Source: Acholeplasma sp. | GTDB lineage: Bacteria > Bacillota_I > Bacilli_A > Acholeplasmatales > UBA5453 | Direction of reading: 5' to 3' | Assembly (NCBI GenBank): GCA_036677365.1 | Contig: JAVBWN010000021.1 | Span: 1-64,000, forward strand | Length of the DNA: 64,000 nucleotides | Part shown: positions 1 to 64,000 of the stretch, piece by piece | How positions within the stretch are numbered: position 1 is the stretch's first letter | How the letters are laid out: the number at the start of each line of letters is the position of its first letter | Translations under genes and position numbers: made by a program | Notes under the pieces: generated by a model | Told to the model about the DNA's origin: nothing | Databases searched by the model: none | What the model saw: only the letters and a program-made list of their open reading frames with translations

Positions 1-286
1 TGGAGTTAGAATCAAAAGAGGTTTATATAAGAGTCAAAAAGGCACTTTAATCAATGCCGATCAAAATGCCTCACTAAATATGATTAGAAAAGGTAATCCC
101 GATGCCTTATGGATAGGGAATAAAGGTGTGAACACACCTAAGCGCACATACCTATTTGGTGTGTAGTCGCTTTAAATAAGACGAGTTAAATCGTTAAGAG
201 GTATATATCATAAATCATTCTGTAAAGGGTGATTTATTCACCTCTTTGTTCTATTAACAATGGTTTTAGACAAGAAAACCCTTCAG
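1..286 (+). mobile_element. Right-hand part of an IS200/IS605-superfamily (tnpB-carrying) insertion sequence
   Basis: tnpB C-terminus, several hairpins, then a subterminal hairpin GGTTTT(262-267)/AAAACC(275-280) followed by TTCAG (282-286), resembling a TCAN right end. The exact boundary is inferred. Confidence 0.6.
2..166 (+). CDS. tnpB: 3' end of an IS200/IS605-superfamily RNA-guided endonuclease TnpB (truncated by window start; not in the ORF track)
   Basis: Frame 2 translates to GVRIKRGLYKSQKGTLINADQNASLNMIRKGNPDALWIGNKGVNTPKRTYLFGV*. R.KRGLY...G..INAD.NA..N..RK is the typical TnpB C-terminal RuvC-III motif. Confidence 0.8.
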   Translation, partial: GVRIKRGLYKSQKGTLINADQNASLNMIRKGNPDALWIGNKGVNTPKRTYLFGV

Positions 287-302
287 TGAGCAACATCGTA
301 AA
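120..302 (+). ncRNA. Putative TnpB omega/reRNA scaffold plus guide
   Basis: Stacked hairpins overlapping and following the tnpB stop: AGGTGTG/CACACCT (124-139), AAGAGGT(196-202)/ACCTCTT(240-246) enclosing ATAAATCA(210-217)/TGATTTAT(230-237), TTGTT/AACAA (246-260), GGTTTT/AAAACC (262-280). Position matches the known reRNA location. Ends are approximate. Confidence 0.5.
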
Positions 303-481
303 AGTATCAAGACCTGTCATTATTCCAGTTTAAAAATATAAAAAAATACTGAACGAAAAAATATTTTCATATTCAAATTAAATACTATGATACAATGATA
401 AGGAAAGACTAATATATTTGATTTTCAAATAAAATGATCAAATGGATACGTAAGAGATTAATAACATAAAAGGACAATTGT

Positions 482-1432
482 ATGAAAAAAAATATTGGCA
501 ACATCATGACGGTTATCACAACACTTACTTTGACAGTTTTAGGTTTTGTTTTAGGTGGGTTTCATCTAAGTGAACTTCAATATGACACGTTGATGATTCT
601 ATGTATTGTTTATCTCATCAGTATGGTTTATTGTTTTGTTGTTGGTGAAATCACTCGGAATAATTCTCAAATGGATAAACTATGGTCCATTTTACCGATT
701 GTTTATGCATGGATCATTGTCATCAAAGGGGATATGAATGTACGTCTAATCATCATGGCCATACTCATTACGCTTTGGGGTAGCAGATTAACTTATAATT
801 TTGCAAAAAAAGGGGCGTATTCCATCAAGTTTTGGTCTGGAGAAGAAGACTATCGCTGGATTGTGTTAAGACAAAATCCGAAATTCAATCAAAAATGGAA
901 ATGGGCATTATTTGATTTGTTCTTCATCTCGATTTATCAAAATGCGTTGGTACTTGCAATCTGTTTACCACTGCTTTCAACCATGGAATCATCGGTCGCA
1001 TTCAATCTATGGGATGGATTGGTTGCAGCCCTGTTATTGGGATTCATCCTATTAGAGACCATCGCAGACAAACAACAAATGTCATTCCAAACGACCAAAT
1101 ATGAACTACTCAAAGGAAATAAGAAGTTAGAAGATTTACCGAGTCCTTATAATAAAGGGTTTAATACCCAAGGTTTATGGGGTCGTTCCAGACACCCAAA
1201 CTATTTTTCTGAACAATCGATCTGGGTTGTATTATATCTATTTTGTATTACTGCAGGTGTGACGAATTATGTGTTCTTCAACTGGACACTCATCGGTTCG
1301 ATGTTTCTAATTTTGTTATTTATCGGCAGTTCACAGTTTTCAGAAGGTATTTCACTTAAAAAGTACCCTGAATATCAGGACTATATCCATAAAGTTTCAA
1401 AATATGTGCCTTTAAAAAAGTATGTTGACTAA
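482..1432 (+). CDS. DUF1295 family (steroid 5-alpha-reductase-like) membrane protein
   Basis: Multiple TM helices; motifs N.SQMDKLWS, WGSRLTYNF, EDYRW, ETIADKQQ, GLW..SRHPNYFSEQ..W, KYPEY..Y...VSKYVP. Confidence 0.85.
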   Translation: MKKNIGNIMTVITTLTLTVLGFVLGGFHLSELQYDTLMILCIVYLISMVYCFVVGEITRNNSQMDKLWSILPIVYAWIIVIKGDMNVRLIIMAILITLWGSRLTYNFAKKGAYSIKFWSGEEDYRWIVLRQNPKFNQKWKWALFDLFFISIYQNALVLAICLPLLSTMESSVAFNLWDGLVAALLLGFILLETIADKQQMSFQTTKYELLKGNKKLEDLPSPYNKGFNTQGLWGRSRHPNYFSEQSIWVVLYLFCITAGVTNYVFFNWTLIGSMFLILLFIGSSQFSEGISLKKYPEYQDYIHKVSKYVPLKKYVD

Positions 1433-1574
1433 AAATTGTTACGCACACCGATTATAGAGGTAAAACCATCCAATGCGGTGGTTTTTTTCTTGTGACAATG
1501 TGGTGACAATTTCATAATTATATTTAAATATTTTAAATAATATGTTAAAGTATCGTTGAAAGGGTGTGTTTTTA

Positions 1575-2078
1575 ATGAAAAAGGTATACTCCTTAATTGG
1601 ATTATTGATGATTGTACTATCATTTCGTTCAACTACAAGCGCTATGCAAGCCCCCTATATCGATGCTTTCATCGATTATGAAGCTTTCTTAAACGGGGTT
1701 GAGTATTACTTAGGCGATACCTATTATTTTGAACCGAATGAGATTGACTTGCATGAAGATTATTATGTGAGTTATCAAATTAAACATGACGCATACAACC
1801 GAAAATCATTCAATATGGGTGGGAACCCATTGTTTATTTACCAAAGTAAAGATAAGCGTAATGATTACCATTTTGAATTACATCTAAAAATGAAGCCTGG
1901 ACAAGAAGCCATGATGCGATCTTCAAGTTCAGGTAGTTTTCATGTGTTACAAGGCGAGAATAACAGTTATGTTCAAATCAGAATCCTCAATGATACCCCA
2001 TTGCCAGAGAGCGAAATTGAAAAAATATTCCAGTTCATTTGTACAATATATAGTAAAACTTGGACGGTGAGTTCATGA
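1575..2078 (+). CDS. Hypothetical exported protein
   Basis: ATG at 1575 after AAGGGTG; MKK plus hydrophobic stretch and A-x-A-like cleavage region; no family recognised. Confidence 0.6.
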   Translation: MKKVYSLIGLLMIVLSFRSTTSAMQAPYIDAFIDYEAFLNGVEYYLGDTYYFEPNEIDLHEDYYVSYQIKHDAYNRKSFNMGGNPLFIYQSKDKRNDYHFELHLKMKPGQEAMMRSSSSGSFHVLQGENNSYVQIRILNDTPLPESEIEKIFQFICTIYSKTWTVSS

Positions 2079-2641
2079 GAAATCTTATGATATTAATGAT
2101 GGTTTTATCCATCAGTTTGAACAGTTGTTTTGCAAATATACGTAATTCATACACTTATAGTAAAACATTTCGTTCGATGGCATTGTTGTATGAAGCACTG
2201 GAAAAAGACGATGAAATCATCATCCTTCGTTTAGAACTCAATCCTGGTGAAACTCAGGATTATCCTGCCACCATTCAATACCATTCAGACACCGATGCGA
2301 TTTATGAATATGAATATAGAACCGAACACAAAGGCCTAACCTACAGAAGTTATGTACGAATGACCCGCGAAGAATCGAGAACTTCAGGTGGCGCATTATT
2401 TAGAGGGGAAATCATCGATGAAGAAATTATCCATGAAGATTTGATCATCCGAACCCATCTTAGACCAGCCTCAAAGTATAATGGACCATTGACGTTTACC
2501 GTTAACTGTTACTTCAAGTTAAATGGCATTGGGTATTATGGCGAGATTGTTCACGTCAATGAAATATCAGAAAACTTTGACAAAAAAGTATTTATCGACT
2601 ATATTATAGAATTGTATGAAGTCAATAAAACCGTTGCTTAG
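2075..2641 (+). CDS. Hypothetical exported protein (possible lipoprotein)
   Basis: ATGA overlap with the upstream stop at 2075-2078; N-terminal hydrophobic stretch ending in LNSC; no family recognised. Confidence 0.6.
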   Translation: MRNLMILMMVLSISLNSCFANIRNSYTYSKTFRSMALLYEALEKDDEIIILRLELNPGETQDYPATIQYHSDTDAIYEYEYRTEHKGLTYRSYVRMTREESRTSGGALFRGEIIDEEIIHEDLIIRTHLRPASKYNGPLTFTVNCYFKLNGIGYYGEIVHVNEISENFDKKVFIDYIIELYEVNKTVA

Positions 2642-2649
2642 GGAGAAGT

Positions 2650-3591
2650 ATGCATAATCCATATTTAGATCACGTTTCTAAAACACTGAAAGAAAAATTC
2701 AAAGTGGATGTCGTTGAAGACATTCTTTTGGTGCGTAAAGACCGTGTCATCTTGTATGGTGAGAATAATCTATCTGAAGACAATGTCCTTTATGTTATCA
2801 CAGGGTCATTGAAATTAATCGGATTTGAGGAATCAGCAACCATTCGCTTAACTGACATACTCAAAAGATTCGAATTCAATAACGCCTATTCAGATGTGGC
2901 AGGCAAAACGGAGTATTATAGTTATGTGTATGGCGAACTATTCAATCAGAGACCACACACGAGTGTGACACTGCCCATCTTAAATAATGGCGAACGTATA
3001 TGGATTACGATTGCTCGATTCGTGGTCGATGCGAACCCTGCACTGGCTGCTTATTTCATCACCAATGTGAGTGATGTCATGTTGGGTGAAGAACAAAACT
3101 ATGCAAAAACACACCGTGATTCGCTAACGGGCCTGTTCAATAAATATACCCTAGATTTTCATTATGGTAAACGGTATAACAACCCCGATTTTCATGTGAT
3201 GTATTTAGACATCGATAACTTCAAAGAAGTCAATGACAGCGATGGACACATGGCTGGTGACCAATGTTTGGTTGCTTTTTCGAATATTTTAAAAAGCTAT
3301 GCCAACGAATTGAACCATTTTTATCGAAATGGGGGCGATGAGTTTGTAGGTCTATTGTTTGGCAAAGAAACGGATATCAGACGGATGGCAGAAGAAATAT
3401 TGATTCAAGTCAGAAGCATCAAATCACCATTATCCCAAACCCCATTGTCTGTTTCCATCGGTATTGTTCAAGCGAGAATGCGTCAAGATGTGATTCGTAA
3501 AGCCGATATGTTGTTATATAAAGCCAAACGTATGGGTAAGAATCAATATATTTATGAAATTGAAAAAACCAGACAACATGAAGAGGACTAA
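2650..3591 (+). CDS. GGDEF-domain diguanylate cyclase with PAS-like N-terminal region
   Basis: DSLTGLFNK, LDIDNFKEVND..GH..GD, intact RNGGDEF, SVSIG, AD..LY.AK..GKN. Confidence 0.92.
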   Translation: MHNPYLDHVSKTLKEKFKVDVVEDILLVRKDRVILYGENNLSEDNVLYVITGSLKLIGFEESATIRLTDILKRFEFNNAYSDVAGKTEYYSYVYGELFNQRPHTSVTLPILNNGERIWITIARFVVDANPALAAYFITNVSDVMLGEEQNYAKTHRDSLTGLFNKYTLDFHYGKRYNNPDFHVMYLDIDNFKEVNDSDGHMAGDQCLVAFSNILKSYANELNHFYRNGGDEFVGLLFGKETDIRRMAEEILIQVRSIKSPLSQTPLSVSIGIVQARMRQDVIRKADMLLYKAKRMGKNQYIYEIEKTRQHEED

Positions 3592-3712
3592 ATAGCCTCT
3601 TTTTTATTATAAATATTATCACTAATTAGAATTTTTTTCATTAGTGTTGAAGTTTATACGAAAAAGTTTTATTCTATCTATATAAAATAATTTTAAATAA
3701 GGGGGAGACTTT

Positions 3713-4501
3713 ATGACCATATTACAAGCATTTCTATTGACCCTCTTTGCTGGGTTATCCACAGGCATTGGGTCATTACTGGCTTTTAACAAAAAGGCCA
3801 CATCTAAAACATTTTTGTCCTTTGCTTTAGGTCTATCCGCAGGGGTAATGATTTATGTTTCGTTCGTCGAAATATTCGTTAAAGCTAAGGACGCATTGAT
3901 CATTGATTTTGGTGTTAAAAATGGGTACATTTTGACCACTTTATCGTTTTTTTCAGGGGTATTCTTAATTGGGTTAATCGATAAACTGGTACCCGATAAG
4001 GAAAACCCACATGAAATTCGTGACATCAGTGAAATGAAAGTAAAAGACCATAAATTATTAAGAATGGGTTTGTTTTCAGCACTCGCAATCGCAATCCATA
4101 ACTTCCCTGAAGGTTTGGCGACCTTCATCGCGGCTTTACAAAACCCAACTTTAGGGATTGGGATTGCAGTGGCGATTGCCATCCATAACGTCCCTGAAGG
4201 CATCGCGGTTGCTGTACCGATTTACCAAGCCACGGGTTCAAGAAAGAAAGCATTTTTGTATTCGTTTGCCTCAGGGTTATCCGAACCGATAGGCGCGTTA
4301 CTGGGCTATTTCCTGTTAAGACATTTTTTAACCGATTCGATGTTTGGATTTGTTTTCGGTCTGGTCGCTGGGATCATGGTTTATATCTCATTGGATGAAC
4401 TATTGCCTACCGCTGAAAAGTATGGCAAACACCACATTGCAATCTATGGTTTAATCACTGGCATGGCCATCATGGCACTCAGTTTGGTCTTATTCGTGTA
4501 A
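3713..4501 (+). CDS. zupT: ZIP family zinc transporter ZupT
   Basis: AGLSTGIG, SAGVMIYVSFVEI, IAIHNFPEG, IAIHNVPEGIAVAVPIY.ATG, SGLSEPIGA, GIMVYISLDELLP. Confidence 0.93.
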   Translation: MTILQAFLLTLFAGLSTGIGSLLAFNKKATSKTFLSFALGLSAGVMIYVSFVEIFVKAKDALIIDFGVKNGYILTTLSFFSGVFLIGLIDKLVPDKENPHEIRDISEMKVKDHKLLRMGLFSALAIAIHNFPEGLATFIAALQNPTLGIGIAVAIAIHNVPEGIAVAVPIYQATGSRKKAFLYSFASGLSEPIGALLGYFLLRHFLTDSMFGFVFGLVAGIMVYISLDELLPTAEKYGKHHIAIYGLITGMAIMALSLVLFV

Positions 4502-4517
4502 ATGATACTCATTTAAG

Positions 4518-4543
4518 AGGAAGCTAAACACTTCCTTTTTTTT
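4518..4543 (+). terminator. Intrinsic terminator after zupT
   Basis: AGGAAG/CTTCCT stem followed by a T run. Confidence 0.7.
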
Positions 4544-4644
4544 GCCAAAATGTCGTAAATTTATGGGTAAATGTGTGTTTATCGGCTTAGATTGTGGGGG
4601 TATTGACTGATTTTATGAATTATTAAGTAATTGTTAACATCGAT

Positions 4645-4674
4645 TTGACGGTTTTTTTCTAAAGATGGTATAAT
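4645..4674 (+). promoter_or_regulatory. Sigma70/SigA-type promoter of the fibre operon
   Basis: TTGACG (4645-4650), 18 bp spacer, extended -10 TGnTATAAT (TATAAT 4669-4674). Confidence 0.75.
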
Positions 4675-4730
4675 TTAAGCATCCAAATTAGGCTTAACAT
4701 AGTTAAGTGAAAAGCGAAAGGAGCAGCCAC

Positions 4731-5375
4731 ATGAATCATAAGTCGATGAGTGTTACAATCATCATGTTCATATTGTCATTGTTGGTTTTTTCTGCATCCT
4801 CTTTCGCATGGTTTGCTTTATCGGATTCTTCACGTGTCAATGAGTTTGTGGTTCCGGTCAATAATTATGAAGCTGAAATTATTTTCCAAGTCAGCAAGAA
4901 TGGCGGTTCATACACGACCATCACTACGGAAGCACAAATGACGGCGTTCTTGAATAACAGCTTACCAGGGGATTTATTTGAGTTCATCGTGACCATTGAA
5001 AATCTTTCGACCTCCTCCGTGGTTGCGAGTATATACTTTAATGACATTACAAGCAGTAACCCAAATGCAGGTTACGACATGCGTAATGTTTTTTACCTTG
5101 TTGATGGCGTTGTGGTTGTGAATGCTTCCAACAACAACCTACCGCTCAATTCAACGACACCTGTGACTTTTGAGGGACAAACCTTCTCAAATTATCGTTT
5201 GTCTAATTTGATCGATGCTTCTCAAGACATCACCATCATCACCAATGTCAACATTCCAATCAGTCAAATTGTATTCATTGAGTTTGCGATTCAATTTGAT
5301 CCCAATACATCTAAACAAGAATACCAAGCAGGCATCCTTAGCATCGCATCCTTGCTTGCTGTATTCGATGCTTAG
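4731..5375 (+). CDS. SipW-type signal peptide protein, TasA/camelysin-like subunit 1
   Basis: AAAGGAG RBS before ATG 4731; hydrophobic N-terminus ending SSFAWF; LPGD..F.VTIEN.S motif; beta-rich with no C-terminal anchor. Confidence 0.72.
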   Translation: MNHKSMSVTIIMFILSLLVFSASSFAWFALSDSSRVNEFVVPVNNYEAEIIFQVSKNGGSYTTITTEAQMTAFLNNSLPGDLFEFIVTIENLSTSSVVASIYFNDITSSNPNAGYDMRNVFYLVDGVVVVNASNNNLPLNSTTPVTFEGQTFSNYRLSNLIDASQDITIITNVNIPISQIVFIEFAIQFDPNTSKQEYQAGILSIASLLAVFDA

Positions 5376-5380
5376 GAGGG

Positions 5381-5968
5381 ATGAACATGACTAAACGACT
5401 CTTAGGTTTAACCGTCAGTATGGTGCTAACTTTGATTTTACTTGCGACTACCGTGTATGCGTATTATTTTGACCGTAAAGAAACTGGTAGTGTCGATTTG
5501 ACACTAGGTGAAGTGTCCTTCACTTGGACAGGTGCGTTTGTTACAGACTTTGTGATGCCAGCACAAGAACTGATCGATACCCCATTTACCTTAAATAACC
5601 AATCTACCGTTGAAACCGAATTACGATTCAGCGTCGTTGCATCCACCTCTTTATTGGGCACGGTGGATTTAGAAGATATCTTTACTGTATACGAGTTTGA
5701 TGCCGATTGGGTATTAGAATCGGATGGATATTATTATTACCGCGGTACAAATACCGATTCAACCTCTGAACCAGGTAAGTATAAAATCCCTACAAACGTC
5801 TTACAAATTCCGGTTTTACTATCACTCAAATTGGATGGCTATGTCATCAGAAATGAACATGTTGGACAAACCGTGACTTTATCATTAACTTTCCAAGCCA
5901 AACAAGGCCCATTCATCGATTGGGCAACCTTAGGCTCGACCAATTACGATTTTTCTACGGGACAATAA
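5381..5968 (+). CDS. SipW-type signal peptide protein, TasA/camelysin-like subunit 2
   Basis: Signal ending TTVYAYY, then ...LTLGEV; VMPAQ...FTLNNQSTVETELRF, W....DGYYYY, terminal strand LTFQAKQ. Confidence 0.75.
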   Translation: MNMTKRLLGLTVSMVLTLILLATTVYAYYFDRKETGSVDLTLGEVSFTWTGAFVTDFVMPAQELIDTPFTLNNQSTVETELRFSVVASTSLLGTVDLEDIFTVYEFDADWVLESDGYYYYRGTNTDSTSEPGKYKIPTNVLQIPVLLSLKLDGYVIRNEHVGQTVTLSLTFQAKQGPFIDWATLGSTNYDFSTGQ

Positions 5969-5995
5969 CCCGTTTAACCCAAAGGGGGTGAGGCC

Positions 5996-6565
5996 ATGAA
6001 CAAAATAAGATTTATCGAAAGCATTATGATTTTGATCATGGTGCTTGCATTATTAACCACGGGTATATTCGCATGGATCATTGCGCGTTTTCAATCAGAA
6101 CCGGTCATATTTACCAGCGGATCAATCACTGTGGATGCACAACTTTATACCGCCAATGATGCCAATAAAGATGGTATTTTAGACGGTGGTTATACCGAAA
6201 TCACCAGTGCTGGGATTGATTTTACGAATTTGATGCCTGGGCAAGTATATACGTTTAGATTGATCATTGAAAATACGGGTACTGCACCAGGACACTTGGA
6301 CATTACAGTTAAAGACATTCTACCATCCAACCTAGCCTTATTTAACTTACTGACGGTGGATTTCATTCACCCGACCACATTGGTCAATACCAGTTTAGAT
6401 TTAAATAGCACCGAAGTCGTATTCTTTTCTAACTACGTGCTCGATTTTGAAGGCACACTCACATTTGATTTTACCATTCAAATTGAACCAGAAATCAACA
6501 ACACACTTCACAGTGAGTCGATCACAATAGGTTACTTTGAAGTACGCTTAGATCAAATACCATAA
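5996..6565 (+). CDS. SipW-type signal peptide protein, TasA/camelysin-like subunit 3
   Basis: Signal ending TGIFAW, then FTSGSITV; NLMPGQVYTFRLIIENTG closely follows the TasA/CalY N.L.PGD....F.I.N.G pattern. Confidence 0.8.
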   Translation: MNKIRFIESIMILIMVLALLTTGIFAWIIARFQSEPVIFTSGSITVDAQLYTANDANKDGILDGGYTEITSAGIDFTNLMPGQVYTFRLIIENTGTAPGHLDITVKDILPSNLALFNLLTVDFIHPTTLVNTSLDLNSTEVVFFSNYVLDFEGTLTFDFTIQIEPEINNTLHSESITIGYFEVRLDQIP

Positions 6566-6586
6566 CACCCAAAGGAGGTTAACAGG

Positions 6587-7294
6587 ATGAAAAACTTAAC
6601 CAAAATGATTCTAACTTTTGTTTTGTTAGCCTCAGTCGCAGCGATTTCAATTGCGGGATGGTTAACCAATCAAAACAATGATACCGATGATGTTACTATT
6701 GGTGAAGTTAGCGTTGAAATTGTCGCTTATTTTGAATATTATGATGAGTTCAATGTCCTTCAACAAAAAACAACCGATATTGAATATGAATATACAGTCG
6801 ATGGACAAGGTTCTTTCACTAAATTTGGAATTTATCGTGTCAATCTTTCTAACCCGAATGATGCTCAGTTTATTAAAAATCTTCGTGTTAATATCAATGT
6901 TTTAAGCAGTGTGGACTCTTACATGAGGGTAGGGGTATACGAGCAATTGACACTTTCTTATGTGTCAGGTGGTAAGAGTTACGAGGTTGCAATCACACAA
7001 CCAACCAAAATGCCATTCAACTATATGGATGAAGTGGATTTAGTCAACCCTTACTTTTATGATAATCGCGATAACGATGGCTTTTTCTATTACACAAATA
7101 CAATCAAACGAAATCCAGATACTACCCCAAATACAATCACTTTCGTAGCAGATTTTGGTAGTACACCGTTTAATTTGTATGACAGTAGTTACAGTCTTCA
7201 ACTTGGATTTATCATTGAAGCTGTTCAATCGATTGAAGGACCAGTAATCAACTGGAATCTTCCAAATAGACCTTGGGATGACGGAGCGTGGTAG
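6587..7294 (+). CDS. SipW-type signal peptide protein, TasA/camelysin-like subunit 4
   Basis: AAGGAGG RBS; signal ending SIAGWLT, then VTIGEVSV; SSVDSYMRV, DGFFYY, LGFIIEAVQ shared with subunit 2. Confidence 0.72.
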   Translation: MKNLTKMILTFVLLASVAAISIAGWLTNQNNDTDDVTIGEVSVEIVAYFEYYDEFNVLQQKTTDIEYEYTVDGQGSFTKFGIYRVNLSNPNDAQFIKNLRVNINVLSSVDSYMRVGVYEQLTLSYVSGGKSYEVAITQPTKMPFNYMDEVDLVNPYFYDNRDNDGFFYYTNTIKRNPDTTPNTITFVADFGSTPFNLYDSSYSLQLGFIIEAVQSIEGPVINWNLPNRPWDDGAW

Positions 7295-7296
7295 AC

Positions 7297-10200
7297 ATGA
7301 TTAAAAACATCTTTAAAAAATTAATCATCACCTTAATGATGTCCGTATTTGTGTTAGCGGTCTTTTTTGAGATTGCTAAAAGGGTACCCATCACCCCTGG
7401 TTTAGACGATCAAGTCCAAACTTCGGTGTTCAACAATGGTTTTTTTGATACCAATTTAACCAAAGCCAACAAAGCAGAACCGATGGTAACTTTCAGTCAA
7501 ATCCAAACCATCATCGTTACACACATGAATCAATCGTTTTCGACACCAGATGCACGTGATACATCGATGCTAAGTGCCATCTCCACATTGGTAGGAACAA
7601 AGCGAATCGCGATTGAAACGGCAGATGATTTGTATAACTTCTCAACAGCTGTGTCTTGGAATTGGATTAACACCGCCAATTATGCCAACTATTTTTATTA
7701 CAAAACGGTCAGTTATTTGTTAGATCAAGACTATGCATTGGTCTCGGATATCGATTATCGCAATATGAGAGCGAAGACATTCAATCCAATTGGTATCGAT
7801 CTCGATTTACCAATCGATTATGACCCCAATACTCCGGGCGAACAAGACCCGATTTTCCCATTTACAGGTAGTTTCGATGGTCAAGGATTCAGCATTTCAA
7901 ACCTATATGTTTCGGGCTATAGTTATGTCACAGTAGATTATTCATTTGATGGTACTGAACAAAACAGCCAAATTTTTTCATTAATTCAAAGTTACTCGAT
8001 GTTCGCTTTAATTGGCGAAACTGGGGTGGTAAAAAACTTGACGGTCAGAAATCCAAACTTTGAATTGTTGGATGCACCTGAAGGTTTAACCAAAGCAGCG
8101 ATGTTCGTTGGTACGAACCACGGGACAATTTACAATGTTTCTGTGATTGATACCAAAACCAATGCACAAGGTGCTTCGATTGCAGGGATTCGTTTCAATG
8201 TTTTATTTGTCCAAGCAGGCACCACCTTTACCGCGGCCGGTTTCGCACATACCAATGCGGCCACAGGTAAAATTTACAATTCATTCTTCATCAGCGATAA
8301 AGTCATGGCCGATGGTTCACGTTCAAGATTCAATGTACGTCCATTTGTTTATACCAACAGTGGTACCATCTCGGGTGTCGCTTATGATCAATTACTCATT
8401 CCAAATGTGGATTCAACCACATTACCTCAAAGTTTCCCCAATTACACACAAGCACAATTTAGAAGTGGTACAGCTTCGGGGTCACCAATTTCAATCAACA
8501 ATACCAACCTTCAAACATTGTATGGTGAAACTCGTCAATGGAATTACTATGTTCAAGATGGGTTCCCGATATTATTTAAACTTACCTATGTTTCAGGGGC
8601 ATTTGAAATTGCGAATGAAATGGATTTAATCGCATTCAATAAACTCATTAACTACAACACCCCATACAACGGGATTACTTATGACACACACAACTATCGT
8701 TTAACCGATGACGTTGATATGAGAAACATCAAAGGGTATGTTACGCCTACCAAAGAGTTCAAGGGCACGTTTAGTGGTGGGACCAGTGAGTTTTCAAGTT
8801 CAAGTACCAATACCAACAAATATATCTACAATATGACCATAGATAAACCGGTCATCATTGGTAATAACTACTATATGGGCTTATTCAGTATATTGAGTGG
8901 TACTGTTCGTAACATCAATTTGATGAATAATCAAATGAATCTTACCCTCACTGCGGATAACTATGGTCGTACATTCAATGTTGGTTCAATCGCAGGTGTA
9001 TCCACAGGAACGATTCGAAATATCGTCAGCGATACAGATATCCAAACAGGCACAGCCGCCATTGGTAGAAGTTTTATCGGTGGGATTGCAGGGTCAGCAC
9101 AAGGGTCTGTAACCTATGTAGCCAATCTAGGTATCATCGATGGTAATGCACACAACTTCAATAATTTAACCATCAATGGTTTGTTTTCCATCGGTGGTAT
9201 CCTAGGGTCAACCACTGGCACAACATTGATTTTAACCAACAGCATCAACTTGGGTGAAATCCGTGGCATTGGGTTAGCATCCGGTAGCCAATTTAACGTA
9301 GCTGTGGGTAGTTCGATTCAAAATCGCGTGGGCGGAATCATTGGTGAAGTAACCAATACTGCAAGCACCAACCACTCATTTTATTATGTTACAAACGAGG
9401 GTAAAGTTGCTGCCAATGATTTCACAGGAAAATCAGGTGGCACCGTTCAAAACTTCATTGGCGGTATTTTTGGTGAGGTTCAAGGCTTGGCTTTCCAAAT
9501 CACCAATCCAACCAATCCAATCACATTTAGAAATGGTCGTTGGCAAAATAAAGGGATCATTGAAGCCAACCACATCAACACCTTTACCACCACCAACAGC
9601 GCTGGCATTGGGGTAGTATCAACGACAACCACCAAGGCTGAGTTTACTTATATGACCAACAGTGGTGGATTCAATTTCCCAAATTTGAATTATCAAAATC
9701 ACAATACGTATGTCTTTTATTCAGCAACCATCTTAGATAATTCCACGGGTGGTGTAAAATTATCGCGTGCTTATAATACAGCGAATTTTACATTTGGTCC
9801 TTCGTATTTTAACAATACATCCGGTATCACAGTAACTACGATTAGAATCGCACCTTTCTTTGTTTCGAAAAATAGTATGGACAAAGACCTTTTATTTGTT
9901 GAAAACAAGGGTCAGATCTTAGTGGGTAGTATTTCAGCAACCACATCCAACGTCGCTGTTGAGTTAGAGGTCGCTGGTATCACCTTATCCAATAATGTAT
10001 ATTATAATAACGTTATCAATAGTGGTGACATTCGCTTATTAAGACTCAATCAATCCGCTGAAGTCTGGGTATCGGGTATCTCAAAGAGATTATCTTATAA
10101 TTCGACTTTAAACGATGAATATACAATGAAAAATTCCATCAATAAAGGTGCCATTGTTACGGCATTGATTTCTGGAAATACTGCAGTTTCAGGAACTAGT

Positions 10201-13200
10201 AGCAATGGTGTTTATAGCAGTACCATCACCAATCGAAATGTATATGTGAGTGGCCTTGTCAATGTCAATAGTGGTGAAATGACCAATGTCTTCAACTCAG
10301 GGACATTATCATCCACAGATATTGGCGGAACTGGAATTCAGCATATCACAGGTAGTGCTAATGTATACGCAGGTGGTGTCGCAACATTTAACTATAATTT
10401 AATTCAAGATGCTGCCAATACTGGTTCACTAAACTATACAAGTACAACAACTGCTGCAACTTCATTGGTCGCAGGTACCACAGACTTATTTGGTGGGATG
10501 GTTTATGCTTTTGATGGTGGACTCGTTTTAGGTGGTGTCGTCGCTGCTTTTGGTGATAACGCCGCATCTATTTTATCTGGACATGGTCAAAATACAGGTA
10601 TGATAGCAAAACTCATCGACTCATCTAATAATGGTGATGTTTATGCAAAAGCACCACAATTTGCTAGAGCAGGTGGTGTATTAGGTATCGCATTAGGTAC
10701 TGAAGTTACAGCAGGTACAGACACTGCCACCAGTAACACAGGTGTGATTAAAAAATTTGCTACCAATACAACAGGTGCTGGTGACCCTGTCGCAAACTCA
10801 ATTTTATCTAACGGATTAAACTTTGGTAATATTTATGCTTTTACAAACCTTAGAGGGGAATATACAGGTATTGATCAACGATTAGGTATCTATTCTGCTG
10901 CAGGTGGTGTAATCGCCTATGGACTATGTAAAATGACTCGTATGTTAAACCACGGGAAAATATCGTCAAATGACGTTGCAGGCGGTATCATAGGTGCTAC
11001 CTATATTTTTGGACGTGCTGATGCGAATGGTACGATGCCAGTAACCAATGTGGATATCGATACAGCTGTTCATTATGGTCAAGTAGAAGCATTTATCCAA
11101 ACACAATACACGAACGCTACTTTCGATGGTAGAAATACAACAACTTTATACTATACTGGGTCAAGTAGAACATCATTCTTATTTGGTTCAAATACATCTA
11201 TTAGTATGGGTACAAAACCAGGATATGGTGGCATTTTCGGCAGATTCCAACGTGGTTCTTATGGTGTCATGCAATCCTCAACATTTAAAAATATCTTAAA
11301 TATGGACCAAAATATCGATATGGTTGGCCGTGCTGACCAAACGTCTGTTGGGAGTTTCTTCTTTTATCGATTTGGTCAAAAAGGTGTTCAAGATACTTTC
11401 TATTCTGCAAGAACAGGAGATACCTCACCTGCAGTAATTGTGGGATTTAATGAGGTATTAAGGACATTTAGAGTAACTACAAATAATAGCTCTAGAATTA
11501 CCATTAGAAGAGAATGGATTGCATCAAAACAGCAGTACGTTTACAAAGTAATCTTGGTTGAAATACGTGGTTCTGGAACAATAACATCAGACACAGGTAG
11601 GTTAATTGGAGAATATTTACCGGTGTCAAATTATTCATATGCGGATTTGCAGTTTGATAGATTGATTTCAAATTTAACTCAAGGATCATCTACAACATTT
11701 AGTTATGGTACTTTAACTAATATTTCTCCATCATCTGGGACAACATATGAACGTGGAATCCGATATGAATATGAAGATTTAGGCATAACAGAAGCACAAG
11801 TCTTAACTTTATTTAGTGGAGATACCGGCACCTCTGTAACAAGAACGCTTTTAACAACAAATCCGTTCAATGTTACTGTAAGAGTATATCAAAATCCAGT
11901 ACAAACTGCATTCAACTTCCCTAAAGTTCAAGATTTAACTGCTGGAGATTCAGGGTATGATCCATCTAAATTATACATTTTTGATCCGACATTCCCGTTA
12001 ATGAATCCATCACAATCAGACTTTATCTATAGAGTAACCAAAGAGGTTCTTGCCGATCGATTTAGATTGGCAGCAGATCCATTGTTTAAAAATGGTATGT
12101 ATGTCCTCGCATCTTCCAAAGGACGAGAGGCCGGGGCCGTTTTACCAGCCAACTTATCCATCAATAATTTCTATGGTTTGAAAGAACCAGACACCCCAGT
12201 TTATTACAATCTAGATAGTATTTCTGTAAGCAACCTCAACGTACCCTCGGTTGTAGATTTACCGACAGACCCGCTATATCTATCTTATAGCTCGATGTTC
12301 CAAGTACGTAAGAGCGATAAATCCTTGGTATTGCCAAAACAAGATCAACCAACGATAGGGGACTTGGTACTATATGACCCAACTGGTCAAAGTCCGACAT
12401 TAGAGGGTGGTATTATCAATAATACAGCTCGAACTATCGTGTTTAATGTGTCTCAATCCGCATTCCCAAGCAGTACAGTTACTTATGAAGCTTTACAAGC
12501 GACCCTCTCAGAAAACGCGGTCATCGCGGTATCCGGGATTACTTCAGGTACGCATGCAGGATTCAAAACCGCTTATAATGCGAGAACTACCAATATTTTA
12601 GGCGGCGCTTATAAGTTCACACACACAGGCACCTTTAATGGTAGCAATCAAGTCATATTCACGATGACTGTGTATTCTGAAGTTGCTGCCGATGATCCTA
12701 ACCTTGTGACGACTTATAAGACCGATTATACGGTTACCATCAATCGAATTGCCCAAAACTTGAACGTCACTTTGAATCAAATCTTGATGAATTCGACCAA
12801 TGTGACGCCATTACCAAGTTTGGTTGGGTCAACTTATACCGTTTCACCGTCATTCCCACTCTCACCTAGTGGTACCATCACGGTAAGATTCATTGATAAC
12901 AATACCCAATTACCACTTGGGCACAATTTAACCATCCATAGATTAACCAAGGATGGCGATACCGTAGATTCAGCGTATTACAATTTGACACTCACGCCAA
13001 AAGCATCCAACAACATATTTGGGTTTGCTATGACGTTGAGCGATGAACTCGAAAGCGGTGTTTACCGCATCGTGTTCAGCTATTATAACAGTTCGACACA
13101 GTTCAATATGGACTTTACAAAGCAAGCATCCTCGAACCGATTGATTACCAGTGTGTCTTATAGCACCTACAGTGCGGACGCTTCTGGTGGATTGATTTTC

Positions 13201-14916
13201 ACTCCAACCGGAACCAATTTCACCACATTCATCGAATTTGGTGAAATCCTCGAAGGTGTCTTGTTAAATACCAATCGAAGCATGGTTGTTACCCCAGTAT
13301 CCAATGGGTCATCACTCAATTATGTGAACACTTTGGATTATGTTCAACTCACTTTAGATGGCAATACATTGATGATCCTTAGAGTTTCTCCGTTTGCTTC
13401 AATCACAGCAGCTACCGTTCGTTATCAATATGGTGGTGATGGTAGAAAAAGTTACATTTTCAATTACACGATTGTCAACGAATTGAATCAATCGACTGTA
13501 ATCACACACACCGTTACTGAAAGACAGTTATCGAATTTTATTGTTTATAAGGACGGTAACCAGCAATTTGCATACCCTGTCCAAGTAACCAGAGAAGCAT
13601 TAACCACCAACATTCAAATTGACTTTAGACTTCAAGATGTGACTTTATATGATAACATTACGACTGTCATTACCGACACAAATGGTGTATTCGTACCAAC
13701 CGAAAGTCAAATCACATTCTTCATTGATGATGGGTATGCAATGATCATCACATTCGAGTTGGGTGTAGGTGAAAAGACTTATGCATTCACCTTAAACCGT
13801 GAAGGCAGTGTTACCTACAACTTGGGTAGTGTTGTCATTCGTAAAAACTTGGGGGTCAGTGCTTATCTAAACGATATCCGATTCCAAATCAACAGTGATA
13901 TCACCCTGAAATACCCGACGATTTATCAAATTAACTCAGATGGTTCAACGGTCACACCAAGTGATTATGACCCACGTGTGTTCTTTGAAGGCATCGATTA
14001 TGATGGTGCGGACACTGCAGGTGTGCAATATTTCCGAATCAATGGCGAAGTATCCGATATTGACTTATCCAATTATTATCCAGATTTCACTTTACCAATT
14101 GGGGCCATCATTCAAAGACAAGTTGGTCCAAACAGCTGGTCAAATGATTTATCTGGTAACTTTACAAGTGAAGTTGAAGATGTCAACACTGTGGTGCGTT
14201 ACCGTATTTTGTCGGAACAAACCAACGCGAACAACCCTGGTGTACTCACAGACATTGTCGATTCAACGATTGTCTACTATGATTTGACAGTCATTGATAT
14301 CTTGTATAACTTAACCATTCGCTTTACGCTATTCTACCGATTTGGCAATGGTACGATTGTACCTGCTGGGGATCCAACCTCACCAATCAAAAACAGTGTC
14401 ATATTGATCATAGTTAAGAATTATGAAACAGAAGAGACATTTACTCCAACCATCAGTATTGACCCTGTCACGGGTAGAATCATTTATCCATTTGAAGGTG
14501 GCATTATCAGTTATACCGCTGGGGTAAGAAACCAATCTACTTTATTCTATTACCCATTACCAGCCAATATCACAGATTATTTGTACACCTTTGGTAAAAA
14601 TAAGACCGGAGTATACAACTTCTCGATTGTTAGCCCTAAATACACTGGGGTAACCACCGGTAATCTGGTCAATGGTTTGCGTTATGATTACAATATTTAC
14701 TTGCGTACGGGCGTAACTGGCAGCGGTACATACCCATGGAATGACGATAAGTATAAACTCCCTGTGTTTGATAACACTGGTGAAATCATTGGTAAATACT
14801 ATTATGTTTTGGGTACGAACCGTCAAATCATTCGTGAGTTCGCGATTGTCATCGAAGAAAGTACGTTAGGTAGCCAATGGGGTCTATACGACGACTATAC
14901 CAGTTGGGATAATTAA
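7297..14916 (+). CDS. Giant secreted/surface protein (~2539 aa) with GLUG-like beta-helix repeats and C-terminal beta-sandwich domains; putative adhesin
   Basis: N-terminal hydrophobic helix; two IxxxxDL / Y.L..D[IV]D / F.G.F.G modules; many [VIA]GG[IV].G and N.G repeats; Thr/Asn/Ser/Gly-rich; YTVTINR-type Ig-like strands; no C-terminal TM or LPXTG. ATG 7297 follows GGAG (track start is GTG 7288). Confidence 0.75.
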   Translation: MIKNIFKKLIITLMMSVFVLAVFFEIAKRVPITPGLDDQVQTSVFNNGFFDTNLTKANKAEPMVTFSQIQTIIVTHMNQSFSTPDARDTSMLSAISTLVGTKRIAIETADDLYNFSTAVSWNWINTANYANYFYYKTVSYLLDQDYALVSDIDYRNMRAKTFNPIGIDLDLPIDYDPNTPGEQDPIFPFTGSFDGQGFSISNLYVSGYSYVTVDYSFDGTEQNSQIFSLIQSYSMFALIGETGVVKNLTVRNPNFELLDAPEGLTKAAMFVGTNHGTIYNVSVIDTKTNAQGASIAGIRFNVLFVQAGTTFTAAGFAHTNAATGKIYNSFFISDKVMADGSRSRFNVRPFVYTNSGTISGVAYDQLLIPNVDSTTLPQSFPNYTQAQFRSGTASGSPISINNTNLQTLYGETRQWNYYVQDGFPILFKLTYVSGAFEIANEMDLIAFNKLINYNTPYNGITYDTHNYRLTDDVDMRNIKGYVTPTKEFKGTFSGGTSEFSSSSTNTNKYIYNMTIDKPVIIGNNYYMGLFSILSGTVRNINLMNNQMNLTLTADNYGRTFNVGSIAGVSTGTIRNIVSDTDIQTGTAAIGRSFIGGIAGSAQGSVTYVANLGIIDGNAHNFNNLTINGLFSIGGILGSTTGTTLILTNSINLGEIRGIGLASGSQFNVAVGSSIQNRVGGIIGEVTNTASTNHSFYYVTNEGKVAANDFTGKSGGTVQNFIGGIFGEVQGLAFQITNPTNPITFRNGRWQNKGIIEANHINTFTTTNSAGIGVVSTTTTKAEFTYMTNSGGFNFPNLNYQNHNTYVFYSATILDNSTGGVKLSRAYNTANFTFGPSYFNNTSGITVTTIRIAPFFVSKNSMDKDLLFVENKGQILVGSISATTSNVAVELEVAGITLSNNVYYNNVINSGDIRLLRLNQSAEVWVSGISKRLSYNSTLNDEYTMKNSINKGAIVTALISGNTAVSGTSSNGVYSSTITNRNVYVSGLVNVNSGEMTNVFNSGTLSSTDIGGTGIQHITGSANVYAGGVATFNYNLIQDAANTGSLNYTSTTTAATSLVAGTTDLFGGMVYAFDGGLVLGGVVAAFGDNAASILSGHGQNTGMIAKLIDSSNNGDVYAKAPQFARAGGVLGIALGTEVTAGTDTATSNTGVIKKFATNTTGAGDPVANSILSNGLNFGNIYAFTNLRGEYTGIDQRLGIYSAAGGVIAYGLCKMTRMLNHGKISSNDVAGGIIGATYIFGRADANGTMPVTNVDIDTAVHYGQVEAFIQTQYTNATFDGRNTTTLYYTGSSRTSFLFGSNTSISMGTKPGYGGIFGRFQRGSYGVMQSSTFKNILNMDQNIDMVGRADQTSVGSFFFYRFGQKGVQDTFYSARTGDTSPAVIVGFNEVLRTFRVTTNNSSRITIRREWIASKQQYVYKVILVEIRGSGTITSDTGRLIGEYLPVSNYSYADLQFDRLISNLTQGSSTTFSYGTLTNISPSSGTTYERGIRYEYEDLGITEAQVLTLFSGDTGTSVTRTLLTTNPFNVTVRVYQNPVQTAFNFPKVQDLTAGDSGYDPSKLYIFDPTFPLMNPSQSDFIYRVTKEVLADRFRLAADPLFKNGMYVLASSKGREAGAVLPANLSINNFYGLKEPDTPVYYNLDSISVSNLNVPSVVDLPTDPLYLSYSSMFQVRKSDKSLVLPKQDQPTIGDLVLYDPTGQSPTLEGGIINNTARTIVFNVSQSAFPSSTVTYEALQATLSENAVIAVSGITSGTHAGFKTAYNARTTNILGGAYKFTHTGTFNGSNQVIFTMTVYSEVAADDPNLVTTYKTDYTVTINRIAQNLNVTLNQILMNSTNVTPLPSLVGSTYTVSPSFPLSPSGTITVRFIDNNTQLPLGHNLTIHRLTKDGDTVDSAYYNLTLTPKASNNIFGFAMTLSDELESGVYRIVFSYYNSSTQFNMDFTKQASSNRLITSVSYSTYSADASGGLIFTPTGTNFTTFIEFGEILEGVLLNTNRSMVVTPVSNGSSLNYVNTLDYVQLTLDGNTLMILRVSPFASITAATVRYQYGGDGRKSYIFNYTIVNELNQSTVITHTVTERQLSNFIVYKDGNQQFAYPVQVTREALTTNIQIDFRLQDVTLYDNITTVITDTNGVFVPTESQITFFIDDGYAMIITFELGVGEKTYAFTLNREGSVTYNLGSVVIRKNLGVSAYLNDIRFQINSDITLKYPTIYQINSDGSTVTPSDYDPRVFFEGIDYDGADTAGVQYFRINGEVSDIDLSNYYPDFTLPIGAIIQRQVGPNSWSNDLSGNFTSEVEDVNTVVRYRILSEQTNANNPGVLTDIVDSTIVYYDLTVIDILYNLTIRFTLFYRFGNGTIVPAGDPTSPIKNSVILIIVKNYETEETFTPTISIDPVTGRIIYPFEGGIISYTAGVRNQSTLFYYPLPANITDYLYTFGKNKTGVYNFSIVSPKYTGVTTGNLVNGLRYDYNIYLRTGVTGSGTYPWNDDKYKLPVFDNTGEIIGKYYYVLGTNRQIIREFAIVIEESTLGSQWGLYDDYTSWDN

Positions 14917-14923
14917 ATCATTG

Positions 14924-14959
14924 AAAGACATACGACTCAAAAAAGTATGTCTTTTTTTT
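14924..14959 (+). terminator. Intrinsic terminator closing the fibre/adhesin operon
   Basis: AAAGACATAC/GTATGTCTTT stem followed by a T run. Confidence 0.8.
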
Positions 14960-14968
14960 GAATACCTC

Positions 14969-14999
14969 TTGACACATCATACTATGTAATGTATAGTAT
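14969..14999 (+). promoter_or_regulatory. padR promoter with overlapping palindromic operator
   Basis: TTGACA (14969-74), 17 bp, TATAGT (14992-97); perfect inverted repeat ATACTAT-N7-ATAGTAT (14979-14999) overlaps the -10. Confidence 0.75.
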
Positions 15000-15018
15000 T
15001 GTGTGAAGGGAGGTATTC

Positions 15019-15324
15019 ATGATGGATCCGCAATTGAAAAAAGGCTTTCTCGAAATTCTCGTTCTCGCTTCATTGAAGGAAGAACCTTCATATGGATACA
15101 AGATCATTCAGGATGTATCATCAATCATCGATATCTCCGAATCGACGTTATACCCCATACTGAAGCGACTTGAACAACAGGCATTCGTTAAAACATACAC
15201 AGAACAACACCAATCTCGATTACGTAAGTACTATATGATTACCACTTTAGGTAAACATGAGATTGAAAAAGCAGAGGCAGATTTTGTTGAAATATCGAAA
15301 ATCTACCGTTATATTTTGAGGTGA
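15019..15324 (+). CDS. PadR family transcriptional regulator
   Basis: QLKKG.LE..VL..L....YGY.I, ESTLYP.L.RLE, RKYY.IT..G. Confidence 0.93.
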   Translation: MMDPQLKKGFLEILVLASLKEEPSYGYKIIQDVSSIIDISESTLYPILKRLEQQAFVKTYTEQHQSRLRKYYMITTLGKHEIEKAEADFVEISKIYRYILR

Positions 15325-15327
15325 CCT

Positions 15328-15870
15328 ATGACAAAATTAGCATTTTTACAAGCATTAAAAGAGGGTTTAGCAACCTACAGTGACGCATCAGAAATTTTAA
15401 ATTATTATGAGGAACTCATCGATGAAGCGGTCGCAAGCGGTGAAATTGAAGCTGAGTTCATTCACAAGTTGGGTAGCGTCGAACAAATCATCCGCACCTT
15501 GAAGAAGGATGCGAACTTTAAGCTGAAAGTCAAAAATCGTGAAAACTACATGCTGCGTGAAGTCATTTCACAAGCATCCAAGGGGATTGCATTATTTTTT
15601 ACAGTCATCGGGGTCATCGTCCTTGGTAGCATCAGCATTTCATTCATTTCGAGTGGTGGGGTATCATTCATCACCTACTTGGTATTTTTATTGACTAAAG
15701 ATGTCTCACGTGTGGAAGTATTGATTTATTATGTGAGTTCGATGGTCTTAGGCATTGGTTTGGTGTTGGTTGGGGTAGTGATCATTACCACACTCATCCG
15801 TAAAACCAAAGTTTGGCTAGATCAAGCCATCATCAAAATTGATCAATTACTTAAAAGGAGACACAAATGA
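15328..15870 (+). CDS. DUF1700/HAAS-domain membrane protein
   Basis: MTK..FL..L...L, EIL.YYEE.IDE....G..E...I.KLG, then TM helices; typical PadR-DUF1700-DUF4097 context. Confidence 0.8.
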   Translation: MTKLAFLQALKEGLATYSDASEILNYYEELIDEAVASGEIEAEFIHKLGSVEQIIRTLKKDANFKLKVKNRENYMLREVISQASKGIALFFTVIGVIVLGSISISFISSGGVSFITYLVFLLTKDVSRVEVLIYYVSSMVLGIGLVLVGVVIITTLIRKTKVWLDQAIIKIDQLLKRRHK

Positions 15871-16748
15871 AAACCATTCTAAAAATCGGTATCATATTCA
15901 TCATATTAGGGGCCATATCTGTAACGGTATTTGGCTTGCTTGCACAACCATATCTCGAAGAACAAATGGTCTTTACAGATCAAAATTTAGACTACGATGG
16001 GGATGCTTTCACAAGAATCGATGTATCATTTTATAATAACCCAGTCGTCATTAAACCCAGTGCCGATGATCAAATTCATATCGACTTTAAAACCGATCAA
16101 TATGAAGAATTGACCATCACCGAAGACAACAACATACTATCCATTGTTGTCACCAGTGATTGGTGGGATTATGTTAAAAATCCACTCCACTGGTTTAGTT
16201 TCAACAACATCACTGTGAATCGTACAGTAACGATTGAATTGCCAAGTGTGCTCTATAACATCACTGTAAGAACTTCAAATGGTGCGATTTCACTCGATGA
16301 TTTGACCTTACAAAGTGCTGTATTACGCACATCCAATGGTCGAATCAACGTCAGAAACGCATCCATTCCAATCTTAACGATGTCCTCTTCCAACGGCAAA
16401 CTCTATTTGAACGATGTCATTTCTACCACCATTGAATTGGCTACTTCCAATGGTGAAATTGAAATGATCGATGTGAATGCAAACGCCATAGACGCTGAAA
16501 CATCCAATGGCCCAATCAATGGTAGTGGGATCATCTCGAATGATTTTAGAGTCAGCACTTCCAATGGTGCAATCGATGTGAGCATTGTCGGGGTATTTGA
16601 AGACTATAAAGTCAAAACAAGAACATCCAATGGCACAGTGAAAATCAATGGTAGTACGTATGGTAACGATACATATCACACCACCAAAACCCCTTATATA
16701 GAAGCCATCACATCCAATGGCAACATCAGAATCCAATTCGAAGACTAG
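15867..16748 (+). CDS. DUF4097 family beta-strand repeat protein
   Basis: N-terminal TM and eight (T/S)SNG.[IVL] repeats. Confidence 0.85.
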   Translation: MKTILKIGIIFIILGAISVTVFGLLAQPYLEEQMVFTDQNLDYDGDAFTRIDVSFYNNPVVIKPSADDQIHIDFKTDQYEELTITEDNNILSIVVTSDWWDYVKNPLHWFSFNNITVNRTVTIELPSVLYNITVRTSNGAISLDDLTLQSAVLRTSNGRINVRNASIPILTMSSSNGKLYLNDVISTTIELATSNGEIEMIDVNANAIDAETSNGPINGSGIISNDFRVSTSNGAIDVSIVGVFEDYKVKTRTSNGTVKINGSTYGNDTYHTTKTPYIEAITSNGNIRIQFED

Positions 16749-16770
16749 TCTACCGACGGGTCTTTTTTTT
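16741..16770 (+). terminator. Intrinsic terminator after the DUF4097 gene
   Basis: AAGACTAGTC/GACGGGTCTT imperfect stem plus T run. Confidence 0.55.
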
Positions 16771-16798
16771 GGTATAATGAGGGTATTGAGGACTATAT

Positions 16799-17248
16799 AT
16801 GGAAAAAATCATCGTTTCTACCGCTTTTGGTCATGTAAAAATTGAATCTGAAATGCATCAAATTACCCATTTAGACTTGACACAAGAACCTTTATCACCT
16901 GAGTCAAATAACCCCGTATTGAATCAAGCAGCAAACCAAATCAAAGCATATTTTGATGGTAAAAAAGTCACGTTTAATTTGCCGTTAAATCCAGCAGGCA
17001 CGCCATTTCAACGCGCTGTTTGGCAAGCTTTAACGGAGATTCTTTACGGTGAAACGCGCAGTTATCAAGACATCGCCATCAAAATTGGTAACCCCAAGGC
17101 TGTCAGAGCGGTGGGTGGGGCAGTGAATAAAAACCCCATCATGATTGTCATCCCATGTCACCGTGTGATTGGTAAGGATGGGTCATTGGTTGGTTTTTAT
17201 GGCGGACTTGAACTCAAACAACGGTTGTTGGATTTGGAAAAAAGGTAA
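16799..17248 (+). CDS. ogt: Methylated-DNA-protein-cysteine methyltransferase
   Basis: GTPFQRAVW, YGETRSY, RAVG.A...NP, active site IPCHRV. Confidence 0.95.
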   Translation: MEKIIVSTAFGHVKIESEMHQITHLDLTQEPLSPESNNPVLNQAANQIKAYFDGKKVTFNLPLNPAGTPFQRAVWQALTEILYGETRSYQDIAIKIGNPKAVRAVGGAVNKNPIMIVIPCHRVIGKDGSLVGFYGGLELKQRLLDLEKR

Positions 17249-17254
17249 TCGGTT

Positions 17255-17872
17255 ATGCTATTTTCATATGACAATAAAGCACTAGATTACCTTAGAAAGA
17301 AAGACAAAAAACTCGCTGGTGTGATCGATTTGATTGGACCCATCGAACGCCACATCAACCCAGATTTGTTTGAATCGTTGGTCAGTTCGATTGTCGCTCA
17401 ACAAATTTCTGGTAAGGCTTTTGAAACGGTCTTTGCTCGACTAAAAGCAAAATCACCCATCACCCCTGAAGGCATCCTCAGTTTGTCCATCAATGACATC
17501 CAATCCTGTGGTATGAGCTTAAAAAAAGCATCGTATATTCAAAGCGCTGCGACGTATTTCAATCATATCGATATCGAAACCCTCAAAACCATGACCAATG
17601 AAGCACTCATCGAACACTTGGTACAGTTGAAGGGCATTGGTCAGTGGACGGCAGAGATGTTACTCATTTTTTCGCTCAACCGGATGGATGTCTTTTCTAA
17701 AAAAGACCTGGCCATCCGCCGTGGGATCAGCATGTTGTATCACCACGCTAAAATCACCGAAGCGCTGTTGGACAAATACCACAAGCGCTACAGTCCATAC
17801 GCCTCCTTAGCCTCATTATATTTATGGGAAATCTCAAGCGGACGCTATGGGCACGTCGATCATCAAAAATAA
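17255..17872 (+). CDS. alkA: DNA-3-methyladenine glycosylase II (AlkA family, HhH-GPD)
   Basis: FESLVSSIVAQQIS, LKGIGQWTAEM.LIFSL.R.DVF...DL, PY.S.ASLYLW. Confidence 0.88.
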   Translation: MLFSYDNKALDYLRKKDKKLAGVIDLIGPIERHINPDLFESLVSSIVAQQISGKAFETVFARLKAKSPITPEGILSLSINDIQSCGMSLKKASYIQSAATYFNHIDIETLKTMTNEALIEHLVQLKGIGQWTAEMLLIFSLNRMDVFSKKDLAIRRGISMLYHHAKITEALLDKYHKRYSPYASLASLYLWEISSGRYGHVDHQK

Positions 17873-17879
17873 TGCATAA

Positions 17880-17906
17880 AAATCATCTGAAAAGGATGGT
17901 TTTTTT
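17880..17906 (+). terminator. Intrinsic terminator after alkA
   Basis: AAATCATC/GATGGTTT stem plus T run. Confidence 0.55.
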
Positions 17907-18060
17907 GTTTTTTCCGAAAAAAGACGTGAAAATCCCATGCCTAAAACATCCCTAAAAAAGACTGAAAAACCACTGTTTAGTTTCATTTTAAACAAGGTAT
18001 TTTCATGATTTTCATGACCCAAGGGTTGATATAATAGGAACACAAAAGGGAGGTGAGCCT

Positions 18061-19332
18061 ATGGAAGAGTATCGATTGCATAAACACATTCTATGTATAG
18101 ACTTGAAAAGTTTCTACGCATCCGTTGAATGCAGTTTGAGGGGACTTGACCCATTCAAAACGCCCTTGGTGGTCGCCGATAAATCCAGAGGCAAAGGGGC
18201 CATCACATTGGCTGTCACCCCATTTTTAAAAAAACTGGGCATCCCTAGCCGTTGTCGAATTTATGATATCCCAGAAAACCTACGTGATAAAATCATTTTT
18301 GCTAGACCACAAATGAAAACGTATATGGAGTATTCCATGAAGATTGTTGAAATTTATCTATCTTTCATTGCTGAGGAAGATTTGTATGTCTACTCAGTGG
18401 ATGAAGCCTTCTTAGATGTCACCACGTATTTGAGTTTCTATCAAATGACTGAAGTCGAACTTGCGAAAAAGATTGTCGACAAGATCATGAGTGAATTGCA
18501 TTTGCCATCGAGTTGTGGGATTGGACCCAATATGATTATGGCGAAAATGGCCCTCGATATCGATTCTAAAAAAGCGAAAGATTCGATTGCAAAATGGACA
18601 TACGAAGATATCCCAACGAAGCTATGGCCTGTCAAGCCCATCTCTGAAATGTGGGGGATAGGTCATCGTATGGAACACCATTTAAACCTTTTAGGTTTAG
18701 AGACGATTGGCGATATTGCAAGGTATGACAAAAACCTTTTAAAGCGAAAATTTGGTGTCATTGGCGAAGAATTGTGGTACCACACCCATGGCATCGATAT
18801 GAGCATCTTACAGGATAAAAATAAGCTTCGTGCTCAAAACAAGAGCTATGGACATTCTCAAATTTTATTTAGAAACTACTATGCGCCAGAGATTTATACC
18901 ATCATCCTAGAAATGGCCGATGAGGTCACAAGACGATTACGGATTGGTAGAAAAAAATGTCGCGTCATTCACTTTGGTGCAGGTTATTCTAAAGACAATC
19001 ATGGTGGGTTGCATAAACAAGTAACCCTGGATAGACCGACGTCCAGTTTTAAATTAATTTATGATACGTGTATCGACATTTTCAACGAACAGTATGATGG
19101 TAGTCCTGTGAGGTCAATTGGCATTTCACTTGGAGGCTTGACTGAATCAGAAACACATCAATTCAGTTTGTTTGAGGATTTGGAACGGGATGAAAACGAG
19201 TATCAGCTATTGGCCTCTGTGGATGAAATCAAATATCGTTATGGTAAAAACGCTGTGAACCGTGGCTCATCTTTAAACAAAGAATCCACCATCCGTGACC
19301 GAAATACGTTTGTTGGAGGTCATCATGAGTAA
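18061..19332 (+). CDS. Y-family DNA polymerase (UmuC/UvrX/YqjW-like)
   Basis: CIDLKSFYASVEC, YSVDEAFLD, GIGPN...AK.ALD..SK, MWGIG, Q.SLF clamp-binding motif. Confidence 0.93.
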   Translation: MEEYRLHKHILCIDLKSFYASVECSLRGLDPFKTPLVVADKSRGKGAITLAVTPFLKKLGIPSRCRIYDIPENLRDKIIFARPQMKTYMEYSMKIVEIYLSFIAEEDLYVYSVDEAFLDVTTYLSFYQMTEVELAKKIVDKIMSELHLPSSCGIGPNMIMAKMALDIDSKKAKDSIAKWTYEDIPTKLWPVKPISEMWGIGHRMEHHLNLLGLETIGDIARYDKNLLKRKFGVIGEELWYHTHGIDMSILQDKNKLRAQNKSYGHSQILFRNYYAPEIYTIILEMADEVTRRLRIGRKKCRVIHFGAGYSKDNHGGLHKQVTLDRPTSSFKLIYDTCIDIFNEQYDGSPVRSIGISLGGLTESETHQFSLFEDLERDENEYQLLASVDEIKYRYGKNAVNRGSSLNKESTIRDRNTFVGGHHE

Positions 19333-19657
19333 ATATGTGGATCGTGGCATCATCAAATGGTCACCATTCGATGGTTTAGCTGGATTCAATGATATGTTCA
19401 CGGAACTCAGAAACCGTTTGACTCGAATGGACAAACCCGTATTGTTGGATGACCGATTAGAAGAACTCGACGAGGCGCTCCAAAAAGCACTTAAAAACGA
19501 TACCCGTGTACTGATTGAATACTTTTACGATGGACACATCCGCTATACAGAAGGGACTATCTTGAAAATCGATAGCATACACAAGAAAGTACTGATGGAA
19601 ACCAAGCAGAGCCTACCCATCCAAGACATTTTGAATATCCACGAAATACAAGCTTAA
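19325..19657 (+). CDS. YolD-like protein
   Basis: GGAGGT RBS before ATG 19325; DRGIIKW.PF motif; coupled to the Y-family polymerase gene. Confidence 0.85.
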   Translation: MSKYVDRGIIKWSPFDGLAGFNDMFTELRNRLTRMDKPVLLDDRLEELDEALQKALKNDTRVLIEYFYDGHIRYTEGTILKIDSIHKKVLMETKQSLPIQDILNIHEIQA

Positions 19658-19735
19658 CCGGCTTGTATTTCTTTTTGAGGTTTACAAATGGTAGAGATGA
19701 GCGTATAATAACACTTAAATATTTAGAGGTAAACC

Positions 19736-20560
19736 ATGAAAAAAATCGCCATCCTTGGCCCCAAAAACACGTATTCAGATGTGGCTGCCAAGGTCTATCA
19801 AAACCAACAAGAAATACCATATGAAATCATTTATAAAAAGCAAATCAGTGATGTGATACAAGCCATATCCGAGGATACCATAGGGATCATTCCCATCGAA
19901 AACACACTCGAAGGATACGTTCAACAGCACCTAGATTACGTGTTAATGCATGCCAAGGCATGGATTTCATCGGAATTGAGATTGCAAGTATCGTTCGCGT
20001 GCATCAGTCATCGCCCCATAGAAGATGTAAAAACGGTGTATGTTCAATACGCGACTAAAAATCAATGTTTAAAGTTTATGGCGACACTGGATGAACAAGA
20101 TGTCGTCATCACGGAGAGCAACACACAATCTTATGAACGTTACCTGCAAGATTCAAACAGTGCTGTCATCATCCCCAATCACATTTATACGCCAGGCATG
20201 GCACCATTTGAAATTGAAAATGTGACCGATGAATTACAAAACGAAACACGATTTTTCGTGATTGAGAATCAAAAGCATGTTTTTAAAAACCATGAAGACT
20301 ACAAAATGGCGATGGTATTCACACCAACGATAGACCGACCAGGGTTGTTATTATCCATCATAGAAGCATTCGCAAACGCACAAATCAACTTGATTTCTAT
20401 CATGTCTAGACCAACCAAAAAAGCCATGGGAACTTATCATTTCTTCATTGAACTTGAGTGTAAAAACAGCCAAATTGAACACATCGAAACCATCCTAGAC
20501 AAGTTATCTAAACACATGAGTATTCGACTTTTAGGTGTTTTTATTGACCAGTCACTGTAA
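19736..20560 (+). CDS. pheA: Prephenate dehydratase with ACT domain
   Basis: LGPKNTYS, PIENTLEG, NETRF, DRPG.L, NL.SI.SRP. Confidence 0.88.
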   Translation: MKKIAILGPKNTYSDVAAKVYQNQQEIPYEIIYKKQISDVIQAISEDTIGIIPIENTLEGYVQQHLDYVLMHAKAWISSELRLQVSFACISHRPIEDVKTVYVQYATKNQCLKFMATLDEQDVVITESNTQSYERYLQDSNSAVIIPNHIYTPGMAPFEIENVTDELQNETRFFVIENQKHVFKNHEDYKMAMVFTPTIDRPGLLLSIIEAFANAQINLISIMSRPTKKAMGTYHFFIELECKNSQIEHIETILDKLSKHMSIRLLGVFIDQSL

Positions 20561-20670
20561 TATCAAATCACATACGTAGTATGTGTTCTTAAAATATGGT
20601 AATCATACGCATATTTTAAGAGTTAAATATCATTATAGCATGCATATTATTTTATACTAATTTTTACAAT

Positions 20671-20702
20671 AAAAAAGAGGCGATGTGTCAAACATCGTCT
20701 CT
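20671..20702 (-). terminator. Intrinsic terminator of the lemA-TPM operon
   Basis: AGAGGCGATGT/ACATCGTCTCT stem preceded by an A run (T run on the minus strand). Confidence 0.7.
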
Positions 20703-20708
20703 ATTATT

Positions 20709-21488
20709 TTATATACCACGACCACCGCTGCCGCCACCGCCGCCACGGATCTTGATGACTGTAAATCCACCACCAAAACCAAGCAGTACAACAATCAAAG
20801 CAATCCCCCAACCTGAACCTATGTTGAGTCCGTTTAATGATAATAAACCGAGGATGAGGCTGAATATATCTGTGGTTCCTGTATTTTCTGGCACGTAGGG
20901 TGCATCCATCATTTGTTCATAGAATAATTCCATATCGTAATCGATGGGTGTTTCACCGTATACTTCTGTATATAAGAGATTGAGCATTTCATACTGGAAA
21001 TGCATCAGTTTCATATCGATGATACCGTAATGGATGTCAGCGTAAAGATAATCATCACGCATCATATTCATTTCGGTCGGTGTTAAATATTCTTCCAAAC
21101 CATACCCAGGTTCCATTTGGACTTCGAGGATGTCTTGATAGGTTATATCGTCTTCAACGTACTCGGTGATGAATAACAATACCAATAGTCCCATGTCGGT
21201 GTCTTTATTGCCTGGTGCCCATTGTTCAAAAATTTCTACGCGGTCATAGTTGGCAATCTCACTGGCGTCTTTGACCAAAAAGGTAGCGTATACGATTTGA
21301 ATGTCACCATACTCTTCATATAAGTATCGATTTTGGGCTGTTATACGCCTTTCTGTGTATTGCATCAACGCGTCTGCGTAATCATTCACATAATAACGAA
21401 ACGTTGGATCTGGGTATTTGTTTTGCTTACAGGAAACCAGGAATAGACTGAAAGCTGCGATGAATAGCCATTTCCAAAGGCGTTTCAT
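20709..21488 (-). CDS. TPM-domain (DUF477/YgcG-like) lipoprotein
   Basis: Lipobox LVSC; YVND.A, W.PG....D.G.L.L, E.GYGLE..L; C-terminal TM and Gly-rich GGGGGSGG.G tail; downstream of lemA. Confidence 0.8.
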   Translation of the reverse strand: MKRLWKWLFIAAFSLFLVSCKQNKYPDPTFRYYVNDYADALMQYTERRITAQNRYLYEEYGDIQIVYATFLVKDASEIANYDRVEIFEQWAPGNKDTDMGLLVLLFITEYVEDDITYQDILEVQMEPGYGLEEYLTPTEMNMMRDDYLYADIHYGIIDMKLMHFQYEMLNLLYTEVYGETPIDYDMELFYEQMMDAPYVPENTGTTDIFSLILGLLSLNGLNIGSGWGIALIVVLLGFGGGFTVIKIRGGGGGSGGRGI

Positions 21489-21490
21489 CC

Positions 21491-22081
21491 TTAATCACCA
21501 AAATTGATGTCAGGTACTTCGCCAGCCCCGTCATTGATTTTCCAATACGTTTTGCTTGTATCAAAATCAAACATTTGAACAAATAGTATTCTAGGAAATT
21601 GACGTGCGGAACGGTTATAGGTTTCAACCGCTTCATTGTATCTCAAGCGTGCTGTGCTCAGTGCGGATTCCATCGAGCTGATTTCAATCATTAAACTGAT
21701 GTAAACTTGACTGGATTTAATTTCTGGATTGTCTTCAACAATGGCCAACAATGCATTGATGGCTTGAATCTCTAAAGCGTCAGCCTCAGCCATACCGTCA
21801 GCGTCACCTGCAACTTTCGCAGCCGCATATGAAGCACGTGCGTTGGTAATCATGGTATAAATCGATTGTTCAACGGTTGTATAACCCTCAACCACATCCA
21901 CCAATTGATCAATCTTATCTTTTCTTTCTTGTAATCGATTATCGACTTGAGCCATTTTACCATTGATCGATTCATCTAAATCGACCAAACGGTTATAACC
22001 CACCATTAGGGTGATCCCTGTGATGAGGATGAGGAGACTGACAAACCCCGCTAAACCCAAAACAATGCCTTTTGATCCCAT
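21491..22081 (-). CDS. lemA: LemA family protein
   Basis: N-terminal TM, YNRLV.L.E, Q.R.D....LV..V.GY, E..PE.K, AR.RYN.AV..YN....FP. Confidence 0.9.
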   Translation of the reverse strand: MGSKGIVLGLAGFVSLLILITGITLMVGYNRLVDLDESINGKMAQVDNRLQERKDKIDQLVDVVEGYTTVEQSIYTMITNARASYAAAKVAGDADGMAEADALEIQAINALLAIVEDNPEIKSSQVYISLMIEISSMESALSTARLRYNEAVETYNRSARQFPRILFVQMFDFDTSKTYWKINDGAGEVPDINFGD

Positions 22082-22226
22082 GTATTATCCCTCCCATGTG
22101 ATAACAAATTTTTATTCATTATACATCGAGTTTTTTACTTTATCAAACGATTAGAAGAAGATTGTCCGTAAAAATAAAAAAAATCTTAAAAATGGACTAA
22201 GATAGAAAAAAAATAGCCTTTTTCGG

Positions 22227-24311
22227 CTATTTTGATTTGTTTTTTTGAAGAACAAGAATTTTAACTTCACCAGCACCCATGAAGAAGTAAGGGTTTTGGT
22301 TTTCATCGAACTCATAGAACATTCTTGGACCCGCTTCATGCATCGCATACAAGATACGACCCTCATTTTGACTGAGTTCAAAACGTTTACGAAGGGGTCT
22401 TAAATCGACTTTAACATGTTGTGCATCGAATGGGTTCGCATTACCAACGACGAGTAAAATTTCATCTTTTGCTTCATAGGCAAATCCAACAGGGTTATAC
22501 CCTTCTAGGAAAGAAACAGGGATGTAGTTTTTCTTATCAGTGATGACATTGAGATATTTCTTACGAATCGGTTTGACTCTGGCAAGATTATCCGGGATGT
22601 CGTTATGCATGTGATTGAGGTAATGCAGTGCAAACTTGTCAAATAAAGCTAACTTCATATAGAATGGATCTTCTGCAGGTAACATGTAAAGTTCATTCGG
22701 TCTTGGGTCAATACCCGTATTCATCGGTTGACGCTCATAGACTTCTTGACCAGAGTTGATGAACGGTACACCATTAGGCATAAACATATTCATCACAGTC
22801 AAAAACTTGGATAGATTTTGGCCACCATCACGTGCAGCAAGTCTTGGGGTATCGTGGGTTTCACCACACGCGAATACCGCACAATCCAAATCTACGCTCT
22901 TGTAATAGAAATGATGAAGTTTACCTTCCCAAATGTGTGGTTGCATCGAGAATCCATTACCAATGATCATGTTATAACCCAAACCTCTAGCAAACTTCGC
23001 GTTATCCACATTGAGTTCTTCAGCAATGAATGCGAAATCTGGATCAACTTCACGTGCAGTTTTGATGATTTGGTTTACCAATTCTTTAGGTAAAGCATGT
23101 CCCATATCAATTCTCGCCCCATCGATACCATAGGTTTTTTGATAGTGTGGAATGATGTTGGCCAATGTATCCCAGAGTTCTTTGTTTGGTTTATGACCAG
23201 GGTATAAATTAGATTTGATGGTATCAAATAAGATATATGGAGCGACATTCTTATTTTCTAGAAATTTAGAGGTTTCGATTGGATGGTCAAGATACATTCT
23301 AAAGAAGGTAACATCGGTCCATGGGGGTTGGATATCGTTGATGTGGTCTGAGAATGCAGGTGCAATCGTTAAACCGAAATATTTGTCCACCAGTTCAAGG
23401 ATCGAACCGCCTTTTCTTGCGTATTCTTTTTTGAGTTTAGCCCACAATTCACTATTTTGAGTTTTCGGATCAAATTGGAAACGACCGATGTGTTCTAAGA
23501 CTTTTTTACTCTTATAAACTGTCGGCATGAATTTCATGGTAGGTGAAACGGTACGGTCATTGATTTCATCGACATAAGGTGGATTGTAAATAGCCAAATC
23601 GGATGATTTAATCCAATAGAACCAATCTGGATGATCAATGATGAGGTCACTTTCGGTGGCGTTTGTACGAGGGATGATGTCGATCATCACACGCATACCA
23701 AGGGTATGAGCCGCTTCAACCAAGGCTTGAAATTGGTCATCTAAAGATAAAGCATCCCCTACCATCGGGTCAGCTAAGCTAGGGTCTAATTCAAAGAAGT
23801 TTGAAACACCATAAGGTGAACCCAATTCGCCTTTTTTATTCTTTAATGAGAATTTAGAAATTGGGAGTAAATAAATCGCATCGACACCCATCTTGTCTAA
23901 AAGTGGCAGTAGAGCCAATGTTTTGATGAATGTACCTGTTTCTTTCAAATGATAGATGTTATTTTCATCGACATAACCATTACGGTCATGGTCCCAAGTC
24001 GTCGACGTACGAATCATCATGGAATACACAGTGGATTTTAAAATCCAGTCGCCACCCATTTTCTTTTTCGCAATCTTCGAACCTTTGAGCTGAGACAAGG
24101 ATGCCACTTCATGGCTTTCATAATGCTTAAGTAAGACTTGATCGATTAAATCGACCATAAAATCATAGGGATTCACCAAGTGTTCCCCATTATTCAAAAT
24201 CGATAGTGACTCGTGACCAAACAAATTAAACATTTCAGGTATTGCATAATTGAGTGGATAGTTTGGTTTATTGTTCACCAACGCTTCGCGTAGTTTTAAT
24301 AGTTTTGACAT
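22227..24311 (-). CDS. GH13 alpha-amylase family protein, maltodextrin glycosyltransferase-like
   Basis: YLLP, GSPY, DIIPRT, catalytic regions GARIDMGH, IAEEL, ETHDTPR, NSGQE. Confidence 0.82.
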   Translation of the reverse strand: MSKLLKLREALVNNKPNYPLNYAIPEMFNLFGHESLSILNNGEHLVNPYDFMVDLIDQVLLKHYESHEVASLSQLKGSKIAKKKMGGDWILKSTVYSMMIRTSTTWDHDRNGYVDENNIYHLKETGTFIKTLALLPLLDKMGVDAIYLLPISKFSLKNKKGELGSPYGVSNFFELDPSLADPMVGDALSLDDQFQALVEAAHTLGMRVMIDIIPRTNATESDLIIDHPDWFYWIKSSDLAIYNPPYVDEINDRTVSPTMKFMPTVYKSKKVLEHIGRFQFDPKTQNSELWAKLKKEYARKGGSILELVDKYFGLTIAPAFSDHINDIQPPWTDVTFFRMYLDHPIETSKFLENKNVAPYILFDTIKSNLYPGHKPNKELWDTLANIIPHYQKTYGIDGARIDMGHALPKELVNQIIKTAREVDPDFAFIAEELNVDNAKFARGLGYNMIIGNGFSMQPHIWEGKLHHFYYKSVDLDCAVFACGETHDTPRLAARDGGQNLSKFLTVMNMFMPNGVPFINSGQEVYERQPMNTGIDPRPNELYMLPAEDPFYMKLALFDKFALHYLNHMHNDIPDNLARVKPIRKKYLNVITDKKNYIPVSFLEGYNPVGFAYEAKDEILLVVGNANPFDAQHVKVDLRPLRKRFELSQNEGRILYAMHEAGPRMFYEFDENQNPYFFMGAGEVKILVLQKNKSK

Positions 24312-24383
24312 ATAGTATCCTCACTTTACCATACTTCATTATAGCATGGCTCTGGGTCATTTAACATTGTTAAGCGAAAAAGA

Positions 24384-24397
24384 AGTAAGCGTTTACA
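24384..24397 (-). promoter_or_regulatory. cre-like (CcpA/LacI-family) operator upstream of the GH13 gene
   Basis: Minus strand TGTAAACGCTTACT matches 13 of 14 positions of TGWAANCGNTNWCA. Confidence 0.6.
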
Positions 24398-24410
24398 CAT
24401 AGAATCCATC

Positions 24411-24434
24411 AAAAAAGATGGCGAACCATCTCTT
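24411..24434 (-). terminator. Intrinsic terminator after gpmI
   Basis: AGATGG-CGAA-CCATCT hairpin preceded by an A run. Confidence 0.65.
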
Positions 24435-25969
24435 TATTTGACGATTAAGGATTTTCCTGTCATTTCTTCGGGTTGTGCTACACCTAAAAGGTCTAACATG
24501 GTTGGTGCGACATCACACAATGCGCCACCATTTCGAAGTGTTAATCCTTTTTTAGTGATGACCACAGGCACGAGGTTTGTGGTATGTGCGGTGTGGGGTT
24601 TGCCGAATTCATCGCGCATTTTTTCTGCGTTACCATGGTCAGCCAAGACGATGGCAGTCCCACCAATTTGTTCAATGGCTTTTAAGACTTTACCTAAACA
24701 GACATCCACAGCTTCAACCGCTTTGGTGGTTGCTTCAATAGAACCGGTATGTCCAACCATATCTGGGTTAGCAAAATTGAGTACCATCGTGTCATAATGG
24801 TTGGTCAACAAAGCCTCAACGACTTTGTCGGTCAATTCATAAGCACTCATTTCAGGTTTTAAATCGTAGGTAGGTACTTTTGGTGAAGGGACTAAAATTC
24901 GGGTAGCACCTTTAAGTTCATAGTCTGCACCCCCGTCAAAGAAGAAGGTCACGTGTGCATACTTTTCAGTTTCTGCAGCTCTCAATTGATTTAAACCTGC
25001 GTTTGCGATCACTTGACCATAAATATTCTTTAAATCGTTGAGTTCGAATGCAATTGGACCTTTGACGGTATAAGCATAGTGCATCATAGAAACAAAGAAA
25101 ATATTGTTTGGGATATGCGACGCATCGAAGGTTGCTTTGCCTTCTGAATAGTATTTGGATACTTCCGATGGGTTAGAGAACGCGGTTGCGATACGAATGG
25201 CTCTGTCTGGGCGGAAATTGGCGAAAATAATCGCGTCATTGTCCTCAATTAAACCTTTTTTATTGACGATGAATGGGATGACGAACTCATCGGTAACACC
25301 ACTGGCATAGGATTCTTCAATACCACAAATTGGGCAATCTTTTTCTTCGCCTTTACCGATGGTCATGGCATCTACCGATTTTTGAAGTCTGTCCCAGTTG
25401 TTATCGCGGTCCATCGCATAATAACGGCCATGGACAGTGGCGATACGCGCACCCGCTTCAATCAATTCTTTAACAAATGCCAAACCAGATGTTTGAGGGG
25501 TATCTCTACCATCTAAGAACGCATGATAATATGTTTTTTGTTCTAAACCATGGGTTTTAGCTAATTCGAGTAAAGCCATGATGTGTTTGGAAGAAGAGTG
25601 GACGCCGCCATCGCCTGCCAAACCGAAGATGTGTAATTTTGAATTGTGTTTTTTAGCATGTGCAATCGCATCTAAGAAAGCTTGGTTTTGGAAAAAGGAA
25701 CCATCTTTAATCGCGACATTGACACGGGTCAAGGATTGATAAACGACACGTCCAGCCCCTAAATTTAAGTGACCAACTTCACTGTTACCCATTTGTCCTT
25801 CAGGTAACCCAACGGCTTCTTCAGACGCTTGAAGTGTGCTGTTTGGATAGTTTGCTAAAAGTGCATCCAAATTTGGTTTATTGGCAAGTGTGACTGAATT
25901 GGAGTCGCTTGCTGGGGCTAAACCTTGCCCATCTAAAATGATTAAACCAACGAATTTTTTTGTACTCAT
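24434..25969 (-). CDS. gpmI: 2,3-bisphosphoglycerate-independent phosphoglycerate mutase
   Basis: IILDG, GQMGNSEVGH, GRYYAMDRD, NFRPDRA, AETEKYAHVTFFFDGG, NPDMVGHTG, ADHGNAE. Confidence 0.97.
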   Translation of the reverse strand: MSTKKFVGLIILDGQGLAPASDSNSVTLANKPNLDALLANYPNSTLQASEEAVGLPEGQMGNSEVGHLNLGAGRVVYQSLTRVNVAIKDGSFFQNQAFLDAIAHAKKHNSKLHIFGLAGDGGVHSSSKHIMALLELAKTHGLEQKTYYHAFLDGRDTPQTSGLAFVKELIEAGARIATVHGRYYAMDRDNNWDRLQKSVDAMTIGKGEEKDCPICGIEESYASGVTDEFVIPFIVNKKGLIEDNDAIIFANFRPDRAIRIATAFSNPSEVSKYYSEGKATFDASHIPNNIFFVSMMHYAYTVKGPIAFELNDLKNIYGQVIANAGLNQLRAAETEKYAHVTFFFDGGADYELKGATRILVPSPKVPTYDLKPEMSAYELTDKVVEALLTNHYDTMVLNFANPDMVGHTGSIEATTKAVEAVDVCLGKVLKAIEQIGGTAIVLADHGNAEKMRDEFGKPHTAHTTNLVPVVITKKGLTLRNGGALCDVAPTMLDLLGVAQPEEMTGKSLIVK

Positions 25970-26171
25970 GAATATGCCTCATTTCTATTTTACCAATGTT
26001 ATTATATACTAATGACCTTCAAAATAAAAATTGAAAGTGTTTACGGATTTATAAAAATCCTAACACACATGAAACTGGCTAAAAATGCGTTCAATTGAGA
26101 TAGGTATAATAATAATTCAAATAAACTATTTATATGAATCATGAACTATGTTATAATTTGCATCGTAAAGG

Positions 26172-26996
26172 ATGATAACCATGACACTCGAACAATTTGT
26201 AAAAAAGCAGATTCAATTTCAAACCATCCGAAGAATTGCAGTCGTGATTGCAGTGGTATCTTCAGTGGGATTATTCTTCAGACAGTTTTGGGTTTTATTA
26301 GTCATTTTAGGCTGTATAGCAGTATACATGAAACTCCAAGAAGACTACACCAAAATGGCACTTGAATTTAAAAAAAATCATTTGAAAGAAGCCATCGAAT
26401 CGCGATACCCCAATATAAAATACGATATGAGTAAAGGGTTCTTACCCATCGATGTGTATGGTTCTAGATTGATTGAACGTGGCGACATTTTTAAAAGTGA
26501 AGACATGCTTCAAGGTAAGATTGGTAACACCCGTTTCAGAACTGCCGATGTGAAGATTCAATTTGAACGGATGTCGCGTAATGGTCGCCAAATCATCACC
26601 AGATTTAGTGGTAAATACTACGAAATTGAACTACCATTTATTGTCAATCAACCCGTTTATATTGTGAACAATGGGGCTGAAAAATTTGGTATCAAATTGG
26701 GCTTACCCAGAATTGATTTTGAATATATTGATTTTAATAATGAAGTCGATGTGTATTCAAATAACAGCGAAGCAGCATTCAAACTCTTAAAACCAAAAGC
26801 GATGGAAACCATTTTGAAATTGCGTCAAAAATATGGTTCTGTGGGATTCGCATTCTTAAACAAAACCATGGTGGTTGCGATGGAAGGTAGAAACAGTTTT
26901 GAATTTTACATTCATAGAAAAATTGATAAACATTTCGTAGAAACCATTGAACAAGAAATGCAAACCTTGATTGATTTAGCCACATCGATGAAGTAA
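26172..26996 (+). CDS. DUF3137-like membrane protein (paralog 1)
   Basis: Two N-terminal TMs; SED..G.I, F.G.YYEIE, E...FN...DVY...........L.P..ME; similar to the next ORF. The start may be ATG 26181. Confidence 0.7.
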   Translation: MITMTLEQFVKKQIQFQTIRRIAVVIAVVSSVGLFFRQFWVLLVILGCIAVYMKLQEDYTKMALEFKKNHLKEAIESRYPNIKYDMSKGFLPIDVYGSRLIERGDIFKSEDMLQGKIGNTRFRTADVKIQFERMSRNGRQIITRFSGKYYEIELPFIVNQPVYIVNNGAEKFGIKLGLPRIDFEYIDFNNEVDVYSNNSEAAFKLLKPKAMETILKLRQKYGSVGFAFLNKTMVVAMEGRNSFEFYIHRKIDKHFVETIEQEMQTLIDLATSMK

Positions 26997-27008
26997 TGAG
27001 GTCATATT

Positions 27009-27833
27009 ATGAACGCACACGAGTATGAAGTAAAAAAAGGTTTATATGAAATTTTGACTGTCCTTGGATTCATATTTTTAGGCATTGGATTCATATTTAT
27101 TACAGTCCAACCAGCGCTTGGGTTTGTATTTTTTATTGGTGGTGGGGCCTTATCGGCTTTGTCATCCATGGCATTTAAGAAACTATCTAATAGATTTAAA
27201 ATAGAGTTTGTAAAAAAAAGTATCGAAGAACTTTACCCCACCACATCATTTCATCCAGAACGAGGGTTTTTACCGGATGAAGTTTACGGCACTTTAGTGT
27301 TAAAAAAAGAAGACCGCTTCTCAAGTGAAGACATGATTGAAGGTAAAATCAGCAATAGACGATTTCGTTGTGCGGATTTGCACTTACAAGATGTCAGAAG
27401 CAATGGCAAATCCACCACGGTCGTCACGGTGTTTAGAGGTCGATTTTATGAAATAGAATTTGAAAAGACGCTTTCGACCCCTGTTTATATCGTTGCCAAT
27501 CAAACCCTATTTACAAGATTTTCAGGGTTTGAAAAAATGGAAATGGAATATGTCGAATTCAATAAAGCATTTGATGTGTTTGGCAAAGACCCACTCGCCA
27601 CATTCCGTTTGATCAAACCACGATTTATGGAACACGTCATGTCCTTGAATAACCGCTACAAAGGGATTCAATTTGGTTTCATTGGCAATAAATTATATGT
27701 CGCCATCAAAAATGGCATCGATACATTTGATTTAAAAATGTTCAAACCGATCGATTTAAGTTACATCGACGAAATCAAAAGAGAGTTTGAAGATATCACC
27801 ATCATGATTGAAACGCTTACAAGCGAATTGTGA
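27009..27833 (+). CDS. DUF3137-like membrane protein (paralog 2)
   Basis: Two TMs; SEDMIEGKI, TVFRGRFY, EFNKAFDVF..D.......KPRFME. Confidence 0.75.
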   Translation: MNAHEYEVKKGLYEILTVLGFIFLGIGFIFITVQPALGFVFFIGGGALSALSSMAFKKLSNRFKIEFVKKSIEELYPTTSFHPERGFLPDEVYGTLVLKKEDRFSSEDMIEGKISNRRFRCADLHLQDVRSNGKSTTVVTVFRGRFYEIEFEKTLSTPVYIVANQTLFTRFSGFEKMEMEYVEFNKAFDVFGKDPLATFRLIKPRFMEHVMSLNNRYKGIQFGFIGNKLYVAIKNGIDTFDLKMFKPIDLSYIDEIKREFEDITIMIETLTSEL

Positions 27834-27862
27834 TTGACTTCTATATTTAAATTTTCTATAAT
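27834..27862 (+). promoter_or_regulatory. Sigma70/SigA promoter for the FMN riboswitch-ribU transcript
   Basis: TTGACT, 17 bp, TATAAT. Confidence 0.85.
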
Positions 27863-27875
27863 GTAGCTGAGTTAA

Positions 27876-27983
27876 TACTTCGGGGCAAGGTGAAATTCCT
27901 TGATCGGCGGTAAAGTCCGCGAACCTTTTTGGTTGAACTGGTGCAATTCCAGTACCGACAGTATAGTCTGGATGGGAGAAGAA
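27876..27983 (+). ncRNA. FMN (RFN) riboswitch
   Basis: CTTCGGGGCAAGGTGAAATTCC...CGGCGGTAAAGTCCGCG...CTGGTGCAATTCCAGTACCGACAGTATAGTCTGGATGGGAGAAG matches the RFN consensus; lies upstream of an ECF S component. Confidence 0.95.
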
Positions 27984-28005
27984 AGAGGTTTTTTAGCCTG
28001 TTTTT

Positions 28006-28034
28006 TGCCGTCACCCTGGAGTGGCGGCATTTTT
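28006..28034 (+). terminator. Expression-platform terminator of the FMN riboswitch
   Basis: TGCCGTCAC/GTGGCGGCA stem plus TTTTT before the ribU RBS. Confidence 0.8.
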
Positions 28035-28051
28035 GTTCATAGGAGGATAAT

Positions 28052-28750
28052 ATGAGAACAAATTACAGTATTAAAAAACTCATCTTTATTGCTTCGCTTG
28101 CAGCCATTTCAGTCGTCTTCGGTTTGATCGAGATTCCACTCGGTTTGCCGTGGCTTAAACTGGATGTCAGCGAACTTGCGATTTTGGTCGCAGCAGTCGT
28201 CATTGGTTACAAAGGCGCGTTTGGTCTAGTATTCGTTAGGGGTATTTTCAGACAAGCGTTCCAAGGCCAATTGTTCATGCCAACCGAATTGGTTGGTGAA
28301 GCCATCGCGATGATCGCGAGTACGGTATTATTATTGACCTATTATGGGTTGTCAAAAGCGATTAAAACATATCGTAAACCACTCATTTTAGAGGCTGTAG
28401 TTGATCCGCAAATGGTCTCGTTTAAAGAAGTCATCGTGATTGTTGCTGGATTGACAGTAACACTCACCGTGGTCATGATTACATTGAATATTTTCATCTT
28501 AACACCGATTTACTTGAGTACTTATGATGCTTTATTCGGATTCTTTGGATTTTCATCCTTCCACATCACCGTATTCACATTATTAAATGACCCAGGTATG
28601 GCCAACATATTCGGTGTAGACTTATCGAATTGGAACCTTTATGTGACATACATAGTAGCAAATTATACGTTATTGAATATCGCAAAAGGATTGATTACAA
28701 GTATGTTATTTTTGCCAATTAAATCGACATTGGAGAAAGTTGAGTTATAA
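28052..28750 (+). CDS. ribU: ECF transporter S component, riboflavin
   Basis: A.LAAIS, EIP..PWLKLD.SE, N...L.P.Y, N..KG; controlled by the FMN riboswitch. Confidence 0.88.
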   Translation: MRTNYSIKKLIFIASLAAISVVFGLIEIPLGLPWLKLDVSELAILVAAVVIGYKGAFGLVFVRGIFRQAFQGQLFMPTELVGEAIAMIASTVLLLTYYGLSKAIKTYRKPLILEAVVDPQMVSFKEVIVIVAGLTVTLTVVMITLNIFILTPIYLSTYDALFGFFGFSSFHITVFTLLNDPGMANIFGVDLSNWNLYVTYIVANYTLLNIAKGLITSMLFLPIKSTLEKVEL

Positions 28751-28772
28751 TAGAGACGAAAAGAGGTGAGTT

Positions 28773-29267
28773 ATGAAACACTTGTTATATGAATTGAAAC
28801 AACCATTTATCAAGTCGGACATGAAACGTTTCATTTTAGAAGGGTTTCTTGCAAGTTTCGTTTTTGGTGGTTTCATTGGCGCACTCACGTTCATTTTAGC
28901 CAACTATTTTAATTCCATTTTAGCTCTATTTACGTTCATCATTCTATACATTTTTTTATCAAACCGTTTGTTTCGCAGTTTTAACCAATATCATATATGG
29001 TATTCCATTTTAGCAGTCTTCTTTCTATTGTTAGGAGAATATGCCATGGGACTAACCGCGAACTTATTGGTTATTCAAATCGTTGATGGTAACCTATCGG
29101 TCGTATTCAGCAGTTTTTCAACTGCAATGAGGATTTTAAATCCACTGGGGTATTTTTCATACTTTTGGTTGTGGTCGTTGAATTTTGGCGTGATCATTTC
29201 AAACCTAATTCAAATATTCTTCACGGTTTATTTAAGCTACAGCATCTATCAAATGATGAAGCGCTGA
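28773..29267 (+). CDS. Hypothetical integral membrane protein
   Basis: GAGGTG RBS; four to five hydrophobic segments. Confidence 0.65.
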   Translation: MKHLLYELKQPFIKSDMKRFILEGFLASFVFGGFIGALTFILANYFNSILALFTFIILYIFLSNRLFRSFNQYHIWYSILAVFFLLLGEYAMGLTANLLVIQIVDGNLSVVFSSFSTAMRILNPLGYFSYFWLWSLNFGVIISNLIQIFFTVYLSYSIYQMMKR

Positions 29268-30662
<1,395 letters not shown>

Positions 30663-30669
30663 CCCAAAC

Positions 30670-30700
30670 AAAATGCCCAGCGCAAGCTGAGCATTTTTTT
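30670..30700. terminator. Bidirectional terminator between eno and the lipoprotein gene
   Basis: AAAATGCCCAGC-GCAA-GCTGAGCATTTT with flanking A and T runs. Confidence 0.8.
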
Positions 30701-31712
30701 ATTTTGTTTCACCACGTTTTAGGGTATTCTCTTCAATGTAAATATAGCCGATGGATTTGGCATTATCATTATAATAAATAGTTATCCAATGTACATCTTT
30801 TTCTTTGATGAATGTTTTGACAAGATGCATATCGTTGAATAGATGGAAATTGGATGATGTCTCTAATAAACCGAATCTATCCATTTGATGAAATTGTTTG
30901 AAAACACCTTCATAGGTACCACTGACTGCTTTTGTATAATTCCAATAGTAAACATCGTAAGTGTTGTTTTGATGGATGGATATAAATGTTCTTGCAATAT
31001 TGATGTATTCTGCAGATGTGACTTCATTATCGATTTCACTCGCTTCATAGATAACTTCACCATTATTCAAGTAAACTTTGATTTCATGTAGTATACCATC
31101 ATGAATTGCCAATATGTGATATACATAATTGTAATCACCTATACTTATCCAAGCATCTTTGTCGTATCTTTGATGTTTTTGGGCATAAACTTGTACTTTA
31201 ATCACATCTTGTATGATGAAATCCTTGTACGGGCCCTCAACAAATGCACTTAAATCTAAAGATAAAGGACACGGATTATCTTCACCAAAACACATTGGTT
31301 TGAGGCTTATAGTACCAACCATCGGATAAGTTTTTTCCATGCCATAATACGATCCTAGCCATCCAATCCGTTTGGTTACTTTCATCTCTTGAATGGTGTC
31401 ATCGGTTTTAAGAAAAACATATGGAAAACCATTGTCATCAAAATAGTAGTGAGCAATTTTTACTGGATCATCGAACTTTGGTAAAACATACGTTTCATAA
31501 ACTTCAAAGACAAAATCGTTTTCTCGCATAGAAACTATAATCAGATTATCGCCTTGTTTTGCTAACATGATTGTATGGACTATACCATCAATATTGTATA
31601 GACTAATTTGGTCAGCATAGCTATCAGGAATCAATACATATGATACGCTTTTTTGACAACCAACCAACATTATCATGAGCAAGTAATGGATTAAAAGGAA
31701 TCCTTTTTTCAT
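30699..31712 (-). CDS. Hypothetical lipoprotein
   Basis: MKK, hydrophobic stretch, lipobox LVGC; beta-rich and Tyr-rich; no family recognised. Confidence 0.7.
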   Translation of the reverse strand: MKKGFLLIHYLLMIMLVGCQKSVSYVLIPDSYADQISLYNIDGIVHTIMLAKQGDNLIIVSMRENDFVFEVYETYVLPKFDDPVKIAHYYFDDNGFPYVFLKTDDTIQEMKVTKRIGWLGSYYGMEKTYPMVGTISLKPMCFGEDNPCPLSLDLSAFVEGPYKDFIIQDVIKVQVYAQKHQRYDKDAWISIGDYNYVYHILAIHDGILHEIKVYLNNGEVIYEASEIDNEVTSAEYINIARTFISIHQNNTYDVYYWNYTKAVSGTYEGVFKQFHQMDRFGLLETSSNFHLFNDMHLVKTFIKEKDVHWITIYYNDNAKSIGYIYIEENTLKRGETK

Positions 31713-31884
31713 GTGTCATACACCTTCTTTATTAGAAAGATTTTATCACTTACTTAAATAAAAGTCATTTCATTTTTTTAGTTTTTTGAAATTTTATTTG
31801 TTACTTATATTTACACGCATTTTTTGGATTTATGAATGTATGTTCTATACCTTATGGTATAATATTTAAGAAGTTGGTGAATCC

Positions 31885-33948
31885 ATGAAATTAATCACAC
31901 TGTTTAAAGATGGCGCGACGCACACATTTGAGTCGCTCCAAGAAATCACCCAGTTAGATGCCATCACTTTATCGGAAAAACTCGATGAATTGTTGAATCA
32001 AAAGAGAATAACCAAAAAGGATACATTATACACCTTAAAATCGAGTTATGCTATAGGGTTATTAGATATCAAAAACCAGGGTTTTGGTTTTTTACTTCAA
32101 CCTGAGGATGATTTATATATATACGAAGAAGACATGGGTTTCGCGCTCGATGGCGATTTGGTTTTGGTCCATGTGGGGGCGAGAAACAAGGTGGTTGATG
32201 TCTTGGAACACAACACCACGGAACTCGTTGTCCATGTTAAAAAAATGAACACACAATACGTGTTTTTACCGATCAAACCACTCAGACTAATCATTCAAGT
32301 GGAAACCAAACAACCTTTCTTAGGTGGTGAGGTTTTACTCATCAGCCTTGATAAATATGAAGGTAAACATGTATTCGGTTCAATCAAGAAAACCTTAGGG
32401 TTTGAAACCGACCCAGGGATGGATATCCTTGAATTGGTCTACCAAGCCAACTGGCCATATGAGTTTTCAAAAGAAGCTTTAAATGAAGCAGAAACCATCG
32501 AATCCATCGATATCGCTCCAAGAAGAGAAGTCAAAGACGAACTCATCGTTACGATTGATGGTGTCGATGCGAAAGATTTAGATGACGCTGTGGCACTTAA
32601 GAAAGTGGATAATTACTATATTTTATCGGTACACATCGCAGACGTATCTGCCTACGTTCAACCCAATTCTTTTTTAGACAAAGATGCTTTAGATCGAACC
32701 ACATCGGTCTATTTGGCCGACCGTGTCATACCCATGTTACCAAGAAAGTTATCGAATGATTTGTGCAGTTTAAATGCCGGCACACGAAAAAAATGTTTAT
32801 CTGTCACGATGACACTTGATCTCGATGCCAATGTGATTGACCATAAGATTGAACAAACGTGGATATCGGTAGATAAACGCCTTAATTACGATGAAGTCAA
32901 TTTATTCTTAGATGGTGAAACATCGCTATATACCCCTGAAATTGAACAAATGATGATTCAAATGGCTGAATTATCAGCGATATTGGAAGACAAACGTCGT
33001 GAACGTGGGGCACTTGAGTTTAAATCATTAGAATTTAAGTACGAAACGGATGACATGGGTAACATCATCGATATCCACCCTTATGTTACAGGAAAAGGAC
33101 AAAAATTGATTGAATCCTTCATGGTGCTTGCGAATGAAACGGTCTCGATGCACCTATCCTCATTGGAATTACCTTGTATCTATCGTGTTCATGACAAACC
33201 AACCGAAGAAAAGTTGATCAACGTCATGAATATGGTTAAAGAAATGGGCATTAAAATCCCTAAGCTACACCACATTACACCAAGAACCCTACAAAATATC
33301 ATCGATAAACTCGAAGGCCATCCCCTTGAAATTGTATTCCATACGATGTTTTTAAGGGCGATGCAAAAAGCGGAATACAGCGGTAAAAATATTGGACATT
33401 ACGGTTTGGCTTCCAAGTTCTATTCGCATTTCACCTCACCGATTCGTCGATATCCTGATTTACTCTTGCACCGATTGATTCGAGTATTCTTGATTGAAAC
33501 CGACCAGTTTGAAAGAAACTATAAATACTATGAATCGGTCATTGAAACCATCGCGGAAAAATGCTCCATGATGGAACGAAAAGCCGATGAACTCGAAAGA
33601 GAAACCGACAAATTGAAAACCACTGAATTTATGGCTAATAAGAAAAATCAAGTCTTTGATGCCATCATTTCAAACATCACCAAAGCGGGTATTTTTGTTA
33701 GACTAGACAATGGCATTGAAGGGTTAGCACCCATCCGCTTGATGAAAGATTATTATTATTTTGACGATATTCGTCTCACGCTCAAAGGCAAAAACAACAA
33801 ACAAGAATTCGCCATCGGTAAGCCGATTCGCGTTAAATTGATCGATTGTGATATTGTGCTTAGACAACTGACGTTTACCGTATTTGAGGAAAAGAAAAAT
33901 GACACAAAAGAATTCCATCGTCACCCAAAACAAAAAGGCAAGGCATGA
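31885..33948 (+). CDS. rnr: Ribonuclease R
   Basis: VTIDG.DAKDLDDA, HIADVS, SVYL.DRVIPMLP, HFTSPIRRYPDL, C-terminal S1 domain; adjacent to smpB. Confidence 0.95.
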   Translation: MKLITLFKDGATHTFESLQEITQLDAITLSEKLDELLNQKRITKKDTLYTLKSSYAIGLLDIKNQGFGFLLQPEDDLYIYEEDMGFALDGDLVLVHVGARNKVVDVLEHNTTELVVHVKKMNTQYVFLPIKPLRLIIQVETKQPFLGGEVLLISLDKYEGKHVFGSIKKTLGFETDPGMDILELVYQANWPYEFSKEALNEAETIESIDIAPRREVKDELIVTIDGVDAKDLDDAVALKKVDNYYILSVHIADVSAYVQPNSFLDKDALDRTTSVYLADRVIPMLPRKLSNDLCSLNAGTRKKCLSVTMTLDLDANVIDHKIEQTWISVDKRLNYDEVNLFLDGETSLYTPEIEQMMIQMAELSAILEDKRRERGALEFKSLEFKYETDDMGNIIDIHPYVTGKGQKLIESFMVLANETVSMHLSSLELPCIYRVHDKPTEEKLINVMNMVKEMGIKIPKLHHITPRTLQNIIDKLEGHPLEIVFHTMFLRAMQKAEYSGKNIGHYGLASKFYSHFTSPIRRYPDLLLHRLIRVFLIETDQFERNYKYYESVIETIAEKCSMMERKADELERETDKLKTTEFMANKKNQVFDAIISNITKAGIFVRLDNGIEGLAPIRLMKDYYYFDDIRLTLKGKNNKQEFAIGKPIRVKLIDCDIVLRQLTFTVFEEKKNDTKEFHRHPKQKGKA

Positions 33949-34369
33949 TTATTTCATTGAACAATCGTATGAGGCAGGGATCAACCTAAGAGGGACAGAA
34001 GTCAAATCCATCCGTGAAGGTAAAGTGTCTGTCAATGATGCGTATGTTCAAATTAAACACGGCGAAATTTTCATCATCAACATGCACGTTTCCCCGTACA
34101 CGCATGGGAACCTCTTTAACCATGAAGAAACCAGGACCAGAAAACTGCTCATGCACAAAAAAGAAATTTTAAAAATTGAAGCGAAAATCAAAGAAGATGG
34201 CTATACAGTCATCCCTTTAAAAGTATACTTTGTTGAAGGTTTAGTGAAAGTTGAAATCGCGATTGCTAAAGGTAAAAAACTATTTGATAAGCGCGAATCT
34301 TTAAAAGAAGAAGATGCGAAAAAACACATGAAGAAGACCATTAAGGAGGCATTCCGACGTGAAAGTTAA
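33899..34369 (+). CDS. smpB: SsrA-binding protein
   Basis: NKKARHDY, EAGI.L.GTEVKSIR, RKLLMHK.EI, AKGKK..DKR; ATG 33899 after GAGGA. Confidence 0.97.
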   Translation: MTQKNSIVTQNKKARHDYFIEQSYEAGINLRGTEVKSIREGKVSVNDAYVQIKHGEIFIINMHVSPYTHGNLFNHEETRTRKLLMHKKEILKIEAKIKEDGYTVIPLKVYFVEGLVKVEIAIAKGKKLFDKRESLKEEDAKKHMKKTIKEAFRRES

Positions 34370-35348
34370 AGTTGGATTGATGTTGGGCGGTGGTGGTGCC
34401 AAAGGTGGTTATCAACTGGGTGTCATCCGCGCTTTACAAGAAGCCAATTTAATCGACAAAATCGATTGCATCGCGGGCACTTCTATCGGTGCCATCAATG
34501 CTCTTTTAGTGATGTCTTTAAACGACGCCAACAAAATCAGTGAAATTTGGCAATTGGCTCAATCCAACAATCCAATCCGACAAAAATCATTTAGAATTAA
34601 ACAAGACAAAGAAGGCTTATACAGTCTGGAAGTCTTGAAAGATATTTTTGAAAAATATATCGATGTCAAGAAAGTCAAAAACTCAAAAATCGATACATTC
34701 GTTGTAGCTTCTAAGATTATTGATACCAAGAAGATTGCTTCTCAAATTCGTACAGGCAATCACGAAAAAACGGTATTTCATTTGAATGAGATGGATCATT
34801 GCTTTGATGCTGTCATTGCATCCGCATCCATCCCTCTGTTTTTCGGTACGACATATATCGGTGGTGAAGCCTATGTCGATGGGGGTTTGGTCGACAATAA
34901 CCCAATAGACATTCTAATTGAACAGGGGTGTAATGTGATTTTAAGTGCCCCCTTAGACCATGGGTTCAATTATAACGCGTATGCTAACCACAAGATTTTA
35001 TTCATCAATCTGACGGATTTCAATGTGTTTAGTGCATTACCACTCATCGATGCTTATGACATCATCCGATTTACAGAAGAATCGATTGAAGAACGACAAA
35101 ACTATGGGTACTTGGTTGCCAGTGAAATCATCACCAAACTACGCGATATGGGTATTTTAAAACGCGGTTTGTTTGGGATGAATGAGAATTTCGTCAGGGT
35201 AGATAAATTCACTTATATTGAAGCACCTAAGGAAACTTATGAACGTGTGAAAGCATTACGAAAAGAACGCCGTATCACCAGAAGAGAAGCACAAAAACGC
35301 TTGTCCATTAAAGAAAAGATTGAACAAGCACTGAATAGAGGTAAGTAA
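34359..35348 (+). CDS. Patatin-like phospholipase
   Basis: GGGGAKG, GTSIG nucleophile, ASASIP, DGG. Confidence 0.92.
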   Translation: MKVKVGLMLGGGGAKGGYQLGVIRALQEANLIDKIDCIAGTSIGAINALLVMSLNDANKISEIWQLAQSNNPIRQKSFRIKQDKEGLYSLEVLKDIFEKYIDVKKVKNSKIDTFVVASKIIDTKKIASQIRTGNHEKTVFHLNEMDHCFDAVIASASIPLFFGTTYIGGEAYVDGGLVDNNPIDILIEQGCNVILSAPLDHGFNYNAYANHKILFINLTDFNVFSALPLIDAYDIIRFTEESIEERQNYGYLVASEIITKLRDMGILKRGLFGMNENFVRVDKFTYIEAPKETYERVKALRKERRITRREAQKRLSIKEKIEQALNRGK

Positions 35349-36218
35349 ATGCAAATCATTGAATTTTTACAATCGTTTTCTAATCCAGTTTTAGACTGGG
35401 TCATGCGTATCATCACTGAGTTTGGTGATCAATACTTTTTCATTCTCTTAGGGGCTATTTTGTACTGGACTGTGGATAAAAAATTCGCATTCAAATTGAT
35501 GGTCGCTTATTTAGGTTCTGCCTTCATCAATGGGGGATTAAAAGCATTGACCAATAAACCCAGACCGTATCAAGAAGGGGCGAGACCCATCCTCCAACAA
35601 ACCGAAGGGTCATCGATGCCTAGTGGACATGCACAAGCAGCAGGGTCACTTGCCATCAACCTATGGAATGAATATTATTATGCCAAATGGGTTCGCGGCT
35701 TGATGATCGCGATGATCATCTTGGTGCCACTATCTCGCATGTATTTGGGTCAACACTATTTAGAAGATGTGTTGGTCGGTTTGGTATTGGGTTTGATTTT
35801 AGGCTCAACATTCATGTTCTTGTTGGGTGTGGGCAATTTTGATAAAGAACACATCCGTGCTTTGTATCCAGTGCCTATACTATTAATTTTAATGGCATTT
35901 TTCCACGAAGAACCCTTATTTGTTGCGGGTGGGGCATACATCGGTTTAGCGGTAGGGTATTTTCTAGAAAAGAAATATGTCAGATATAAAGTGGCAGCAC
36001 CAGTTTTTATTCAAGTTTTGAAAGTGTTGCTAGGGTTAGCCATTGCTTTTGGATTAAAAGAAGGGTTAAAGTTTGTATTACCTTATTCAGCGAATGTCGA
36101 TTTAAATCCAACGTTCTTGGATTTGAGTCTTGATTTTATCCGATATTTCATCATTGCTATGTGGGCGAGTTTAGGGATGATGTGGGTTTCTAAGAAACTA
36201 TTTAAGAGAGCCAAATGA
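35349..36218 (+). CDS. PAP2 family membrane phosphatase
   Basis: K.....PRP, SMPSGHA, SRMYLG.HY..DV. Confidence 0.92.
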   Translation: MQIIEFLQSFSNPVLDWVMRIITEFGDQYFFILLGAILYWTVDKKFAFKLMVAYLGSAFINGGLKALTNKPRPYQEGARPILQQTEGSSMPSGHAQAAGSLAINLWNEYYYAKWVRGLMIAMIILVPLSRMYLGQHYLEDVLVGLVLGLILGSTFMFLLGVGNFDKEHIRALYPVPILLILMAFFHEEPLFVAGGAYIGLAVGYFLEKKYVRYKVAAPVFIQVLKVLLGLAIAFGLKEGLKFVLPYSANVDLNPTFLDLSLDFIRYFIIAMWASLGMMWVSKKLFKRAK

Positions 36219-37654
36219 AAAAGTTTATACTCATTTGTATCACGTTGAGTTTAGGTTTTTTAACCGCCTGTGACACCCCGATCAACAACAATCCAGACCC
36301 ACTACCTGAACCCATCATCGATGCCGATTATGAACGTTTGTTTGATGATGATAACGAAAAATCCTTTACCCTCGAAGTAACCACCACCGAGTTTTACAAA
36401 TTAGATCAATACATGATCGAATACAGAAACCAATTTGGCGATTTAAAAACGGACGCTGTGGTTCAAGGTAAATTGATCTACAGAGATACCCAAGGTGAAC
36501 TTGAAATCGATCAAGTTGCTTGGCGCACGCGGGGTAATACCTCACGTACCCGCATGATAGACAACGAAGGCAACCTTAGACCTGTGTCATATAAAGTCTA
36601 TTTTGATAAGCCACTGTATCTTGAATCTGGTTCAGAAGCTGAAAAAAACATAAAAAAACGTGAAGTCTTTGGTATGACTGAATTGAACTTCAAATTCAAT
36701 CGAAACGAAGACCCTACCTATGTTTCTGAAAAGTATTCCTATGATTTATTCAATGCCTATGGTGTGTTCGCACCCAAAATAACGCATGCAAAGATGTATT
36801 TAAAAGTGGGTAGTGTGACCCATTTCTTAGGCATTTACAATGTGATTGAATCCATCGATCAATCGTTTTTAACCAAACGTTTTCCCAATGAAGACCAAGG
36901 CAATTTATATAAAGTCCTGTGGCAACAATTTGGGCCAGCGAGTCTCGAACTCGGTTTTGACCCACGTGCCATTGGGATTAAAGATGAAGCGAGCCACTAT
37001 TTCCCAAGTTATGACTTAAAAACCAATAAAAAAACCAACGATACCAGTGATATCGTCACTTTCATGGAAATGATCAATACGTTAGAGGGGTCCTATTTTA
37101 AGACTTACATCGAAGCTAATTTTGATGTCGATCGCTTGTTGAGATTACTCGCCATTGGTGTGTTGTTAGGTAATCCAGATGACTACCGTGCGATGGGAAA
37201 TAACTATTATTTATACAGAAACGATATTACAGGTAAATGGACGATGATTCCATACGACTATGACCATGGTTTAGGTCAAGGGTGGGACGGCGCACCGGTA
37301 TTTACCAATTACTCGATTGGCATGGATATTTATGCTTGGGGTAACCTCAATACAGCCTTTGTGGGTAGAGAAATCAAACACCCACTCACCGATAAAATTC
37401 TCGCCATACCGGAATACCAATTACAATACGAAGCACACCTAAAAACCTTGATTGAAGACAATTATTTCAGTGAGACCGCATTTTTAGATGCGCATTTGGC
37501 GGTTAAAGCATTGTATGCCGATGATATTCAATCCGCCAAATGGCCAATCCCTTTTGGGATTAGAAACATCGAGTGGTATATTGGTGGCAAACGAAACGAC
37601 ATCATCAACCAATTGAACTATTACACCAATAACCCCACAAAACGTCCAAAATAA
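36215..37654 (+). CDS. CotH kinase family lipoprotein
   Basis: Lipobox LTAC; RGNTSR, SYKV.F, D.TYV.E, G.Y...E.ID, GNLYK, N.DDY....NNYYLY, IPYDYD. Confidence 0.85.
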   Translation: MKKFILICITLSLGFLTACDTPINNNPDPLPEPIIDADYERLFDDDNEKSFTLEVTTTEFYKLDQYMIEYRNQFGDLKTDAVVQGKLIYRDTQGELEIDQVAWRTRGNTSRTRMIDNEGNLRPVSYKVYFDKPLYLESGSEAEKNIKKREVFGMTELNFKFNRNEDPTYVSEKYSYDLFNAYGVFAPKITHAKMYLKVGSVTHFLGIYNVIESIDQSFLTKRFPNEDQGNLYKVLWQQFGPASLELGFDPRAIGIKDEASHYFPSYDLKTNKKTNDTSDIVTFMEMINTLEGSYFKTYIEANFDVDRLLRLLAIGVLLGNPDDYRAMGNNYYLYRNDITGKWTMIPYDYDHGLGQGWDGAPVFTNYSIGMDIYAWGNLNTAFVGREIKHPLTDKILAIPEYQLQYEAHLKTLIEDNYFSETAFLDAHLAVKALYADDIQSAKWPIPFGIRNIEWYIGGKRNDIINQLNYYTNNPTKRPK

Positions 37655-37699
37655 ATGGATTATACTTGTAAAAGTCGGGATTTATGATAAAATAGCAAT

Positions 37700-37905
37700 A
37701 GAGCGAAGAACAAGACAAGTAATGAAGGCCAAACCAAAGAGAGATCAGTTAGGTGAAAGTGATCACGGTATTCATGAAGCTACTTGGGAGCGAATGGTAA
37801 ACTGGCCTTAACAGTACAATGAAGGGCTAATCTTTAAGGGTTAGAACTAAGGTGGTACCGCGATTAACATCGTCCTTAGAATGCAAATTCTATGGACTTT
37901 TTTTA
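37700..37905 (+). promoter_or_regulatory. T-box leader (Ala specifier) with terminator
   Basis: AGTA, AGAGA and GGTGAAA stem I motifs; GAA-GCT specifier (GCT 37779-81); T-box AACTAAGGTGGTACCGCG (37845-62); terminator GTCCTTAGAAT/ATTCTATGGAC plus T run (37872-37904). Confidence 0.92.
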
Positions 37906-37917
37906 TGGAGGAAAGAC

Positions 37918-40521
37918 ATGAGATACATGACGGCAGACGAAATTAGACAAACCTGGCTACGATTTTTTGAATCGAAAGGCCACAAAATTGAACCATCCGC
38001 ATCCCTAGTGCCGATGGGTGACAAAACACTATTATGGATCAACGCTGGGGTCGCCCCACTCAAAAAATATTTTGATGGGTCTGCGATGCCACCCAACCCA
38101 CGTTTGACCAATATCCAAAAGTGCATCCGCACCAACGATATTGATAACGTAGGTAGAACGGCGAGACACCATACCTTCTTTGAAATGCTCGGAAACTTTT
38201 CCATTGGGGATTATTTTAAGCCTGAAGCGATTGAATTTGGCTTTGAACTGCTCACCAGTGAACAGTATTTTGGCTTCCCAAAAGAAAAACTATACATGAC
38301 CTATTATCCAGACGATTTCGTTGCGAGAGACAAATGGATTTCTTTAGGCGTCGACCCAACCCATTTGATTCCGCTTGAATCGAATTTCTGGGAAATTGGT
38401 GAAGGTCCGTCAGGACCAGACACCGAAATATATTTTGACCGCGGTGAACAATACGATTTACGTGGATCAGAATTGATTGCGAATGACATAGAAAATGAAC
38501 GTTTCATCGAAATATGGAACATTGTTTTCTCACAATATAACGCAAAACCGGGCACACCAAGAAAAGATTATAAAGAATTACCAAATAAAAACATCGATAC
38601 AGGTGCAGGTCTTGAACGTTTCGCTTGCGTCATTCAAGGGACTAAGACCAATTTTGAAACCGACCTATTTATGCCAATCATCCAACATACCGAAAAATTA
38701 TCGGGTGTGACTTATACCGGTCAAATGGCATTTAAAGTCATCGCTGACCATGTGAAGACATTGTCAATGGCGATTGCTGATGGGGCGATTCTATCCAATG
38801 AGGGTAGAGGTTATGTTTTAAGAAGATTGTTAAGACGTGCCACCAAATATGGTAAGAAACTCGGTCTACAAGAAGCCTTCTTACACTTACTTGTGGATGA
38901 TGTCATCCAAATTATGGGCCATTTCTATACCAATGTCAAAGACAATGAAAAAATGGTAAAACGCGTCATTTTGGCTGAAGAAAACAAATTCTTAGAAACC
39001 TTGGCTTCTGGTGAAAAACATTTATTAGAAGCCTTAGAAGGTGTATCTGAACTAAGAAAAGAAGATGCTTTTAAATTGTATGATACCTATGGGTTTCCAA
39101 TTGAACTCACGTTAGAATTGTCTGAAGAATTGGGTAAAACGGTCGATCTTGAAGGTTTCAAAGCATTGATGGAAAAACAAAAAGAATTGTCCAGAGCGAA
39201 CCGTAACGCTGAAAATTCCATGAAGTCTCAAGAAGCGGAATTCTTGTCCTTTAAAACGCCTAGCGTATTTATTGGATATGATACGCTATCTTCTAGAAGT
39301 GAGGTCATCAAATCATTCCCTCAAGGGGTTGTTTTAGACAAGACCCCATTCTACGCAACCATGGGTGGACAAGTGGCTGATCACGGGACCATCAATGGTT
39401 ATCCAGTCAAAGATGTGGTCAAATTACCTAACGGACAAACACTCCATGTGATGGATGAATCCTTTGATGAAGGCGAAATGGTTGTTTGTGAAGTCGACTC
39501 AGCGAATCGTACAAAAATCCTAAAGAACCACTCAGCAGCACACTTATTCCACAAAGCATTAAAAGTGACTTTAGGTAACCACTCCAACCAACAAGGGTCA
39601 CAAGTCAGTGAACAAACCATGCGTTTTGACTTCAATAACTATGAAGCCCTAACCGTCGAGGAATTACTGAAAATAGAAGCCATCGTCAATGAAGCCATTT
39701 TAAAAGATTACCCTGTAGATACCATCGAAATGCCACTTGAAGAGGCCAAAGCCATGGGTGCGATGGCACTGTTTGGTGAAAAATACCATGACATCGTACG
39801 TGTCGTCAATATCGGTAATTATTCGATTGAACTTTGTGGGGGTACCCATGTGAAACGTACAAGTGACATTGAACGTTTCGCCATCACATCTTACGAATCG
39901 ATTGGTTCGGGGATTTATCGTGTTGAAGCGGTCACGGGCAAGCATTTAGAATCCGATATGGTATATGCCTTAAAGCCATTTGAAGCAGAAATCGATACAC
40001 TCAAACAAAAAGAAGAACGTTTGGTGGCTGAATTGAAACAAATCGATGCTAAATTTAGGGTAGATTCCCCAAACAGAAGTCGTTTGATTGGGTCATACAA
40101 TGACATCATCGCCCTCAGAAAATACATTGAAGTGCTTAAAGAACACAACAAGAATCTTGAAAAACAATTGCTACAAATGAAACAAAAACAGGCTTTATCT
40201 AATCTCGATAGGTACATTCAATCCGACAGTAAATATCAAATCATTCTTGAAAAGAATTTAGATAAAGATATTCAAAAGCAACTCGTCGATGCAATCTATG
40301 ATAAAATAAAAGCGGAAGTGGTATGTTTGATCAATGAAACCGATGAAAAACTCCTCTTCTTATGCAAAACAAATCAAGTAGATGCGAAAGCGATGATTCA
40401 AAAAGCAGCGGCTGTTTCGAATGGTTCTGGTGGGGGTAAACCTGACTTTGCTCAAGGTGGTACCGCAGATAAATCGAAACTAGATGCCATCGTAGCATCT
40501 TTCAAGGAGTGGTTTAATTGA
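37918..40521 (+). CDS. alaS: Alanine-tRNA ligase
   Basis: GGAGG RBS before ATG 37918; INAGVAPLK, RHHTFFEMLGNFS, IDTGAGLER, HSAAH, ELCGGTHV, GGGKPDFAQGG. Confidence 0.98.
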   Translation: MRYMTADEIRQTWLRFFESKGHKIEPSASLVPMGDKTLLWINAGVAPLKKYFDGSAMPPNPRLTNIQKCIRTNDIDNVGRTARHHTFFEMLGNFSIGDYFKPEAIEFGFELLTSEQYFGFPKEKLYMTYYPDDFVARDKWISLGVDPTHLIPLESNFWEIGEGPSGPDTEIYFDRGEQYDLRGSELIANDIENERFIEIWNIVFSQYNAKPGTPRKDYKELPNKNIDTGAGLERFACVIQGTKTNFETDLFMPIIQHTEKLSGVTYTGQMAFKVIADHVKTLSMAIADGAILSNEGRGYVLRRLLRRATKYGKKLGLQEAFLHLLVDDVIQIMGHFYTNVKDNEKMVKRVILAEENKFLETLASGEKHLLEALEGVSELRKEDAFKLYDTYGFPIELTLELSEELGKTVDLEGFKALMEKQKELSRANRNAENSMKSQEAEFLSFKTPSVFIGYDTLSSRSEVIKSFPQGVVLDKTPFYATMGGQVADHGTINGYPVKDVVKLPNGQTLHVMDESFDEGEMVVCEVDSANRTKILKNHSAAHLFHKALKVTLGNHSNQQGSQVSEQTMRFDFNNYEALTVEELLKIEAIVNEAILKDYPVDTIEMPLEEAKAMGAMALFGEKYHDIVRVVNIGNYSIELCGGTHVKRTSDIERFAITSYESIGSGIYRVEAVTGKHLESDMVYALKPFEAEIDTLKQKEERLVAELKQIDAKFRVDSPNRSRLIGSYNDIIALRKYIEVLKEHNKNLEKQLLQMKQKQALSNLDRYIQSDSKYQIILEKNLDKDIQKQLVDAIYDKIKAEVVCLINETDEKLLFLCKTNQVDAKAMIQKAAAVSNGSGGGKPDFAQGGTADKSKLDAIVASFKEWFN

Positions 40522-40934
40522 TTTACATCGGTCTAGATTTAGGGGAGAAAACCCTGGGCATTTCAAGGAGTGATTCAGGCATTTTTTCAACCCCGATTGG
40601 GACCCATCGTTTCTTTGAAAACCATTATGAAGACGCTGCGAATTACATTTCGAAATACATCAATGAAGAAGGTGTCGATGTCGTTGTCTTGGGTTATCCA
40701 AAGCACATGAATGATGACATTGGGATCCGTGCTCAAGTCAGTGAATCCTTTAAAGCGATGATTGAGTCCAAGACCAAGGCGAAAGTCGTATTGTGGGACG
40801 AACGCTTATCGACATTTGAAGCTTTGTCACTCATGACTGAAATGGGCATCAAAAAAGACAAACAAAGACAAAAGAAGGATGAATTAGCAGCGCTCATCAT
40901 TCTCCAAAGTTATTTGAACCGAAAAGGAGATTAA
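40518..40934 (+). CDS. ruvX: YqgF/RuvX pre-16S rRNA nuclease
   Basis: GLDLGEKTLGIS.SD, VLGYP, WDERLST, D..AA.IILQSYL. Confidence 0.92.
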   Translation: MIYIGLDLGEKTLGISRSDSGIFSTPIGTHRFFENHYEDAANYISKYINEEGVDVVVLGYPKHMNDDIGIRAQVSESFKAMIESKTKAKVVLWDERLSTFEALSLMTEMGIKKDKQRQKKDELAALIILQSYLNRKGD

Positions 40935-40935
40935 T

Positions 40936-41226
40936 ATGGAAGATAACAAACTCACCATCATTTATGATGGCGAAGAAGTGATGGCAGACATTCTGTTTAC
41001 CCATTACTCTGAACAAACTGAAAAGAATTACGTGGTATTTCAATTTTCCGACCGCGAAGAAATCAGCGCGGCTGTATTCGTTGAGACCGAGAATGGCGAA
41101 GGCTATTTCGAGGATGTGCAAACTGACGAAGAATGGGAAATGCTTGATGAGTTATTAGAAAACTACTTAGGTGATGACCAGGATGACGAAGAAGCACAAG
41201 ACGAAGACGAATCTGACGAAGATTAA
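40936..41226 (+). CDS. DUF1292 (YrzB-like) protein
   Basis: ILFT......KNYV, DEEWEM..E; acidic; conserved position after ruvX. Confidence 0.85.
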   Translation: MEDNKLTIIYDGEEVMADILFTHYSEQTEKNYVVFQFSDREEISAAVFVETENGEGYFEDVQTDEEWEMLDELLENYLGDDQDDEEAQDEDESDED

Positions 41227-41788
41227 TGAACTCAAACTAAAAGCCCAATCCTTAAAAGTACCAATCCTATCTGACGATGGGCTTTTATTTTTGGTAGAGA
41301 CCCTCGAAAAGCACCAGGTAAAAACCGTTTTAGAAATCGGTTCGGCGGTGGGTTACAGCGCATTGGCCATGACCATCCACGCAGGTGTTAAAGTCACAAC
41401 CATCGAGCGCGAACCAGAGTTACACGCACTCGCAAGAAAAAACGTCCTAAGTTTTGATTTATCAGATGAAGTCACTTTACTTTTCGGTGACGCTTTAGAC
41501 ATAGAATTGGATCCATCGAGTCGTTTTGACGCCATTTTTATCGATGCTGCGAAGGCACAATATGAAAAATTCTTTACCAAATTTGAACCCTACTTAAACG
41601 TGGGGGGAATCATCATCACAGATAATTTGAATTTTCACAATGTCGATCTAGATACCGTTTCTAGAGGCACCAAAAATTTAGTCAAAAGACTGGAATCATT
41701 CAAGCAATTTTTAAAAGACCATACAGATTATGAAAGTGAATTGTTCGATATCGGTGACGGTATGAGCATTTCAAAAAGGATCCAATGA
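41171..41788 (+). CDS. trmR: O-methyltransferase, YrrM/TrmR-like (tRNA 5-hydroxyuridine methyltransferase)
   Basis: VPI, LEIGSAVGYS, TIERE, FIDAAKAQY, GG.I.TDN, GDG; next to two U32 genes. Start codon uncertain. Confidence 0.8.
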   Translation: MMTRMTKKHKTKTNLTKINELKLKAQSLKVPILSDDGLLFLVETLEKHQVKTVLEIGSAVGYSALAMTIHAGVKVTTIEREPELHALARKNVLSFDLSDEVTLLFGDALDIELDPSSRFDAIFIDAAKAQYEKFFTKFEPYLNVGGIIITDNLNFHNVDLDTVSRGTKNLVKRLESFKQFLKDHTDYESELFDIGDGMSISKRIQ

Positions 41789-42678
41789 TGAAAAAACTCG
41801 TAACACTATTTAAAATAGAATCCATCCCGTTGTTATCGCCTTGGGTCGATGGGTTTATCCTTGGGCAAAATGGCGTATCTACGCGATTGACACGTAGTTT
41901 TACCACCAAGGAAATCATCGAAGCATCGAAACAAATGAAATCTTTGAATAAAGATTGTTTTGTCATCATGAATCGCATTCTACACGATTTTGATGCAAGT
42001 CGTTATCAAACGTTCATTGAAACTGTGGATAGTGAAGCCATCACAGGCTACATCGTAGGTGATATTGGGGTATTGTCGATTGGGAAAACGTTGGGTATCG
42101 CACATAAAATGGTCTACAATCCAGAAACCCTCATCACGAATGTATTTGATGCCCATTTTTATCATAGTTTGGGTATTAAAGGGGTGTATTTAGCCAAAGA
42201 AATCACACTTGATGACATCGTTACCATTGGTCAAAACCGCCCATACAGTTTATTCGCTTATGGTCATGGGTATTTAAATATGTTTTATTCAAAACGTCAA
42301 CTGATTGAAGCCTATTTTGAAAATAAGCATCAATCCAATGATTTCCACGATGCGAGAAATCTATCCGTTGTAGAAGAAAAAAGGCCTGAGTATAAATACC
42401 CGATTCTGGAAGATGAGGCGGGTACTCACGTGTTTAGAAATCACGTATTTGCCAGTTTGAATCACTTAAAAACACTCGCTCAATCGATCGATTATTTGGT
42501 TTTCGACACGGTATTTCATGACGATACCTATGCTTTAGATGTCTTAAAAATATACAGTGAAGCAGCCCAATTAATGGATGCACAGGTGATTGAACTTCAA
42601 AAAAAATACCATGAAGTTTGGGACGAAGGGTTCTTCTTTAAAAAGACCGTCTACAAACCGAAGAAGGTGGAATTATGA
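41785..42678 (+). CDS. Peptidase U32 family protein (YrrN/TrhP1-like tRNA hydroxylation subunit)
   Basis: YNPETLITN, LAKEITL, HG...MFYSKR.L, EE.R....YPI.ED..GTH. Confidence 0.85.
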   Translation: MMKKLVTLFKIESIPLLSPWVDGFILGQNGVSTRLTRSFTTKEIIEASKQMKSLNKDCFVIMNRILHDFDASRYQTFIETVDSEAITGYIVGDIGVLSIGKTLGIAHKMVYNPETLITNVFDAHFYHSLGIKGVYLAKEITLDDIVTIGQNRPYSLFAYGHGYLNMFYSKRQLIEAYFENKHQSNDFHDARNLSVVEEKRPEYKYPILEDEAGTHVFRNHVFASLNHLKTLAQSIDYLVFDTVFHDDTYALDVLKIYSEAAQLMDAQVIELQKKYHEVWDEGFFFKKTVYKPKKVEL

Positions 42679-43871
42679 CCGAATTGCTCGCCCCTGCGGG
42701 GGATTTAGAAAAATTAAAAATCGCCATATTGTATGGCGCGGATGCTGTATTCATTGGCGGCATGGAGTTTAGCCTTCGCGCACGCGCATCCAATTTTACG
42801 TTGGATAATATCAAAGAAGGTGCAGATTTTTGTCATCAATATGGTAAAAAACTGTACGTAACCACCAACATTATTCCACACAATGACAACATGGACGCTT
42901 TGATTGAATACCTCAAAGGCCTCGAACAGGCGGGGGTGGATGCCATCATTGCAGCCTCACCTTACATCGTAGAAACAGCCAAAAAACATACCCAAATCCC
43001 TGTCCATATCTCTACCCAGCAATCGGTGGTGAATGGCCACGCGGTGCGATTTTGGAAAGATTTAGGGGCAGAGCGTGTCGTTCTCGGTAGAGAGCTTGAC
43101 ATCGATGAAATTAAAGCGATCACAGCCGATTCTGAGGTTGAAATTGAAGTGTTTATTCATGGTGGTATGTGTGCTTCCTATTCGGGCAGATGCACCTTAT
43201 CCAACAACATGACTGACCGCGATGCCAACCGAGGTGGTTGTGCCCACAGTTGTCGTTGGAATTACGATTTATATGCCGATGACACCTTGATTTCAGATGA
43301 AAAAATGCCATTTTCGATGAGTTCAAAAGACTTACAGACCCTCGCATATATCCCTAAGCTCATCGATGCCAAAGTTTCATCACTTAAAATTGAAGGCCGT
43401 ATGAAGTCCATCCACTATATCGCTACTGTCGTAAGAAGTTATCGTTTATTGATGGATGAGTATATCCAAACGGGCCAAATTAAAGACATAGCGATTTATG
43501 AAAAGGAAATCCGTAAAGCTGAAAACCGATTAACCTCCTATGGGTTTTTAGGTGGAATGCCAAAAGCGGAACAACAACTTTATAACTTAAGAAGTGAAGA
43601 ACCGACCAAAGAGTTTCTAGGCTTGGTCGTCGATTATGACCCCAATTCTAAAATCGCGACCATTGAACAGAGAAACCATTTCATCCCAGGTGAATTGGTT
43701 GAACTCGTTGGACCCAAATACCAACAAAGCTTTGTGATGGGAGAGATACGTGATGTGTCAGGACAAGTCTTAGATGCAGCAAGACACCCGAAACAAATCC
43801 TTAAAATCCACATCCCATTTGAAGTAAAACCCTATGACATGCTCAGAAAGGTTTTAACCGATGAAAATTGA
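42675..43871 (+). CDS. Peptidase U32 family protein (YrrO/TrhP2-like)
   Basis: ELLAPAG, YGADAVF.GG, H.STQ, HGGMC.SYSGRC.LS, RDANRGGC..SCR, SLKIEGRMK. Confidence 0.92.
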   Translation: MTELLAPAGDLEKLKIAILYGADAVFIGGMEFSLRARASNFTLDNIKEGADFCHQYGKKLYVTTNIIPHNDNMDALIEYLKGLEQAGVDAIIAASPYIVETAKKHTQIPVHISTQQSVVNGHAVRFWKDLGAERVVLGRELDIDEIKAITADSEVEIEVFIHGGMCASYSGRCTLSNNMTDRDANRGGCAHSCRWNYDLYADDTLISDEKMPFSMSSKDLQTLAYIPKLIDAKVSSLKIEGRMKSIHYIATVVRSYRLLMDEYIQTGQIKDIAIYEKEIRKAENRLTSYGFLGGMPKAEQQLYNLRSEEPTKEFLGLVVDYDPNSKIATIEQRNHFIPGELVELVGPKYQQSFVMGEIRDVSGQVLDAARHPKQILKIHIPFEVKPYDMLRKVLTDEN

Positions 43872-44514
43872 GAAGTCTGGAAAAGTACTCGAGTATATCA
43901 TCATACCAAAACCCATAAAAAATGCGTATTTTCGAGTTAAAAATCATCAAATTGTCGTCACGAAAGGGCCGCGTATCCCGCTTCAAGTCATTGAAAAAAG
44001 ACTTTTTGACAATTTCGATCAATTTCATCAACTGACTCAAAAAGCAACCGTAAACTACGATACTTTGATGTTGTTTGGACAAAACTACCCATTGGTCATT
44101 CAAACAGGACAAATGTTTTCTTATACCATTGGTGATGTCATCACAATCACTCTTAAAGACCATAATGACATCGACCGAGCCATTCAAACCCTCTATGGCC
44201 ATGAACTTAAAAAACAGTTGGATGCCTTAACCCCCTGGCTCATCGAGGCACTCAAACCATTTCATTTGTCACCTTTACCAACCAAAATCAAGTATTTAAG
44301 ATCGAAGTTTGGCAGCTGTCATACACGTAAAAAAGAAATTACGATGAATGCCTATTTAGCCAAAATCGATGTCATCTTTACCAAGTATGTACTGCTTCAT
44401 GAATATGCACATTTATTGGTCCCTAACCATCAAAAACCATTTTATGATGTGTTGGATTTGATGATGCCCGGCCATCGTGCAATTCAAAAAGCGCTTCGAA
44501 AACACCATATATAA
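43861..44514 (+). CDS. YgjP/DUF45-like zinc-dependent protein
   Basis: S.FGSC, YVLLHEYAHL..PNH...FY. Confidence 0.85.
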   Translation: MKIEKSGKVLEYIIIPKPIKNAYFRVKNHQIVVTKGPRIPLQVIEKRLFDNFDQFHQLTQKATVNYDTLMLFGQNYPLVIQTGQMFSYTIGDVITITLKDHNDIDRAIQTLYGHELKKQLDALTPWLIEALKPFHLSPLPTKIKYLRSKFGSCHTRKKEITMNAYLAKIDVIFTKYVLLHEYAHLLVPNHQKPFYDVLDLMMPGHRAIQKALRKHHI

Positions 44515-44573
44515 CTATCTAATTTTAAAAAATTAGTGTATAATTAGAGATTGTAAAAACAAGGAGTGATTTT

Positions 44574-45050
44574 ATGGCAAAAAATAAACAGGTTTTTGAA
44601 CTCACACAAGAAGGGGTAGATCAACTCAGAAGTGAACTATCTTACTTAAAAGATGTCAAAAGACCAGAAAACGTCATCGCTTTACAAGAAGCACGTGCTC
44701 AAGGCGACTTATCTGAAAACGCCGATTATGACGCAGCGAGAGACGAACAAGCAAGAATTGAAGCTCGCATCAAAGAAATTGAAAATATCCTAGAAAACTT
44801 CAAGCTCATTAGAGCATCCAACGATAATAAAGTGACCACCGGTAAAACCGTTGTATTACATTTCGTCGAGAAGAACAAAACCGCTGAATACCAATTGGTT
44901 GGTACGATTGAAGCGAACCCAATGCTCAATAAGATTTCTACCGATTCACCAGTAGGTAAAGCCATTCAAGGGACCATTGAAGGCGACACGGTTGAAGTAC
45001 ATCTAGAAACCGGCAAAACGTTCCACATTCAAATCGTTGAAGTCAAATAG
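44574..45050 (+). CDS. greA: Transcription elongation factor GreA
   Basis: EARAQGDLSENADYDAA, IS.DSPVGKA. Confidence 0.97.
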   Translation: MAKNKQVFELTQEGVDQLRSELSYLKDVKRPENVIALQEARAQGDLSENADYDAARDEQARIEARIKEIENILENFKLIRASNDNKVTTGKTVVLHFVEKNKTAEYQLVGTIEANPMLNKISTDSPVGKAIQGTIEGDTVEVHLETGKTFHIQIVEVK

Positions 45051-45051
45051 T

Positions 45052-45612
45052 ATGAAGCAGGGGAAATATCTTAAATTTATCCCGAGCGAATATCAAAAAT
45101 CGGTGAAAAACATCGATTTTTTACACTTATTTAAGGCAGGTTTTCGCACAGCATTCATCGACATTGATAATACGTTGGTATCCTATAAAGAACACCACCT
45201 AACAGAGGCGTTGGTGTCGTTTTTAAAGGGCATCGAGTCGATCGGTTTTAAAGTTGTTTTAATTTCAAACAATAAACTTGAACGCATCCAAACATTTGTT
45301 GGCAACCATCCATACCCTTATGTTGCAAGCGCTAAAAAACCACTCAAACGGGGGTTTAGAAAAGGGATGTCCATGGTTGGAGAATCAGACCCTTCAAAAG
45401 TAGTCCACATTGGTGATCAATTGATGACCGATATCTTGGGTGGCAATCGCATGGGTTTTTATACGATTTTAGTCAGTGCAATCGAACGTAAAACTGACAT
45501 TCTTCCAACCCGTATCAACCGTAAGATGGAAGCATTCTTCATTAAAAAAGTAAAAAAACACCAAAAAGCTTTATACGAAAGTAGGTTACGTCCGTATGTT
45601 GAAACGTTGTAG
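45052..45612 (+). CDS. yqeG: YqeG family HAD IIIA phosphatase
   Basis: DIDNTLV, SNN, AKKP, IGDQLMTDILGGNR.G. Confidence 0.92.
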   Translation: MKQGKYLKFIPSEYQKSVKNIDFLHLFKAGFRTAFIDIDNTLVSYKEHHLTEALVSFLKGIESIGFKVVLISNNKLERIQTFVGNHPYPYVASAKKPLKRGFRKGMSMVGESDPSKVVHIGDQLMTDILGGNRMGFYTILVSAIERKTDILPTRINRKMEAFFIKKVKKHQKALYESRLRPYVETL

Positions 45613-46642
45613 TGGTTGTGGCGTCATCTTACAAGCGGTCAATGCCGAACAAGCTGGGTATGTCAAAGACATCGCCCATGACCTTTGTTTGGATTGTTTC
45701 AATCTCAAGCATTATTCAAAAGTCAACTCAGTGACCATCCATACCGGGGATATGCCACAAATCAAAGAGGAAGCTTTGATTGTTTATGTATTATCCATCA
45801 ACCACTTATCCTTAAGATTGAAATATCGATTGGATAGACATTTTCCGAATTCACCAGTCATCTTGGTAATCAACCACATCGATACATTGGAACCTTCTGT
45901 GAATCTCAATCGCATGATTCAACAAATCCGTCGCGAGGCCAATCGATTACAAATGAAGTTTGTCGATGTCATTCCGGTATCTGCCCTTCAAGATAAATAT
46001 GTCGATGTGCTCATCGAGTCGATCGGACACCATCAAAAAAATCGTAATGTCTATTTGGTTGGTTTTCAAAACAGTGGTAAATCGTTGTTATTTAAACGCA
46101 TAGCAAGCCATCTCAATTTGGAAACCACGGTACTGTCTGGTAAAAAACCAGGGTTGACTTTAGCCGATTTCGATATTCCATTTCAAGGGTGTCGTTTGGT
46201 CGATACCCCAGGGATTTATTTAAAAGGCTCCATCGCTTCATTCTTACCATATGAGTCTTATAAGGACTTAATCATCGAAACCCGTGTTAAGCCCAAAATT
46301 TACCAGTTAAATGAACGTCAAAGTTTGTATTTGGGTGGCATGTGTGCAGTCTCTTATTTAGAAGGTGGCTTTAAAGGCATTGCTTGTTATGCTTCACCAG
46401 CGATGCAAATCCACCGTACGAAATACGATGAAACTTATGAAAAGTTCCATCAAATGCAGCCTTCGATGAAACACACCATCGAAGGGGTTAAGTTTGTGAA
46501 AAATACATTTAGATTGGAACCCGATCAAGCCTATGAACTCGCTATTTCAGACATCGCGATGATCCACATCAAAGGCAAAGCTGCGATCGAAGTATACGCA
46601 CCAGATACGATGCGCATCGTTTTGGAGGAGGCCCTCTATTGA
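45596..46642 (+). CDS. yqeH: Ribosome biogenesis GTPase YqeH
   Basis: CSGCG...CLDC zinc finger; circularly permuted G motifs (NHID, VSA, GFQNSGKS, DTPG). Confidence 0.88.
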   Translation: MLKRCSGCGVILQAVNAEQAGYVKDIAHDLCLDCFNLKHYSKVNSVTIHTGDMPQIKEEALIVYVLSINHLSLRLKYRLDRHFPNSPVILVINHIDTLEPSVNLNRMIQQIRREANRLQMKFVDVIPVSALQDKYVDVLIESIGHHQKNRNVYLVGFQNSGKSLLFKRIASHLNLETTVLSGKKPGLTLADFDIPFQGCRLVDTPGIYLKGSIASFLPYESYKDLIIETRVKPKIYQLNERQSLYLGGMCAVSYLEGGFKGIACYASPAMQIHRTKYDETYEKFHQMQPSMKHTIEGVKFVKNTFRLEPDQAYELAISDIAMIHIKGKAAIEVYAPDTMRIVLEEALY

Positions 46643-47202
46643 ACCTCGTTGCATTGGTACAAGAAAAATTAAAGCACCATCCACACAGGTTTAACCACAT
46701 TTTAGGTGTGCATGAACGGGCCCTTGAGCTACAGGCGATTTATGGTGGAAATCGATCTGCGATTGAAACTGCAGCCCTCTTACATGACTATTTCAAATAT
46801 GACACGATAGAGGCTCAAATCGCTTGGATCAAAGACCCAAATGAAGTAGAAAAATATCGCAGTGTACCGGTCGCTTACCACGCCATCGCCGCTGCATATT
46901 ACGCTAAAGAGGCATTACAAATCGATGACCCGTTGGTATTTGAAGCCATATACCATCATATTTGGGGTAAAGTTGGCATGACTCTGGAAACGATGATCAT
47001 TTGTGTGGCGGATTTTTGTGAAAAAAATCGCAAATTTCACGGCGCGAAAACGGTCTATCAATTGGCATTGAATGATTTACAAAAAGCATTCATCCTCAGT
47101 TTAGAATATACCATTGAATATTTAAATGAAGACGGGTTGACCCCGTTTTATGAACAACTCGAAGTATTGAACTACTATAAGGAGACACCATGGCGTTATT
47201 AG
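46639..47202 (+). CDS. yqeK: HD-domain Ap4A hydrolase YqeK
   Basis: R..H..GV, LLHD..K, AI.HH..G, VAD..E..R.F. Confidence 0.88.
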   Translation: MNLVALVQEKLKHHPHRFNHILGVHERALELQAIYGGNRSAIETAALLHDYFKYDTIEAQIAWIKDPNEVEKYRSVPVAYHAIAAAYYAKEALQIDDPLVFEAIYHHIWGKVGMTLETMIICVADFCEKNRKFHGAKTVYQLALNDLQKAFILSLEYTIEYLNEDGLTPFYEQLEVLNYYKETPWRY

Positions 47203-47513
47203 AAAAAATCATTAAAACGATCGACATCGTTAAAGTCACAGAAGTAAAAGTATATGATATGGAAAAAAGCTCACCCTTTTTTGATTATGTCGTTATTGCC
47301 ACCGCGAACGAACGTCAATCCAATGCACTCATCCAATATTTAAAAGAATCGGTGGGGACCGAACAAATCCGCGGTTTTGAAGGTAAAACCGGTGGTTGGT
47401 TGTTGGTCGATATGGGTGAAGTCATCTTACACTTATTTTCCAAAGAAATGCGTGAATATTATGGGTTTGACAAGCGCTTGATGGGTTTAAAACAAATAGA
47501 AGTCAAGGCGTAA
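47190..47513 (+). CDS. rsfS: Ribosome silencing factor
   Basis: DYVVIAT..ERQ, EG....WLLVD.G.V..HLF....RE.Y. Confidence 0.92.
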   Translation: MALLEKIIKTIDIVKVTEVKVYDMEKSSPFFDYVVIATANERQSNALIQYLKESVGTEQIRGFEGKTGGWLLVDMGEVILHLFSKEMREYYGFDKRLMGLKQIEVKA

Positions 47514-47516
47514 ACC

Positions 47517-48161
47517 ATGTCTTTTCAAGATTTATATGTGCGCTTAATCGAAGATATCGATTATGAACCCATCATCGATTGGATAAAAAAAGAACTCAAA
47601 AACCACCAACGCATATTGGATGCTGGGTGTGGTTCAGGGGTGATTTTAATCCCACTCACCGCCTTAGGGTATGATGTGGTGGGTGTGGATATCGACACAA
47701 AAATGCTCGCGTATGCTCAACAAGCACTCATCGAGCAATCATTACCAGTAAAATTGTTTGAACATGACTTACGAAAACCACTGGGACAACGTTTTGATGT
47801 CATCTTACTTTTCAACGATGTCATGAATTACTTTAAAGGTGTGAAACAAGTCTTTAAGGTACTCAAACAAGCACTTAACCCATCTGGGGTCATCTTATTT
47901 GATGTCTATAAAAGCGAGTATTTATCGGTTATGGATGGGTATGTTGAAACAGAGACACAACCCTTTTATTACCGGTGGGAAGCTTCAGTCCAAGGTGCTG
48001 TTTTATCACACATCATCGAGGACCAAAGCGGGACATATGCAGTCAAACAACATGTTTACCCTTTGAATTACTACACAGAAGTATTGGAAAACTTAGGTTT
48101 TCATGTGCAAGTTTCTTTAGGACCAGATGAAAGAAAACACTATGTGAAAGCGAGTTTATAA
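47517..48161 (+). CDS. Class I SAM-dependent methyltransferase (YqeM-like)
   Basis: ILDAGCGSG, GVD....ML, D..NY, L.P.G...FD. Confidence 0.88.
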   Translation: MSFQDLYVRLIEDIDYEPIIDWIKKELKNHQRILDAGCGSGVILIPLTALGYDVVGVDIDTKMLAYAQQALIEQSLPVKLFEHDLRKPLGQRFDVILLFNDVMNYFKGVKQVFKVLKQALNPSGVILFDVYKSEYLSVMDGYVETETQPFYYRWEASVQGAVLSHIIEDQSGTYAVKQHVYPLNYYTEVLENLGFHVQVSLGPDERKHYVKASL

Positions 48162-48216
48162 CTCGTTTTTTCTTTTTTCAGGGGAGATTTTGGTATGTAT
48201 TGGTTGAGGTGTTATC

Positions 48217-48714
48217 ATGAAAAAAATACTACCATTTTTGTTGGTTGGTTCAATCATCGTGGCTTTGGTCATTTTTCCCAGATTAGATCAGGATACCAAA
48301 CCTAAAGCGGTCAATATGCCTGTGATGATCCAAGTGGAAATCCGAGGTGCAATTCATATGCCAGGGGTATATGAAGTGGTTGAAGGTACGACTTTGGATA
48401 CCTTGATTGGGTATGCCATGGGGGTTCACCCTTCGGCGAACCTCCAAGCTTTAAATTTAACTACCCCGTTAACCGATGGGGTAAAATATGTGATACCTTA
48501 TAAAAATCAGGATGAAATGTCTTCTAAAGTCAACATCAATCAGGCGACACTCGAACAGTTGATGACTTTGCCGGGTATTGGGAAAGTTACCGCTCAAAAA
48601 ATCATCGATTACCGCGTTTTATCCGGACCTTTTATGCGTATCGAAGATATTCAGTTGGTGTCGGGCATTGGGGTTCAAACGTTTGAACAAATTAAAGCGC
48701 TCATTACCCTCTAG
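48217..48714 (+). CDS. comEA: Competence protein ComEA
   Basis: N-terminal TM; SLBB V.I.GA...PGVY; HhH VNINQA...QL.TLPGIG..TA.KII.YR...G.F, VSGIG. Confidence 0.92.
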   Translation: MKKILPFLLVGSIIVALVIFPRLDQDTKPKAVNMPVMIQVEIRGAIHMPGVYEVVEGTTLDTLIGYAMGVHPSANLQALNLTTPLTDGVKYVIPYKNQDEMSSKVNINQATLEQLMTLPGIGKVTAQKIIDYRVLSGPFMRIEDIQLVSGIGVQTFEQIKALITL

Positions 48715-50776
48715 CCAGCTCCACTTTTACGCCATAGGTGTGCTTTTGATTTTCATATCTAAAGCCTATGTGTGGGGGTGGTTGTTGTTTTTGGTTTTTG
48801 TGATTTGGAGCAAACAACTGTCGTTTAAAAAAACATTGTGGGTGTTCTTAGGTATATGTTTTCTTTGGGTAGGGCTTTATCAAAATTATGTCCCTCAAAA
48901 ACCCTCAGGCCGCGGGCTAGTCACCCAAGTTCAAACGGTAAAATCTGGGTATCGATATACAGTCAAATACGGTTTGTTTAATTATCATCTATACACGAAA
49001 TCCACCATTGAAATCGGTACAGTGATTAAGGTTGAAGGTGATTTTACAACGTATGAACCAGATCGATTCAACGGTGATTTTTCGAGTCAAGATTATCACA
49101 AATCGAGGTTTGTGTACTACGTGATTTATCAACCGAAAATAGAATCATACGATGCCCTCCGTATCCCTCATCGTTATCATGACCAAATGAGAAAACACAT
49201 CGAAGGCTTGCCTAAGGAAACACAACTATTCGTGAGTAGTTTGGTTTTAGGGGTGTTCGAATCGGACATGAAGGAAAGTATCACTAAAATAGGCATTACC
49301 CACTTATTTGTCTTATCCGGTTTGCATGTCACCATAATGATAGGGTTTTTGAATCAATGCTTGTGGTTTTTACCCAAACGATTGAAACTTATCTTAGAAA
49401 CTATTGTATTGTTGGCTTATTTGGTACTGACTTTATTTCCCATATCTCTCATCCGTGCGGTCATCCAATATCTACTCTATGAATCGTTGAATGTGGAAAA
49501 AATTCAATTCACACGGTTGGATGTATTCAGTTTGACTTGGGTAGGATTGCTCATCCTAAATCCGTTTTATTTTAAGCACACAGGTTTTTTACTCACCTTT
49601 TTAGTCAGCTTTTTATTCATCATCGGGTCGTTTAAACAAGACTTTAAAGGCGTTTTATCATCCACATTTTCTGCTCAAACGTTGGTATTACCAATCACGA
49701 GTAAGATGACTCGAAAGGTATACCCTTTGGCATTCTTGGTGACACCTTTGTTCATTCCCCTGTTTACCTATATTTTATTACCCTTATCTTGGTTATCCTT
49801 ATGGCCTACGCTCGCCCATACTTTTAATCCTTTTTTCAGTAGCATCCTCGAACTGATTTCATTTTTAGAATATGAAGCGATCGGTTTATATATTCCAATG
49901 ATCACAGGGATTTGGGCTTTAATCTACTGGTTCATGTGGGCATACGCATACCTAGGTAAAACCCATCAGAAAAAAACGATAAGAACCGCCTATGTGATGA
50001 TTTTTTTAATGATTTTTCCCTATTATCGTTATTTAAATCCGGTGGGGAGAGTCACTTTTCTTTCGGTAGGTCAAGGCGATACGACCATCATTGAACGGCC
50101 ATATGGGTCATGTACAGTGGTGGTGGATGCTTTTGGAGACGTCGTTGAATATCTAGAAATGAACCATATAAAAACCATCGATTATCTCATCATTACCCAT
50201 GGCGATTATGATCATCATAAAGCCACAGAACACCTCATTCAAACATTCGATGTTAAACAATTGGTTTTATCGAAGTACGATTACAGTGATTTTGAAAAAT
50301 CGATGAGAAAATACGCACCAAAATATGTTCAAGCGGGCGATCGTATCTTTTGTGGAGATGTCATTCTAAACATTTTATCCCCCATAAAGGCGTTTACTTC
50401 AAGCAATGAAAATTCCATTGTGATACAAACAGAGGTATCAGGCACAACCTATCTATTGACGGGCGATATGGAATATAACGCCGAACAAGATTTGGTCAAT
50501 CGCTATGGCCATCAACTTCAAAGTGATGTTTTGAAAGTAGGACATCACGGGTCTAAATCATCCACCCATGTGGGCTTTTTAAATCGGGTACAACCAGATA
50601 TCGCCATCATTTCCGCAGGTAAAGACAATGCGTTTGGTCATCCCCATCAAGAGGTCTTGCAACGACTCTGGGATAAAGGTGTTAAAATATACCAAACCCC
50701 TAAGGTACAAACGATTACTTTCTTAGATTTTCCTTTTTATCGTCGTTATGTCATTTTAGTGCACAAAAAAGGGTAA
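48683..50776 (+). CDS. comEC: DNA internalization competence protein ComEC/Rec2
   Basis: GITHLFVLSGLHV, VGQGD, THGDYDH, NENS.V, TGD, LKVGHHGS, N.FGHP. TTG 48683 is the probable start (track start 48578 overlaps comEA deeply). Confidence 0.92.
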   Translation: MNKLKRSLPSSQLHFYAIGVLLIFISKAYVWGWLLFLVFVIWSKQLSFKKTLWVFLGICFLWVGLYQNYVPQKPSGRGLVTQVQTVKSGYRYTVKYGLFNYHLYTKSTIEIGTVIKVEGDFTTYEPDRFNGDFSSQDYHKSRFVYYVIYQPKIESYDALRIPHRYHDQMRKHIEGLPKETQLFVSSLVLGVFESDMKESITKIGITHLFVLSGLHVTIMIGFLNQCLWFLPKRLKLILETIVLLAYLVLTLFPISLIRAVIQYLLYESLNVEKIQFTRLDVFSLTWVGLLILNPFYFKHTGFLLTFLVSFLFIIGSFKQDFKGVLSSTFSAQTLVLPITSKMTRKVYPLAFLVTPLFIPLFTYILLPLSWLSLWPTLAHTFNPFFSSILELISFLEYEAIGLYIPMITGIWALIYWFMWAYAYLGKTHQKKTIRTAYVMIFLMIFPYYRYLNPVGRVTFLSVGQGDTTIIERPYGSCTVVVDAFGDVVEYLEMNHIKTIDYLIITHGDYDHHKATEHLIQTFDVKQLVLSKYDYSDFEKSMRKYAPKYVQAGDRIFCGDVILNILSPIKAFTSSNENSIVIQTEVSGTTYLLTGDMEYNAEQDLVNRYGHQLQSDVLKVGHHGSKSSTHVGFLNRVQPDIAIISAGKDNAFGHPHQEVLQRLWDKGVKIYQTPKVQTITFLDFPFYRRYVILVHKKG

Positions 50777-50814
50777 AATATAGTATAATATTCATTAAGA
50801 AAGAGGGAGATTTC

Positions 50815-51765
50815 ATGCCTGATTTGATGTATCTTTTTATCGGTAATGACCCGTTTTTAGTTGAAAACGCAGTAGAACAATTGGTGAAGAAATTAGATGT
50901 TGACCCATTCAATGTCCTCACCTACGATTTAGATGAACACGGTCTCGATGAACTACTTCAAGAAATGAATACCATTTCTTTTTTCGCTGACAAAAAAATC
51001 ATCAAAATTAAACACCCTTGGTTTTTTTATGAAGAAAAAGCCGATGATTATCTGTCCGATTTCATCAAATATTTTCATAACCCGAATGAAGATACTACCC
51101 TCATTTTCATGTTAGAACGTGGGATGGATGCCAGTTTACCAGCCACCAAGGAAGCCAAAAAATACGTCCGTATTGAAACGGTCGCGGATATGGCCAAAGA
51201 AGATTTTAAACCTTACGTTAAGAAAGCATTTGAATCTTTAAAATACACGATTGAAGATTTGGCTGTCGATGAACTATTAGAGCGCACAAACTATGATATC
51301 TCGATGCTCAATAATGAGATTGCAAAACTCAAGCTGTTTGCTTTTGATGACAAACGAATCGCTTTAAAAGACATCAAACAATTGGTAGCGAGAAACCTAG
51401 AAGAGAACATTTTCGAATTAACCAACGCTGTGTTAGCCAAAAACAAAAAGCGTATTCTTGAGGTTTATTATGATTTACTTGAAAAAAATGAAGACCCGAT
51501 TCGCATCATCTTCAATATTTCATCGAAATTAAAGGAAACGATTCAAACCAAGCAATTGTTGGAAAAAGGATACAACCAAGAAGCCATCGCGTCTTATTTC
51601 AATGTGAAATCGAGCAAGGCCTATTATATGGTTAAAAATGCACAACAAATTTCTCGACAAAACTTAGAGTCATTATATGAAAAATTGTCCAACTTAGACT
51701 ATGACATCAAGTCTGGACGTATGGACAAAAAATTAGGATTAGAATTGTTTTTATTGGAGGTTTAG
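50815..51765 (+). CDS. holA: DNA polymerase III subunit delta
   Basis: Follows comEC; T.SFF..KK, NEI.KL, EENIFEL, D..IKSG......LELF. Confidence 0.9.
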   Translation: MPDLMYLFIGNDPFLVENAVEQLVKKLDVDPFNVLTYDLDEHGLDELLQEMNTISFFADKKIIKIKHPWFFYEEKADDYLSDFIKYFHNPNEDTTLIFMLERGMDASLPATKEAKKYVRIETVADMAKEDFKPYVKKAFESLKYTIEDLAVDELLERTNYDISMLNNEIAKLKLFAFDDKRIALKDIKQLVARNLEENIFELTNAVLAKNKKRILEVYYDLLEKNEDPIRIIFNISSKLKETIQTKQLLEKGYNQEAIASYFNVKSSKAYYMVKNAQQISRQNLESLYEKLSNLDYDIKSGRMDKKLGLELFLLEV

Positions 51766-51766
51766 T

Positions 51767-52435
51767 ATGTTGGTTGAAAAATATGAACACATTTTGGTAT
51801 TTGACTTTGAAACCACGGGTCTATACCCGAAATCCGATCATGTCATTGAAATTGGGGCGGTCTTGTTAAAAAGAGACCCCATTTTAATGCAATACCGTGC
51901 TGAACAAGAATTATCCGTATTGATCCGTCAAGATCGTCCCCTACCAGAAAAAATCATTGAGATTACACACATCACCGATGACATGTTACTCAGGGATGGG
52001 ATTGAAGAAAAGGATGCTTTTGATCAATTGAAATCGATGATTAGACCGAATACATTGCTCGTTGCCTACAACATCGCTTTTGACTATGGGTTTTTAAAAG
52101 CACTGTATCGAAGACATGTGGACCCCTTCTATGAAATCGAAGAAGATTTGTTAGATGTGATGGCGATTTATCGTGACCGTCACCCATTCCCACACCGATT
52201 GGATAATGTGGTGTTGACCTATCAAATCGACCATAAGAATACCCATAGAGCCATCGATGACGTCAAAGCCACCCTCAAGGGATTGACAGCGATGATCAAA
52301 GAACGCGACACCATCGATAAATACATCAATGTGATTGGCTATAATCCCAAATACCCACCAGCAGCCCCACTCAATAAATTGGTTCGTATGGTCCCTCAAT
52401 ATGGAAACCGTTTGGAAATTGAGAAGCTAAAATAA
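51767..52435 (+). CDS. DEDDh 3'-5' exonuclease (DnaQ-like)
   Basis: FDFETTGL, IEIGAV, AYN..FD, HRA.DDV.AT. Confidence 0.9.
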   Translation: MLVEKYEHILVFDFETTGLYPKSDHVIEIGAVLLKRDPILMQYRAEQELSVLIRQDRPLPEKIIEITHITDDMLLRDGIEEKDAFDQLKSMIRPNTLLVAYNIAFDYGFLKALYRRHVDPFYEIEEDLLDVMAIYRDRHPFPHRLDNVVLTYQIDHKNTHRAIDDVKATLKGLTAMIKERDTIDKYINVIGYNPKYPPAAPLNKLVRMVPQYGNRLEIEKLK

Positions 52436-52460
52436 AAAAAAACACATCCGAGATGTGCTT
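52433..52460. terminator. Terminator between the convergent exonuclease gene and rpsT
   Basis: CACATC-CGA-GATGTG hairpin preceded by an A9 run. Confidence 0.65.
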
Positions 52461-52722
52461 ATTGTAGTTTGTTAACTAGTTGTGCAAGTTGAGACTTGTG
52501 GTTGGCAACAAAGTTTTTGTGGAAAATACCTTTGGCTTGCCCCTTATCCAATTTCTTATTTGCAAAAGATAGATTGACTAATGCCTTTTCTTTATCTCCA
52601 GCAGTTACTGCCTTCTCTACTGCTTTGATAGCGGTTTTGGTAGAAGATTTGAATGATGCATTGATTAATCTGCGCTTTTCGTTTGTCTTGATACGTTTGA
52701 TTTGTTGTTTGATGTTAGCCAT
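52459..52722 (-). CDS. rpsT: 30S ribosomal protein S20
   Basis: MANIKQQIKR..T.EKRR..N...KS...TAIK, DK...KG..HKN; GGAGGTG RBS before ATG 52722. Confidence 0.97.
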   Translation of the reverse strand: MANIKQQIKRIKTNEKRRLINASFKSSTKTAIKAVEKAVTAGDKEKALVNLSFANKKLDKGQAKGIFHKNFVANHKSQLAQLVNKLQ

Positions 52723-52829
52723 AATGTCACCTCCCGTGATAAGCAACTCAAATTATACCAAATGGCATTTTAAAAAGCAACTATTAAAGGAAAAATATGT
52801 TAAAATAAGTTGAAAGAGAGAGATGATGG

Positions 52830-53399
52830 ATGACATTGCCAAATAAACTCACTTTAAGCCGTTTCGTTGCGATTCCGGTGATGGTGATTATCAGTTTTTT
52901 AGAACCGCTTCAAAGCGTGGATGATGTGCTTTTCGGACTCGATTTTGCACAATTGATCTTCGCGATTTTATTCATTCTTGCCAGCTTTACAGATTTCTTA
53001 GACGGGTATCTTGCCAGAAAAAACAATCAGGTTACAACCTTTGGAAAATTCACAGACCCAATTGCTGACAAATTATTGGTATTAACTGCATTTTTATACC
53101 TACAATCCACAACCAACCGTGTATTGTGGTGGATGACCTTGATTGTCGTTGCGAGAGAATTCATCGTCACGGGGGTAAGGTTGCTTGCGGTAGAACGTGG
53201 TAAAGTGATTGCAGCGAGCCCATTTGGTAAACTCAAAATGGTGACCACTGTGATTGCACTGGTCGTATTACTGTTCAATGATTTTGGATTACCAACACTG
53301 ATTGGCGACATTTTGCTATGGTTGGCACTTGTATTCACTGTATTATCTGGGGCAGACTATTTTTGGAAAAATCGTCACCTCGTGTTCGAATCGATTTAA
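52830..53399 (+). CDS. pgsA: CDP-diacylglycerol--glycerol-3-phosphate 3-phosphatidyltransferase
   Basis: PNKLT..R, TDFLDGYLARK..VT.FGKF.DP.ADK, RE..VTG.R, GKLK. Confidence 0.95.
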   Translation: MTLPNKLTLSRFVAIPVMVIISFLEPLQSVDDVLFGLDFAQLIFAILFILASFTDFLDGYLARKNNQVTTFGKFTDPIADKLLVLTAFLYLQSTTNRVLWWMTLIVVAREFIVTGVRLLAVERGKVIAASPFGKLKMVTTVIALVVLLFNDFGLPTLIGDILLWLALVFTVLSGADYFWKNRHLVFESI

Positions 53400-53450
53400 A
53401 AAAGTAATCCTACCTCTTCAGGGGTATATATCAAATATAGGAGGCCAAAC

Positions 53451-54440
53451 ATGGACATTAAAAAACAAGAAGCATTGCTCAATGCGATGAAGCAAATAGA
53501 AAAGCAATATGGTAAAGGTGCAGTCATGAAACTCGGTGATGAAGCAGATCGACACATCGAGTCATCCCCATCGGGATCCATTGCGCTAGACGTTGCTTTA
53601 GGCATTGGTGGCTACCCAAAAGGTAGAATCGTAGAAATTTATGGACCGGAATCATCGGGTAAAACCACATTCGCTTTAACGGCGATTGCGGAAGTACAAA
53701 GACAAGGTGGGTTTGCAGCATTCATCGATGCTGAACACGCCCTTGACCCACAATACGCCAAAGCGTTAGGGGTTGATGTTGACAACTTGATTTTGTCACA
53801 ACCCGATACAGGTGAACAAGCATTAGAAATTGCAGAAGCCTTAATTCGTAGTGGTGCGATTGGCATTGTGGTTGTAGACTCGGTGGCAGCCTTAGTTCCA
53901 GAAGCAGAAATCAATGGGGATATGGGCGATTCACATGTTGGCTTACAAGCCCGTTTGATGAGCCAAGCGATGAGAAAGCTGTCTGGGATCATCAGCAAGA
54001 CCAATACGATTGCGATTTTCATCAACCAAATCCGTGAAAAAGTGGGTGTGATGTTCGGAAACCCAGAAACCACTTCAGGCGGTAGAGCTTTGAAATTCTA
54101 CGCTTCTGTCAGACTTGAAGTGAGAAGAAGTGAACAAATTAAAGCGGGTAATGACGTGGTTGGGAATAAAGTAACCATCAAAGTCGTTAAAAATAAAGTA
54201 GCACCACCATTCAAACAAGCCAGTGTGGACATCGTTTATGGTAAAGGTGTTTCGAAGATGGGCGAATTGGTTGACCTCGCTGTAGAACTTGAAATCATCA
54301 AGAAGAGCGGAGCATGGTATGCGTATGAAGGTGAAAAGATTGGTCAAGGCCGTGAGAACGCTAAAGACTATTTAGAAACCCATGCAGAAATGGCCAAAGC
54401 CATAGAAGTTAAAGTTAGACAAGCTTACCAATTAAAATAA
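53451..54440 (+). CDS. recA: Recombinase A
   Basis: [54 protein letters not shown]. Confidence 0.99.
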
Positions 54441-54441
54441 C

Positions 54442-54474
54442 AAAAAACGCTAGCGGCTGCTAGCGTATTTTTTT
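54442..54474. terminator. Bidirectional terminator after recA
   Basis: ACGCTAGC-GGCT-GCTAGCGT with flanking A and T runs. Confidence 0.8.
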
Positions 54475-55072
54475 AGGCTGGTATGATTTGAGTATTGTCT
54501 TTGACTAAATCGTAAGGTAGTCGGACATAAATGGTTCTTGGATAAGCTTCACCCATGATGGTTTCTTCATAGGTAATTTTTGCATATAAGTATGGACCAG
54601 ATGCTTTTACAAACGGTAGAACGGATGCATCCATTTGGTAGTTGAAATTCATTTGAACGGAACGGTTTTGATTGAGTGTGACCGATTGTTCTGTCGATAT
54701 TTCTGAATATTTTGTCCAACGTGTCGCCAATTGAAATTGAATGCGGATATTATTGATAGGATTGATGCCTGTTTCTCGGGTCAATTTGTAGTCGAATTTG
54801 TAGTAACCACCTAAATTTTCGCTATTTGGTAAACGTACCTGTGTAATTTTGTACTCAATCGCGAATACAGGCATGTCATCGACACTGACAACCTCGGCTT
54901 GTTTATTTTCAAACAACACTGGTTTGCTGTCTAAATACTTTTGAAGATAAATACTTGGAATAAAGATGATTGGCAAAACAACGAAGAACAAAACCACAAA
55001 AATCGCCAAACGGTGTTGATAAATCCATGTCCATTTGCTGATTTTTTTAACTTTTCTCATAAAATCCCTCAT
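54473..55072 (-). CDS. Hypothetical membrane-anchored protein
   Basis: Basic N-terminus, one TM helix, beta-rich soluble domain; no family recognised. Confidence 0.65.
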   Translation of the reverse strand: MRDFMRKVKKISKWTWIYQHRLAIFVVLFFVVLPIIFIPSIYLQKYLDSKPVLFENKQAEVVSVDDMPVFAIEYKITQVRLPNSENLGGYYKFDYKLTRETGINPINNIRIQFQLATRWTKYSEISTEQSVTLNQNRSVQMNFNYQMDASVLPFVKASGPYLYAKITYEETIMGEAYPRTIYVRLPYDLVKDNTQIIPA

Positions 55073-55283
55073 TTCACGTAATCCTATTATACTACACGGC
55101 TTTATAAAAAAAAAGTCAGAATGTAATGCGTTGACTAAAAGTCATTTCTCCTATATAATTAAATAGTAGTACCCAGGAAGAAAACCTTAAATAAAAGTAT
55201 ATCAATTTTGATAATGTTGTTTAATATATTTAACGCTCATGTAATGAAAATGTAACAAATTAAAAAAAATGGAGGAATGAACG

Positions 55284-56846
55284 ATGGAACATGTAGTATG
55301 GTCAATCGTCTCCATTTTGCTACTGGCTTTAGGCTTAGTTGGGGGCTTTATTTTCCGTGTGAAACAACACGAAAAGAGCTTACAAAACAGCCGTGAGCAA
55401 GCGAAGAAAATTGTTGAAGAAGGCACTAAAGAAGCCGAAAAACTCAAAAAGGAAGCCATTCTAGAAGCACGTCAAAACATCTTTGATCAAAAACGTGAAT
55501 TCGAACGTGATATGAAGGAAAGAAAACAAGTCGTTCTCGATTTGGAAACCAAAATATCACAAAGAGACGAAATGCTGAATAGAAGAGCTGCCAATTTGGA
55601 CAAGCGAGAAGAATTTCTTGGTCAAAAAGAAATTAAATTGGACGAAAAGAAACAAGAACTTGAACAATTGAATAGCAAAGTGGAAGACATCTTGAGACAA
55701 CAAGAAGCAAAATTAATGGAGATTTCAGGTATTTCCACAGAACAGGCACAAGCGATCATTATGGATCGTGTTAGACAAAGCATGTCTGAGGAAATTTCTA
55801 ATTACATTAAAGAAGAAGAAGAAAAAGCAAAATCAGAAGTAGATCAAAGAGCGAAGAATCTATTAACACTGGCAATCCAAAAATATGCGAGTGAAACAAC
55901 AAGCGAAAGAACGGTATCAGTTGTGTCCCTTCCAACCGATGAAATGAAGGGTAGAATTATTGGCCGCGAAGGACGTAATATTCGCACCATTGAGGCATTA
56001 ACCGGTGTTGATTTAATCATTGATGATACCCCTGAAGCAGTGGTATTATCCGGATTCGATCCAATCCGTAGAGAAGTAGCAAAACGGGCTTTGACAGCAC
56101 TCGTTGAAGACGGTCGTATCCACCCGGGTCGCATCGAAGAAGTCGTGGATCGTGCACAACAAGAAGTCGACATGTTCATCCGTGAAGCGGGTGAAAATGC
56201 CGTGTTCCAAACGGGTATTGGTAAACTCCATCCTGACCTAGTTAAATTATTGGGTCGAATGAGTTTTAGAACCTCTTATGGACAAAATGTATTGAAACAT
56301 TCCATTGAAACAGCATTCTTAGCGGGTAAATTAGCCGCTGAAATTGGTGAAAATGAAGTATTGGCTAAACGTGCCGGTTTACTCCATGATATTGGTAAAG
56401 CCGTTGACCACGAAGTCGAAGGTTCACACGTCGAAATCGGTGTCCAAATCGTATCGAGATACCATGAACCAAAAGAAGTTGTCGATGCTATCGCATCCCA
56501 CCATGGTGATAAAGAACCACAATCCATCATCGCCGTGTTGGTTGCAGCAGCAGACGCACTTTCCGCAGCTAGACCTGGCGCACGTAGTGAATCGATTGAT
56601 AACTACATCAAACGCCTTGAACAATTAGAATCCATTTCTAACAAAGTTGCAGGGGTTGAACGTTCGTTTGCGATTCAAGCCGGTCGTGAAATTAGAGTCA
56701 TCGTTAAACCCGATGAAGTGGATGACTTATCCACATTTAAAGTTGCTCGTGAAATCAAAGAACAAATTGAAGCGAACCTTCAATACCCAGGTACCATCAA
56801 GGTCACCGTGGTCAGAGAAACACGCGCTACAGATATCGCAAAATAA
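55284..56846 (+). CDS. rny: Ribonuclease Y
   Basis: N-terminal TM, coiled coil, KH domain ([14 protein letters not shown]), HD domain (LLHDIGK), [10 protein letters not shown]. Confidence 0.98.
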
Positions 56847-56885
56847 AAGGGGCTTGTCCCCTTTTTCTTTTAAAGAAGGTGTAAG

Positions 56886-57641
56886 ATGAAAATTTTATTC
56901 GTAGGTGACGTATATGGTGAACCTGGCAGAAAAATATTGATGGAAAATCTCGATCAACTTAAAGCCGATTATAAACCCAATGTGGTCATTGTCAATGCAG
57001 AAAATAGTGCGAATAATGGTCGTGGGATCACATTTCGGTATTATAAAGAATTGATGGCTGCAGGGGTTCATTGTGTCACGATGGGCAACCATGTGTGGGG
57101 ACAAAATGATTTGGTCGAATATATCGAAGATTCACACATCGTTAGACCACTAAATTTTCCAAAAGCCCCTGGTAAAGGGTATGATATCATCAAGTATAAC
57201 CAATCCACATTACTTGTCATCAATGTCTTAGGTAGAACATTCATGAATGCCAATTTAGAATCGCCTTTTTTTGAAATCGATAAAGTATTAGAAAAAGAAA
57301 AAGCTGATTTCGTATTCATCGATTTTCACGCCGAAGCGACCTCTGAAAAAGTAGCCTTGGGTCATTATTTAGATGGTCGAGTGGACGCGGTGATTGGTAC
57401 CCATACACATGTACCTACTGCAGACAATCGCGTCTTACCCAAAGGTACATTGTATATGACCGATGTGGGTATGACGGGACCACTGGATGGCATCATTGGG
57501 GTGGACCGTGACATTGTTGTCAACCGATTCTTATATGGATATTCGCCAGCCAATGTGGTCGCGAATACAAAAAATCAGTTGAACGCTGTCATCCTAGACC
57601 TCAAAAAGAAAACCATTGAAAGAATTCATATCGAAGACTAA
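56886..57641 (+). CDS. ymdB: YmdB family metallophosphoesterase (TIGR00282)
   Basis: GDVYG, NAEN, TMGNH, DFHAEATSEK, GTHTHVPTAD, TDVGMTGP. Confidence 0.95.
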   Translation: MKILFVGDVYGEPGRKILMENLDQLKADYKPNVVIVNAENSANNGRGITFRYYKELMAAGVHCVTMGNHVWGQNDLVEYIEDSHIVRPLNFPKAPGKGYDIIKYNQSTLLVINVLGRTFMNANLESPFFEIDKVLEKEKADFVFIDFHAEATSEKVALGHYLDGRVDAVIGTHTHVPTADNRVLPKGTLYMTDVGMTGPLDGIIGVDRDIVVNRFLYGYSPANVVANTKNQLNAVILDLKKKTIERIHIED

Positions 57642-57667
57642 GCACACCTAAGGGTGTGTTTTTTTTC
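57642..57667 (+). terminator. Intrinsic terminator after ymdB
   Basis: GCACACC/GGTGTGT stem plus T run. Confidence 0.75.
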
Positions 57668-57753
57668 GATTAACTATAAATAAAGTGCTAAACTGAACCC
57701 CTGCACACCCTTTCGATTGAAATGGTATGTCTAAACGTGTATACTTATCCTAG

Positions 57754-59199
57754 GTGATTATTGTGATAGATATTGATAAATACTTTAAACCCAATCTAAA
57801 ACAAGCACGCAAACGATCCAAGGCGGATATTGAGCACAAAGATTTCCAATTGGATGAGCGTTTAGAAAAATTTGGGATTGGCAAATATTATAAAATTCAA
57901 ACCTACGGCTGTCAAGGGAATGAAGCCGATGGTGAAACCATGGGTGGAATCCTCCGAGATATGGGGTATTCTCCAACCGAAGATGAAACACTCGCAGACA
58001 TTATATTAATCAATACATGTGCGATTCGTGAGAATGCTGAAAACCGCATCTGGGGTGAAATGGGTCGTTTAAAACCATTGAAACGTAAAAACCCAGACCT
58101 TTTAATTGGTTTGTGTGGCTGTATGGCTCAAGAAGAAAATGTAGTGAATCGTGTTTTAGAAAAATACCAACACATCGATTTGGTGTTTGGTACACACAAC
58201 ATCCATTTGTTACCACAATACATTGAAACCGCATATTTTAACAAAGAACGTGTCATTGAAGTCTTTTCAGAAGAAGGTAACATCGTTGAAAACCTCCCAA
58301 AAGCCAGACAAAACCCATATAAAGCCTGGGTCAATATTATGTTTGGCTGTGATGAATTTTGTACCTATTGTATTGTGCCTTATACCCGTGGGAAAGAACG
58401 TTCTAGATCCAAAGAAGATATCATCGAAGAAGTCAAAGAACTGAAAGCGTTGGGCTATCAAGAAGTGACTTTACTAGGTCAAAATGTCAATGCTTACGGT
58501 AAAGATTTCAAGGATCAAAATTATACCTTTGGGGACTTATTGATGGATTTGGATAAAATTGGCATCCCTAGAATTCGTTTTACCACCAGTCATCCACATG
58601 ATTTAGACGATAAAACCATCGAAGCCTTTAGAAGTTGCCCATCGGTGATGCCACACCTCCATCTACCTGTCCAATCGGGCAGTAACGCGGTTTTAAAAAA
58701 GATGAATCGCCATTATACGAAAGAGTTGTATGTTGATGTCATTCGAAAATTGAAAGCAGCGAGACCTGACATCGCACTCACCACAGACATCATTGTCGCT
58801 TTTCCAACTGAAACCGAAGCCGATTTCCAAATGACTTTGGATTTGGTGAATGAGATCGATTTTGAAGGGGCATATACATTCATTTTTTCCAAACGTGCTG
58901 GGACACCTGCCTATGATTTTGAAGACAATATCCCAGAAGATGAAAAGAAGGAACGTCTAAAAAGACTGATTAAACTGGTCAATGAAGGGTATTACAGAGC
59001 CAGCCAAAAATATAAAAATCAGGTGGTTGAAGTCTTGGTTGAAGGTACCTCTAAAAATGATCAACACACGTTAGCGGGGTATTCAGAACACAATAAACTG
59101 GTGAATTTTAAAGGTGATAAGTCCTTGATTGGCAAAATTGTCAAAGTTAAAATTACTGAACCAAGAACGTGGTTTTTAAATGGTGAAGCTTGTGAGTAA
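57754..59199 (+). CDS. miaB: tRNA-2-methylthio-N6-dimethylallyladenosine synthase
   Basis: TYGCQ.N, NTCAIRE.AE, GCMAQ, radical SAM GCDEFCTYCIVP, LLGQNVN, HLPVQSG, TRAM domain. Confidence 0.96.
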   Translation: MIIVIDIDKYFKPNLKQARKRSKADIEHKDFQLDERLEKFGIGKYYKIQTYGCQGNEADGETMGGILRDMGYSPTEDETLADIILINTCAIRENAENRIWGEMGRLKPLKRKNPDLLIGLCGCMAQEENVVNRVLEKYQHIDLVFGTHNIHLLPQYIETAYFNKERVIEVFSEEGNIVENLPKARQNPYKAWVNIMFGCDEFCTYCIVPYTRGKERSRSKEDIIEEVKELKALGYQEVTLLGQNVNAYGKDFKDQNYTFGDLLMDLDKIGIPRIRFTTSHPHDLDDKTIEAFRSCPSVMPHLHLPVQSGSNAVLKKMNRHYTKELYVDVIRKLKAARPDIALTTDIIVAFPTETEADFQMTLDLVNEIDFEGAYTFIFSKRAGTPAYDFEDNIPEDEKKERLKRLIKLVNEGYYRASQKYKNQVVEVLVEGTSKNDQHTLAGYSEHNKLVNFKGDKSLIGKIVKVKITEPRTWFLNGEACE

Positions 59200-59545
59200 A
59201 CAACAAGAACTCATCGAGATGATTGAATCATTAGATATCCTAAAAACCTATCAAAAGTTTGAAAAAATCATCAATGGAGACAAAGAATTGAAACGCCGTT
59301 TTGGTGAAATGAAGGCGATACAAAAACAATTGGTGAATGCGAAAACCATTCAAAAACCAAAAGCAGAAAGTCAATTTCAAGCCGCTTATGATGAACTGAG
59401 ACAATCGATTGAAACTGACCCAATGATCGAAACATATTTGGACCTCCAACAAGAGTTAAATAGTTTATTGATTGAGATTAAAGAAATCATTGAAAATGAA
59501 ATAAACAGTGCCTTAACTAAATATCAAATAGAGAGTGGGAAATAG
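59180..59545 (+). CDS. YlbF/YmcA (RicA-like) family regulator
   Basis: Follows miaB as ymcA does; Q..QKQLVN, P....Y...Q.E.N.LL..I...I. The start may be GTG 59192. Confidence 0.8.
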   Translation: MVKLVSKQQELIEMIESLDILKTYQKFEKIINGDKELKRRFGEMKAIQKQLVNAKTIQKPKAESQFQAAYDELRQSIETDPMIETYLDLQQELNSLLIEIKEIIENEINSALTKYQIESGK

Positions 59546-59590
59546 CCGTAATAACGGACCATCCCACTTTTTTTTGACTGGGTGTCACAC

Positions 59591-59619
59591 TTGTAAAAAA
59601 TATAAATATGAGGTATGAT
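59591..59619 (+). promoter_or_regulatory. Sigma70/SigA-type promoter for the hypothetical-mutS unit
   Basis: TTGTAA, 17 bp, TATGAT. Confidence 0.6.
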
Positions 59620-59650
59620 ATTAGTAGTAAACACAATTGGGGGGATTATT

Positions 59651-61420
59651 ATGGCAATTCTAACGATGTTTAGTGAAGTGAAAATCGGCGATAAAAAAGT
59701 CAAGATTGAAGAATTGGTTGGCGCGCTGATTTTATATCCAGCAGATAAGGTTGTGAGGTTTTTCGAGTTGATTGGATTAACTGTACCTCGCAAACTTAGA
59801 ATGGCTTCATTGAGACGTGAATTAGATCCATTTGTTACCAGCAAGAAAATCGTCCAACAAACACTTTCAGACGAAGTCAATTATCGTCTTTCTTGGTACG
59901 ACCATTTCAGCGAATCTCAATTGATCAACCTCGTCCCACAATTCAAAGATGTCGACCTTGACCGCAAGGCCCGTGAAACACTTTGGGTGAATTTACTATC
60001 GTATTTATTTGATAAACAAGTCCCAGAAAATGAATTGATGGGTTTGGTTAAGGCTGCCAAGGAACATGCAAAAACAGCTCAATTAGAAGCGTTTGTGGCA
60101 TACTCAGATAAATTAAATGCCATCTTCTTCGATGAAGCCAATCAAATTGATGGGTTGACCCCAGAAGTCTTTAGACCGGTCTTATTCAAGAGTTCGACAT
60201 TGGTAGAACTTCGTGAAATCGGTAAAAAGTTTGGTGTCGATGTCCCTAGACGCTTGAAAAAGAGTGAATTGGTGGATATCATCGTCAGAGAACTCAAGAA
60301 TCAAGACAAATATACCAAAGAACTTGAAACTAAAGTGAATGGTTTAGCCGTCATTCAACTTCAACGTTTCGCCATCGAATATAACATCAAAGCATCGATT
60401 GAACTCAAGAAAGAAGAAATCATTGAGTATATTTTATCGAATGCTTCTGAAACCAAAGAAAAATATTATGTCCCATCGACCCCAGGTGTGTATGAAGAAA
60501 TCAAACCATCTGCACGTGTTTATGTGGATGAAGAGCCAGAATTGGTTGTAAATCAAGAACCTGAACCAGTCATTGAGAAGGTTGTAGAATCAGAACCGAT
60601 GGTTACGATTTTACCTGTGGATGAAGAGGTAGAAGCTTTAAAGCCAGAACCTAAACCAGAACCTAAAGTGGCCGAACCTGAACCAAAAGTTGAAAAGCAA
60701 CCTGAGCCAAAAGTGGTTGAAAAACAACCAGAACCAAGACCATATGAACCACGTCAAGCCTATTATTACGGGGAACCACCAAGGGTTGAAACTGTAAAAG
60801 AAACTGTGGTTGTAGAATCTATTCCTAAAGAAGCACTCGATGGTATTATTGCTGAATTACGAGCATTGCGTATGGATTTAAATCAATACCATCAAGCGAT
60901 GTTAGATAAGGCATATGAAAAAGCCCATCGTCCAATCTTAACCCCAACCTTCATGATGGGTTATGAAACGACATTGTCAGCCAAAGAATGGGATAAAGTT
61001 GAAAAGGCAGAAGCAAAACAAATTGAAGAAATGAATACGGTCAAGACCGAACTCACCGCTTCAACGACTTCTGTGATTGAAGAAATCAAAGAAGAAGATA
61101 ACCTCGCGAATGTCGATAATTCAAAAAAATCCAGAAAACAACGCAAACAAGCTAAAGTTAAGAAGCCAGCTGGCAAAGTCAAAAAGACCATTCGCTGGAT
61201 TGTTATTATCTTATTGTTATTAGCTGTCGTGTATGCTGCGATTGGATTCTTAAGAGCTTATGAAGTCTATGATTTTGGCGCAACATACCCTGCTACTGAT
61301 CTATATAACTTGATTATGAATCCAGGCTATGAGTTTGCATACAACTTGAAGGTAGACTATTTGGATTGGCTTGGCGATTTTAGTGCTTTTATGAATTGGT
61401 GGAACAACTTATTCAATTAA
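59651..61420 (+). CDS. Hypothetical C-terminally membrane-anchored protein with Rho-N/HeH-like repeats and a Pro/Glu-rich linker
   Basis: GGGGGA RBS before ATG 59651; LVELREIGKKFGV.VP..LKKSELVD.I and LQRFA.EYNI.....LKKEEIIEYI motifs; PEPK repeats; basic patch then TM (WIVIILLLLAVVYAAIGFL). Confidence 0.75.
   Translation: MAILTMFSEVKIGDKKVKIEELVGALILYPADKVVRFFELIGLTVPRKLRMASLRRELDPFVTSKKIVQQTLSDEVNYRLSWYDHFSESQLINLVPQFKDVDLDRKARETLWVNLLSYLFDKQVPENELMGLVKAAKEHAKTAQLEAFVAYSDKLNAIFFDEANQIDGLTPEVFRPVLFKSSTLVELREIGKKFGVDVPRRLKKSELVDIIVRELKNQDKYTKELETKVNGLAVIQLQRFAIEYNIKASIELKKEEIIEYILSNASETKEKYYVPSTPGVYEEIKPSARVYVDEEPELVVNQEPEPVIEKVVESEPMVTILPVDEEVEALKPEPKPEPKVAEPEPKVEKQPEPKVVEKQPEPRPYEPRQAYYYGEPPRVETVKETVVVESIPKEALDGIIAELRALRMDLNQYHQAMLDKAYEKAHRPILTPTFMMGYETTLSAKEWDKVEKAEAKQIEEMNTVKTELTASTTSVIEEIKEEDNLANVDNSKKSRKQRKQAKVKKPAGKVKKTIRWIVIILLLLAVVYAAIGFLRAYEVYDFGATYPATDLYNLIMNPGYEFAYNLKVDYLDWLGDFSAFMNWWNNLFN
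60642..60750 (+). repeat. Coding tandem repeats (PEPK/PEPR)
   Basis: CCAGAACCTAAA twice, then CCTGAACCAAAA, CCTGAGCCAAAA and CCAGAACCAAGA. Confidence 0.7.
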
Positions 61421-61451
61421 TCATGCAGAATTAAAGTAGAAAGGTGATTGT

Positions 61452-63977
61452 ATGGGCAAAAAAGACATTACATACACCCCAATGATGCAACAATACTTAG
61501 ACATTAAAAAGGACTACGCTGATGCGATAGTCTTTTTTAGATTAGGCGACTTCTATGAAATGTTTTTTGATGACGCGATTCTCGCATCCAAAGAATTAGA
61601 GATTGCATTGACGGGTCGAGATGCTGGGGTGAAAGAACGTGTACCGATGTGTGGGGTACCTTACCATGCGATGATTCCTTACGCACAACGGTTGATTCAA
61701 AAAGGGTATAAGATTGCGATTGTCGAACAAGTAACCGAACCTGGCAATGGATTGGTTAAACGTGAAGTAGTTAAACTCATCACCCCAGGGATGATCATGG
61801 ATGAGGGTATCTTGGATGCTTCAAGTTATAACTATATCGGCGCACTCATTCAAGATAAACTCAAATACCACTTGGCATTTGCTGATTTATCCACCGGGGA
61901 TTTATCGATTTTAAAAGACTTATCCGATCACGATTTGATCAAGCAATTGTTGGTCTTAAACATCAAAGAATTGGTGTTACAAAAAGACCAAAAACGTTTA
62001 GAAGACAAATTAAAACCTTATGTTTTGATTTCTTATACCGAGGGTAGATTGCCATCACACTTACTGGAAGGCTTATCTGATTTACCCAAAGAAACAGTAT
62101 CGGCTTTATTATATTATTTAAGTGATACTCAAAAAAGCGACATCAAGCAGTTCAATCATTTGAATATCATTGAACCAGAAGCTTTTTTAAAGATGGATTT
62201 TCAAAGCCGTGCCAGTTTAGAGTTATCCACCAACAATGGAAAACGCAATGCTGAAACTCTGCTATCTACCATTGACCAAACCATCACCGCTTTAGGTTCG
62301 AGGTTACTCAGAAGATTCATGGAAGAACCAAGTCGTGATGAACAAGTATTGACGTATCGCTATGATTTAATCGATGAATTGAGTAGCAACATCATTCATT
62401 TAAATGAACTCCGTGAATCTTTAAAAGGGGTTTACGATTTAAGACGCATCACCTCACGTATCGCAACCAAAAATGCATCGGGAAAAGATTTGGCACAGTT
62501 GCGTCAAACCCTTTCTCGAATACCAAACATCAAGCAAACATTGTTCGCATTTGGTAGTCCTCTACTCATCGAACTGAATAGCCAAGTGGATGATTTTCAG
62601 GATTTACATGCCTTGCTTGATAAAGCCGTTGAAATCGACCCACCACTCACGTTAAAAGAAGGTGGACTCATTAAGTTGGGTTATCATCCACAACTCGATG
62701 AATTGAAACTGGCATCGAGTGATGGTAAGTCTTGGATGCTGGATTTTGAAGCCAAAGAGAAAGAACGTACAGGCATTAAAAACCTTAAAGTAGGTTATAA
62801 TCGTGTGTTCGGTTATTATATTGAAATATCCAAAGGGAACCTCGACTTGGTTCAACCTGAATTTGGTTATGAACGTAAACAAACCTTATCCACAGGTGAA
62901 CGTTATGTGACACCCATCTTAAAAGAAAAAGAAGCATTTTTACTTTCAGCAGGTGAAAAAGAACTTGCACTTGAGTATGAACTCTTTATCAAGTTACGTG
63001 ACGAGGTCGCACAATATACCAAAGATTTACAAAATCTATCTGACAAAATCGCCTTCATCGATGTGATGGCAAACCTTGCTTTTGTGGCGAAGAAATACCG
63101 TTATGTTCGACCAAGTTTGCAAAAAGACCCGATTGTACATGTTAGAAATGGTCGTCACCCTGTGGTTGAACAAGCCCTTCAAGGCAAGTTTGTTGAAAAC
63201 CACATTGACATCAATGAATCCGGTATACTCCTCATTACAGGACCAAACATGAGTGGTAAATCCACCTACATGCGGATGCTTGCACAAATCGTGGTGTTGG
63301 CTCAAATGGGGTCTTTTGTTCCGGCAGATGAAGCGAATCTACCTCTATTTGACGCCATTTACACCCGCATTGGGGCGAGTGATGATTTAAGTGCAGGACA
63401 ATCGACTTTTATGGTTGAAATGCTTGAAGCCAATGAAGCCATCCGAAACGCAACCAAACAAAGTTTACTGATCTTCGATGAGATTGGACGCGGCACAGCT
63501 ACTTATGATGGCATGGCACTGGCTCAAGCGATCATCGAATATGTGCATGAAAAAATCAAAGCCATCACCTTGTTTTCAACCCATTATCATGAGTTGACAG
63601 CACTTGAACAAACCTTAAAGAGACTTAAAAATATCCATGTATCGGCCGTTGAAGAAAAACACAACATCGTTTTTTTACACAAAATCAAAGAAGGTCCAAC
63701 CGATAAATCTTACGGGATCAATGTCGCAGAATTGGCCAAATTACCGAAAACCCTCATCTATCGAGCCGATGAAATCTTGAAACATTTAGAAGCAGATAAG
63801 AAAAAAACAGCACTACTCAATTTATTCAATTTTGACCAAGTTGAACAAATCGAAAATACGTATGTATCCAAAACAGAAGAACACGTCATTGAAACTTTAA
63901 AGGAAACAGACATCAATGGGTTAACACCACTCGATGCACTGATCCTGATTAAGAAACTTCAAGATGAATTAAAGTAA
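61452..63977 (+). CDS. mutS: DNA mismatch repair protein MutS
   Basis: TPMMQQY, FRLGDFYEMF, PMCGVPYH, GRHPVVE, TGPNMSGKSTYMR, STFMVEM, DEIGRGT, SYGI.VA.LA.LP. Confidence 0.98.
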   Translation: MGKKDITYTPMMQQYLDIKKDYADAIVFFRLGDFYEMFFDDAILASKELEIALTGRDAGVKERVPMCGVPYHAMIPYAQRLIQKGYKIAIVEQVTEPGNGLVKREVVKLITPGMIMDEGILDASSYNYIGALIQDKLKYHLAFADLSTGDLSILKDLSDHDLIKQLLVLNIKELVLQKDQKRLEDKLKPYVLISYTEGRLPSHLLEGLSDLPKETVSALLYYLSDTQKSDIKQFNHLNIIEPEAFLKMDFQSRASLELSTNNGKRNAETLLSTIDQTITALGSRLLRRFMEEPSRDEQVLTYRYDLIDELSSNIIHLNELRESLKGVYDLRRITSRIATKNASGKDLAQLRQTLSRIPNIKQTLFAFGSPLLIELNSQVDDFQDLHALLDKAVEIDPPLTLKEGGLIKLGYHPQLDELKLASSDGKSWMLDFEAKEKERTGIKNLKVGYNRVFGYYIEISKGNLDLVQPEFGYERKQTLSTGERYVTPILKEKEAFLLSAGEKELALEYELFIKLRDEVAQYTKDLQNLSDKIAFIDVMANLAFVAKKYRYVRPSLQKDPIVHVRNGRHPVVEQALQGKFVENHIDINESGILLITGPNMSGKSTYMRMLAQIVVLAQMGSFVPADEANLPLFDAIYTRIGASDDLSAGQSTFMVEMLEANEAIRNATKQSLLIFDEIGRGTATYDGMALAQAIIEYVHEKIKAITLFSTHYHELTALEQTLKRLKNIHVSAVEEKHNIVFLHKIKEGPTDKSYGINVAELAKLPKTLIYRADEILKHLEADKKKTALLNLFNFDQVEQIENTYVSKTEEHVIETLKETDINGLTPLDALILIKKLQDELK

Positions 63978-63990
63978 AGGGGGAATTCTT

Positions 63991-64000
63991 TTGGCAACCA
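63991..64000 (+). CDS. Start of the next gene, possibly mutL (truncated by window end)
   Basis: AAAGGGGG RBS then TTG GCA ACC. Identity rests only on the usual mutS-mutL synteny. Confidence 0.35.

Follow-up and report, generated by a model that had tools for sequence, protein, structure and literature searches.

TasA-type fibres are known as self-assembling matrix polymers of one or two subunits. In the FimF-FimG-FimH tip fibrillum of type 1/P pili, ordered minor subunits are followed by an adhesin attached by its C-terminal domain. In Bacillus subtilis TapA-SipW-TasA (8AUR, 5OF1), TasA requires a complementing strand before donating its own (PMC9674648). Heteropolymers have been proposed for sipW-bsaA-type operons such as Clostridium perfringens sipW-bsaA-bsaB-bsaC, together with a base-growth model of fibre assembly, and BsaA is locked by N-E-K isopeptide bonds (PMC11580942). 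AbpB has been proposed as the initiator and tip adhesin of AbpA fibres (PMC9245690), and TasA and CalY form heterofilaments in B. cereus (PMC13082335); the text of these two surveys does not name mollicutes. CoCoPALM was named by Bell et al. 2024 (PMC11090510) and linked there to CoCoNuT/McrBC. Literature searches found CoCoPALM solely in two versions of that work, and the text and supplements searched mention no TasA, pilin or adhesin.

The window, that is, the whole stretch of 64,000 nucleotides analysed, contains five co-directional genes, A to E, with intergenic gaps of 5 (A/B), 27 (B/C), 21 (C/D) and 2 bp (D/E) (Table 1). The original prediction of one promoter, five close genes and one terminator was borne out by the ORF coordinates, the aligned promoter letters and the hairpin energy. 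The promoter ranked first among 61 sites in a promoter scan, which is weak by itself because shuffled sequence yields 49.9 sites; its TTG -35 and TGGTATAATT -10 letters were invariant in 8/8 aligned upstream regions of the genus. The terminator hairpin (z -4.5) was equalled by 0 of 200 shuffles and was overlooked by a simple scan because its loop is 11 nt. RNA-library contigs from two studies start at 4702-4708 and one contig stops at 14927, giving weak support for the promoter and the terminator, respectively. In the 32 of 88 pieces listed, such contigs span the A/B, C/D and D/E junctions, whereas B/C is not bridged. They extend over the flanking genes too and cannot prove one transcript. Word shares with the RNA runs were small in X18-X20 and nil in X21-X24. 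No Rfam element was detected 5' of A. The direct-repeat-like motif upstream of the promoter (53 genome matches to its loose pattern) is a possible regulator site, and the palindrome after the start site (10 matches across the genome) is a possible operator. Between A-E and their counterparts in locus L022, dN was 0.05-0.09 and dS was saturated, indicating purifying selection on all five genes.

Table 1. Features of the A-E operon, in window coordinates (arrow, predicted signal cleavage position)
Feature	Coordinates	Strand	Description
Direct-repeat-like motif TGTGT...ATTGTG	4572..4596	+	5' of promoter; in 6/7 orthologous upstream regions; candidate regulator site
Promoter, sigma-70 type, extended -10	4645..4674	+	11/12 match, TG-extended
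Palindrome CTTAAC-ATA-GTTAAG	4693..4707		Right after start site; in 5/7 orthologous regions; candidate operator
A	4734..5375	+	213 aa from ATG; pilin-like subunit, signal ..SFA↓WF; paralogue of C
B	5381..5968	+	195 aa; pilin-like subunit, signal ..VYA↓YY; nearest to TasA/Peptidase_M73
C	5996..6565	+	189 aa; pilin-like subunit, signal ..IFA↓WI
D	6587..7294	+	235 aa; predicted tip adaptor subunit, signal ..IAG↓WL
D beta-hairpin strand	6971..7006	+	Mature residues 105-116; pairs with E in the model
E	7297..14916	+	2539 aa; predicted secreted adhesin-like protein
E C-terminal domain	14296..14913	+	Residues 2334-2539; CnaB/prealbumin-like; model pLDDT 74; predicted D docking
E conserved C-terminal tail W-G-L-x-D	14875..14907	+	Domain residues 194-204, in the modelled interface
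Intrinsic terminator	14924..14959	+	Hairpin + T-run; -13.6 kcal/mol

Each of A to E has a single hydrophobic segment, N-terminal in every case. In A to D it ends in SFAWF, VYAYY, IFAWI and IAGWL, as originally described, and orthologues keep these motifs; the pattern hydrophobic-[AG]↓aromatic...G is conserved among homologues. A SipW-like signal regex matched 19 of 3212 ORFs genome-wide, including A to D as well as Y and Z on another contig (C8). The predicted terminal F..[QE]A.Q strand was clear in B and D, but only ..Q remained in C and it was missing from A. With signal peptides removed, HHalign gave 97% for A with C, 96% for B with D and 70% for B with C. B was assigned to the TasA-family cluster of the atlas (0.96) and matched Pfam M73 at an E value of 0.031, below the cut-off. 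The top two PDB matches of the B-family profile were the TasA fibre 8AUR and monomer 5OF1, at marginal E values of 0.021 and 0.027, aligned over the donor strand/G-x-L/PG region and the last strand. Among 143 B homologues, 36 matched PF12389 (Pfam M73), 17 TIGR04088 (E<=0.001), 6 the TasA model NF046066 and 2 the BsaA model. The predicted TasA/CalY-superfamily kinship of the small proteins thus holds as remote homology, reaching A, C and D through HHalign. On these comparisons, A to D are secreted paralogues of the putative SipW type, with TasA as a distant relative.

None of A to E matched Pfam/NCBIfam above cut-off, and none of A to D (0/4) matched TIGR04088, the model of the SipW-dependent signal; 1 of 26 orthologues, a D orthologue, passed its cut-off (20.5 vs 19 bits). 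The structure model of B was all-beta (pLDDT 88.8). Its three fold searches gave generic or unrelated beta-sandwiches with a best Z of 7.2 (rmsd 2.7-3.8, 110-142 residues aligned) and listed no TasA, CalY or AbpA chain, although B could have this fold without being matched. The expected TasA resemblance was therefore recovered remotely by the B-family profile, but the TasA jelly roll was not recovered by fold search. OspE and OdhA, returned by PDB sequence search, were chance matches of the shallow B and D profiles, and two long B homologues (P0171, P0253) were not tandem pilins. The conserved motif of A to D comes after the hydrophobic segment, not before it as in type IV pilins, and no class III (N_methyl) type IV pilus signal was matched in Pfam at E<=0.1.

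The predicted layout of E comprises an N-terminal signal, GLUG-like repeats, a variable middle, an Ig-like stalk and a C-terminal docking domain. E falls in GLUG clusters of the atlas (0.94-0.95) and repeats NxG[IVL] and GG[IVL]xG motifs, and no Pfam/NCBIfam family matched it; the giant adhesin foreseen from the sequence stands as a GLUG-like, adhesin-type protein. A D gene was followed by a giant gene in 44/44 loci. The best folds for the C-terminal domain of E were Gram-positive pilin/adhesin domains with middling Z values (7.6-6.0). The complex model of D with this domain scored 0.82, and the best of three controls scored 0.01; runs shared at least 80% of contacts, and partner pLDDT was at least 73. 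Of 157 solved pairs, 116 attain the mark used for the complex score, as against 2 of 215 mismatched ones; for the present case these figures are only a rough guide. The contacts of lowest error fall on the D hairpin, an insertion relative to B in the B/D alignment, and the W of the E tail is invariant (22/22). The last domain of E is thus predicted to dock on D through the D-specific hairpin and the E C-terminal tail. The tail is a candidate donor-strand mimic that may fill the D groove, the tail-contacting D residues being unspecified by the tool.

Five loci (L087, L088, L092, L094 and L098) end in a single fused protein of 700-770 aa with a SipW signal, a D-like domain, a domain resembling the last domain of E, and CBM5/12 repeats. 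The D-like domain was recognized in L098 (E=1.3e-13), and the fused domain matched the last domain of E with HHalign values of 73-84%, over 26-47 columns only. An apparent D-E fusion in genome G086 arose from an in-frame stop that was read through.

The operon had been read as a self-contained fibre operon. This did not survive comparison with the rest of the genome and with relatives: on the sequence data, a larger cluster has A-E as its distal half. The conserved gene order in Acholeplasmatales is GGDEF/EAL, c-di-GMP riboswitch, pilin-like X-Y-Z, sipW, membrane McrB-like GTPase, DUF2357, sipW and A-B-C-D-E, and L080/L081, L082 and L105 carry a contiguous X-Y-Z-sipW-ATPase-DUF2357-sipW-A-B-sipW-C-D-E. 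In the source genus the cluster is split, with the proximal half and both SipW genes on C8. Since the SipWs, X-Y-Z and the McrBC-like pair lie there, the shaft subunit is probably encoded outside the window. Among 44 ATPase loci, Z-sipW was directly upstream in 42, and a D-like gene was downstream, within the stretch fetched, in 29. The D-like gene occurred in 100 and the ATPase in 150 of 225 genomes; cultured, named carriers include Paracholeplasma vituli and Peloplasma aerotolerans.

SipW processing, as predicted, gained support from two TIGR02228 matches above cut-off, both on C8, and from a sipW directly 5' of A in 6/6 loci from other genera. Clusters contain up to three sipW genes; in the source genome, which also encodes an ordinary SPase I, dedicated SipWs are present in trans only. 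No pilin genes were found next to the remaining TIGR02228 match (C2, the third in all) or to the other McrB/DUF2357 pair (C12). At the predicted cleavage site, X has Thr at P1 in 27 of 39 sequences, and all 47 Z sequences have A↓WF. A c-di-GMP-I riboswitch precedes X in six loci (L020, L081, L082, L084, L093 and L105) and the split-off A-B-D-E operon in L100. None was found for A-E in the window, L022, L025 or L026, and in the source genus A-E is under its own promoter without a riboswitch.

The GTPase at C8:15529-17067, outside the window, is McrB-like, with Walker A, Walker B and N-K-D-D motifs, and matched McrB NF008457 at an E value of 0.0011. Its neighbour at C8:13471-15516 matched PF09823 (DUF2357, the McrC-like partner; E=2e-11). 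The locus shares these features with CoCoPALM: an NxD-type McrB GTPase with an N-terminal membrane/coiled-coil region, a coiled-coil DUF2357 partner and adjoining signal-peptidase genes (PMC11090510). That work names SipA-like peptidases only, and A-E is here an associated structural module. The original statement that no such system was known therefore stands, within the texts and supplements searched, for the pilins and the adhesin, but the surrounding GTPase module already had a name.

The Acholeplasmatales are an order usually regarded as lacking pili. Searches of the openly accessible literature gave no description of TasA-type pili in this order, and a paper on a cultured carrier (PMC11122141) gave no hits for pili, fimbria, adhesin or appendage. 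The source genome has no PBP and, at 99.9% completeness, no sortase (PF04203); A to E have neither LPxTG nor a C-terminal TM, which argues against a sortase-assembled pilus. A Mur-ligase match was FolC-like by sequence reading. The same cluster occurs in a PBP-bearing relative and is therefore not a wall-less invention: it is compatible with the loss of a wall but did not arise for that state. The wall-less, sortase-free setting read from the sequence is thus supported for the source genome.

The cluster shares with TapA-SipW-TasA (PMC9674648) putative SipW-type signals, a dedicated SipW, sortase independence, remote sequence similarity over the donor strand and the last strand and, in our proposal for E, a first strand supplied by an accessory protein. 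It differs in having seven pilin-like genes instead of one, an accessory protein of 2539 aa with predicted C-terminal docking and no N-terminal SipW donor strand, a linked McrBC-like GTPase and c-di-GMP riboswitch, and a wall-less host. The C. perfringens operon likewise has SipW, several TasA-like paralogues and a larger adhesin-like gene, but BsaC is a 70-kDa vWA protein, secretion there crosses a wall, and the text covered mentions no McrBC pair or AAA protein (PMC11580942). AbpA/AbpB (PMC9245690) and B. cereus TasA-CalY-CapP (PMC13082335) are donor-strand fibres without peptidoglycan linkage, as is proposed here. AbpB and TapA act via an N-proximal domain, whereas E is predicted to act via a C-terminal CnaB-like domain, and archaeal bundling pilus loci, as described in the text covered, have no dedicated SipW (PMC9245690). 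The proposed tip would work like FimF-FimG-FimH, with ordered minor subunits and then a C-terminally attached adhesin. The chaperone-usher machinery of that system is unrelated, neither chaperone nor usher is present here, and E seems to supply a strand rather than accept one.

We consider it probable that A-E encodes the tip of a TasA-superfamily pilus of the CoCoPALM cluster, one that is processed by SipW and held together by donor strands. The remaining fibre genes, the signal peptidases and the McrBC-derived GTPase most likely belong to another operon at a different genomic site. A to D would be exported by Sec and retained by their signal anchors. Assembly would begin when the E tail occupies the open D groove, like TapA for TasA; the N-terminal strand of each subunit would enter the next, membrane-proximal subunit, and SipW would then free it. 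The resulting order would be E-D-C-B-A atop a shaft of C8 subunits, with Z as the likely major shaft subunit. X lacks the A↓W cleavage motif and therefore would stay membrane-bound as an anchor, so that no wall would be needed. The most likely role of the membrane GTPase pair is to help assembly along or to gate it, c-di-GMP would regulate the C8 half, and the fibre would serve surface attachment and biofilm growth. The tip is best read as a fibrillum that bears an exchangeable adhesin, whose C-terminal tail would nucleate it in the manner of TapA.

A-E might instead build its own fibre, as in the original reading, with the major subunit among A to D and the C8 SipWs in trans, independently of X-Y-Z and the GTPase. 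The operon has its own promoter and terminator and no riboswitch, both genus g1 and the f2-family loci L100-L102 carry it apart from the C8 half, and the closest match of TasA is B. HHalign found no similarity between mature X/Y/Z and mature A-D (all <2%), and one shared fibre therefore rests on gene order. An independent fibre is nevertheless unlikely: A-D-like genes vary from 2 to 4, with B often absent, while X-Z-sipW-ATPase is near constant; A, B, C and D are each a distinct conserved class, like minor pilins; and the split L100 shares its riboswitch type with proximal halves. Slightly less credit goes to A to D as membrane-anchored proteins, or as a short 1:1:1:1 stalk, displaying E without a long fibre. 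Such a stalk could suffice for adhesin display on a wall-less cell, and it would suit the aliphatic, not aromatic, P2' residues of C and D and the fold searches of B; no fibre has been observed so far. The conserved A↓W/Y cleavage motifs, the dedicated SipW genes and the TasA homology speak for a polymer instead.

A role of the cluster in conflict or defence appears very improbable. The McrBC-like GTPase would then act as a sensor or exporter, and E would be an enzyme or effector that is secreted, not an adhesin. The middle of E is mosaic among close relatives (residues 800-1600, 38-58% vs 86-96% for the flanks, L023), and regions resembling a beta-helix can degrade glycans. Descent from McrBC and a relationship to CoCoNuT (PMC11090510) would also fit. 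However, no catalytic family was found in E or six large homologues, E lacks HExxH, CBM5/12 binding repeats take its place in other clusters, and c-di-GMP control with EAL/GGDEF neighbours suits adhesion.

The new elements are the pairing of D with a giant gene, the modelled E-D docking and the D-like/CBM5/12 fusions elsewhere. Under the tip-module reading, the cluster would encode a TasA-type fibre of seven subunits, tipped by a giant protein and linked to a restriction-derived GTPase pair and c-di-GMP. A bolder reading, offered tentatively, is that CoCoPALM is a widespread motor-driven pilus, in which an McrBC restriction motor, repurposed at the membrane, builds or retracts a donor-strand TasA-type fibre with exchangeable adhesins, loaded by a C-terminal donor tail, on an ordered multi-subunit tip. 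If true, it would give free-living mollicutes their first pilus and be the first TasA-type fibre to be energised. For CoCoPALM, which has a name but has not been studied, the tip module would provide a defined structural product and a docking rule open to testing, the D hairpin plus the E tail, and it suggests a means by which a wall-less cell may anchor a fibre.

The five genes A to E, the gaps between them, the signal motifs, the promoter and the terminator were all borne out as originally described. The promoter scan alone performed near chance (61 sites against 49.9 in shuffled sequence); the operon promoter ranked first in it, and none of its core letters varied across the 8 aligned regions. 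Purifying selection acts on all five genes. RNA-library contigs span much of the operon, with starts at 4702-4708 and one run ending at 14927, and are consistent with a single A-E transcript without demonstrating it. Metagenomes of sediment, sludge, groundwater, soil and plastic supplied the DNA runs that contain the operon. Coordinates of the operon and of other features observed in the window and in related loci are collected in the table.

Positions of the operon and of additional features (L, loci; G, genomes; C, other contigs of the window's genome, G000)
Feature	Location	Remarks
Pilin-like genes A-D	window 4734-7294	
Giant adhesin-like gene E (2539 aa)	window 7297-14916	
Two small secreted proteins (170 and 193 aa)	window 1566-2641	also in L022 and L023; no family match found
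GGDEF protein, two genes 5' of the operon	window 2650-3591	also in L022, probably L025
PadR, HAAS and DUF4097 genes after the terminator	window 15019-16748	own promoter 14969-14997
FMN riboswitch and T-box leader	window 27872-27987 and 37697-37880	ordinary
c-di-GMP-I riboswitch of a split-off A-B-D-E operon	L100:4967-5042	operon's own; another family
Separate, longer McrB-like ATPase with DUF2357-like partner	G000 C12:4792-9083	
S24/S26-like peptidase match in a gene row	L021 (G000 C2:37302-41682)	other genes presumably ABC transporter, HPr-kinase/PqqD-like and nucleotidyltransferase-like
Subunit with C-like signal and N-terminus, B-like body	L033:1-438	contig end
Giant gene, apparently split into ORFs of 550 and 1782 aa	L083:6003-13123 (G008)	B missing
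Large terminal protein (1475 aa)	L052:15797-20221	carries a SipW-type signal and a putative donor strand of its own

Each of A-D has a single hydrophobic segment, at the N-terminus. When the signals were removed, A matched C at 97% in HHalign, B matched D at 96% and B matched C at 70%, with A-B, A-D and C-D below 4%, so that A-D remain one family even without their signal peptides. Among the four, only B touched Pfam Peptidase_M73 directly (E = 0.031), and none passed TIGR04088 in a direct search of the window proteins; one D orthologue passed it. A B-family profile found 702 proteins, and 142 of the 150 listed were aligned with B (143 rows), leaving out fragments, long forms and the near-identical P0003. 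At E ≤ 0.001, 36 of these rows match M73, 17 match TIGR04088, and the TasA and BsaA models are matched by 6 and 2 rows, respectively. The two best PDB hits of the profile were the TasA fibre 8AUR (E = 0.021) and monomer 5OF1 (E = 0.027), aligned over the donor-strand region and the last strand. Independently, the ESM atlas placed B beside TasA/M73 clusters (0.96), and the source name of one B orthologue (P0025) includes "SipW-like signal peptide." As to the original prediction of TasA-like subunits, sequence and context argue that A-D are remote TasA members, but TasA was not among the matches listed in three fold searches with the B model, a confident beta-sandwich.

The giant protein E also has a single hydrophobic segment, at its N-terminus; no SipW-type motif, C-terminal anchor or HExxH was found in its sequence. 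Over its first 500 residues E is similar to GLUG and Peptidase_M26_N clusters (0.93-0.95), and NxG[IVL] and GG[IVL]xG repeats extend to about residue 1310, suggesting beta-helices. Variability peaks at residues 1400-1600. Compared with locus L023, residues 800-1600 fall to 38-58% and the flanks remain at 86-96%, the pattern that would be expected of a swappable binding region. A beta-sandwich was predicted for the C-terminal 206 residues. Its top matches, of middling strength, were CnaB-type domains from pilins and adhesins of Gram-positive bacteria (Z 7.6, rmsd 3.5, 106 aligned), and a conserved W-G tail follows the sandwich.

In all 44 D-like ORFs examined, the next ORF was E or another of >1300 aa. 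Five simpler clusters end instead in one protein that joins, in this order, a SipW signal, a D-like domain, a domain like the last domain of E and CBM5/12 repeats; the fused domain matched E's last domain at 73-84% in HHalign (26-47 columns), and controls against D and B stayed below 1%. Because this linkage and the fused proteins pointed to the pair, D and the last domain of E were picked for modelling. The complex modelled from mature D and residues 2334-2539 of E reached a score of 0.82 (best control, 0.01); 116 out of 157 solved pairs attain the score mark, as do 2 out of 215 mismatched ones, and both counts are rough for the alignments used here. Runs shared at least 80% of contacts, with a partner pLDDT of at least 73. 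The model supports rather than demonstrates binding of E's last domain to D. The tightest contacts join the D hairpin strand 105-116 to E 94-100 (domain numbering). E contributes its tail (194-204) to the interface as well, and D contributes residues 15-21 and 181-198, which correspond in alignment to the N-proximal and last strands of TasA. The G-L-T-D of certain E tails is similar to the W/Y-L-T-D found at the N-termini of mature B and D. We infer that the tail would occupy the donor groove of D. This fits the finding that TasA donates its strand only once complemented itself (PMC9674648) and the BsaA model of growth from the base, with an open groove on the distal subunit (PMC11580942). The terminal protein of L052 may represent a putative alternative route to tip loading.

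The other half of the cluster, on contig C8, has two SipW-type peptidase genes in the order X-Y-Z-sipW1-McrB-like ATPase-DUF2357-sipW2 (X, Y and Z being pilin-like), and EAL/GGDEF genes and a c-di-GMP-I riboswitch stand before X. LepB-type cleavage of TasA is disfavoured by the aromatic residues at its processing site (PMC10269814). The ATPase module fits the CoCoPALM type, a system already named by Bell et al. (PMC11090510). A SipW-type gene lies immediately 5' of A in 6 of 6 B-containing loci of two other genera; in the window's genus a Zip gene stands 5' of A in 7 of 8 loci, the eighth being cut. The full run X-Y-Z-sipW-ATPase-DUF2357-sipW-A-B-sipW-C-D-E occurs in L080/L081, L082 and L105. 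Z-sipW lies upstream in 42 of 44 ATPase loci, and a D-like gene lies downstream in 29 of 44 within the fetched DNA. Of 225 genomes in the order, 150 had a match to the ATPase, at a threshold (E ≤ 1e-40) that also admits certain other McrB paralogues, and 100 had a match to D, kin genomes being non-independent; neither was found in genera g21 (0/12 genomes, about 0.7 Mb) and g29 (0/31). The GGDEF gene 5' of the window operon may provide this split half with a connection to c-di-GMP.

Tandem duplicate clusters lie about 15 kb apart in L045/L065, L061/L069, L062/L068, L063/L079 and L066/L077, one copy lacking DUF2357 and sipW2 yet having the ATPase, pilins and giant gene. In L085/L086, L095 and L096, a second CoCoPALM-type ATPase and DUF2357 pair, without SipW or pilins, lies 3' of a repeat protein of 1700 to >3000 aa and a GGDEF-like gene.

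Records named Paracholeplasma or Bacillota MAG share 92-97% identity with the C8 ATPase, and the host is therefore very likely a Paracholeplasma. Neither a PBP transpeptidase nor a sortase was found in the window's genome (99.86% complete), whose sole Mur-ligase match reads as FolC. PBPs occur in 3 of 8 ATPase-bearing genomes from outside the order, and in G542 (L105), one of those three, the cluster is complete, riboswitch included, with A, B, D and E present. The gene cluster is not tied to loss of the wall.

Earlier work has proposed both TasA-type heteropolymers and operons that include adhesin genes (PMC11580942; PMC9245690; PMC13082335). In the article texts and supplements searched, no paper was found that joins them with CoCoPALM or describes a C-terminally docked giant adhesin. 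The claim that no such system had been described in Acholeplasmatales held within the same scope, as no report of TasA-type fibres or CoCoPALM was found there.

Beyond the genes, linkage and homology observed and the D-E docking modelled, we infer a putative fibre with the order E-D-C-B-A atop an X/Y/Z shaft. Mature X, Y and Z have no detectable similarity to A-D, which counts against a shared fibre, and the split A-E operon has its own promoter without a riboswitch, which counts against the proposed mechanism. In the proposed fibre, Z, which has A|WF in 47 of 47 cases and is duplicated in L084, L093, L105 and L114, would be the major shaft subunit, X would be an uncleaved membrane anchor and the GTPase would help or gate assembly. 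The role of the fibre would be attachment.
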